In this document: positions 1 to 64,000 of the stretch, one piece after another
Layout of the letters: each line of letters starts with the position of its first letter
Numbering within the stretch: the first letter of the stretch is position 1
Assembly (NCBI RefSeq): GCF_963853765.1
Contig: NC_088859.1
Span: forward strand, 31,868,001-31,932,000
DNA length: 64,000 bases
Direction: 5' to 3'
Source of the DNA: Magallana gigas
Lineage: Eukaryota
Notes under the pieces: generated by a model
Database searches by the model: none
What the model saw: only the letters and a program-made list of their open reading frames with translations
Told to the model about the DNA's origin: nothing
Translations under genes and position numbers: made by a program

Positions 1-923
1 ACTTTTCAATTATTTTGCATGGAGGAAAAAAGGTACAAGAGAAATACCAATTGTGCACTTAAAACTTTCCTTCAAAGACTGTCCTTATCTCCAAGTACAT
101 CAATTAAAATCTTTTCAAATTCAAATTCAATTAGTGCATAACAAAATTGAAGGTGTTTCGATCACCATGAAAAAGCTAAAATCACATTTACAAAGAAATG
201 TTGTCTTGTTACAAAGAAATTTTGTCTTGGAATTTTAAAAAGCTAGCTATTAAAGACTTTTGCATGATCTTCAAACGTTTCATTTATTTCTGCTATCAAT
301 ATAGGCATCTATCTTTCAACAGCTCAAATCGAATTCTTCAATTGAAACACATTATATAACAAGGTTAACACATATCTGAAATGTCAATGACTGTATCACT
401 ACAAATGTCTTGGATCAATATTGCTGTCTTTAACTTCACAAAGATATTTCTAAATGCTTTTAGCTGCTGTGAAACAATATGTCAGTCGAGTTCAACAATT
501 GACAGAAATGACAATATTTACAATTTCTTATCGCTGGTTTTCAGGCACAACCCAGAGTAACAGTGATATGCCTGGCCCCCCTTCTGCCAATCTCAAGTCT
601 ACCCTGAGCAACGAACATCAAATTTAACTAATTAATTACCCATAGTCTAAATGTCATCAAAAGCACACAACTTGAATTGTTCTCCTTCAACACCTTCAAT
701 GTTATACCTTGAAAATGTATATGCAGTTGGCTAATACATATCGGTATGCACAACTCTCAGACTCAATGGTTGACCAATAAACCTCTTCATTGTTTATCAA
801 GTCATGTGCGGATCCAGAAATTATTTTTTTTGGGGGGGGGGGGGGGGGAGGGGGGGGGGGGTATCTGAGTTTGCGAGGGGGAGTCCAAGGCATATTTTTG
901 GTAATTTTTTAATGCAATCTTAA

Positions 924-1368
924 GGTGGTATGGGACACTTCCATGTTGTGATGTATTGTTTATCGAAATAAACAACAAAGACCAATTGTAATTATATACT
1001 GGTAAGTAGTTTCTTTCCCAATATTGTCACCTTACAGTGTAGCGCAGTGGGTTGGAGGGTTTACTCACGGGCCCTGGAAGTTATTGTAAATATATTGCAT
1101 GTGCATGTATAAAGAAGTACTTTTTTATACATGCACATGCAATATATTTACAATAACTTCCAGGGCCCGTGGGTTTACTACGGATCTGTAAGTCATGAGT
1201 TTGAATCCTGCTGGGGGTTGAAAAATGTTTACCTCTCCAAATATTTTTTAAAGTTATTTTTTGGTTAAATATTGTAAAATTTAAATTTGAAAATTCTAAA
1301 ATGGTGAAAGTAATTCAATTATAATGTACTTTAATCCAGATTAATATTGATAGATGTCCCATACCACC
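924..1368. mobile_element. TTAA-flanked MITE (Kolobok-like, GG termini)
   Basis: TIR GGTGGTATGGGACA (924) / TGTCCCATACCACC (to 1368); TTAA at 920-923 and 1369-1372. RR termini plus a TTAA TSD fit Kolobok better than piggyBac (CCY termini). Confidence 0.75.
1066..1171. mobile_element. 106-bp fold-back (palindromic) MITE with 8-bp TSD, hAT-like
   Basis: Loopless palindrome CACGGGCCCTGG...AGTACT...CCAGGGCCCGTG with one mismatch; GGTTTACT duplicated at 1058-1065 and 1172-1179. Confidence 0.8.
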
Positions 1369-4300
1369 TTAAGAAATTTGAATTTTGCTCCCCTCTAGAT
1401 CTGCATATGCAAGTACATTAATATGTCGGCTTTGCTGTTCCTGTTCATATCTATTGGAATAATTAGAAACATACATACTACATCTGTGACACAAGTCTAG
1501 CTAGTACACGAAACCAGTTAATTAGCCAGTAACCTGCAATTTGAGTGGAACCACTCATCAAGTCCGTGTTTTCATGTCCGCTGTTAACCTCATACGCAGT
1601 TATTCCCCCTTACGTTTACGTCACGAAGTGAAACATGGCGGGAAAAATTTCACTGGTACCAGACTGCTTTATCAGTTTATGTGTTGGTTCTGAAATCTCC
1701 CAAAACTAATAACTTTTTGTTTATATAACAAGACACAGTTGTATATCGACGTAAATTAGTTGCATAAATGGTATTTGTCACATCTAAAGTGGCGATTATT
1801 TGATATCAAGTATGTGTGGGGTTTTTTCTTGTCTATTCGGATTTTCCGTTACCCATAAAAAGATTGGATCAAAAACCGTTGGCTAAAGAACATGCTTCTA
1901 TTTTTAAGTCGATCAAATATCTCCTGCATGTCAATACACTCATTTTTGTTGTTGTTGAAATAGTCATCTTGCATATCGACAAAATAAGTTGCATATATTA
2001 TGTATAAACTTATAAGGGACAGAATAAATGCCCTCATATATTTAATATTACGACGCTCGGTCATAGCAAAAAGTCTGCAGAACCAATAAAAAAATCATAT
2101 GACTGCTGCAAAACATTACCGATTTCAGTTTAAAATACCAATTACTAGTATATCCACCCACCCAAAAAATCTAAATCAGCTATTAAAAAAGTATGTACCC
2201 AACATAATCAACATAATCAAATATAAAAAGTTATTACCAAAGTATCAGGAAACTTTATTTATCATTAGAAATTAGAAAAAGGTTCAAAACTTCAGGTGCC
2301 TGTGATTCTCAACAGATGGAAATTTTCAAAGTCCATGGGCCATAACTCTGCTGAAAATTAGCAAACATGAATTCATAAAAAAATTTCATATTCACCTCAT
2401 GCGTTCCAATTGTTGAAAATGTTTGGGTCTATCCTTTTTCTTTAAATAAGACGATGTAGAGAAATTGTAATTTAAGTCGAAGTAGTAAAATTGTAATCAC
2501 TTCATATAGGTATCCATATTCCATTAATTGGTCTAATTTTTACTAAAAGATTTTAGTATAAACAAAAAATTCTCTTGGGTACCCCCCCCCCCCTTCGAAA
2601 AACTAGAAGAGGTCCAATAAACTAACCTTAATGAAAAAATATTTGCATTAATTCCCCATCATAAATAAACGTTATAAACTTTTAAATTCAATTTATTCAT
2701 TAAACCATAAACTAAAAATTAACATACAATTTGATTAAACTAAATCGTTTCATGTAACATAAATTAACATAAAATCGGTAACGCTTAATCAGCTACATAA
2801 TTAATCTAACGGTTTACATCACTCCTAACAAGAACAACTATGCATGTAGATTACATATTGAACATGATTATTATATATATAAAAATTCTTACCTAAATGT
2901 ATGTAAACTATATCCATGAAAACTTTTTCTGATTCTGTACTGCAAACGAAAGGCGCCGCAATATCAGAAATGATAATTTACTCTCACACAGGCCATGCAC
3001 TTTTAGAATTCATCACTATAACTTTTGAATAATGCCAATATTTTAGCGGGTACACAACTGGAGCTAATTCCTTTTAAAACCATTAGCATACAAAATAATG
3101 AAATGGTTTGTTTAACGTGTAAATTTTTTGATGTGGTGCTTTAATGGAATTGTGTTGATAGAGTATAGGCAAGATAATTTATCAGAAATCCATGGCGACA
3201 TCCATTCAAAAGAACGTGTGGATAATCTGATCTGTGTGTAATCTTTATCAATACACTAGAACTTATTCAGAGGAAATGTTTACCAACAATGGTCACTGTA
3301 CACTTATTTTAAGTGTTCTGACTGATAAATTCTTTAGAATGCGTGTCCTTATCAAGTTGCAACATTGCTTCGCTATCTCGTAGATATCGCGATTGGTCGA
3401 ATTGAATTGCTGTTAACAACGATATATTCGAAAAACCACGTCGACAATAGTTTACAAATAAATTCATTTTTTTTATTGTCACTTGAGTATTGTAACACGG
3501 ATCTGAAAGTCGTTACGGCATTTCATAATATAACATGCGGTAATTCATATTCTCAAGGGCACTTGCTTTACAGACGAAACTGTTTCAGAAATCTGCACAA
3601 TGATAATTAGATTAAAGTACATTTTATTAAAAAATCAAATATGTTTTATATTACACAAGAATTTGTGCTAACAGCGGTATCAGAAAATTAGACGACACAA
3701 CACGCATTACTAGTATCCAACAGTCTCAAACAGATAACATAGATTATTTTGAAATCGTCAAAATTCTGCTTTTTTCAAAACATTTATAAAAAGTTTGATA
3801 ATTCTTTTGATGATACTTTTCACATCTTTCCTAACATTTGTTTCAATATTTTTAAAAATTACCACAGGTGCTTGAGGGCAGCGTATCGCAATGGGTTATT
3901 GTGTTAACTTCGAATCTGTAAGTCACGAGTTCGATTCCCGATGGGGCTTTTATAATTTTTACCTGTCCAAAAACCCTTAAAACATATCTTTTGGTCAAAT
4001 ATTGTTAAATTTGAAAATTTTAAAACAATGAGAGTATTTTGATTATAATGTAATTTAAATCCACATTAATATCAACAGGTGTACAATTCCACCTTATAAT
4101 TTACATCATTTTACATGTATTATTGAGAAATTAAAAGGTATAGATAAAATGCAAATTTAAAGTTTCTTACATTTCTATAATTCTATCCAGTCAATAAAAT
4201 ATTCCCAAATTCATTTAATCATTATTATTTAAAATAACGACAAAAAATGATCAAAATGTCTACTTAGAAGATTTCAAGACACACAGGTCTTGCATAATCA

Positions 4301-4605
4301 GACCCCCCCCCCCCCCCCCCTCCCCCCTTTAAGAAATCTTTGGGCTCACCTCGCTCCTGGTAGTGAGAACAATTTTAGCCAATTTTAATTTGCAAAATTC
4401 TGCATATACCATTTTAAGGATTGATAGTTTTGAATTTAGTAAGTCCGATCAAAAAACTAATGCTACTTAATAAAACGGAAGGAATGTTTTATCGTACGAC
4501 TTACTGCATCACACGACGATCACTGTCAATTACATGTTTGAAAATGGCCGGCATGTTTGAATAAATTTCTTTTATTTCATAGGGAAAACGTTTAGATAAA
4601 ACAAG

Positions 4606-7600
4606 ATGGTAAAATTGACAGCTGAATTAATAGAACAGTCGGCCCAGTATACAAACCCAGTTCGTGATAGGGAGCTGGATTTAAGAGGTAAAGTTGTCAA
4701 ATTTATTCACTAAATGAAAACTAAAATTTTCAGTTCGCGCGTCCTCTGTCTTCATTAACTCCAATCACAGGTCTCTGATATGTCTATCAGTCATCCGTTA
4801 AATGTAATGGAAGAGATATATGTATACCCTATCTATACATAATTATTTATATATAGATAGGGTATATCTATTTCCCTTCACATAAATTTAACGGCTTATT
4901 CGGATAGAAATTCAGAGGCTTGTGCCAAAATATCATATCTTCAAAGTTTGTGGCTAATGGATGAGTTCAGGTAAAGATGTATTTTAAAACTGATTGATTT
5001 ACGGACATTCTCAAAGAGAAGGGTGACATTTGCATGTAGAGGGATGTTACTTGGCCAGGTCTACAATATTTAATTTTGTCTACAGGACTCGGCAATTTTA
5101 TCATTGTTCAAGATAAATAAGAAACAGACAAAATCCTACCAGAGAATCCACAGGATGGCAGAGTTTTATCGCGTTTCTCTAATTTGTTATCCTACCAACA
5201 CTGAACACCACAAATTAACTCCTCATGATCAGTTAACCGTGTTATTTAATAAATTACTGATATTTATTTTCCTACATTGTAAAAAATTCCCGTTTAAAGT
5301 CATTTTAATTGTATTTCTGCTTATCTCAATCTTAAACAGTTTCAATAAAAAAATATGTACAAAAATAAATTAATCCAAAAAATTTTATCAGTAAGTTTTG
5401 TTAATTTTTTATTATAGAAAAAACAAAACCCAATATCTTAAAGTTAGTCATTTTTAAACTCTAGGGGATTCAAAATCAGTTCGCTATATCCATGTATTTG
5501 TTCTTACAACTTTATTTAACTGCAAAATTTGACAACTATTTTCTACGAAAAAATTTGCTATATTCGAGAACTTATTATTTCAATGTTTGCACTAAATGAG
5601 GATTACTGGAATTTTGAAAAAATTGTGTGAGTTTTTGTGAGAACCTTTAAATGGGAAAAATGTTAGATTTCAGCACTGATATGAATCTCCATTAAAAAAA
5701 ACAACTGTTTTTGTTCATTATATCAATTTCTCCAGGAAATTGTCCAAAAATAATGGAAATGGTTGTTTTGATCAGAATAATCACTATAGAATGTATTTAT
5801 ATTATGGAATGCATGTATCATATTCTATGATCAATTAACCATGCTATCTCATTTATTTTGATGCCATTCAATTTTGCTATATTTTTCACAAATTATTTAA
5901 ATTTAATTTGCAGGTTACAAAATTCCAGTGATTGAGAATATGGGTGCAACTCTGGTATTTATGTTTACTATATTGATACAAAATAATTATAATTTTTTAA
6001 CTGAAATCTTATTGGAAATAAAGTATGGAATCTTATTGGAAATAGTTTCAAATGGAAATCATTTGGGTATTAACAAAGTTAACTATGTTTTAATCCTTAG
6101 ATCTAATTTTAATTACAGGACCAGTTTGACACTATTGATCTATCAGACAACGACATAAGGAAATTCGATGGATTCCCTATTCTTCTCCGACTAAAAACTG
6201 TTTTACTCAATAACAACAGAGTTGTGTAAGTATTGAATTATGAGTTTATTGAGTTCACCATTCGGGGTGGTTTTGGTCTGTTCAAGAGTTGGTTGTATAA
6301 AACTGCTTGAAGTGTCAATGGTTAAATTCCAATGTTGGATATAAAAATTGGACCTACAAGCTTTAGACCTTCTTGTCAGCTAGAGGGTGTGCACACTCGC
6401 AACAAGGATCTCTCACTGTTCCATGGCTGTGGGCTGAACAATATTCTCATGTTATCTTTTTGAGGTCCTTCATCAGGAATTATTTATATCTTGTTATGTC
6501 TCAGTACAGTTACGCATGCCTTATTGAAAGATCAAATTTACAAAAACAAAGAAAATACAATGCAGTTACAATTCAGTAATGGCAGTAGAGAGACTTGTGG
6601 TAATGGACCAACTTTTAACAACACATTTTATGTCCAAATGTTATACCGTACTCTTTCATCTTTGAACTCTCTCTGGCTTGCAGAAGAATTGGTGAGGACT
6701 TGCATGAATGTCTTCCCAACTTAGAATCATTGGTTCTATCCAACAACAGCATGACAGAGTTAGGGGACTTGGATCCACTCTCCAATTTGAAATCATTACA
6801 ACACCTCAGGTACGAGTTTTTATTCTCTGACTGATTAAGATTTCGAAAAATTTGAATTATACAATTTTGTTAGATACTTCTCAAAATTGATCAAGCAACA
6901 TGTCTATATATATGTGATTTGAATGAAAAAAAAAATTGTTTCTTTTGATTGCAGTTTACTCCGAAATCCTGTCCAGTCAAAGAAACATTACAGATTATAC
7001 ATTGTTCATAAGATTCCTCAACTGAGAGTGTTGGACTTTCAAAGAATCAGGCAGAAGGTGAAGTGACGTTAACCTTTCCCTAAATGGATAATTATTTAAA
7101 AGATGAAAGAACTGTGTGCGGTATCATCCATTTTTTGACCCTAAAATTAAAGTTTTATAAAGAGCCTTAATAATAAAGTCGAAGATAGTTAAAATCATTT
7201 TGAAAATAAGGGTGTAAAAGGTTACCACCACATTGACGTCATAATGTAGAAATGATGTCATGAAGATTGCCTTTTTTTAGTAAATCAATGTCTTGTAGCA
7301 AAATATGGGTGTTTTCTGATGTTTTTTTGACTGGGAAACATCGAGCGCAGGCTTGCTCAAGTACCATTTTTAACCAGGTTTTCCAACGGAAAAATCCAGT
7401 TATTAAAATGGTGAAAATGGCAGGCGGGCGGCTGCCAAAAGGGTACCCTCATTGTACGGATAACTCCCCCTACAGTTCTCAAGATAGGAAGTTATTCTTT
7501 TGCAGATCAATTGTACATATATCAGAGGTGTGCATATTGCTAGGATTTTGATTTCTGATAATTTATGAAAAAAATACCAGCTTTTGAACTTAGTCATTTT

Positions 7601-9553
7601 CTGGCAAAATATTGCATATAGGGTACCCTCATTGTACGGATAATTCCCTCGACAGTTCTCAAGATAGGAAGTTATTCTTGTGCAGATCAATTATACATAT
7701 ATCAGAGGTGCGCATATTACTAGGATTTTGATTTCCGATAATTTATGAAAAAAACACCAGCTTTTGAACTTAGTCATTTTTTGGCAAAATATTGCATATA
7801 GGGTAACCTCATTATACGGATAACTCCTCCTACAGTTTTCAAGATAAGAAGTTGTTCTTTTGCAGATCAATTGTACTTATTTTAGAGGTATTGCTAGGAT
7901 TTTGATTTCCGATAATTTATGAAAAAAACCCAGCTTTTGAACTTAGTCTTTTTGGGGGCAAAATATTGCATATAGGGTACTCCATTTCACTGGATACAGG
8001 TTGACATGGATTATGGATACAGTTTACATAAATGAAAACCCGGTTTGCTGTCACATTGACAGCTTTTCACTTGTGTAGTATAATGTGTATAATTATCTGA
8101 AGAAAAACATATATTAAAATCGTACTTGAGCAAACCTGCGCTCTATACTTCCGAATGAAAAATATAAAACAAAAATGAGAACATTTTTACTTGTTTGGAA
8201 ATTTGTGGGAATTAGGTCATTTAGGTGACGTCATAGATAAACAGCGTATGAGTAATGATGACTAAAATCAAGATTAAAGTGATAGGTGTCGTCTGAACTA
8301 TGATATATGAAGATTTGATTTTTATATGATACTTTTTAAAAATTGGTTAAAATTGGAGGCAGATATTTGACCATACCACACATAGTCCTTTGCATGTACT
8401 GGTAAAATACAAAGACATATTTAAAAAGACATAATATATAAATCTTATTCTATAGGAAAGAGAGGCAGCTGCTAAAATGTTTAAAGGCAAAAAAGGACAA
8501 GCTCTTGCCTCAGATATTGGTAAACGCAGTAAAACATTTGTACCTGGAGAGAAGATTCCTGAGAAGAAAACCGGGCCATCTAAGGAAGACATAGAACTCA
8601 TCAAGGTCAGTCAAATATCAATGCATGTCTTATTTGTATCCATGTCTAAAAAAATAGTTACCGGTGATAGTATTGGATAGACCATTTGCAGTCATATAAC
8701 AAAAACTTGATTTGATAGAGGAAGAATAAGAGGTGGAGCAGTAAAATTACATCTAGAAACAGTTGTCTAGACTTCCAAATCTTTTACTCAGTTTTGATTT
8801 TTTTTTTGGCATATGTTGATAGACATTTTTGCACAAATTCAAATTTATTACACATTCTGTGGTTTTGCTGTTGGAGTAATATATCCCACTGTTATTCTAT
8901 AATTTTGTCCATTTTAAATTGAGTATCTGTTGATTTTTCTTTACTAATTCAATTTTAATTCTCTAGTTCATATATAACTCTGGTAGATTTGGCAGCATTG
9001 TCAAAATAGGATAGTTTGTGTTTTTATCTGAGTACCAGCACATGCTCTGTGTGAAACACATTTAAGACAAAAAGCTATTTATCAAATGAATTCCAAATAT
9101 TTATATAACAACTTGTTTTGTTTCATTTATACTAGCCATTAACCATTTATTGATGTTTGGTTGTAGATGGCAATTGCCAAAGCTAAAACTCTGAATGAAG
9201 TGGAGAGATTAAACCAAATGCTTAAAACAGGAGTCATCCCAGGCAAGGAGTTGAAAAAACTCAGGGGTAAGTGCAATGAGTCAAAAGTGATCACAAAAGA
9301 TTTGGGATTTGAAAAGGAGTAAACTTACTGTGTGGCTTTTAAATATAACTACAGAATCCAGGAAATATTAATTGTACATGTATTATCATGCATGTTTCTT
9401 TGCAGTTGGTATTCAAATTTTAGTAATGATTAAAGTATTTCGGATTATTTTCCACTAATGTCAGAGATGATTGTACAGTGTCTTGTATTGATTATAGGGG
9501 AGAGGGTAGAGGAAGAGGAGGATGAGGATATGGAGGTGGTCAATGGAACCTGA
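4606..9553 (+). CDS. SNRPA1: U2 small nuclear ribonucleoprotein A' (LRR protein), 8 coding exons
   Basis: Exons 4606-4687, 5914-5954, 6119-6225, 6684-6809, 6955-7057, 8456-8605, 9167-9266, 9498-9553; all GT-AG and phase-compatible. Translation MVKLTAELIEQSAQYTNPVRDRELDLRGYKIPVIENMGATLDQFDTIDLSDNDIRKFDGFP...LLRNPVQSKKHYRLYIVHKIPQLRVLDFQRIRQKER matches the U2A' family. Confidence 0.97.
4767..4924. repeat. Imperfect fold-back element in SNRPA1 intron 1
   Basis: Inverted arms around a central ATACCCTATCTATA / TATAGATAGGGTAT pair; outer arms CCGTTAAAT / ATTTAACGG. Approximate boundaries. Confidence 0.5.
7365..8075 (+). mobile_element. HINE/Helentron-like non-autonomous element with three ~180-bp internal tandem units (SNRPA1 intron 5)
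   Basis: Units start at 7441, 7621 and 7801 (GGGTACCCTCATTGTACGGATAA...). Unique left box (TTTTAACCAGGTTTTCC...GGCGGGCGGCTG) and right box (...GTCACATTGACAGC) recur at 38925-39530. Confidence 0.65.
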
Positions 9554-12500
9554 GAGAGAGGACACCGGCTGGTCTCAGCTACCCACACTAACCCACATAT
9601 TTGTACGTATATGGCTTTAATTTTATGCAAAATGGGACAGGGAGGGATCACAATGTTGCAACATGTCAGTGCTCGTTTTACAGATATTGTAGAAACTTTA
9701 AAATCAAACATTTATAAGAGAACATGTAAGTGCAAAGTTTCATACTATCATAGAATTTTTAGTATTTTTATTACATTTACTAATACATGCAACAAACAAT
9801 TGACAACAATTTTACTGAAATTTAATTCAGAATTCCACTGTAAGTTTCAACTTTGGATACTGTATACCAAAATACTAACTGATCCTACTTTACTCTCAAT
9901 TTCAGAAGAACATGGTGTTGGAAAGCAGAGGTGTTTTGCATCTCTTGACAACATTCATTGTTTTTGTCCATCAGTCCCTTATCTTGCCATGTAATATGTG
10001 GCATTGTGTTCTTAAATTGTTAGGTCATCCCCAGATCAAACTTTTCAACCACAGGGGCTGGGAAAAGGGGCATACAATACAGCATGAATTTTCAAAAATA
10101 TCAACAACAGAATTGGAGCCTTGTTTTGTTTTCGAAAATTTTAAAAAATTTGGAAATAAAACCAATTTAGATTATGTGACACATAGACCCTACCAATCAG
10201 TCACGTAGCTTTGAAGTGAAAAAAGTGCACCCTACTATGACCATTTATTATTTGTAAATAATTGAAAGTGTTGAAAAATATAGTGAAATACCATTGCAGT
10301 TAATTTAAGCAACTATTTTGGTACCAGTTTGTCCATCTGTGTAGCCTTCAATTAGAAGAAAGGAAGATTTACACCATCACTTCTTCTAGGACTTGAAGGG
10401 TTCTTTGACTTTTAAGGTCAACAGTTGAGACTTTGCGGCATCACAAATACAAAGGTCTTCAAATGATTTCCCTTTTGGGTTACAGCTGAGATATTGATGA
10501 GATTAGAATGGAATTTGTGATAAATATGACTTGTAGCAACTCGAAGCTTTGAGAATATTTCATGCCAGAAGCTTCTAACTTCTAAGGTTGCAGTAATAAT
10601 ACCAATGATATGTTTAGTGGAAACTGCATCATCTAGAGGAACTCCTTCTCAGACTGTATTTGATACACTCCCCTCCCCAACACCAAGCTCCTTCAAAAAT
10701 TCACTTTTCTTGTGTTTGAATATACAGCTTCTTTATTTAATCAATTTTTGTCTCTTCTACTTCCAGGTAAATAGAGAATATCGCCAGGTCGACCCATCAC
10801 TTGATCATAAATCATCTTCTTGTGTATATATCTATGTCTCTTTGCCTTTGTTGGTCAGATTATGAACACTGATAAGAACAGACTACTACTACTATGTCAA
10901 TAGTCCAATAAAGGCAGAGAGAAAGCAGTGCCACGTGTTCTGTTGTTTTTAGTTCAGAGTTGACTACATAATACATGTACTAGTATGCAGAGATGCTACA
11001 TGTATGTTACATGGTTGAATAATTTTAAAGGTTTGGTTTAAAACAATTGAAAATAAGATGCAATCACAATAATTTGTAATAGACATCGAACTGTTTGCAA
11101 CTTTTACTCTATTGAAATTACTGACATAGATTTGACAGATTCATCTGCCTGTTATACTGGCATCTTAATCATAAACCCAATGAAAGCTGATGGATATTTA
11201 AGACGGATGTCATGGAAAGTCAATATCTGTACTTGACATTCATTCAGGAGAAACGTTTAAGACTTGACAATGAATATTTGATAATTTGAAGAAAAAAATT
11301 CACCTCTGTTAGATGGATACGTGTCAGAATGTGTGGGAAAGTTGCGCACTTCAAGTGGATTTTGGTATGAGCACAAAATAGTACGCAGCTATAACATTTA
11401 CATTGACCTAATAAAGAACAGAAATGATTTTCATAGCTTTATAAATACATAAAATAAAATACATTCGAGGAAAACGCGTAATTGTCGCAATATTACGCAA
11501 AGGTTATCTCTATATTGGAGAAAAAAATATGATTTATTTACTAGCTTAATTAATTTTTTTGGAATAAACGTGTAATTATCGCATATGACGCAAAGGTTAC
11601 GCGCATATTTGCGAAAAAAAAATGCGCTGAAGTTGGGCAACGAATTCACGGCAGATATAGATGTAGGTAAGGTAAATCTTCCACTTTTTTTAATGTAGCG
11701 ATGAACTAATGAAAATAAATGATAGTATGTGTTTTAAGAGTATGTGAAAAACAAAAACTTATCCAAAACTTGGAATGTAAGGCTAAAGAATGAAAATCAG
11801 ATCGATGTTTAAGCATACTAGTACTAAAACAGGTCTAAAATACGCATTTTTTTAAAATTAAAATTAACAATGTCCATCCTGATAAACTCGAACCGAACCT
11901 GTTTAGTACAGACAACCACCAAAATTGCATTTAAAGCAAAGTGGGGGGGGGGGGGGGGGGGGGTAACGGTCATGAATCGAAGATAGTGACGGCTGCAAAG
12001 GCTAATTTTGTATTTACTGCCACCCGATTAATGCAACATTTACAAAATGACACTGCCATTATTATAGAAGAGTGACAATGTCTGTTCTACTAAAAATAAT
12101 GCCCGGTATGTGGCTTTATGTGGGACACAATCAGGGATCTATAGACCATGATTTTTTTACAAAAAGAAACATTCATGAAAATTGAAAACTCAAGGGAAAA
12201 TGGTGAGAAAATGGTTACAAGAAAACTTTTAACATGAAAATATTTTTCCATGTATGGAAGTTCTACCATATTGGATGTCTGACGTTATTTTTTGTTTTCC
12301 ACATTTATACTTGCCAAGTGTATCGATTATTCACGAAAATCGCCAAATACGCATGTTAAGAAGTTGTGTGAGTGTGTATAATCCTCAACTATAAATGATC
12401 AAAATTTAGCTACATAGACCCTGACTAGTCTTAGGCCAGTGATCCTTATCCCGAAGATATCAGGCACGTAGCATTGCCTTCCCCCTCCATCGTTTCTTGC

Positions 12501-12909
12501 AGCAACCCCCCCCCCCCCCCCAACACCACACACACACACACACACCCAACACCACACACACACATTTTCGGGAGTATATAATTAAACAATAAAATGCTTT
12601 CTTTTGTGATTCATTCGGGATATGAAGGTAGCGACATTGCAGGAAAAATACATAACCCGCGTCAGCTACCTTCATAACCCGCATGAATCATAAAATAAAG
12701 CATTTTATTGTTTATATTTACATATTTCTTAAACTATTAATAAATTGATTATGAAAAGTTAGTAAAATTCACTAAATTACTGTTAATGTATATAAGTGCG
12801 TTAGTTAAAAGAAACAGCCAATTGTCTCCTCTGAGACTTTGAGTCTGGCATCATTATGATTATATTTCGTGCAGTCCGTGATTTTACTTAGGTCGCTGTA
12901 GCTTCAGAC

Positions 12910-25300: not shown

Positions 25301-28300
25301 CAGGTAATCCTGAGCAGTGCTCACTGCTTGTGCTGTATTGCGATAGCCCAGCTCGAGCAGAGCGGATCTGCTCAGATGTGGCTCAGTGCTTCCAGCTCGT
25401 CTATACAGATGCAGTTGTTCAGCTTCTGGAGGACACGATCGGAAGAGTGGAAACTTCATCTACAGGATCACCCACAATCAATGAAAACAGCCGGAAAATA
25501 TCCTTGTAAGCTTTTTATCAAATTTTTATTCCTACTTTATTAATTCAATGTTTTTTGATCAGTTAGTTAAATCAGAGGGAAAAATATTTGTTGCTAATTT
25601 TCTGTTCAATTTGTCTCCTTGCTTTAGTCATTTAATGTGTCTTATTTAAAGTTATTTAAATCATTCTTTATAAAATAAAAAAATGAAGCTTATTCTGAAT
25701 GTTTTCTTGTGACATTGATTATTTTTTGTGTTTTGAGATTTATTTTGCTTGCATCAGTATTATTGTATTAGCTGATTGTTTATGAAACAATTTGTGTGGA
25801 ACATGTATTCGGTTCACACATGTTGTCTTCTGGAATGAAAATCACATCTACTTCTGGAGTGAAAGTTGTAAAAAAGGCAACAAAGGGGGAGGGGGGTGGA
25901 ATGTCAAATAAAAGTTTAACAAAATTATTCAACTTACAAAAACAAAAATTTATTTTTATATTATGAAAAAGTGATGTGCCTTAATTGAATTGTATGAGTG
26001 CTCAAGCTTTTCCTTTATTTCTTCTTGAAGATTTTTTAACCTTTTAACAGTTCAAAGTATTGATTTCAGTTAGAATATGCACACTTTGATATCCACATAA
26101 TAAACCAATAGACTGTTTGAATGCTTAAGATTTGGCTGTTTGTTACAAACCTTTTCTTCTGTAACATTTTGTATGATATGTAGATAACTTGCATGCTTTA
26201 CAGGGAAGGACTGGACAATCATGGGTAAGATTTTGTGTTGGTTACGACTATCACTTTAATTCCTCAATCTTATTCTATCTTATTCCACATAGAAACAGTT
26301 GTAACTTCCCATAATAATTACCATTTACCGGTATATCCCCCTTTCAATATTATATCATGGACAACCAGTGGTTGGAATCATTCAGAACAATGTATTTATA
26401 CCTGTTATGAACGGACTTCATATTACAGATATTTTTATATTCTCCAAATTTTTATATAGTTCAATTCTTTCACAAGTACTGGTATCTCATTTTCTCCTGT
26501 TTGTTAGATGAGAGATAGAAACAATTTATTCTACTGGCATTTCATTGCATTGAAATACCGGTATTCATTTCAATTATATCTATGAATTTCTATCAAAATC
26601 TTCATGCCTGCCTTAAGTTATCTTTAAATTTTGGAAAAAAATTGATGAATTTATTTTTAGCATTTTGATAACATCTAATGCTTGCAACATGAAAGTTATT
26701 TTTCTCTGTTGAGATGAAACTGTTAAACTGGTCATTGGTGTGATGTATGTTTGAAAATGTCACAGAGCTTGTCTTTTCTTGGTGTTTGGTGGTTTTTTAT
26801 TATCACAATTTAGAAATATAACAAAGGTAAATGCTAACAGGTAAACACATTTAATTTCAAAATAGATTAAAACAGGGTATGGATTTTTATGGATTTTAAC
26901 AGATGTTTTGGAAAAAAAACAACAAACATTATTATGAAGTGTAACATGAACAAGAATAGCGTACCGGTTCTTATTTGTTATTTCTCAGCTGACTCTCCAT
27001 ACATACTAGCACTTATACATATATATTCAATTAATTAACACTGGCATAATTAAGATAAAGTTTGCGGAAAACAAAACTGATGTTATGTATAATATACTGG
27101 TCTTAATTTTAAAATCTTAATTTGAAAAAAATTCTGAAAAATTAGAGCAAACTGTTTTAATTATTCTTTTAGTGGATTTCCCTCAGTAATACCATGTATT
27201 CATTGTATATATCTATTTAAATTGCCAAAATGACTAGGTTTCCATATGCAACATAATCATTGCACGGACGTATTTCCCTGTTGTATAGTGGAATAGATTT
27301 AGATGATTTAGAATATGACTGTAAACGTATAATTTACACTTAAAAGTAAACCTTTTTTGGTTCCTAAAATTTCTTTACATTTTATAACCAAAGGACTAGG
27401 TACAGTTTTAGTCATATTTTGCCCTGTTTTAGAGTGATTTTTAAAACTACCACCAAAAATGGAAATGCAACATTTATTTACACAAAAATACCCATAAACT
27501 AAGAATCTATAAATAGTTACCTGCTTAGACTTTCACTAGTAGGGTAATTGTGACTTCAAAAACAGTGCATTTTCCCGTAATTTTCATAAAACTCAGCAGA
27601 AGACACCAATTCCTTGGAAGTTTTTTGAATAGAAAACTATGTCCGCAGCCATCGCCCACGATGAAACTCACATTATAACTTTATCATGTTAAAACACATA
27701 AAATATATTAATTTTGTTGTGGGCAACGGCTGCGGACACATTTTCCTCTTTAAAAAACTATGAGAAAATGTGCTATTTTTCACCATTTTTGACTAAGTCA
27801 TAGAAATGTGCCAAAATGTTGAGGTCAATTTTATTTTTTGAAACAAGATAAATGTGTATAATTTGGCATTTCATATACACATATGTTCAATATAGTATAT
27901 GTGTATTTTCATGAGATTTAAACAACTTTGGAATTTTAGGGCAAATATTAAAAGAAACTGTACCTTGTTCTTTGACTGCATGTATAAATTCATTAACTTC
28001 AAGGAGTTTTTTGCTTTTCTTTTCTTCAAACAACTGAATTTGTTCTTTTCTTAATTTTTGGAGAGGTTCACTTGCATGTCAGGCATGCAGTAAATGATTT
28101 CCTATTACCTATTTCCAATTTTTAAGATGGTTACAAGCATACTACATGTATCAGTTAAAGACTTCTTTAATGCGTCTCTTTGACAGCTTTTCTCAGTCAC
28201 AACCAAACCTATCAGATCGACACAACCGAGACAAAAGATCCCGTAGCCTAGCAACCAGTGACGCCAGCAACCAAAGCATTCAAGCTGAACTCTTGAGGTC

Positions 28301-31300
28301 TTACCTGGAGCAGGTAATCTTAATCAATGCATGCTTATATTTACTTGTACCATCAATTTCTGTAGAGTCTTATCTTGGGATGGTACAGGTACATGTGTAC
28401 TATAAAGGTATGATTTTTATCCGAGTTGTGTGTATTCCATCCCTAGGCATGGCAAGGGAATAGAAAATACAACAAATAAGACAACAATCTATTGCAAGTT
28501 CAAACCCAGTTTTTATGTATTTCTAAGAGATTGAATTTTTTTGAAATGATAAAGATATGTACTACCGGATGTAATATCATTGCATGAAAATCATTGTGTT
28601 GTCATGATATGGCAGTGTAATGAAAATCTATTGAATAAGTCATATATAGAAGAAACAATAAATCATAATGTATAATAAACTACATATTCATGAATTGCTG
28701 ATGTATTAAGACACATATTAAGATAAATTAACATATTGTACATTAAATTAATGGATTAAGAAACAAATACCAATAGCAATATTGAGAGACTACATATTTA
28801 GAAGAATGAAATTACCTTTATATAAATGTAAAGTATTGGTACATATGCATGTAAATGTGCATTGCGAAAGGATTGGGTCTCCTCACTATCCCTTGAATAT
28901 TTCTGTTTACTTTAGCTGCGGAGCAAGTTTACAGTGGATGAGCTGGCCAAATTCTCCACACTGCTAAAGCAGATCAACGACCCATCCCCCAGGAGCCACA
29001 AAGATCTTCTGGCAGTGTTCCAAGAGGTGTTCCAGTTGTATGGAAACGAGAGGAAGAATCTTCTAGCTGGTAACTCACTATTTAAGAAGCTCTTTCAAAC
29101 AAATTAAAAAAATTCCATGGAAAAATTTGTTGTACTTCTTTGATAAGCTAGTTAAAAACCTTTTTCTTAATGTTGTAAAGTCAAATGAAATTTTTAGGCG
29201 GGCTTTGCTGAGAGCAAAGTGTTGGCTGTAGGCAGGCATCTTGTCAATGTTACTATAGCACAACTTCATAAGTAAAAAAAAAACAACTAAAGAGCATCAA
29301 AAAGAGAGAGATAGATTGCCAGTCTTATTACACAATACGCATTATGACATATCACAAAAGCCTGGCTCTCAGTACTTCAATACTTTGATTCTTCATTAAA
29401 AGTCATAGTTTTATTTTCATGGTTGGTGGGGTTTACCGGTATGTTTTAAGTTTATGAAATAAGCTATTATTCTTAAAAATAAACAAACAATAGATCAGCA
29501 TTTCCTTATGTTTTCAAATTTTTATCTGCAGAAAGGCATGTTCTTGACAGCATTGAAATAATTGAATTTTTCTTCTTCAACCTGAGGCAAATAAATTTAA
29601 TAAATGATAAATCATGATATAATTTACTCTGTATGTCTTCCCTGTTACAGGTTTGTGTCCCTTTATCTATGAGAAACATTATGCAAATTTCTTGGATTTC
29701 CTGAAGAAGCAAGGCATTGCGATAGACAATGGAACTCTATCGAGTCGTCACAGTTTTCCTCGTAATTACACGTAAGTTCAGGCAGTGGGGGAATATTGTT
29801 ACAGGTGTAAAGGTACATGAGGCCTCAGTATTATTATAGACTTAATGTATACTAGTGTACAGCCCCTGTTTTATGTACTGCGGTATTTGTCACTACTCCA
29901 GTGTTTGAGAGAAATGGAGCAGGTCAGAAACACTTGACTTCTGAATACTTTGGAATCATTGATAATCTTGGTGGCTCAATTTTTGTGGATTTCATAGGTA
30001 CATCTTACCCACGAGTTAAATCTCTCATTGACCGAATTAAGAAACATAGTCTTTATTATTGTACACAGAAGCAAATCCACAATGTTTCATCCCATCGAAC
30101 CTATCGAAAAATAGACAATCAACGAAAATTGGCCCCCAAGATTAAATAATTACACAGTATCTAATTACTGACTTTTCGTCTTCTTCCACATAGCTAGCAG
30201 TAAAATTATATGCTACTTCATTGTCAGTACACTACATGTACATATATTTTGCAGTTTGGAAATAATGGTAATAAAAAAACAAAAATATATCTATTAAATA
30301 TCAGTTAAGCATTGTTGCAATTTGGGATGAATTAAAACTCCGAAATCGATATACATGTATCTCCAAACAAGTGGTGTGACTTATATTGGATTGATTCCTG
30401 GAGATTTGTTTACAGTCCCTCCCTCAGTGACTGCTCCACAATTATTGATGATGACCTGGATAGTGAATTGGAGTTTTTGGCCTCTGCCTCCTCTGTAATG
30501 GTAAACCCTGTACCGCCTTACACCAGAGATGTGCTTACACAGTTAGCTCCCCTGCAGATGCACTTTTTGTCACTGTTTGATGCGCAATGTTTGATACAAT
30601 GTACACTTTTCAGAGTCAGTCTACACATGCATCCTCTGAAAATCTGAGGAAAAATTTGATGAATTTGATTTGATTTTAGGCAGTGGGTCTGAAACAAAAC
30701 TCTATGGAAACTAAATTTTGGTTGATAATTCAGATAAGCTTTCTGAATGTGTACGTTGCAATCCAAAATGCAGAGGGCAGTTGGTCAATGCTTTTAGGCT
30801 CAACCAAGTGACCCTATTATACATTTATATGCTAGGTTTCGGGCTGATTATAAATCTGGATATATATAATGGTTGCATTGTTGGAATCCACAGGATGTGT
30901 GATCTTTTTTGGATTCTGACAATGAAGACGTTGGTCCAATTTGTGGTTGCATATTGAAGGTTTACTAATCATCGTGTTACAGTCATTTGTTCTTATGCCT
31001 TAACTCTTGTAAGCTTTATAGAATGCCCTGCTGTGAAAATGTAAGAAATATGAAAAAGTGGTGTAAAATGCACTTTTAATACTGCTCCATAGAAATTTGC
31101 TTTGATTATGCTGAGAGGCAGCACTGGTGATTGGTAACATGAAGTAGGAAGATAAATTCTTAAGATCTAGCAATGGAGTAAAATAATAATCTGTGGTCTG
31201 TCTGACTCTGTCAAAATATACACACTTGCACCCTAGTCATTTTGAAATACAATGAACTAAACAGAAAAGAAAATGTACTGGTAAATTATCAATTTATATG

Positions 31301-31603
31301 TAGGAAAGATATCAATTAAAAAATTTAGCAGTAGACTTAGTGACAGTGATGTTTTTCAGGATTTTAATTCTTAAATGATATTCAGTATTCTTATTCTGGG
31401 AATCATTTACTGTAGTGAATTTCAATGTGTTAGTCATTCATACCTTGATTATTGTTATTTTTTCTTGCAGACGTTCCGTGAGCGACATGAACACTAACGA
31501 CCAGAGCGATATCGATAGTGTACTGGAGGGGATATCTACACAACTGGCACAAATCGACAGCAATATTGGCGATGTAAACACGTACCTCAACTATCCTTCA
31601 TGA
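22321..31603 (+). CDS. CCM2: Cerebral cavernous malformations 2 protein (malcavernin) homolog: PTB domain + harmonin-homology domain
   Basis: Exons 22321-22374, 22901-22993, 24074-24157, 24554-24655, 24902-24989, 25304-25505, 26204-26224 (microexon), 28187-28313, 28916-29069, 29651-29771, 31471-31603; all phase-compatible. PTB: ILSLSRYNIKL...LIIRVPIHEIAAVCYVNDDGIHILAVK...CSLLVLYCDS...CFQLVYTD. HHD: ELLRSYLEQLRSKFTVDELAKFSTLLKQ...LYGNERKNLLAGLCPFIYEKH. First exon less certain. Confidence 0.9.
23264..23771. mobile_element. TTAA-flanked Kolobok-like MITE in CCM2 intron 2
   Basis: TTAA|AGAGACTTGGACACGATT ... AATTGTGTCTAGGTCCCT|TTAA; imperfect TIRs with AG termini. Confidence 0.7.
27389..27974. 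mobile_element. MITE in CCM2 intron 7
   Basis: Imperfect TIR CAAAGGACTAGGTACAGTTT / AAACTGTACCTTGTTCTTTG; internal inverted pair GTCCGCAGCC / GGCTGCGGAC. Confidence 0.6.
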
Positions 31604-33422
31604 TGTTTTATAAATCTTCTCTCTTTGTCTCTTGGAAAGCAAATATTACTGTGTTGCCAGTCACAAGTATATCTATCAAGCTTGGATTGACCTAAAGTGA
31701 TGATGGCTTGCATTATCTGATAAAATCATTCTTGTCTCAATGGTAATGTGTAAATGATACCAAATCCCTAGTGTCTACAGCACATCTAAACCAAACAATA
31801 AAAAACCGAAGTAAAAGAGGAATTTTCCCAGAACCAAGTCATTGTACCTTAAGAGCCATCTGATGCAGGCATCAGACAAACTGAAAGGAACATAAACCGT
31901 TTAATTATTAAAGATTGTAGAAACATGAATTTTACATTACGTCGTCATCGCTTTTATCATTTTATGAACAAAATTACATGTAGTATGCACCAGATGGAAA
32001 TGCTGGATCGTTTCTGTATACCCCAGAATCAAAGCGAAACAGCTGCTTCTTGCAGAGAATTTACATTGATGCATCTAGCTAGTAGGCCAGGTTTGCTCAT
32101 TCCATTCCAGTCACTGCTTCCTGGTAGGTTGGTTGCCCTTTGGGGAACATATTCCCTGGATTAACACAAGATTTATGCAAGAAGCTGATAAATGGATTGA
32201 ATATTTGCCTTTTTAAAAGTGCCTTAGTGTGATTTTTTGTTGTGTTTGTTTTGTTACATTTTTATACGTGATGACAATATATACATGAACATGCAAGGTT
32301 GTTATTTATTCTGTCTAGTACAGTTTGTAGATTATTTTGCAAATATATTAGCGTTAGCATGCAAGTTATTCTTAGCAAGTTTTGTACATACATTCATCAA
32401 AAAAATATCTGTGATTTATATGCAATGTTTGTAAAATATGTGATTACTTGTCTCTACATCTTCTGGCATTTTTGTACTGAGTAATATTGGTGTATAGAGA
32501 TTCTTACTTAATATTGACCATCTTGTTCAAATACTGGTGTCTGCATGTTAATTGTAGGATCATCAACGGAGGCCAATTTTTGTAAATTGCCAGTTTATTA
32601 AAACTTCGTTGGGACATAATTTTGTGGATAAACTTTTATGAATAATTTATAAAGAAAAGTTCCATTATTTTCTGTCAATGTTAAATTCATGGGTGAAGGT
32701 TATCCAAGAAATCTATGGAAATGGAGCCAACGTGAACGTTAATAATTTTACAGCAATCTGAAACATTGATACAAGCATTTTCTATTCAAATGTATACTTT
32801 GCTTCCAAATGACCCATTCTCCAGTGAATACTATAAATTGCCACCAATAAAATACAACTGCTTCAAATGATTTATTACAATGTGCACTTTTATGTACATG
32901 TATTTATAAAATAAATTCAAAGAAAAACAAAACAAAAAATGTGTTTCTATGTTAACATTTATTTATATAAAAAACATGGACATTAAAACTGAGTGAACAG
33001 TGTATTTAAATCTAATTGAAACCAACCCCCCCCCCCCCCCCAAATTATCAAGTTCTAATAAGAAAAGTAGAGAAAATTCTGTTTAATTTTAATTTAAAAG
33101 AGTTAAATAATAGTGTCTTTGCTACATATGGGTAAACTTAACTTTCACTTTACAAAGATCTGTATTAATATCGAAGAACATGTTTTATGGAAGTTCAGGT
33201 ACATGTCAACTGTGCCTTTCCTCAGAATTGGTCCAAATCATTCCTTGCTTGCCCATTTTGACATAGGGCATCCTCCCTGGCTGGCAGTTATAACTCCAGG
33301 TGCTGTGCTTGAGTTTGACGCCACTTCATCCTCAGTATTATGGACATGGGAATCTTTGGCACGAGAGCCGATGTCATAATTCATTGAGTATTGTGGCTTG
33401 AACTGTCACCATTGTGTTCAAT

Positions 33423-34636
33423 TCAAGATTTATCAGTTATAGCATCGAATAGTCTTCGCACTAATTGGCAAACATCATTTGCAAGTTCCTATTTTTTTTA
33501 TATAAAAAAAAGAAAGAATTATTTTATTTTTTGTATGAATTTCTTGTACAACTACTGCCTTTTTAAAGTATAATAACAAATTTTAAAAAGATTTTTATTC
33601 CATAAACGCACATGCCCTGGCAGTTGGATATACAGTATATAGTCTAGGAGTTACAATGATGTTAGGTTATATTTAACAAACCTCTGTATTGCACTGGAAG
33701 ACATAGCACTGAAACACCTCCTTGTTGACCTGCAGTTGACCTATTTTCAGAGCAATGTTTGGTCCCCCAAACCCATCCTCGTACTGCACTACCTCAGCTA
33801 TGGTGTGGAGAGGGTGTCGCTGCAGTATCTCCTACAAAACAAAATGACTTCTGTGTATTTCAGAGTTCAGAGTCGGGTTCCAGGGATAATAATGATAGTG
33901 ACAAGTTTGTGTGTGCAGATCCCAGTTCAGTTGTGTGAGGATTAGGATCTGATGCTTAGTATACAAATATGAAACCATTGACCAGAGTGTTTTACTGTTG
34001 CTAAATTTCAAATTCAGCTTCACTGTATGTAATTTTCCATTTTGAAATTGAACTCTGTTGCAGTGTTAAATTTTACATTCTGATTTACCTTGGTTCTTTT
34101 ATTTTGGACTTGTATTCCATGCCGCGAAACAGTGAAGAAGACTTGGTCTTTCTCCCCAACAGTAATGGGAATGTCTCCAGCAATCTAAGTCACAAAATAC
34201 AATTATTCAAATATGCTTACTTTGTAATACAGTAATACACTGTAATTTGTTTAAAATATTGGTTAAAATTAACTTTTTGAGAATTGCAAAAACGGTACAT
34301 TGGTATAACAAACAAAAAATACTAAAAATGTATTGTATTAAAAATTAATGTTGAACATAGACTACAAAAGTTAAAATCATGCATGCCTTTTGTAAGTTGT
34401 AACCATGCAATGTATCTTTACAAATATTACCCTATTACTAAGTGACAAACTAAATTTGATATATGATTTAGTCAGATTTGAATATATACCTGAGCTTCCT
34501 CTATTCGATCTATCAGCTGGGCCTCTGTATCTCTCTTCTGTGAATTACCCATTGCTATCTTTTCAATGTTACCCAAATAGAAAACATCAAATGTCTTCTT
34601 ATGCATTAAAATATTCTCCTTTTCTTTAAGTTTCAT
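33423..34636 (-). CDS. ITGB1BP1: Integrin beta-1-binding protein 1 (ICAP-1) homolog, PTB domain, at least 152 aa
   Basis: Exons (minus) 34636-34490, 34184-34089, 33831-33682, 33488-33423, all phase 0. Translation MKLKEKENILMHKKTFDVFYLGNIEKIAMGNSQKRDTEAQLIDRIEEAQ|IAGDIPITVGEKDQVFFTVSRHGIQVQNKRTK|EILQRHPLHTIAEVVQYEDGFGGPNIALKIG...YVFQCNTE|ELANDVCQLVRRLFDAITDKS* parallels recalled human ICAP-1 segments (FRIKYVGAIEKL, LINYIDVAQ, VSKYGIKV, DVLHRHALY, YDDGLG, VYQCNS, QAICKVLSTAFD). Not in the ORF track because the exons are short. N-terminus may extend further. Confidence 0.82.
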
Positions 34637-35593
34637 TGTGTTTTCATTAATCCCAGTCTAAAATCGAAATAGATAATAAATACATGTATTAAAATGTCAC
34701 CTAAATTGCCTCCTTTCAAAGGAAAGAGAAATGAGTGTTCAAATGATTAGAATTAAATAAAGTACAGTAAACCATGGTTACAGCAAACATAATGAATATA
34801 CTTTTACAGCAAAGTCAGCTTTGTTTCCGATACAAGATTTTTGCGAAGTGTAGATTGATTGATTAGAGAAATCTTCATGATTTCCAAGGATAAAAGCTAT
34901 TATAAGGGAGTGGTCTGAATTTCTAGCTTACATTGACATATCAACATGATCAATTTATTAGATTTGAAGTTTTATCATTAACAAGGAAAAATAAAAAAAA
35001 ACATAGTGAGTAAATTTACATAACTTAGCCCTATTGTTGACAAAACTTCAGACTTAGATCAATGCCTGAATTGTATTCCAGATGTCAAGTTCAACCGTGT
35101 TTAACTGGGAAGTTTGCGGGTAGATAAAAAAAATTCCCGTGTGCTTATCAAGAATTATTTAAGTTAACACTGTTACGAGATAGGGCATTTTAATAATTAA
35201 ACAGGTGATTAATAATTAACAAAGATACTGTTGACAGCTTTTATAGTATGTCTTCATGTCAAATAGGCATCACAGGTGGTGATCATCAGTGACTTGCTAT
35301 ATCAGGCTTTTGACCATACTAGAAACCAATAATCAATTAAAAATAATTTATACTTACATTTAATTTTAAATTCTTTCTTGGAAACATATCAACGCAAACT
35401 TTCTCTTTAGCATGTTAGTAAAACCTGCCACACTAAACTGATGAATTCCGGACTACTATTTCATAAAAAAAAATCTTTCAACTATTTACACGCCTTTTTA
35501 GTGAATGTAATAGTTTGCAAAAATAAAGGGTATTTTTCCTTATTCAAAAACATAAAAGTATAAACAAGAAAACACAAAGTAAAATAAAAATAC

Positions 35594-35766
35594 TTCCGTT
35601 TTATCTTCATTATTTTGAATCGGGTTCGGTGTTCTCTTTGCGCCATTTATGCTCGCTGAAACAAACAAGTTTTTTACAGGAACCAAAACCACAATTATTT
35701 ATTAGAATTAGACATACTACAAGATACAAACATATTCAATAAAGTACATTGACATTAAAGAACACA
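35594..35766. promoter_or_regulatory. Probable compact bidirectional promoter between ITGB1BP1 (-) and TCEA (+)
   Basis: Head-to-head arrangement. YY1-like ATGGCG (minus, 35646) and ETS-like CGGAAGT (minus, ~35592-35598) lie about 120 bp from the TFIIS ATG. TSSs not directly observable. Confidence 0.5.
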
Positions 35767-38700
35767 ATGAGCTGCGAAGACGAAGTTATGAAGATCGGAA
35801 AGAAGTTGGAAAAGATGATTTTAAACAACAGTGCCGTGAGTATTCATGCGTGTTCAAGTTGTCTCCCGCTGGTGAGGGGGTGGGGGGTGGTCGAACGAAA
35901 TTAATGTATTATGCTAGATAAATTAAGCTTATGATATTAAGTGTTGAAACTGCTCATATATATTACGAGTTTGAAATGTGATGATTAAAGCCTAAAATCT
36001 GTAAAAAATAGTTATGTAGGTTAACGTAAAAACAAGCTTATTTTTATTTTGTAAATATTTCACATAGTTTCAGCAGTGATTTGACAGTAACAAAATACAG
36101 TTATGTCATATGAAAAGAAGAGGTAAGCCATTAAAACAGTTTGTATTGCAATATGGTAGATTATTTTTTAATGGTGACATTCATTTTTTAGGACCATGGT
36201 GGAGCCGATGATTTACTGAATAAATTGAAGGATATGCCAATGACTCTTACAGTTCTGCAGGTATTGATGATGAAGCTTGCATTGTAACTGTTAGATAAAA
36301 AGATGAAACATGTATAGATAATAGAAAATCATTTTGATGTGTCTACCTTGATAATAGATCATCAACAATTTGTTTGATTTTCCAAATCAATAGAAAACTA
36401 GAATAGGAATGACAGTCAACAACTTCAGAAAGGCTGCATCTAAAGATGAGTTGGTAGTGCTCTCAAAGACACTGATCAAGAGTTGGAAAAAACTTCTCTC
36501 CAGTGGTAAGCCCAAAACTATATGTTGTAGTATGTAGTGCATTGATTGTATAGTGGTTTGTTTAGAACATGTTATTAGCTATAGAAACGTAATGTCAAGC
36601 ATTATGGAGTCACAATAATGTTATACAAAAGAGCGAATAATTCATGATTGTATAGTAATTTATTTAGAACTTATTATTAGTCATATAGATTTAACGTCCA
36701 ACATTATGATGTCACAATAGTATTATACAAAAGCACAAAAGAGTGAATAATCCATGATTATATAGTAATTTATTTAGAACTTATTATTAGTCATATAAAT
36801 TTAACGTCCAACATTATGATGTCACAATAGTATTATACAAAATCACAGATAATCCATGACGCTCTATATCTATCAGTTATGTTCAAAACAGTAGAATACC
36901 CTTTATGAATAAATCTTTTGATGAAAGCAAATTTAATATACCTATAATTATATGCATATCTAAAATGGTCTACATAGTTTTCAAATGTCTAAAATTAACT
37001 GAGAATATATTTAGTGATCACCTAAGAAGAACACTCCTTTTTACCAAAAATTTTGAAAACAATGTATCTTAGAGATTTTATTAATAAAAGATATCATTTG
37101 TTAGACTCAACGCCATCAAAATCAGACAAGAAGGAGAAAGAAAAGTCCTCTAACTCTCCAGAACAGATGGACAGTCCTTCAGAAATGATGGACGTCAAAG
37201 ATAGCCAGGGTAGTGAGCCAGGGAAAACCTTAATGAGACAAGACTCTGAGGCATCCATTACCAATGACCCTGTCAGAATCAAGTGTCGAGAGCTTCTTGC
37301 TACCTCACTTGTACTTGATGAGGAAGTTAAAGGTTTCATTGTTTTCTTCAAACATATAGAATGTGTATTCTATGGTTATTTAAGGAGACCGATTTGAGGT
37401 TTTTTTTGCGGAAAACTACATTAACAAAACCCATGATTTTTTAATCGTATGTATTTCACACAAACTCTAGTTTATTTGAGAAGTTTCAAGAAAATTGACC
37501 ATTTGGTTCTTTTTAGGGGCCATCTCAAAATACAGGTACATTTACTCAAGGAGTATATATAGGAAATTGTCATTTTTCGCAATGCGAAGCAGATTAAAAA
37601 AATACTTCAGTAGATTTTTTTTCTCATATTATAATATGTGATTACTAAAATCATTTACTACCTTATATGTAAAAAATACTAAATGCTACCGTTTGGTTTT
37701 TAATGAGGGCCATCTCAAAAATATCAAAATGCACCAAATGTTGCTATATATTTGGAGTATAACAAATGTAAATTGGTAAAATGGATTTATTCAAAAATTA
37801 AGAAAAATACCCCCAAGGGTAGCATTTTTCTGTGTATAGATTTTCAACGGCTTATGATTTATAATTTTTCTTGTATGTTATTTCTTATAACACACTCCTA
37901 CAAAGCATCATTTTATCATAATGTTATAAAAGCGCAATGGCATCGCTCACCTACTGTAGAACAGAAAATTGTTTAAAAAATAAAATGTTCCTTAAAAATC
38001 TAAATAGTTTTATATGTATTTAGTTTATTATGTTAAATTTTATAAATGATATAAAAAAAAGAATCATTAAACGTATGAATACACTGTATCTTATTAGAAT
38101 GCGCAAAAACGTGTGCAATGAAAACTAAAGTCAGCCTCCTTAAATTTGATAAAATTTTGAACTTAAGTCTTTACTGTGATACATGCAAGTTGAGGTATAT
38201 TGAAGAATTGATGTACTGGTAATATATGTAATTAATTTTCTCTATAATTATTCAACTTTCTTTTTTGATGAACAGTCCGCATTCCCAATGCTCAGTGTCC
38301 TAAAGAACTTGCAGCGAAGATTGAAGATTGTATCCTTAAAAAACAAAATAGAAAAGTTGGATAATTGAAGTTTGCTTTGTGCACTATTAACTCTAATTTA
38401 TTTTGAAATTTTGACAAAAAGGTAGGTGATATGACTGAAACTTCCATAGTTATATTAATGTAATTTGATAGATAGAAGATGTTTTGAAGCAATATTAGAT
38501 ATTTCAAAAATTTACTTCTGAATTGAACACAAAGCATTGTGGCCCCCTTTGACCCAAGGCCTTTTGTTATTTCATCCTTAACTTTTACACTAGCCATACA
38601 TTTGGAGTTTAAAAACACAGATCAGAAATACAAAGCTAGAATAAGAAGCAGAGTGGCCAATCTGAAAGACAAAAAAAATCCCAAATTGAAAGAAGGAGTC

Positions 38701-41173
38701 ATAATGGGATTAATTCCTCCAGAGAGAATCGCCAATATGTCAGCAGAGGTATGATATATTTGAGGATCATTAATCATAGGCTGTCCAAACTTGTTTAATA
38801 AGTTACATTTCAAAAGTCAATTTTTAAAAGTGGACCGAAAATATACCTGAATATAAAGTTGGGTAAAAATTTGTAAATAAAGATCTTTCTCTTGAATGAA
38901 TTACTTTGTAAATCTTAACAAAAACAGTTTTTAAGCGGGTTTTCCAAAGGAAAGGAAAAATCCAGTTATTGAAATGGTGAAAATGGCGGGTGGGCGGTCA
39001 TGCGGCTGCTAAAAGGATACCCTTATTGTAGGGATAACTCCTCTTACAATTTTCAATATAGGAAGTTGTTTTGCAGATCAATTGAACATATATCAGAGGT
39101 TTGCATATTGCTTGGGTTTTGATTTCTGATAATTTATGAAAAAAACACCAGCTGTTGAACTTCATACATATGAGATATACTGGCGGTAAGCAAAATGTAC
39201 TGTTTTCCACCCCATTCATGGTGTACTGAAGGACACCAAAGTTCACAGAATATGAACATTTGTACAGGAATTTCTTGCTAAATGCCATCATTTTTATCTA
39301 GTTCTCGCCATCTAAGCCGTGGGGAACGCGATAATTTGATATGCAATATTTCACCAAAAAATGACAAAGTTCAAATTATGTTAATCATTTTAGGTAAAAA
39401 TATTGCATATAGAGTACCTATTTCTCTGGATAGGTACTAGGTAGTGTTCACCAATTCAGGGTTACAAATAGATTATGGATACTGTTCACACGAAAGAAAA
39501 CCCAGTTTCTGTCACATTGACAGCCTTTCTCTTGTTCCTTGCAGTGTTGTTTGTTGTTCATTGATGTATAAACTTTCATTGTAGGAAATGGCTAGTGATG
39601 AGATGAGACAGCTGAGGGCTAAATTCACCAAAGAATCGATTGATGATCACCAGATGTCCAGACAAGAGGGCACAGTCACAGATCTGTTCAAGTGTGGCAA
39701 GTGTGGCAAGAAGAACTGTACATACAATCAGGTGAGTCCATCAAAACTCAAAAAATGAGATAGGACTAACAGGGGGATTCAGGGAAATGTGTTCTATTTA
39801 CTTAGGTCAGACGACACGTTCCTCGAGAATCTTTTTTGTATCTCCTCGTAATAAAGAGTTCCAATAAAAAATATTGTGAGTTTCGCTGTGCTGTAGATGT
39901 ATTTATTTTTATATCAGCAATTCAAGTGTATTTTCAAGAAGATTATATAGGAAATTGCATACTGTAGTATTTTGCAGAAATGCCTGGTAAGGTACCCTAA
40001 TTTTTTGCAAGAAAGCTTGTCAAAGTAGTAGTAAACCATTAACAAATTCCTGAAAAAAGTTATCTAAAATTGAGGAACGTGTCGTCTGACCTTAATATAT
40101 CATTTGCTGAGTGAAGTCCAACTGTAGTGGTCATTTTGCATGTATGCAATGTGGCATGACTCAATTTCATTTCCTATAATAGTTTTAGATTTGATATTTG
40201 TGTATTTTTAAGTCTGATATGTAAGGTAAAGTCCAATTGGGACTGAAATGCGCTGACAATTTTATGCTTTGTGAAATACTATTTGTTATCTCATGCTCTT
40301 TACTACTACCAGTCAATATTTTTTATAACTTGTTCATTAAAAGCTACAAACAAGAAGTTCTGATGAACCTATGACAACGTTTGTGTTCTGCATGGAGTGT
40401 GGTAACAGATGGAAGGTGAGTTTTTAATTAAAATTTTATTTCATTAATTTTAAAAGTTAAAGGTACATGAGAGTCCTTCTAGTAAAATTTGAAGTCTCCC
40501 TTTTAGACTGATAATGTCTTTTTGGGAGTTGATTTTAATCAACTGTCCTAGTGTTTGTCATCACCGCTGACAAGACTACGTTCTTGAAAATAATAGAAAA
40601 AAAATTGATGTAGTGTATGCTGAAGCATTGTTTTTCAAGGAAACTTATCTATAAACACTTTGAAAATAGTCAAATTTTATATACTACGAACAATTTAGAT
40701 ATTTTTGTAGTCTCATGTATTCCTACGCTAGAGTTAATATAGTCTTGTTCAACCAGACGCTCGGCTGTCTCCGTAAATCTGCGACAAGCAGAGAGGGGGC
40801 TCTCTTGCTTGTCGGATATTAACGGAGACAGCCGAGCGTTTAGTTAAACGAGACTAAAGTTCGATATCAATAGTGCTTGGATCCATACAATTTTTAGAAC
40901 TGTACGATAACTAATACATACTAGTAGTTGAAATCTATCTTTAAATATTACACAACATGATCTATATGGGGTTTCTGGAAATTCTTGTTGGAAAGTCTAA
41001 AAATTCATATTATAAAAAAGTGTATAATTCAAATACAAATTGGAAACTAATTGCCATGCAAGATAAATTGATTTTAAAATAGACGATAATCGATAAAATC
41101 AACTCCTGTCAGTACTTTGATTTCAAAACTGTTTTCATTTATGAGAAATGATTTTATTTTTCAGTTTTGTTAA
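35767..41173 (+). CDS. TCEA1: Transcription elongation factor S-II (TFIIS; TCEA1/2/3 family), 9 coding exons
   Basis: Exons 35767-35835, 36192-36260, 36394-36505, 37105-37332, 38276-38329, 38594-38748, 39585-39731, 40344-40415, 41165-41173. Motifs [40 protein letters not shown], zinc ribbon [39 protein letters not shown]. Likely a single-copy invertebrate ortholog of the vertebrate paralogs, so the symbol is approximate. Confidence 0.96.
36600..36860. repeat. Local tandem duplication (~105-bp unit, ~2.5 copies) in TCEA intron 3
   Basis: Repeated TAGTAATTTATTTAGAACTTATTATTAGTCATATA...CCAACATTATGATGTCACAATAGTATTATACAAAA. Confidence 0.8.
37384..38139. mobile_element. TTAA-flanked MITE in TCEA intron 4
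   Basis: TTAA|GGAGACCGATTT ... AAGTCAGCCTCC|TTAA; short imperfect TIRs. Confidence 0.5.
38330..38593 (+). other. U12-type (minor spliceosome) GT-AG intron in TCEA
   Basis: 5' splice site GTATCCTT at 38330; branch site TCCTTAAC at 38575-38582, 12 nt from the AG at 38592-38593; no polypyrimidine tract. Confidence 0.9.
38925..39530 (+). mobile_element. Second copy of the HINE-like family seen at 7365-8075, with a single internal unit
   Basis: Shares the left box, one ~180-bp unit (interrupted by unrelated sequence) and the right box GTCACATTGACAGC. Confidence 0.65.
39805..40091. mobile_element. 287-bp Kolobok-like MITE in TCEA intron 7
   Basis: 20-bp perfect TIR GGTCAGACGACACGTTCCTC / GAGGAACGTGTCGTCTGACC; TTAA on the right, CTTA on the left. 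Confidence 0.8.
40740..40856. mobile_element. ~117-bp palindromic MITE with TA ends in TCEA intron 8
   Basis: TAGTCTTGTTCAACCAGACGCTCGGCTGTCTCCGT...ACGGAGACAGCCGAGCGTTTAGTTAAACGAGACTA fold-back. Confidence 0.8.
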
Positions 41174-42275
41174 AACAAGAATACAGTTGTCATTTGTGGA
41201 AAAGAAAAGAGCCAGATTAAAATAGAAAGGGGGGAACAGACAATAAAAGATGTGGAGTGACAAGCTTTAACTGTTTATCATGGGTTTGTGATTCAGCAAT
41301 CTCCGGCAAAGTGAAAGTTGATTATGTCAGAACTGACTTGTCATCAAGATCATCTGTAAATAAACATACTCACCATTTTGTACCAATTTCAATCTTCATG
41401 GAAATTCATTTCATATTACATGTACCATGTCTTAAGAATTTCATTTAAACATTGGACTTGGTGGAATTCACATTGTGTGTTATCCAGTTAAACTTTAAAT
41501 GTGTTGTAAATTATCCATCCTGAGAAGTTTTGGGTTTTTATTGTAACTTTGTGTGGATTTTTTTTTCATTATGGCTACCAGATTGAAAGGAAATAATTTG
41601 GATTTAGTTTTTCTGTTAACTGGACTTCAGCTTCTAGCCAGCTGCAGATTGAAGAACCAGTATTTAAAATTGATATTGTTGATAAGGGCTTTTCAATTTT
41701 AAAGACTTTAATGTTCCGTTATACAGGTTTGTTTTAAAACTTGTTATCTATTAAAAAACACAAATCCTGATGGTTTGTATTTCCAACTTTAATATGACTT
41801 TGATATTTAACTTTGATATGTGAATTTTTACTTTATTATAGAAAATGTAAACCATAACATCCCAGTAGTTTCCGACATGTTTATAATTTTCGTAATGGAA
41901 AAAAGATGTGTATTACTGTTGAAATTTTTGTGCTTCTTTGGTTGGTCCTTGTACAGTATTTTTACTTTATTATCCCTAATTTAATATTTATTAGGAACTG
42001 TTAGGTGAAGCATTTTGGGGTTTTATTGATATATGTTCATGCACTTTTTCCTTTCTGATTTATGTACGTGTTTGTATTGTGATATCAAGCTACAGTAACC
42101 GAAATTTGAATTTCACAATCAGTTTCTTTTTTAAAAAGTGTTGGCAAATATCTCCCTTTTTTTGTTAAGATTTATCCTGTTGATGCAAATGAGAGAATAT
42201 TTAAGAAAATAAAGTTACATTACAACTTGTTACCAATAAAGGCGTGTCCATTTGAGAATCAACAAAAGTGTGTGC

Positions 42276-44858
42276 TTTTTTAGCTCACCTGAACCGAAGG
42301 TTCAAGTGAGCTTTTCTGATCACCCGTTGTCCGTCGTCCGTCCGTCCGTCTGTCTGTCTGTCCGTCCGTCTGTAAACTTTTCACATTTTCAACTTCTTCT
42401 CAAAAACCACTAGGCCAAATTTAACCAAATTTGGTACAAAGCATCCTTATGGAAAGGGGATTATAAATTGTTAAAATAAAGGGCACAGCCCTTTTCAAAA
42501 GGGAGATAATTGCGAAACAGTGAGTATAGGGTGCATGTCTTTAAAAATCTTCTTCTCAAGAACCACTGCACCAGAAATGCCAATATTTACACAAAAGCTT
42601 GTATATATAGTGAAGATTCTAAATTGTAAAAATCGTGACCCTCGGACCAAAACTGGGGCCCCAGGCGGGGTTCAAAGTTTAACATAGAAATACATAGGAA
42701 AATGTTTAAAAAATCTTCTTCTCAAGAACCACTGCACCAGAAATGCCAATATTTACACAAAAGCTTGTATATATAGTGAAGATTCTAAATTGTAAAAATC
42801 GTGACCCTCGGACCAAAACTGGGGCCCCAGGCAGGGTTCAAAGTTTAACATATATAGAAATACATAGGAAAATGTTTAAAAAATCTTCTTCTCAAGAACC
42901 ACTGCACCAGAAATGCCAATATTTACACAAAAGCTTGTATACATAGTGAAGATTCTAAATTGTAAAAATCGTGACCCTCGGACCAAAACTGGGGCCCCAG
43001 GCGGGGTTCAAAGTTTAACATAGAAATACATAGGAAAATGTTTAAAAAATCTTCTTCTCAAGAACCACTGCACCAGGAATGCCAATATTTACACAAAAGC
43101 TTGTATACAAAGTGAAGATTCTAAATTGTAAAAATCATGACCGTCGGACCAAAACTGGGGCCCCAGGCGGGGTTCAAAGTTTAACATAGAAATACATAGG
43201 AAAATGTTTTAAAAATCTTCTTCTCAAGAACCACTGCACCAGAAATGCCAATATTTACACAAAGGCTTGTATATATAGTGAAGATTCTAAATTGTAAAAA
43301 TCGTGACCCTCGGACCAAAACTGGGGCCCCAGGCGGGGTTCAAAGTTTAACATAGAAATACATAGGAAAATGTTTAAAAAATCTTCTTCTCAAGAACCAC
43401 TGCACCAGAAATGCCAATATTTACACAAAAGCTTGTATGTATAATGAAGATTCTAAATTGTAAAAATCGTGACCCTCGGACCAAAACTGGGGCCCCAGGC
43501 GGGGATCAAAATTTAACATAGAACTACATATGAAAAATGTTTAAAAATTTTCTTCTCAAGAACCACTTCACCAAAAATGCCAATACATACACAAAAGGTT
43601 GTATATATAGTGAAGATTGAAAAAATCGTGACCCCCGAACAAAAGTGGGGCCCCAGGAGGGGTTTAGATTTTAACATATATAGGAAAATGTTTTAAAATC
43701 TTCTCAAGAACCATCGTGCAACTGTTTGGGATATTACTATGCATACATGTACATCCTTAAATAATGTAGATTCAAAAAATTGTAACTCCCGGACAATTGA
43801 TGGGCACCAAGAGGGGTTCAAAATTTAAACATTTTAAAAAACAAAGGAAAAGTTTAAAAATTTTCTTCTCAAGAACTACAATGTTTTAGTTAATGGAATA
43901 TCTATGCATGCATCCTTCGCTTATGTAGATTCATAATTCGTAAAATCGTGACCCCCGGACCAATAATGGGGCCCCAAGATGGGGTCAAAGTTTATTATAG
44001 AAATATAAAGGTAACAGGTTAAAAAATCTTCTTCTCGAAAACTACAATGCTTCAATTTGTGAGATTACTATCATGCATACAACCTTGGATAATGAAGGTT
44101 CGACAGTTTTAAATTAGTGACCCCTGGACTAATACTAGGGACCCAAGATGGGTTTAAAGTTAAATGTAGAAGTACCGGTATATATGGAAAATGTTTAAAA
44201 ATCTTCTTTTCGAGAACTACAATGCATCAATTTGTCAGATAACTACGTAAGCACCCTCAGATAGTGTAGATTCGAAATTATAAAAGCCGTGACCTCAATC
44301 TAATACTGAGGCCCCAAGAGGTGTTCAAAGTTTAGCGTAGAAATATAGAGGGAAAATGTTGAAAAATCTTTTTCTAGGGAACTATAATGCTTCAGCTTGT
44401 GAGATAACTATTCAAGCATCCTTAAATAATGTAAACTTTAGCACTGAACTAATACTGTGGCCCCAAAAGGGGTTCAAAGTTTAACATAGAAAGATATATT
44501 GAAAATGTTTTTAAAAAGTTCTTCTCGAGAACTATAATGCTACAGTTTGTGAGATTACTATGCAAGGATCCTCAAATTGTGTAAACTCTAATGTAGTGGA
44601 ACCAAGAGTTATCTTTCTTAATGTTCTGTACAGTCTGAGAGTTATTCCTCTTGAAGTGGAACTCTTCTACGTTCAGTTTTTCAGGTTGTGTACGTGCGGT
44701 CCCACCGCAGTGCTACACATTTTCATTCCTATGTTACTATTTATGTTGTTCAAGCCAACCATAAACCTCGGACCATTACTGGGTCCCCAGAAAGGGGTTC
44801 AATGTTTAAAATAGAAAAAGCATATGCTACGAAATGTAATGTTACAAGGAACTGCTGT

Positions 44859-44892
<34 letters not shown>
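42276..44892 (+). mobile_element. HINE/Helentron-type (pearl/CvA-like) element carrying ~13 units of a ~166-bp Cg170-like satellite
   Basis: Left box TTAGCTCACCTGAACCGAAGGTTCAAGTGAGC plus (GTCC/GTCT)n microsatellite; units start at 42548, 42714, 42884, 43050, 43216, 43382, 43548...; right box CAGGTGAGCGATGTGGCCCATGGGCCTCTTGTT with terminal hairpin. Confidence 0.88.
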
Positions 44893-44893
<1 letters not shown>

Positions 44894-45094
44894 TTGAGAT
44901 CATAACAGTCCTAGTATTCTCAGATTTGCTGTACTAATAGAGCTGGATTTGAAAAGCTTCAGATTTGATGTGAAATACAATTAATAAATCATTGATAAGA
45001 TTAAACAAGATTTTTTAGCTTGAGATTTTACATTTTACTCTGAGATAAATTTCATTGTATTTTCACTGAAAACAATAATTCCAAACATAGACTT

Positions 45095-45495
45095 CATAGG
45101 CGTCGGAAGCAAATTGAAAGTGGGGGGGCTAGACTAATCCTCAGAAATATTGAGAAAAAAGTAATTCCCAAAATCATGGAAATCCTAATCCTTGGGGGGG
45201 GGGGGGGGGGGGGGGAGTATACCTATACTTCCAAAAAAAAAAAATTACTTATCCAATTTTTTTTTTCCAAAATCATGAAATTCCTAATCCGGGGGGGGGG
45301 GGGGGGGTGCTAGTATGCTTTTGAATCTAACTTTTCAATCTTTCAAGGTAAATTTAGGAACAATAATCTTTCTTGCGAGAAAAAGTGGGGGGGCTGAACC
45401 CTCTATCATGCTATGTTTCTAATGGTTAGGTATAACTTTGCAAAAAAAGTGGGGGGGCTAAGCCCCCCCTAGCCCCCCCGGTTCCGACGCCTATG
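45095..45495. mobile_element. G-tract MITE with 5-bp TSD
   Basis: TIR CATAGGCGTCGGAA / TTCCGACGCCTATG; GACTT at 45090-45094 and 45496-45500. Confidence 0.85.
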
Positions 45496-47357
45496 GACTT
45501 AGATTATCAGGTTAATACATCAGTGTTCATTTATAACATCTTCAATAACCTTTGGTTGATTAGGTCTTTTCAACTTTCAGGTGAATGACCTATTGTATTC
45601 AAGATGTTTTTTCTTATTATTATTTCTCTCCTCTATTTCTCCCAGGACAGTTTTTTTGTTATTAGGTATACTGAAACAATTTTTTCTGTATGTTATTGGC
45701 ATTTTAAAGTTATGGCACAAAACGACCCTTTTGCCTGATAGCTCCCAGAACTTGAAGAAAATACTTCTTATTGCTACTCCCTATGAAACCATAAGCAATA
45801 GAGACTTGGACTTTTACCAATGTCTTGGGATCATTTAGAGGTCTCCCAATCTAGAGCTAGAGGGACTCTTTTAGCAGTTATTGCCCCTGAAAGTTACTAA
45901 ATTTTAATATGAACACTAACAACTTTTGAATGAACTATTTATCATAAAGACATTGGATCAATTGGGATTGAAGTGTCTAACTTGGCCAATCAAAATAACA
46001 AAAGTCTAAGGTTAAGGTCATTTTATGTTTTAAAATCCCTTTCGTTAAAGATAGTATTGAAAAACTTTTTCATGGATATAGTAGGACTTCCTACAACATT
46101 TCAAAATCTAGATCCTCAGCCCCAACCTTGAAATAGTTATAAGAGTTATTTCCCCTACTGTACAAAATGCTTGATATCGCTACTCCTCCTAACTGTTAGA
46201 GATATAGAGACTTGAAACTTTTCCCAGTGTCTTTAGTTGACTTTAGGGATCTTTCAATCTTTTGAACTATACATTGTAGAGACACCGCACCATTTTAAAA
46301 TGAAGAGTTGACCATGGCCAATTAAAATAAGGTCAAATATAATGAAAATTATATTAAGTCTTTTGACTTTTTTTTCTTGAAGTAAAGCAGGAAAAGCAAT
46401 TCATTGATTTTCTCGAAACAGAAATGTTGAAACATCTAAACATTAAGAATAATAATGTGGAAAGCCCTCATTCAAGAACAATTAGTCTAATGAAGCAGTG
46501 TGGAATAATGAACTACCATAATTTGGGTAAAAACAATTTAACATTATGGTATTACTATCTGCAAGGTTATATAACAATAGATAAATTTCAGCTGTTTTGG
46601 ACATTGGTTACTTTCGGTTCTGGAGTTAAATGTTACATGTATTACAAGGTAGAAGAGATTTTTTTAAATAAGTAAAAAAGTAAGGATGGTAATCTATGCT
46701 TATTTTTTCAATACACTTTTTAAATTTTATTAATCACTTTGCATTCTGACCAAATACCGATATTATACACTTCAATTTTTTGCAAAACTAATCAATGAAG
46801 ATTATTTTGCGTGAAAAAGTAGTTTATTATTTTAAGAGGTGTGCAATGTATCCATTTTTGAGATAGGGATGCTTGGTGTTTTTCCAAGCCCTGCCAAAAA
46901 AGCCGGAGATGTCGGTATTTGAGGGCATTAAGAGATTAAAGTTTATTTGTAATACATAAATCATATAAAAAAATCTTTTTTGTTGGATTTTTTGTCCTCA
47001 CTATATACCAAAAATGAAATACATAAACAATGAAAACTAGTGAGAACTTAATTTTATTTTTTTATTAATACAATGTAAAGTTATGAACATAAAGTCACAG
47101 ATCTGACACCAACCAGTGATTAACAAATCTATGTGCAGGTAATAGTATTGGAAAAAAATTCCATGAAAAATTGTCAAAATATGTATATACATGAGCATAA
47201 AATATTCTTCAAAAACACTTAAAAAATAATCAATGGTAAAGTCTGTCTCAAAACATCAACAAGAAAAGTCTCTGAAACTTGGGATAAACAGAAAAACAAA
47301 TAATGTAAACAACAATTACGATTCATACAAAAAGTTCAAACATCAGGGATTGATGTT

Positions 47358-48749
47358 TTATTTGCGAGCCCAGGCAGTGATCTGGAGAGTTTCCTCCCCT
47401 TTTTTTGAAGTGTACTTCAGATCCTGTGCTTCTTTAAACAGAAGGCTACAATGAGATTAGAAATAAATTTTTTTATTGCTGATGAACAATTCTTTTTTTT
47501 AAAGTTTTTTTTTTTTATTTCTAGACTTGAATTGTACTTGTGTCATAAAATAGCAAAACATTATGTTCTTTAAAAGTGAACCAACTAATTTTACTACTTC
47601 TGCAGAATTGAATTATTTCTATAAGAAATTAAACAGCAAATAATTCTACCATAGTTGTATATGTATAAACATTTTCTATTCATATTTTACATTCCGATGT
47701 ATGTTTCGGAAATACTCACTTGTTTCCAAAGTACTGAGCTAGATTGTCTTTATTCCACTCCTTTGTCCTGGACACTATCACAACCAGCCCTGATTTTACA
47801 GTCACTTCCCATAGTCGGGCAAGCCATGCTGAGAGAGAAGAAATATGTAATCATAATTTCAACACCAGTCTGATTTTCACTACACTGTAAACCAACTTTC
47901 ATTACCAATACATGCTAGAAAATTTCCTGAGGTTCGTGAGATTTACTCTTTCATGTGTTTAATATTTTTGTCAATTTAGTGGGTATCAGATTATGTCCCA
48001 AACATAAGTAGTGGCAAACCAGTTTAGAATCGGTACATCAAAAAATAAACTTGTCGCATATGAAAATTGGTTTACATTCTCTAGTCAGCTTTATTAGGAT
48101 AAAAAGAGAGAAAAAGCAGTTGATATTAACCTATATCTTGTGGAATTTTTGCTTTTGCACCAGAAATAATTTCATCAGCGCATATATATTTACAAAATTA
48201 GACAGCTACTAGTGTTAGCATGTACCTTTGGCATTCATTGTCCTGTCCATAAAGGTCACAATGGTCATATCGTGATCAGAGATTTCATTGGGTATCCATG
48301 TCAACTGAAAGAGAAACCATGCATCTGCTAATGAGAACTAATGACAATACAATTCATCATTTCAATAAATTGAATATTTCATTAATTTTTGCATTACATG
48401 TACTATCAGTTTATGGAAACATCATCCGTGCAATATGTCCTTCTGGACATTACAACTTAATCTCTGAGTAGCATTTTTACTCTTATTTATAAATAAATAA
48501 AAATGAAATCAATTTACTGCTTTCAGCTCATATCATTACAAATAAAAAAGAGATAAAAGTAATGAATTACCTGTTTGAATATTGCCCTATCAGGCTGATA
48601 GTCCCCAGACATGACTGCTGTCTTCTGCTCTCCATTGCCAGCTTTGTAAGAGAGAGCTTTGCCATTCTTAAGTTTTTGAGCTGCATCAATAAATCTGGCT
48701 GCATAATCTACGCCCAAAACCTGAAGGTAAAAAGAGCAGTGAGAACCAC

Positions 48750-48797
<48 letters not shown>

Positions 48798-51700
48798 GAT
48801 TAAACATTCTTTCCTTGTGCATGAATATACAAAATTACCGGTACGAAGAAGTTATTGTAGCATTACATATATAATGAGCATAATTAACAACTAATATTGT
48901 TTAGATTTTCTTTTACAAGACTTACATTCTGAAAGACATTGGTGAGCTCGAGTGGCCCCCTGCCAGCACCACTTCCAAGCCACAGAGCTGACTTGGAACC
49001 ACACTGGTACTTCTTCTGCAGGGAGAGGCAATGTTGTGCCACATTATGTGGAAACGTGTCACGGAACCCAAACTCCAGCTCAATGATTCCATATAAGGAG
49101 TCCTCCGTATCGTAGCTGTAGTGATAGTTGGTGGTGGGAACCCATTTATACTCTACCTCATCAGCATCTGGAATTTCTTTCTCTGCAAGTTTATGAGTCT
49201 TGTTTAATCATTAAGTTGTAAAAAGACATAAAATATTAACATTGATTAAAGACTTGGTGGAACTGTTAGAGTTTTTCTAGGGTGTTGTGGAAGCCTTAAT
49301 TTTTAATGGGGCCAAAATGTGAGTGTTGCTGGCAAAATAAAGGGCATAATGTCATAGACAGAAAACTGTAGAATTTCTTACCCTCTACACCAACTCCGAG
49401 AACAAAAACCTCATCCTTGACCATTCTGGCCGGGACATTAATTTTGTCGGCTAGTTGTAGAGATCGAGCGATTCGGAATCCAGCATGCTGAATGAAATGT
49501 CTTCTGAAGGCAAATCGGGCAAACTTAGATGCTTCATCCCCAGTAGAGACCCAAGAACCACCCTGAAATTTAGAAGGTTGAAAATACTGTAGGTTTTCCT
49601 TGTTAAACATAAGGAATTAAAATGACAAGAAGCAACTCTTTCGGATTTTAAAATCTTGTTTTTATTTTTCAGAAAGTTTTGAATTCAATGAAGTTTTATT
49701 TTAACAAATAAATTGATAGTTGCGATTTGATACAAAACAACAAAATCGCGTGATAAATACTAGTGGAAAATAAGGCATCGGCAGTAAAACCATGGCAACC
49801 TCACAGATTTCCTGAAAGCCTTTACTCATCTTAAATAAAACCAAGTACATGTATTTTCCAGTGCTCACCAGAATAAGGTTATGTCTACCATCAAAGCAGG
49901 GGGAGGAGAAGTCGTCATAATACCAGTGGCTGCTGTAACCGTTCAGTCCATTGAAGTGGTCCTCGGCCCACTCCCAAGCATTTCCAAACACGTCATGGTA
50001 TCCAAGCTCGTTGGCAGGGTACATGTTGACTGGCTGTAAAACAACCAATCAACTTTCAACTTGTACATCACTCTTGTTTGACCAAAAAATGTTGATATTT
50101 AGTTTCAAGGGTCAAATTTTGGAAAAATAAGATAAAGAATGCAGACTTTCTCTCACTTCACCATACAAAGGGGAATTACTCAATTTTTAAAATAAAATTT
50201 TAATAGAAGACTGTGTTCACTCGATTTTGATGGTGTTTACCTAATGTACCTGGTAGTGGTGCTGAGAAAATACTATATTCATTTCATGGGGGCATGAAAA
50301 GGAAAACCAAACAAAGAAATTAAGATGAAAGCAAAGAAAATATCAGGTACAATTGATCTTACTGTAGATGAACCATAGTGCAGGTTAATATTGGCTTTTG
50401 GCTTCTTCTGGTAGATAATGTCTCCATCTATGCCATGTGTAGTTTCCAACTGAAATCAGTAAAATCACACATAAATATTCTCCAAAAATATTAAAACAAT
50501 CACAATCACACTTAAGTACACGAGACCTATCTTCCATTTTTTCTATTTCTTCCCATCTCCACAATTTGAAGATTTCCACTAAGTAATTCCATGATTATGT
50601 TTTCATGTTATATGATACTTTTTTAATCAAGATATTGAAAATGTATAGTATGGCTTTATTTATAGGCATTAAAATGCATTTTGCATGCTATTTTATGGAA
50701 AATTCTAACTATTCTAGCTCCTAAAATAGCCTGGTAATGTACCTTGAAATTTTGGGAAGTAACAGGTTTGAATGTTAATAAATAAGGAATAATATATCAA
50801 GGAAAATTATATAAAATTGATGAACCTCTGGTGTGTCCTTAACAGTAAAAATACCTTCTTTCCTTTAATCACATTTCTCTCAGCTTCAGTCAGAAGTCTG
50901 AAACCAAATCCTTTCCACGCACAGAAAGCGCGCGCTTGATGATAGTTCACCTCAGCCGGCCAATCAACAGGCAGGGGGAGCACATCAAACATGGCTCTGT
51001 ACCTACACAAACCATCCATCACAAGAAATGAGATTCAGTCCAAGTACATTTAACACATTCAATTCCAAAACAGTAAGTAGACATGACTCACATATAAGTC
51101 CTCTTTTCCCCGCCATTGATGACCTCTCTGGAGTGACCATTGGTCAGGGATCCGTTTATGACCCCATTGGTCCCATTGTTAGGAAAATGGCAGGGTGAGT
51201 ACTTGGACAAATCAGCACCACAGCCTCCCTTACAACCTGGAAGAAAAGTAACAAGAGCTTTCAAATAATGCTGTATGAGTTAAACTATAACTTTGTGCTG
51301 ATACAGGTACTTGAGAACAATTGAGATTTAATCATGACACTTGAAATTTATAGCTATAACTTGGTGTAATTAAAAATTATTGGATTATCAATAAGAAAGG
51401 TAAAAATATAGTGTCCCAGGTCCAAAAAGTGAATATAAGAAGGAAAACTGTTTTTTGATATACATGTATATCCTATGTGCAACACAAGATGGCCACTTCC
51501 TTCACCATGGTTGCAGACCCAGAAGACGGGGTGTCTGGACTTACCGTGGTTACAGACCCAGAAGACCGGGTGTCTGGACTTACCGTGGTTACAGAACCAG
51601 AAGACCGGGTGTCTGGACTTACCATGGTTACAGAACCAGAAGACGGGGTGTCTGGACTTACCGTGGTTACAGAACCAGAAGACCGGGTGTCTGGACTTAC

Positions 51701-54700
51701 CGTGGTTACAGAACCAGAAGACGGGGTGTCTGGACTTACCGTGGTTGCAGACCCAGAAGACGGGGTGTCTGGACTTACCATGGTTACAGAACCAGAAGAC
51801 GGGGTGTCTGGACTTACCGTGGTTGCAGACCCAGAAGACGGGGTGTCTGGACTTACCGTGGTTACAGAACCAGAAGACGGGGTGTCTGGACTTACCGTGG
51901 TTGCAGACCCAGAAGACGGGGTGTCTGGACTTACCATGGTTACAGAACCAGAAGACGGGGTGTCTGGACTTACCGTGGTTGCAGACCCAGAAGACGGGGT
52001 GTCTGGACTTACCATGGTTACAGAACCAGAAGACGGGGTGTCTGGACTTACCGTGGTTGCAGACCCAGAAGACGGGGTGTCTGGACTTACCGTGGTTACA
52101 GAACCAGAAGACGGGGTGTCTGGACTTACCGTGGTTGCAGACCCAGAAGACGGGGTGTCTGGACTTACCATGGTTACAGAACCAGAAGACGGGGTGTCTG
52201 GACTTACCGTGGTTGCAGACCCAGAAGACGGGGTGTCTGGACTTACCATGGTTACAGAACCAGAAGACGGGGTGTCTGGACTTACCGTGGTTACAGACCT
52301 AGAAGACGGGGTGTCTGGACTTACCGTGGTTACAGAACCAGAAGACGGGGTGTCTGGACTTACCATGGTTACAGAACCAGAAGACGGGGTGTCTGGACTT
52401 ACCGTGGTTACAGACCTAGAAGACACGGGTGTCTGGACTTATCGTGGTTACAGACCCAGAAGACAGGGGTGTCTGAACTTACCATGGTTGCAGACCAAGA
52501 AGACGGAGTGTCTGGACTTACCATGGTTGCAGACCCAGAAGACGGGGTGTTTGGACTGTCGGTACACCTTCCACTTCCAGCCCTCCTCCGTCCAGAACTT
52601 CTCATCCTCATATCCACCGCTCTCCACAAACTCCAGATACTCCCCATTAGTGATCATAAATTTGGATGCTTCAAATGCAGGGACTCTACAAATGAAAACA
52701 TCATTGTTATAAAACTTTTGTCTGCATTACTCTAAATGGCTTTAATGGATCAACTATTCAAAGTTAGTGGTTAACAGTCACAAGATCCAAACTAAGCTTA
52801 ACCTGGTGGAGAACTCTCCATATTCATTGTCCCATCCGTACGATGGAAAGTCTTTCGGTTTCCCAAAGGTGACATCTTGTGTCTCCACAGATATCAAAGG
52901 ATTCTCCTCCACTCTACCACCTGCATTCAGCATAAGTGAACAACATTTTCTATCACTGTAATCCCTCTATTCGAGATATCATTTAAAAACATCTCTTCAC
53001 ATCATAGCTTTGGCCATCAAATTCTGATCTTACCACATTTGAATGGAGCATACACCCATCCCTTTGGCTTGGTGACCATTTCAACAGGAAGCTGACGGAT
53101 CAACACAGAGGAGGTCTCCAGATGAATTCTTTCATGCTCAATGCCCATCAAAATGGCCCACTACAAAATATATTACCAAATACTGTACGAAAATGAAGAG
53201 ATGAAAACCTCTTAAAACATCCACAATAACTCACTTAAACTAAATCAACAAAAAATTATAACAGCTTTAAGCAAAAAATCCCAGGGAAAAAACACAATTC
53301 AGTTTTTAAAATATCCATATACGAATATATTATTTTTTCTTAAAGGACAATTATACCCATGGAGATTCCATTGTGACGGGGAGATCCAGTGGTGTGTCAT
53401 GAATAACCTTCAAGACCAGGTTACGCACATTTCTCCTGTACTCAACAACGGAGCTCAGTGAGGGCCACTTGTAACTGCCACCCATTCGGTAGTTCTCCTG
53501 TAAAATCAACTTTAAATTACTGTCTTAAAAATTTCATTTCAATGTTTACTTTGGAAACACAATTATGAAAAGGATAAGAACAACTTGTTTTAGTTACAAT
53601 AATTCAGCACCTGTTTTACAGCAAAATAAGGAAATAATATGAATTCGACTCTGTTGGGAGGGATAAAAAAGACCCCATAAAATTTTAACCCCTTAATAAA
53701 TTAGATAAAGTTGTCCAAATTTGACAAAGATTATAAAAAGAACTTTTACCGTATCATCCCAGGACATTTCATCGACACCTGTTTCAAACATGGTCTCAAA
53801 TTCCAAGTTGACTCGTTCCTAGAATCAGTGAAAGTTCATGATACACTTAGATCAAGTATTCAAATAACCGTCTTTCCAGGTCAAGACTTTCTGATCCGCT
53901 CCACTCAACATACATGTACATTGTGAGAAGCTGAGCGGATCAGAAACCCTCCACTTGGGAAAATGATAAATAACTTGATTTAACAGAGTGGTTTCCTTAT
54001 GTAATCACAATAAAATTTGCATCGTTCATATACCCTGGTTATTCAAAATTATTTCTACAAATTTTTTTTTAGAAATGATCTTATGTTGATTCAAAACTTT
54101 CTGTATTCACGTAAAATATAAAATTATATTAATCCCTGATAAAAAGTTCCAGATTAATCCCCATAATTTTACACTTAAATTTTTGTAAGTGCTTTTAAGC
54201 TTTCTCCTAACAGATCGTTTTGAAATTAAAGTTATGTACAACAAATATGAAAATACATGTACAACATACCTTAATAAGGCCGGCCAACATTAGTTTGTTG
54301 ACATACACCACTGCCGTATGGCAAAAGTAAAAAATCAGTGGCAGTCGTAATCGGTCTGGGCATTTGTAAAAAACAGAATCGTCTGGAAAGTAATGAAAAA
54401 GAAGTTTTAAAACAAAATGTCTATAAAAATGCAATATAAATCTGTTGGTCTTCGCAGTATGAATAAAATTAAATGAAATATCTTCAACATTTTATTATAA
54501 GTTTACTATTTACTTTTAATTTATTTGTATTGAGTTGACATGAATCTAAATCATAATATTTTTTGAGAGTTCAATCAAAAAATTTCATCAGATTGTATGA
54601 GAGTGTGTGAGGGAGTGAGAGAATACAAACAATGTTGCTCAATATATACTGGTAATATTACCTTCTATTAATTAAAGTTAATCATTGAGTTTTACAAAAA

Positions 54701-54815
54701 ATGATACCGTACTTGTTTTAGAAGTACGAAGCAGCTAAGTTTCAGCCTAATATTTTTCATATTCATAATTTCTGTATTTTAAACTGGGTGGTGAAGTGAG
54801 GGGGTGGCAATACTG

Positions 54816-54861
<46 letters not shown>

Positions 54862-57386
54862 AATGAAATATTATTTCAGAGTTTAATAATGAGATAAGTA
54901 TTTAATGATTTATTCCTGTTTTAATAGAATACAAAACTGCACATTTCTTTCTGAATCTGTTTTGGTACAAGCCAGAAAGACTACTAAATACAATTAACTC
55001 AAGGATTCGCAATTCTTGAGTAAAATATACCATTAAGTGAAGTGAACAAGCTCTCGTTCAGGTCATAGCTGTTCTCAAAATATTCACACAGCTCTCTGGA
55101 AAATACAAAACATTAATAGCATATCTCTAGCAGCTAGGCAAATAGAATGGCTTTTATTCATAACATTATCAACAAACGCAATTAAAAATTGATTCTTCTT
55201 TTTTTTTTCTTTACATAATTTTAAATTCTTATATAAGTCCTCCCAACAGTGTCTGAGTCATTGCACAGATTTATGTAAGAAAAATTTACAGTGTCACTCA
55301 GGTGTAATGATCGAAGTGATTACCGGCAGGCAATCCATTGATCAAGGCCCTGCACTTACCTAACAGGTTTCAACCCTCACCTTCATTGTACGCCTTAGAG
55401 TAATTGTTCATTATCCACAGTTTTGAAGGTGCATGGGGGTGAAAAGATCTTGCCCATTTGTCTTCAGTATTTGAATTCAATGCAGTTGACAAAAAGCATG
55501 GATCATGCAAGAATTACACATGACATATTGCCAAGCAATATTGATTTGAATCCACTACAGTACTGAAACATGGTTGTCCCTTCATCATATCTTTATTATC
55601 TATTTTCTATTAGGAAAAAAAATCTTTCAACTTTTAAGTAACTGCTATTCAGCATCATATAACATTAAGCAATATACAGTCAAGCAAGGGATTCAACTCT
55701 TCCATCAAACAATGTATCATTCAATTTCCAAATTATCATTCAGTGATTCAACATTCAAGGTAACTTGGTAAGGCTAATTATCTAATTTAGAAAAATGTTT
55801 TGTGAACAAACCATTGCATGGATATGCAAAATACGAGGGTTGATCCAAAAGTAATGTTAAAGATGTGTTAAAATCTTGAAAAATCCACGTAAAGTGACAA
55901 AAACTTCTGCTTTGAGATATCTATTTAATTCAATTCAGTTCTGAAAATTTTATTGCATTATATGATAAATATTTCTAAAGATTATATATATTGTAGAGCG
56001 TGAAGCAAGGATAGTTGCTGCACGCTAGCAACATCATTTCCAGATCTTTGGCATTCTTGTAGAATTTCGTAATTTGGTACTCGATAAATATTGGTCACGA
56101 TGCTCTATTTTACCTTTTTTCATAAAGTATTTAATTACTCTTTTTGTAATTGATGGGGTAGTATATCAGATATTATTTAATGTGCAATCAGTTTGTCAAA
56201 GTCTCTTCAAGAAGTCATGAACATAGCTTTATGATATAGCTCATGATGTAAGAACCTAGTTTTCACTTTCCTTCAGAGTGTATATCTTCTGTCTATTTAA
56301 TTTATTCATTAACATGACATATCCTTTTATTGGATATTGGAACCACATTATGGGTATCCTGTTCACTTGCTCTCAATTTTAGGCTGATATGTCTATTACA
56401 GTACATTTTCTAGTGATTTCTATCCATCAAAGCAAAAAATACCTCAAATCACTATTTTCATGTCCAGTCTTCCTTGATCTTGAGACAAAAGGCATTGCGT
56501 AGATATCCGAAATGGACGATAACGTTCCGTAATTTTTTTAAACAGATAGGAAAAGCCTATAATATATCCGCTTCAAAATATTGTGTTGTTTGGGTCTTTT
56601 TCAAATTTTGAAGCATGTAGTTTATATATATAAATAGAAACCTTAAGAAAGACGTAATTTCATGACGCGGCAATGTCACGTATATACATGTACCATGCTA
56701 TAAACATCAATATCTTGTTGAGTGTTCAACGAAATTTAAACAAAACTTTACTTCAAATTAGAGTTTTGATAAGGAAAATTTTGATGCATCATTTTATGCA
56801 ATACAGCGCAAATGTGAAAAGCGGTACATATGTTGACATTAATTTTGGATCAACCCTTGTATCATGCTGGTATGGGTTTAATAAAAAATAATCAAAAAGC
56901 GAAAAATACGGAAATGCTTAAATTCAACTGTGTTTGTGTAGTCAACTCATCCGCAGTCAATTCTATCCTGACAAAATTTCCCCATCTTTTATAAAATATT
57001 GAACTGGTCAACCATCAAAACTCAATTAAAATATCTATCAGGCAAATCCTTTGTCATTCATGACAGTGCTAAACTAGTCAAAGCAGAGGAAGGTAAAACA
57101 GCTATTAATTTTGACTCATCCAAACTGGGACATACCATCAAACAATACACATGCATTCTCCAGAAAAAAAAATGTCAACATAAACCTGGCCGATCCAAAA
57201 TTGCAAATATACATAAATGCCATCAGACTTCTATTTACCGTTAATTGATTATAAATTTTCTTGAAATAAAAGTGACTACTAGACATTTCATTTGGCTTTT
57301 GACACTTACCCTTTACTACAATTGGACAGGTCTGGTGGCCTTAAGGACTTGAAGGTCAAGTTGCCAGTGAGAATTTTGGACTGCAT
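47358..57386 (-). CDS. ovoA: Ovothiol biosynthesis enzyme OvoA (5-histidylcysteine sulfoxide synthase): DinB-like + FGE-sulfatase + C-terminal methyltransferase-like domains; 18 coding exons, 760 aa
   Basis: Minus-strand exons 57386-57310, 55095-55031, 54382-54270, 53818-53750, 53497-53357, 53160-53034, 52920-52803, 52685-52522, 51236-51092, 51002-50855, 50449-50363, 50033-49869, 49562-49382, 49182-48926, 48720-48571, 48304-48226, 47828-47720, 47445-47358 sum to 2283 nt in one frame. OvoA-type motifs PDRLRLPLIFYFCHTAVVYVNKL, GVDEMSWDD, iron-binding EHERIHLETSSVLIRQLP, YGWDNEYG, WPAEVNYHQA, DVFGNAWEW, YDDFSSPCFDGRH, GGSWVSTGDEASKFARFAFRRHFIQHAGFR. Confidence 0.93.
51504..52557 (-). repeat. 39-bp minisatellite, 27 units, made of the OvoA exon 8 3' end plus the 5' splice site
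   Basis: Minus-strand unit AGTCCAGACACCCCGTCTTCTGGGTCTGCAACCATG|GTA; the first unit is the real exon end (CAG TCC AAA CAC CCC GTC TTC TGG GTC TGC AAC CAT G). Confidence 0.97.
55834..56859. mobile_element. Tc1/mariner-type element, 1026 bp, no intact transposase (OvoA first coding intron)
   Basis: TA|CGAGGGTTGATCCAAAAGTAATGT ... ACATTAATTTTGGATCAACCCTTG|TA; no long ORF inside. Confidence 0.85.
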
Positions 57387-58434
57387 TTTCTGACCTTGTT
57401 TTTTCGCCAAAGCAGCCAAGCTAGTTTCTGGACAGAGGAGTGGGATTCTTTAAAATTCAATCAAAATAATTGGATATACATATGAATTTAAATGTCGATC
57501 TTTAGGTTGGAAATTTTCAAAAACATTGTGTGAATTCCCCTAATTAGTAGTGACTTATGATTTGTTACTTTACAAGATTTTTCATCTGAGTGACATCATT
57601 ATGAAAAAATTATGAAATATATATTATCTGGAACTAAATGTCCAATATTTGTTATTCCATATTCGTTGAACTATCAATCTGTGGTTACTATGCACATGGC
57701 CCCCCTCTGAAAAACTCAAACTTGTCGAATTCAAATATTATAAGGTCAAAATAAATACATGCTCCAGACTACAAATACATGCTTACATTCTTAAAAGAGG
57801 CAAAAGTAAATAACTGAATTTGGGCAAGATACAGTAAAAACTCAATATTTCACTGATGTAAAATGTGCTATTCATTTGTCTTGAAACAATTGATAACACT
57901 GTTATAATGCATAAAATCTTTTTATACTATTAACCCCTCAATAAGACACACTTTACCAACTAAATACATGTAGCATTATCTGCATATAAAGCATAACATT
58001 TGGAGATGGCTCATTTTGAAGACAAATAAGGAACAGTGTATCAATTTTTTTAACATATTGTAAAACTACCAAAGTCAACTTCTCTGTTAATAAGAAGATT
58101 AAATTATATGCGTTATGTATACGGATACATGTACGCCGGTTTCAATTAAACCGGGTTGCGCAACCTGTACGTTATCCCCATGGCGTTTCTATTACCACTT
58201 ATTTATAAAAAATACACAGTTTTAAGTCACTTCGCTGACCATTGAAATAAGCATCTAAACACATGAAAACTAATCACAAAACAGTGGACTGATAATTGAC
58301 TTTAGCGAATATAAAGGCAATATACAAGAGTAGCAATTCACAGGCATGACTGCATTTCTGATGAAAAGTAATTACATGTATACCAAAATCAATAACTAAT
58401 GGACATCGGTAGACTACTAAGATACACATCTTAC

Positions 58435-58614
58435 CGTAAACTTCCAATCGGCAGTTTTGTTTGCCTCCTCTCGGCTCAGCACGATATATCTGATCACGTG
58501 TCGCCAACTTGCAGGCTATTGGTCACACCTCCTTTCGAAACCAATCTATTGGTCGGAAAGGTCGCACACCGCCACACCGACTCACGTGTAGCAGGTTAAA
58601 GTGACCCATGACCC
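58435..58614 (-). promoter_or_regulatory. Probable OvoA non-coding first exon and proximal promoter
   Basis: Minus-strand donor ACG|GTAAGA at 58435/58434; locally GC-rich with CCAAT boxes (~58444, ~58543), CACGTG E-boxes (~58495, ~58583) and GGGTCA-T-GGGTCA (58614-58602). The coding exon at 57386 has an acceptor upstream of its ATG. Confidence 0.55.
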
Positions 58615-59174
58615 AAAAACGTGTTTGGTTTCGATGAGGGTTGGTTACCGTCGACGTACAATTTCGTTCCGACGATGAACTATTATTGTTCATTTACATT
58701 ATATAAGTTTATGTAAGATACAAACAAGGGTTTAAAATCGTTCAAACATTTGACACGTGCGTCGATATACGTTCGGCACTATTAAAGGTACAAACATGTA
58801 CATGTGCTATGATAAATTAGATATACTTCGACTGAAATGAATATATAGTTCATTCTACACCTGAATTAATCTGTCATTATTCTAATTCCAAAACCATATA
58901 ATCCTGCAGAAATAAAAATTTTCTTATAATTACTTTTTTTAGGGGATTAGATATATTAATTCATTTTTGTCTCAAATTAAGATTAAACCTTTTTAAATAT
59001 TTTAGATTTCTAGCAATTAAACAATAAGACCTGCTTTTTAATCCTCATACAACAATTATATTATTAACATGAATTATTCCATCCCTTATAGCATCGTACA
59101 AAATACTATATGAGAGCATTACATTAAAGATGCTTATTTTCATTTATGACAACTTACATACATGTATCTTGTAA

Positions 59175-59528
59175 CAGGCACGTAGTATCAGGAGGGGCCA
59201 GGAGGGGGGGGGGCTGCCCCCCCCCCCCCACTTTTTCTCGCAGCAGGAAATTTTATTAAAATTTACATATAAAAAAATAAATTAACATAGAGTTGCCCCC
59301 CCCCCCACTTTTTTGGGAGTATGTAAAAAATTGATATGAAAATAAGGAAAGGAGTGAAATTGAAGTTATATACTACGCCTCCTCCCCCCCCCCCCCCCCC
59401 CCCCACGGATTAGGATTTTGAAGATTTTGGGAAACTTTAAATTTTCCTTTTTTTTTTTTTTTGCTTGTCAAGATTTTTTGGATGAGTCTGGCCCCCCTCC
59501 CCCTTTCAAAAACGATGCTACGTGCCTG
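59175..59528. mobile_element. G/C-tract MITE with 5-bp TSD, same family as 13369-13817 in reverse orientation
   Basis: TIR CAGGCACGTAGTATC / GATGCTACGTGCCTG; TGTAA on both flanks. Confidence 0.85.
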
Positions 59529-60872
59529 TGTAAACCTTTTAAGTCGAAAACTGGAATCAAACTATCTTATCTAGTACATGTGTCATGGTGTGACATTCAA
59601 TCTTTCGGACTATTTTTAATTACTGTGTAAATTAACTTTTTCGGACTTTGTATTAATTGTTACAAAAACGTTCCCTCTATTTCAACAACGGTTAAAAAAC
59701 GCTCGAAATTCCGCGCAGCCTTGAGTTAATCCCACCTGAGGCACAGTGATTGACTTCTGTTTATGTTTATTTTATTGACACTTCTTTCATCTTATTAATC
59801 CTTCTATGTACATGCTGCTAACATGTCACGAGGTACTCAATAGGTACTTTATAATTGATTTTCTTACTTCTGTACTTATTATGTTAATCATTCATTGTGT
59901 TATTCCATTGTTCATTATATATAATTCTAAATTGTAAATTATAGTCAGTTGGAATCAGACCTTCGGTGCTGATGCATACCAAACTCACGTAAAAGTATAT
60001 TTCACGAAAAGTCTTTATTAAAGTGTGAAAACTAAAACGCGTGTTGGCTTGTTGGAGGTTTATAATGAGGCTGGGTCCAACAACAAGAGAGTAAGCTCAC
60101 GGTTGGCCCAGTATTCTAGTTCCGTACGGGAACGATCGCCCCGTTATACATGTATACTTGTAGAAGTAATTTCAATTGTAAACCGCATTTGATAATCTTT
60201 CCGTTTTTACATTTGCATTAACCCCCCCCCCCCCCCCTTACACGCACGTCTTTTTAAAAGTTTTTAAAAGTAAGAATACCAGCTACATGCACCATTTGTA
60301 AATTATATAGTATTACTAAGTTCAATGCTTATACTATACATGTCATTACATTCGATACCCTTCCCCCGGATATTTAGAACTAGATAGAGTTATATATCAG
60401 GAATCGGTTTATGTTAACGAACTACATCTAATGTTAACGAGTTGTTGATCTACATGTATATGATCTATATCTATATGATATGATATCTATATGGTACGGT
60501 CGTAGATATAAGTAATAAGAATGACCATACACATCCAATCTAGCGTCGATTGAATAATAAAGAAATCAGCCCCCCCCCCCCCCCCCCAAAAAAAAAACAC
60601 AAAAACACACACACACACAAAGACCTCCGGTTGTTTCCGCGACCCCTCTCATTTTTTTCATTTTGTCTGCAATGGAAGTAAAATAATATCACAAAATGTA
60701 ATTGCTCGAACATTTCGGCATATCTTAGCCTATTACCGGTAGCTCGCCCCCACAAAATAAAAACAAAGAAAAAAAAAATATCGTACTAGAACATATTAAG
60801 TATGATGATGACGTAGTGTGATTCATAATTCGTCTTTTGGAACTTGGTGCTTTAATTAAAAATAGTAAAACA

Positions 60873-61176
60873 AAACAAGAGATATTTATGAAACACTTAT
60901 GCCCCCTTTTGGAAACAAAACAAAAACTGCATATTTAAATGGAATTTTTTCCAAGTCCAAGGCGCATAACTCTGTCGAAAATTGTCCGATAGAACCCAAA
61001 ATTAATTTTGACCAAAATAATTTTATTAAAAATCTGTATACTAAATTTCATTTCAATATGTGCAGTCTCTGCGAAGAAAATGAACGGAAACTGTGGACCG
61101 ACAGACAGAGAGACAGAGACGAGCATGCAGCAGCAAAGCAATATGCCCTTCCTTCTTCGAAGGCGGGCATAATAAG
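60873..61176 (-). mobile_element. Short HINE-like element (reverse orientation)
   Basis: AACAAGAG... end, GACAGACAGA microsatellite and hairpin end TATGCCCTTCCTTCTTCGAAGGCGGGCATAAT; architecture mirrors the 42.3-44.9 kb element. Boundaries approximate. Confidence 0.5.
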
Positions 61177-61703
61177 TAATATCAACGTGACAGATTATAT
61201 TTTTTTTAATTAATGAGCGGATAGGAATGTAAATGTAAGAAAAATCTTCCTGGGCACTGTAAAACTTTTCTTTTCACAAGTGTCAAAATAACAAAATTGG
61301 ACATGATATTTTTCTATTTTTCAATCCATGAGATCCCAATTGTAACCTATATTTTTTTTAAAACAAAGGCATCCAGCACGGGAGATCTTTACTATATGAC
61401 AAATGCAGCATTCCCTTATTTGTCCGAATATGACTTCTTCAACTAAACTGATTACAATCCACGTGAAATTAAGAAAAGAGAAAAAGGAGGGTAATATTTA
61501 AAATGCATTTAGTGGTTTCTTCTTTGAATAATAATATAGAAAAACACGTATATAAAAATTTGTGAACAAAATGTTCACACAGGTATAAGAATATCGAAGT
61601 ATTTGCTTCAAACAAATATAATTCTAGGTGAAAATTACGATGACAATCTTAAAATACATATATATGAATTATTTCTATTGAATGAACAAAAGTCTTTTCA
61701 AGT

Positions 61704-62018
61704 TTAGCCGTAGACGCAGCCACTTCGGGTTTTCTTCCTAAGATCTTTCCTCTTCCAAACTCGGGGTCTGGGTGACCGTGTGAGGGACTTGTCCTTCTTT
61801 TCTGCCAACACGATGTTCATACATTGTTGTAAGACCGCATAGTTCAGAAAGAAGAAAAACACAAACAGAGCCAGGAAAGAGCTCCAAAACGACATTGGAC
61901 TCAGAGTCGTCGCAACATCCTTGAACAGACGGCAGATCGTCGTCCTGACTTGGAGGTTTGTAAGCTGCCAAACAACTCCAAGCTTTATCCATTTTCCAAA
62001 CACTTTTTTGAACTGCAT
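61704..62018 (-). CDS. Hypothetical 104-aa single-TM (or 63-aa signal-peptide) basic protein
   Basis: GC-richer island in AT-rich DNA; hydrophobic segment FWSSFLALFVFFFFLNYAVL followed by a K/R-rich tail; E-box/CRE-like motifs just upstream. No recognised homolog. Confidence 0.4.
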   Translation of the reverse strand: MQFKKVFGKWIKLGVVWQLTNLQVRTTICRLFKDVATTLSPMSFWSSFLALFVFFFFLNYAVLQQCMNIVLAEKKDKSLTRSPRPRVWKRKDLRKKTRSGCVYG

Positions 62019-63059
62019 CTATGGTAGTTTCTGCCGTTGTTGCACTATTTCGTTTATTGTTACGTCACAGGATTGTTGCGTCACGTGTGTCGTAATGTCA
62101 TTATAACATCACGTGATATCAAGGGGATAAACGATTGGCAGTTAAAATGCATACATATATTCTTGCACGTGCACTTTATGAGATTCTGCTATATTGCGGC
62201 CTATACTATATAGGCAATCTGTCTTTCTAATGCAATGTAGTACATAGTCCTGACACTTTTCTGTTTTTTTTAAAACAACGATTTTAATATTTTACATGAC
62301 CGAAATAGCTGATAGTTTTTTTTAACCACGTTGATATATTTCAAGTTTTTTCGCCTAACAATTTTGATATTTTCCTGGCAAGTAAAATATCAAAATTGTT
62401 TTTAAAGAATACCAAGAAAACGTCAGATATTTCTTTTTCAGAATGAATACGACTTGTTTGTACTTATCTTGTACAATTTATAGGTAGTGTCCGAATATGA
62501 TAAATCGTGTTTTTTTTTTTTTTTTTGGTAAACACATTAACTAATTCTAATGCTGGGAAGTATATATTAAAAGAGATAACATACTCTTATCTTATCTTAA
62601 TTCTTAACGAATTAAACTCGATTAACTCTCAAATTCATTTCATTTTCAACTATTTCACGAAGACGTATTTCTTTCAGCTAACGCTCCAAATGCTAAAAAT
62701 GCTGAATTGTATTTTTGTATAGTATCAATTAAAATCCTTTTTAATAATGAATACTCTTTCCCATATAGAGAAAGAACATGATGGGTATCCATTTGTGGGT
62801 ATAGAGATGAACTAATAAACTGCAGTTCACTGAAAAGAAGAGAGAATTGGATAGTCACGCGTAAGTATATCATATATGCCAAAATACAAAGTATAAAATA
62901 AATTATTCCAAATAAAGTTTCTCAAGACCTACTAGCAAACACACTCATAGTAATATATTCAGGTGCGTTGCAACACTGGGTCATGTTGAAGGAAATGAGG
63001 TTTTTTAATCAATTTACATCTTAATGAAAAAAATCTATTGGAGCCGATTGGACCATCTA

Positions 63060-63700
63060 CTTTTAGCTCACATGAGCCAAAAGCTCAAGTGAGCGTTTCT
63101 GATGATTTTTTTTTTTGTCGTTGTCGTAAAAAGGTTTTTTTTTTTTTAATTAAAAATCTTGTCATCCATTAAAGGACAGTAAAGTTGAAACATAAGTGGG
63201 AGCCTCCTCAGTAGGGTAGTTTCGAGTTTGTTTAATCATGATCCCCCAGAGGAAGAGAGGGGCCACACAGGGCTTTTAAATGGAAAATCTTGTAAAAATT
63301 TCTTCTTGAGAACCATTTGACCAGAAAAGTAGAAACGTATGTGGAAGCATCTCCAGATGGCTTAGAATTAAGTTTGTTCACATCATGATCCCTGGGTGGG
63401 AACATTGGAATATCATAAGAAAATCTTTAAAAATCTTGTTAAATACCATTTGGCCAGCGAAGTTAAAATTGATGTGACATCTTTTTCAGGTAATGTAGAT
63501 TTAATTTCGTTCAAACCATGATCTCCAGGAGGTAGGGTGGGGTCAAAATTAAGGAGGGGGGGGGGATTTTACACAGGAATATTTGAAGGATATAAAAATC
63601 TCCTCATAGAACGTTTTGCAAGAAAAGTTGAAACAGGTAGTTTAATCAAGTTTTTTCAAATCATTACTCCTGGAAATAAGATGGAGCCATAATGCCACAT
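63060..63700 (+). mobile_element. Degenerate HINE/Helentron-like element with decayed satellite units
   Basis: Left box TTTTAGCTCACATGAGCCAAAAGCTCAAGTGAGC followed by diverged units (TTCTTCTTGAGAACC...CCAGAAAAG...ATCATGATCCC). Confidence 0.55.
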
Positions 63701-64000
63701 TTTTTTTATACATATAATGTAATTCAAAATCTTTATCTTTTGAGAGGACTCAGTGTTAAAAATGCGCCAAGAAAAAAAAATCTGCTGAATTGAACATATA
63801 TTTTCATATTTGATTTAAGTTACTGTAAACTTTTAAATTGCTTCTTTGTTGGGATGTAATTTCACAAATGCATCAGTTTTCAGTTTCAGTAAGAAATCTA
63901 ACTCTTTCAAAAATTTATTTTCATCAAGGATGATTCGAGAAGGGGGGGGGGGCTACCCATTAATACCACGAAAATTGAGCCACCGCGAATTCTAATAATT

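What the first reader, a model, noticed from the sequence alone, without database searches (positions are those of the whole stretch)
51504..52557. Splice-donor minisatellite: about 25 tandem copies of the OvoA exon 8 end plus a consensus 5' splice site
The 39-bp unit is the last 36 nt of the exon plus GTA. Each unit junction builds a perfect G|GTAAGT donor, whereas the most distal unit ends in the weaker G|GTGAAG, plausibly the ancestral donor. The unit is 13 codons and open in the OvoA frame (HPVFWVCNHGKSR), so each downstream donor could in principle add 13 aa with a Cys and two His. However, units 3 and 4 from the exon each carry a 1-nt insertion, unit 3 has a broken donor (GATAAG) and an in-frame TAA. 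So only donor 1 (52522) and donor 2 (52483, +GKSRHSVFLVCNH) give protein; all distal donors give premature-stop, probably NMD-targeted, mRNA. The array could act as a copy-number-tunable decoy or rheostat for ovothiol synthesis, with the proximal frameshifts guarding the protein. The structure is seen; the function is inference.
Basis: partly seen in the sequence, partly recalled or inferred. Interest (0 to 1): 0.86.

Follow-up and report, generated by a model that had tools for sequence, protein, structure and literature searches.

The report
Splice-donor minisatellite in oyster OvoA intron
A 39-base piece spanning the end of an exon and its splice signal in the oyster ovothiol-synthase gene has been copied 27 times in tandem, but some oysters lack the array, the stable mRNA uses only the first copy, and the same kind of repeat is already known from two human genes.

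Summary
Window 51504-52557 holds 27.0 tandem copies of a 39-bp unit. The unit is the last about 36 nt of OvoA coding exon 8 (minus strand) plus the start of intron 8. There are 25 G|GTAAGT donors, one broken donor (GATAAG, unit 3) and a distal G|GTGAAG.

The unit occurs nowhere else in the 564-Mb genome. Three other oyster lineages lack the array and have GTGAGG or GTGAGT donors. Five short-read contigs from other runs, under 1% diverged in the flank, join exon 8 directly to GTGAAGG. Another contig lacks unit 2. So the array is young and structurally polymorphic.

The one informative RNA assembly joins donor 1 to exon 9 at depth 346. Units 2-3 sit at about depth 2, the same as ordinary intron. 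All listed oyster OvoA proteins have the canonical NH(G/S)CKGGCG junction. Nothing supports the decoy or rheostat idea, although raw-read sampling was too thin to exclude isoforms that are rare or cleared by nonsense-mediated decay (NMD).

The closest known cases are the human ABCA7 intron-18 and CBS exon-13/intron-13 VNTRs. This is a new member of a known kind, of moderate interest.

The parts
52522..52685 (-). OvoA coding exon 8 (FGE-sulfatase domain). Its last about 36 nt are unit 1 of the array.
   Evidence: Pfam PF03781 hit on its translation. tblastn of C. gigas OvoA P0287. RNA contig piece 52524-52685 joined to 52803 upstream and to 51236 downstream.
51502..52557 (-). 39-bp minisatellite of 27 units. 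The unit-type string is ABCDEFGEHEHFHEHEHFHEHFIEIJK.
   Evidence: TRF 51504-52557, period 39, 27.0 copies. Unit-by-unit split. The unit is found only here in the 564-Mb genome.
52516..52524 (-). Donor 1, ATG|GTAAGT. This is the working 5' splice site of exon 8. Its +5 and +6 bases come from the start of unit 2.
   Evidence: RNA contig joint 51236 to 52524 at depth 345.9.
52479..52517 (-). Unit 2, which carries donor 2 (last exon base 52483). It is the only other in-frame donor and would add GKSRHSVFLVCNH. One other allele lacks this unit.
   Evidence: phase 1. L012 goes from unit 1 straight to unit 3.
52439..52478 (-). Unit 3: 40 nt with a 1-nt insertion, an in-frame stop and a broken donor GATAAG. 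The donor is intact (GTAAGT) in another allele, L011.
52399..52438 (-). Unit 4: 40 nt with a second 1-nt insertion. All later donors are out of phase.
51814..52281 (-). Two identical 234-bp blocks of six units each (units 8-13 = units 14-19, pattern EHEHFH). They mark a recent block duplication by unequal exchange or slippage.
   Evidence: A 156-bp query matches at 100% identity at two places 234 bp apart.
51500..51540 (-). Distal unit 27, ending in ATG|GTGAAG. This is the original, weaker donor, identical to the junction in array-less haplotypes.
51237..51499 (-). Unique remainder of intron 8, down to the acceptor.
   Evidence: Aligns to array-less contigs at 98.5-99.2% identity.
51090..51236 (-). 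OvoA coding exon 9 (G|GT TGT AAG..., giving GCKGGCG...).
   Evidence: RNA contig piece 51090-51236. tblastn. Junction conserved across molluscs.

Best explanation
This is a young, locus-specific, structurally polymorphic minisatellite (VNTR) in intron 8 of the oyster OvoA gene (5-histidylcysteine sulfoxide synthase).

A 39-bp segment straddling the exon 8 / intron 8 boundary was duplicated in tandem, most simply by replication slippage. It then expanded to 27 units by further slippage or unequal exchange, most recently in 234-bp six-unit blocks. The junction between unit 1 and unit 2 turned the original weak donor G|GTGAAG into a consensus G|GTAAGT, and every later junction repeats it.

The spliceosome uses the first, exon-attached copy. 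The other 24 consensus donors and the old distal donor lie inside the intron and are removed with it. Any transcript spliced from donor 3 or later carries a stop in unit 3 and would be unproductive.

On present evidence the array is a near-neutral intronic VNTR. At most it has a minor quantitative effect on productive splicing, as described for the human ABCA7 and CBS donor-spanning VNTRs.

Shown: the structure, the gene identity, the unique locus, absence in other species, array-less and variant alleles, and donor 1 in the dominant mRNA. Inferred: the slippage mechanism, near-neutrality, and NMD of distal-donor products.
For: Structure and frames.

Gene identity and conserved NHG|CKGGCG junction.

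The unit matches only inside this array in the whole genome.

Orthologous junction without an array:
- four contigs of a Crassostrea-like species with 88-93% DNA identity, ACG|GTGAGG;
- Saccostrea echinata GCA_033153115.1, ACG|GTGAGG;
- C. virginica-type contigs, ATG|GTGAGT.

Array-less contigs from five runs pass from exon 8 directly into GTGAAGGAAGTGG and continue about 710 nt. In the 840-bp upstream flank they differ from the window by 0.7-0.95%. Array-bearing contigs of other individuals differ by the same amount, and the other species differs by 6%.

Array-bearing variant alleles: L011 has an intact unit-3 donor and L012 lacks unit 2. Both come from the same accession series as array-less contigs.

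Both ends of the array appear in DNA contigs of a second species label (X4).

RNA: a 2445-nt contig at depth 345.9 joins exon 8 to 51236 with no extra unit. The residual depth over units 2-3 is about 2, against 2.9 for plain intron at 51218-51373.

All 14 listed oyster OvoA proteins checked (Crassostrea and Saccostrea, from annotation and transcript assemblies) have the canonical NH(G/S)CKGGCG junction with no extra unit.
Against: Donor use could not be counted. The two raw poly(A) runs gave only 5 and 4 reads on the 2.9-kb stretch. Contigs drop rare isoforms, and NMD would lower the steady-state level of distal-donor products.

One X21 read appears to join exon 9 to 24 nt that the aligner placed inside the array (bin 52155-52251) and not at the exon end. 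This fits an H-type unit donor. It fits equally a donor-1 product of the known CAC allele of exon 8, so it is ambiguous.

Array-less status rests on k=31 short-read contigs. The exon end and the distal unit share exactly one 31-mer, so a chimeric path exists in principle. I count this unlikely because array-bearing samples break their contigs at that node (X4, L011, L012). It is not excluded without long reads.

Copy number in the window was not checked against long reads.
Confidence: 0.65

Rival explanations
1. Quantitative splicing modifier, as in ABCA7 and CBS. The extra donors bind U1 and divert a fraction of pre-mRNAs to out-of-frame, NMD-targeted products, or they slow intron removal. 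Longer arrays would then give less OvoA.
For: There are 24 further consensus G|GTAAGT sites within 1 kb downstream of the real donor.

Human precedents exist. ABCA7 VNTR length correlates inversely with expression, and a cryptic donor one unit into the array gives a frameshifted isoform (PMC5954066). The CBS 31-bp VNTR spans exon 13 / intron 13 and is listed with reduced enzyme activity (PMC2630376, PMC1395315).

One ambiguous X21 read.
Against: Steady-state RNA over units 2-3 is about 0.6% of exon depth, no higher than plain intron. No variant isoform appears among the listed proteins. No expression data by genotype are available.
Confidence: 0.2
2. Compensatory donor upgrade. In the C. gigas lineage the donor had decayed to ATG|GTGAAG, with +5 G changed to A relative to GTGAGG or GTGAGT in other oysters. 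The first duplication placed GT after GGT.A and created a consensus donor at the exon end, so the array allele splices exon 8 better. This could have helped it spread. It could also tolerate the -1 G>A (Gly to Ser) allele.
For: Matches to CAG|GTAAGT out of 9: array-less donor 4, other oysters 5-6, donor 1 in the array allele 7.

A CACA|GT (Ser) allele exists in RNA run X15, which also holds array words, and in the older C. gigas protein record P0284.
Against: Array-less haplotypes persist and are found in at least five runs. There is no splicing comparison between alleles. A single duplication would suffice, so 27 copies are not explained. Linkage of the Ser allele to the array was not shown.
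Confidence: 0.1
3. Assembly artefact: the array, or its length, was produced by mis-assembly of the reference.
For: Copy number was not verified with long reads. No Nanopore run was listed.
Against: Independent short-read contigs from other individuals and from a second species label contain the exon-to-unit-2/3 junction, internal units, and the distal unit-to-intron junction (records 6-9; L011 and L012). At least 14 runs from several studies hold 70-81% of the sampled words of the stretch.
Confidence: 0.03

Closest known systems
Human ABCA7 intron-18 25-bp VNTR (De Roeck et al. 2018, PMC5954066)
   Same: The tandem array starts at the exon's splice donor, so every unit begins with a donor-like GT. 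It is highly length-polymorphic. Use of the donor one unit in gives a frameshifted, PTC-containing isoform.
   Different: The human unit is purely intronic apart from the GT, is C-rich, and reaches hundreds of copies. There, length is shown to correlate with lower expression and exon 19 skipping. In the oyster the unit includes about 36 nt of coding sequence, each unit carries a full consensus GTAAGT, and no expression effect has been measured.
Human CBS 31-bp VNTR c.1444_1467+7 at the exon 13 / intron 13 boundary (Lievers et al. 2001, as cited in PMC2630376 and PMC1395315)
   Same: The repeat unit is made of the exon end (24 nt) plus the first intron bases (7 nt), so the donor is reiterated. 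There are 16-21 copies with single-base variants between units. The gene is an enzyme of sulfur amino-acid metabolism.
   Different: The CBS VNTR is reported to be associated with reduced enzyme activity. I could read only secondary citations, not the primary paper. In the oyster there is also a zero-copy (array-less) allele, and frameshifting insertions in units 3-4.
Human CBS c.844_845ins68
   Same: A duplication across an intron/exon boundary creates two competing splice sites, of which one is strongly preferred, leaving normal mRNA (PMC2630376).
   Different: [quoted passage not shown] The C. virginica-type 95-bp duplication at the exon 8 acceptor (L010) is the closer parallel to this one.

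Membership tests
Exon/intron-boundary (splice-donor) VNTR, ABCA7 / CBS type | The tandem array begins at, and includes, the authentic 5' splice site of the upstream exon. | tested here: met
   Unit 1 is the exon 8 end plus GTAA. The array is contiguous from 52557 to 51502. An RNA contig confirms the exon end.
Exon/intron-boundary (splice-donor) VNTR, ABCA7 / CBS type | Each repeat unit reiterates a donor-like GT site. | tested here: met
   25 G|GTAAGT, 1 G|GTGAAG and 1 broken GATAAG.
Exon/intron-boundary (splice-donor) VNTR, ABCA7 / CBS type | The number or structure of units varies among individuals. | tested here: met
   Array-less contigs in five runs. An allele lacking unit 2 (L012) and an allele with different units 2-3 (L011). 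Flank divergence is within the species range. Caveats: these are short-read contigs, and the copy numbers of long alleles were not measured.
Exon/intron-boundary (splice-donor) VNTR, ABCA7 / CBS type | Internal donors are used and give aberrant isoforms. | tested here: inconclusive
   No array-internal joint in the RNA contigs. Depth over units 2-3 is about 2, against 346 for the exon. Raw reads were too few, and one read is ambiguous.
Exon/intron-boundary (splice-donor) VNTR, ABCA7 / CBS type | Array length correlates with expression or enzyme activity. | not testable with these tools
   This needs genotyped individuals with RNA or ovothiol measurements.
OvoA (5-histidylcysteine sulfoxide synthase) | DinB_2 plus FGE-sulfatase plus C-terminal methyltransferase architecture, and orthology to named OvoA proteins. 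| tested here: met
   PF03781 on exon 8. Homologues carry PF12867 and PF03781, and several also methyltransferase families, and are named 5-histidylcysteine sulfoxide synthase. The window encodes C. gigas P0287 exon by exon, mostly at 90-100% identity; lower-identity rows are HSPs that run past exon ends.
Regulated unproductive splicing (AS-NMD switch) | The alternative PTC-introducing site is conserved across related species. | tested here: not met
   The array is absent in three other oyster lineages and in some conspecific haplotypes.
Regulated unproductive splicing (AS-NMD switch) | A PTC isoform is detectable and its share changes with conditions. | tested here: inconclusive
   Not detected in one RNA assembly. 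There are no condition series and no NMD block.

The most novel reading that the evidence does not exclude
The array is not neutral. It spread because the first duplication repaired a decayed donor (GTGAAG to GTAAGT). Its 24 extra consensus U1 sites now set, by copy number, how much OvoA pre-mRNA is spliced productively. This would give oysters a heritable, fast-mutating dial for ovothiol synthesis. It would also be a natural test bed for how a spliceosome chooses among 25 identical 5' splice sites.
Probability: 0.1. Interest if true: 0.65.

Novelty: new member of a known kind. Interest (0 to 1): 0.4.

Why it matters
It is a clean natural example of a tandem array of consensus 5' splice sites attached to a working exon. 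An array-less allele seems to segregate in the same species complex. That makes allele-specific comparison of splicing possible in heterozygous oysters without any engineering. The comparison bears on how the first of many identical donors is chosen, and on whether donor-spanning VNTRs generally depress expression, as reported for ABCA7 and CBS. For oyster biology it flags a structural polymorphism in the key enzyme of ovothiol synthesis. It also flags a Gly/Ser change at an otherwise invariant junction codon. As it stands it is a structural curiosity with no demonstrated function.

Tried and rejected
- Raw poly(A) RNA runs X21 and X22 were laid to count donor use. Only 5 and 4 reads fell on the 2.9-kb stretch, so no counts were possible.
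- A search for Nanopore DNA runs to check array length listed none.
- A full-text search for the run accessions of the array-less and array-bearing contigs, meant to learn their species labels, returned only unrelated papers.
- A look-up of the genomic loci of C. virginica OvoA isoform P0282 and of ORF P0001 found nothing on record.
- A search for truncated (about 324-aa) OvoA products ending in the array read-through, using P0287:1-330, scored nothing. This says little given the tool's length window.
- A literature search for OvoA in oysters found no mention of this repeat.
- Primary papers on competing 5' splice sites (Eperon 1993, 2000) are not held. The rule that fully occupied strong donors favour the one nearest the acceptor is therefore quoted from my own knowledge only.
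- I considered that the array-less contigs are k=31 collapse artefacts. I rejected this as unlikely because array-bearing samples break contigs exactly at the shared 31-mer (records 6 and 10; L011, L012).
- The plus-strand ORFs of 275-426 aa across the array are repeat translations, not genes.
Full report
**1. What is in the sequence**

The minus strand of window 52685-52522 is a coding exon. Its translation (VPAFEASKFMITNGEYLEF...HPVFWVCNH) hits the FGE-sulfatase domain PF03781.

tblastn of the 760-aa Crassostrea gigas protein P0287 (XP_011413777.2, annotated 'ergothioneine biosynthesis protein 1 isoform X1') places 17 coding pieces on the minus strand between 57386 and 47361. This is the eighth piece. 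Homologues of the family carry DinB_2 and FGE-sulfatase domains, several also methyltransferase domains. Several sources name them 5-histidylcysteine sulfoxide synthase. So the gene is OvoA and the genome is a C. gigas-type oyster.

Tandem Repeats Finder gives one array at 51504-52557: period 39, 27.0 copies, 93% matches. Splitting it unit by unit shows that unit 1 is the exon end plus GTAA. Units 2-26 follow head to tail. Unit 27 ends in GGTGA and runs into unique intron.

There are 25 G|GTAAGT sites, one GATAAG in unit 3, and the distal ATG|GTGAAG. Units 3 and 4 each have one extra base. Read-through from the exon hits a stop in unit 3. Only donors 1 (52522) and 2 (52483) are in the phase that fits exon 9. 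The copy count is 27 including the exon copy.

**2. Origin and dynamics**

A 156-bp piece of the array matches only inside the array in the whole 564-Mb assembly. It is therefore not a dispersed satellite or a transposon fragment. It arose in place from the exon/intron junction.

The unit-type string is ABCDEFGEHEHFHEHEHFHEHFIEIJK. Units 8-13 and 14-19 are identical six-unit (234-bp) blocks. This is the mark of recent block duplication by unequal exchange or slippage.

Units 2-27 all read CCAGACAC where the exon reads CCAAACAC. This fits amplification from the second copy and not from the exon copy itself.

**3. Comparison with other oysters**

ORFs called on public short-read contigs that run from exon 8 into the intron gave access to the orthologous junction. 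All of the following have a single copy of the 39-bp segment:
- four contigs of a species 88-93% identical in DNA, reading ACG|GTGAGG (L004-L007);
- Saccostrea echinata, ACG|GTGAGG (L008);
- C. virginica-type contigs, ATG|GTGAGT (L009, L010).

The array is therefore specific to the C. gigas lineage. The original donor there had already lost the +5 G (GTGAAG). It matches CAG|GTAAGT at 4 of 9 positions, against 5-6 in the other oysters and 7 for donor 1 of the array allele.

**4. Polymorphism**

Five contigs from five runs carry an exon 8 identical to the window, followed directly by GTGAAGGAAGTGGCC. They continue about 710 nt into the unique intron, exon 9 and beyond, with no unit in between (L001-L003, L020, L021).

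In the 840-bp upstream flank they differ from the window by 0.7-0.95%. Array-bearing contigs of other individuals (L011, L012) differ by the same amount. The other species differs by about 6%.

At 51448 and 51456-51457, the array-bearing contig of a second species label (X4) shares the bases of the array-less contigs against the window. So flanking variation does not sort by array status.

Array-bearing and array-less contigs come from the same accession series: SRR6063078, SRR6063087 and SRR6063108 versus SRR6063233, and ERR13868521 versus ERR13868480. I could not learn the species labels of these runs.

There is a technical caveat. The exon end and the distal unit share exactly one 31-mer, so a k=31 graph of an array-bearing genome contains a chimeric array-skipping path. 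However, where the array is present the contigs stop at that node: X4 records 6 and 10, and L011 and L012 ending 47-94 nt into the array. I therefore read the pass-through contigs as real array-less haplotypes. They may be ancestral, or revertants from exchange between units 1 and 27.

L012 goes from unit 1 to unit 3 with only 20 shared bases at the two junctions. That cannot be a graph collapse, so an allele without unit 2, and hence without the only other in-frame donor, exists. In L011 the unit-3 donor is intact, but the frameshifting insertion and the stop are the same.

**5. RNA**

Of the runs laid, the two raw poly(A) libraries gave 5 and 4 reads, which is too few.

The assembled RNA run X15 has a 2445-nt contig at mean depth 345.9. 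It joins 53357|53160, 53032|52918, 52803|52685, then exon 8 to 51236, then 51090|51000. That is the canonical mRNA, with no extra 39 nt.

The two bases at the exon end differ from the window: the mRNA reads CAC A|GT where the window has CAT G|GT. The same His-Ser reading is in the older C. gigas record P0284, while 13 other listed oyster (Crassostrea and Saccostrea) proteins read His-Gly. So this is a real allele that changes the -1 base of the donor and an otherwise invariant Gly.

In bin 52446-52542, the 21 exon positions account for 74.9 of the 76.6 mean depth. That leaves about 2 over units 2-3. A plain-intron contig at 51218-51373 has depth 2.9. Array contigs have depth 1.5-14 for words that recur about ten times. 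Array-containing RNA is thus at the level of unspliced background, roughly 0.6% of exon depth.

One X21 read seems to join exon 9 to 24 nt laid in bin 52155-52251. That is the end of an H-type unit. It is also identical to the exon end of the CAC-G allele seen in X4, so the read is uninformative.

None of the 15 listed members of the oyster OvoA cluster has a +13-aa form.

**6. Mechanism**

The best-supported reading is that the first, exon-attached consensus donor is used and the rest of the array is spliced out as intron.

From general knowledge, not tested here: exon definition and co-transcriptional 'first come' pairing would favour donor 1. In-vitro work on competing strong donors would instead predict a bias to the acceptor-proximal site. 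Products of donors 3 to 27 would carry a stop far upstream of the last junction and be NMD substrates.

The data exclude a large steady-state pool of such products in one sample. They do not exclude a modest diverted fraction.

Two non-neutral variants remain open. One is a length-dependent drag on expression, as in ABCA7 and CBS. The other is a compensatory upgrade of a decayed donor.

**7. Comparison with known systems**

[quoted passage not shown] Its length correlates inversely with expression (PMC5954066).

The CBS 31-bp VNTR is written c.1444_1467+7, that is 24 exon bases plus 7 intron bases, with 16-21 copies. It is listed with reduced enzyme activity (PMC2630376, PMC1395315).

The oyster array meets the structural criteria of this class. 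The functional criteria are untested.

**8. Verdict**

The origin story is supported and extended by the array-less and variant alleles and by the lineage specificity. The decoy or rheostat function is unsupported.

This is a new member of a known kind. It is of moderate interest, chiefly as a natural system for studying 5' splice-site choice.

Noticed in passing
window 52522-52523 (minus strand, last two bases of exon 8): There is an allelic CAT G|GT versus CAC A|GT difference. RNA contig X15 and the older C. gigas protein record P0284 read His-Ser where the window and 13 other oyster proteins read His-Gly. The Gly is invariant in an 8-species mollusc alignment, and the change also alters the -1 base of the donor. 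A third allele, CAC G, is seen in X4.
   Followed up: partly
L010:159-329 (C. virginica-type contig): A 95-bp tandem duplication (1.8 copies, 87% match) covers the 3' end of intron 7 and the first about 30 nt of exon 8. So the acceptor side of the same exon is duplicated in another oyster. ORF P0163 shows up to three copies of ...EASKFMI....
   Followed up: partly
window 50700-50893: DNA contig word depth in run X4 jumps to about 1830-1860, against about 9 elsewhere. Many contigs, including all the array-less ones, end at about 50791-50796. A high-copy repeat or transposon lies just downstream of coding exon 10.
   Followed up: no
window 42535-43678 and 7440-7980: Two other sizeable tandem arrays are present: 166 bp x 6.9 copies (94% match) and 180 bp x 3.0 copies. 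Neither was examined.
   Followed up: no
window 52592-52741: One of the five X21 poly(A) reads appears to cover exon 8 together with about 56 nt of unspliced intron 7. These libraries therefore contain pre-mRNA or DNA background.
   Followed up: no
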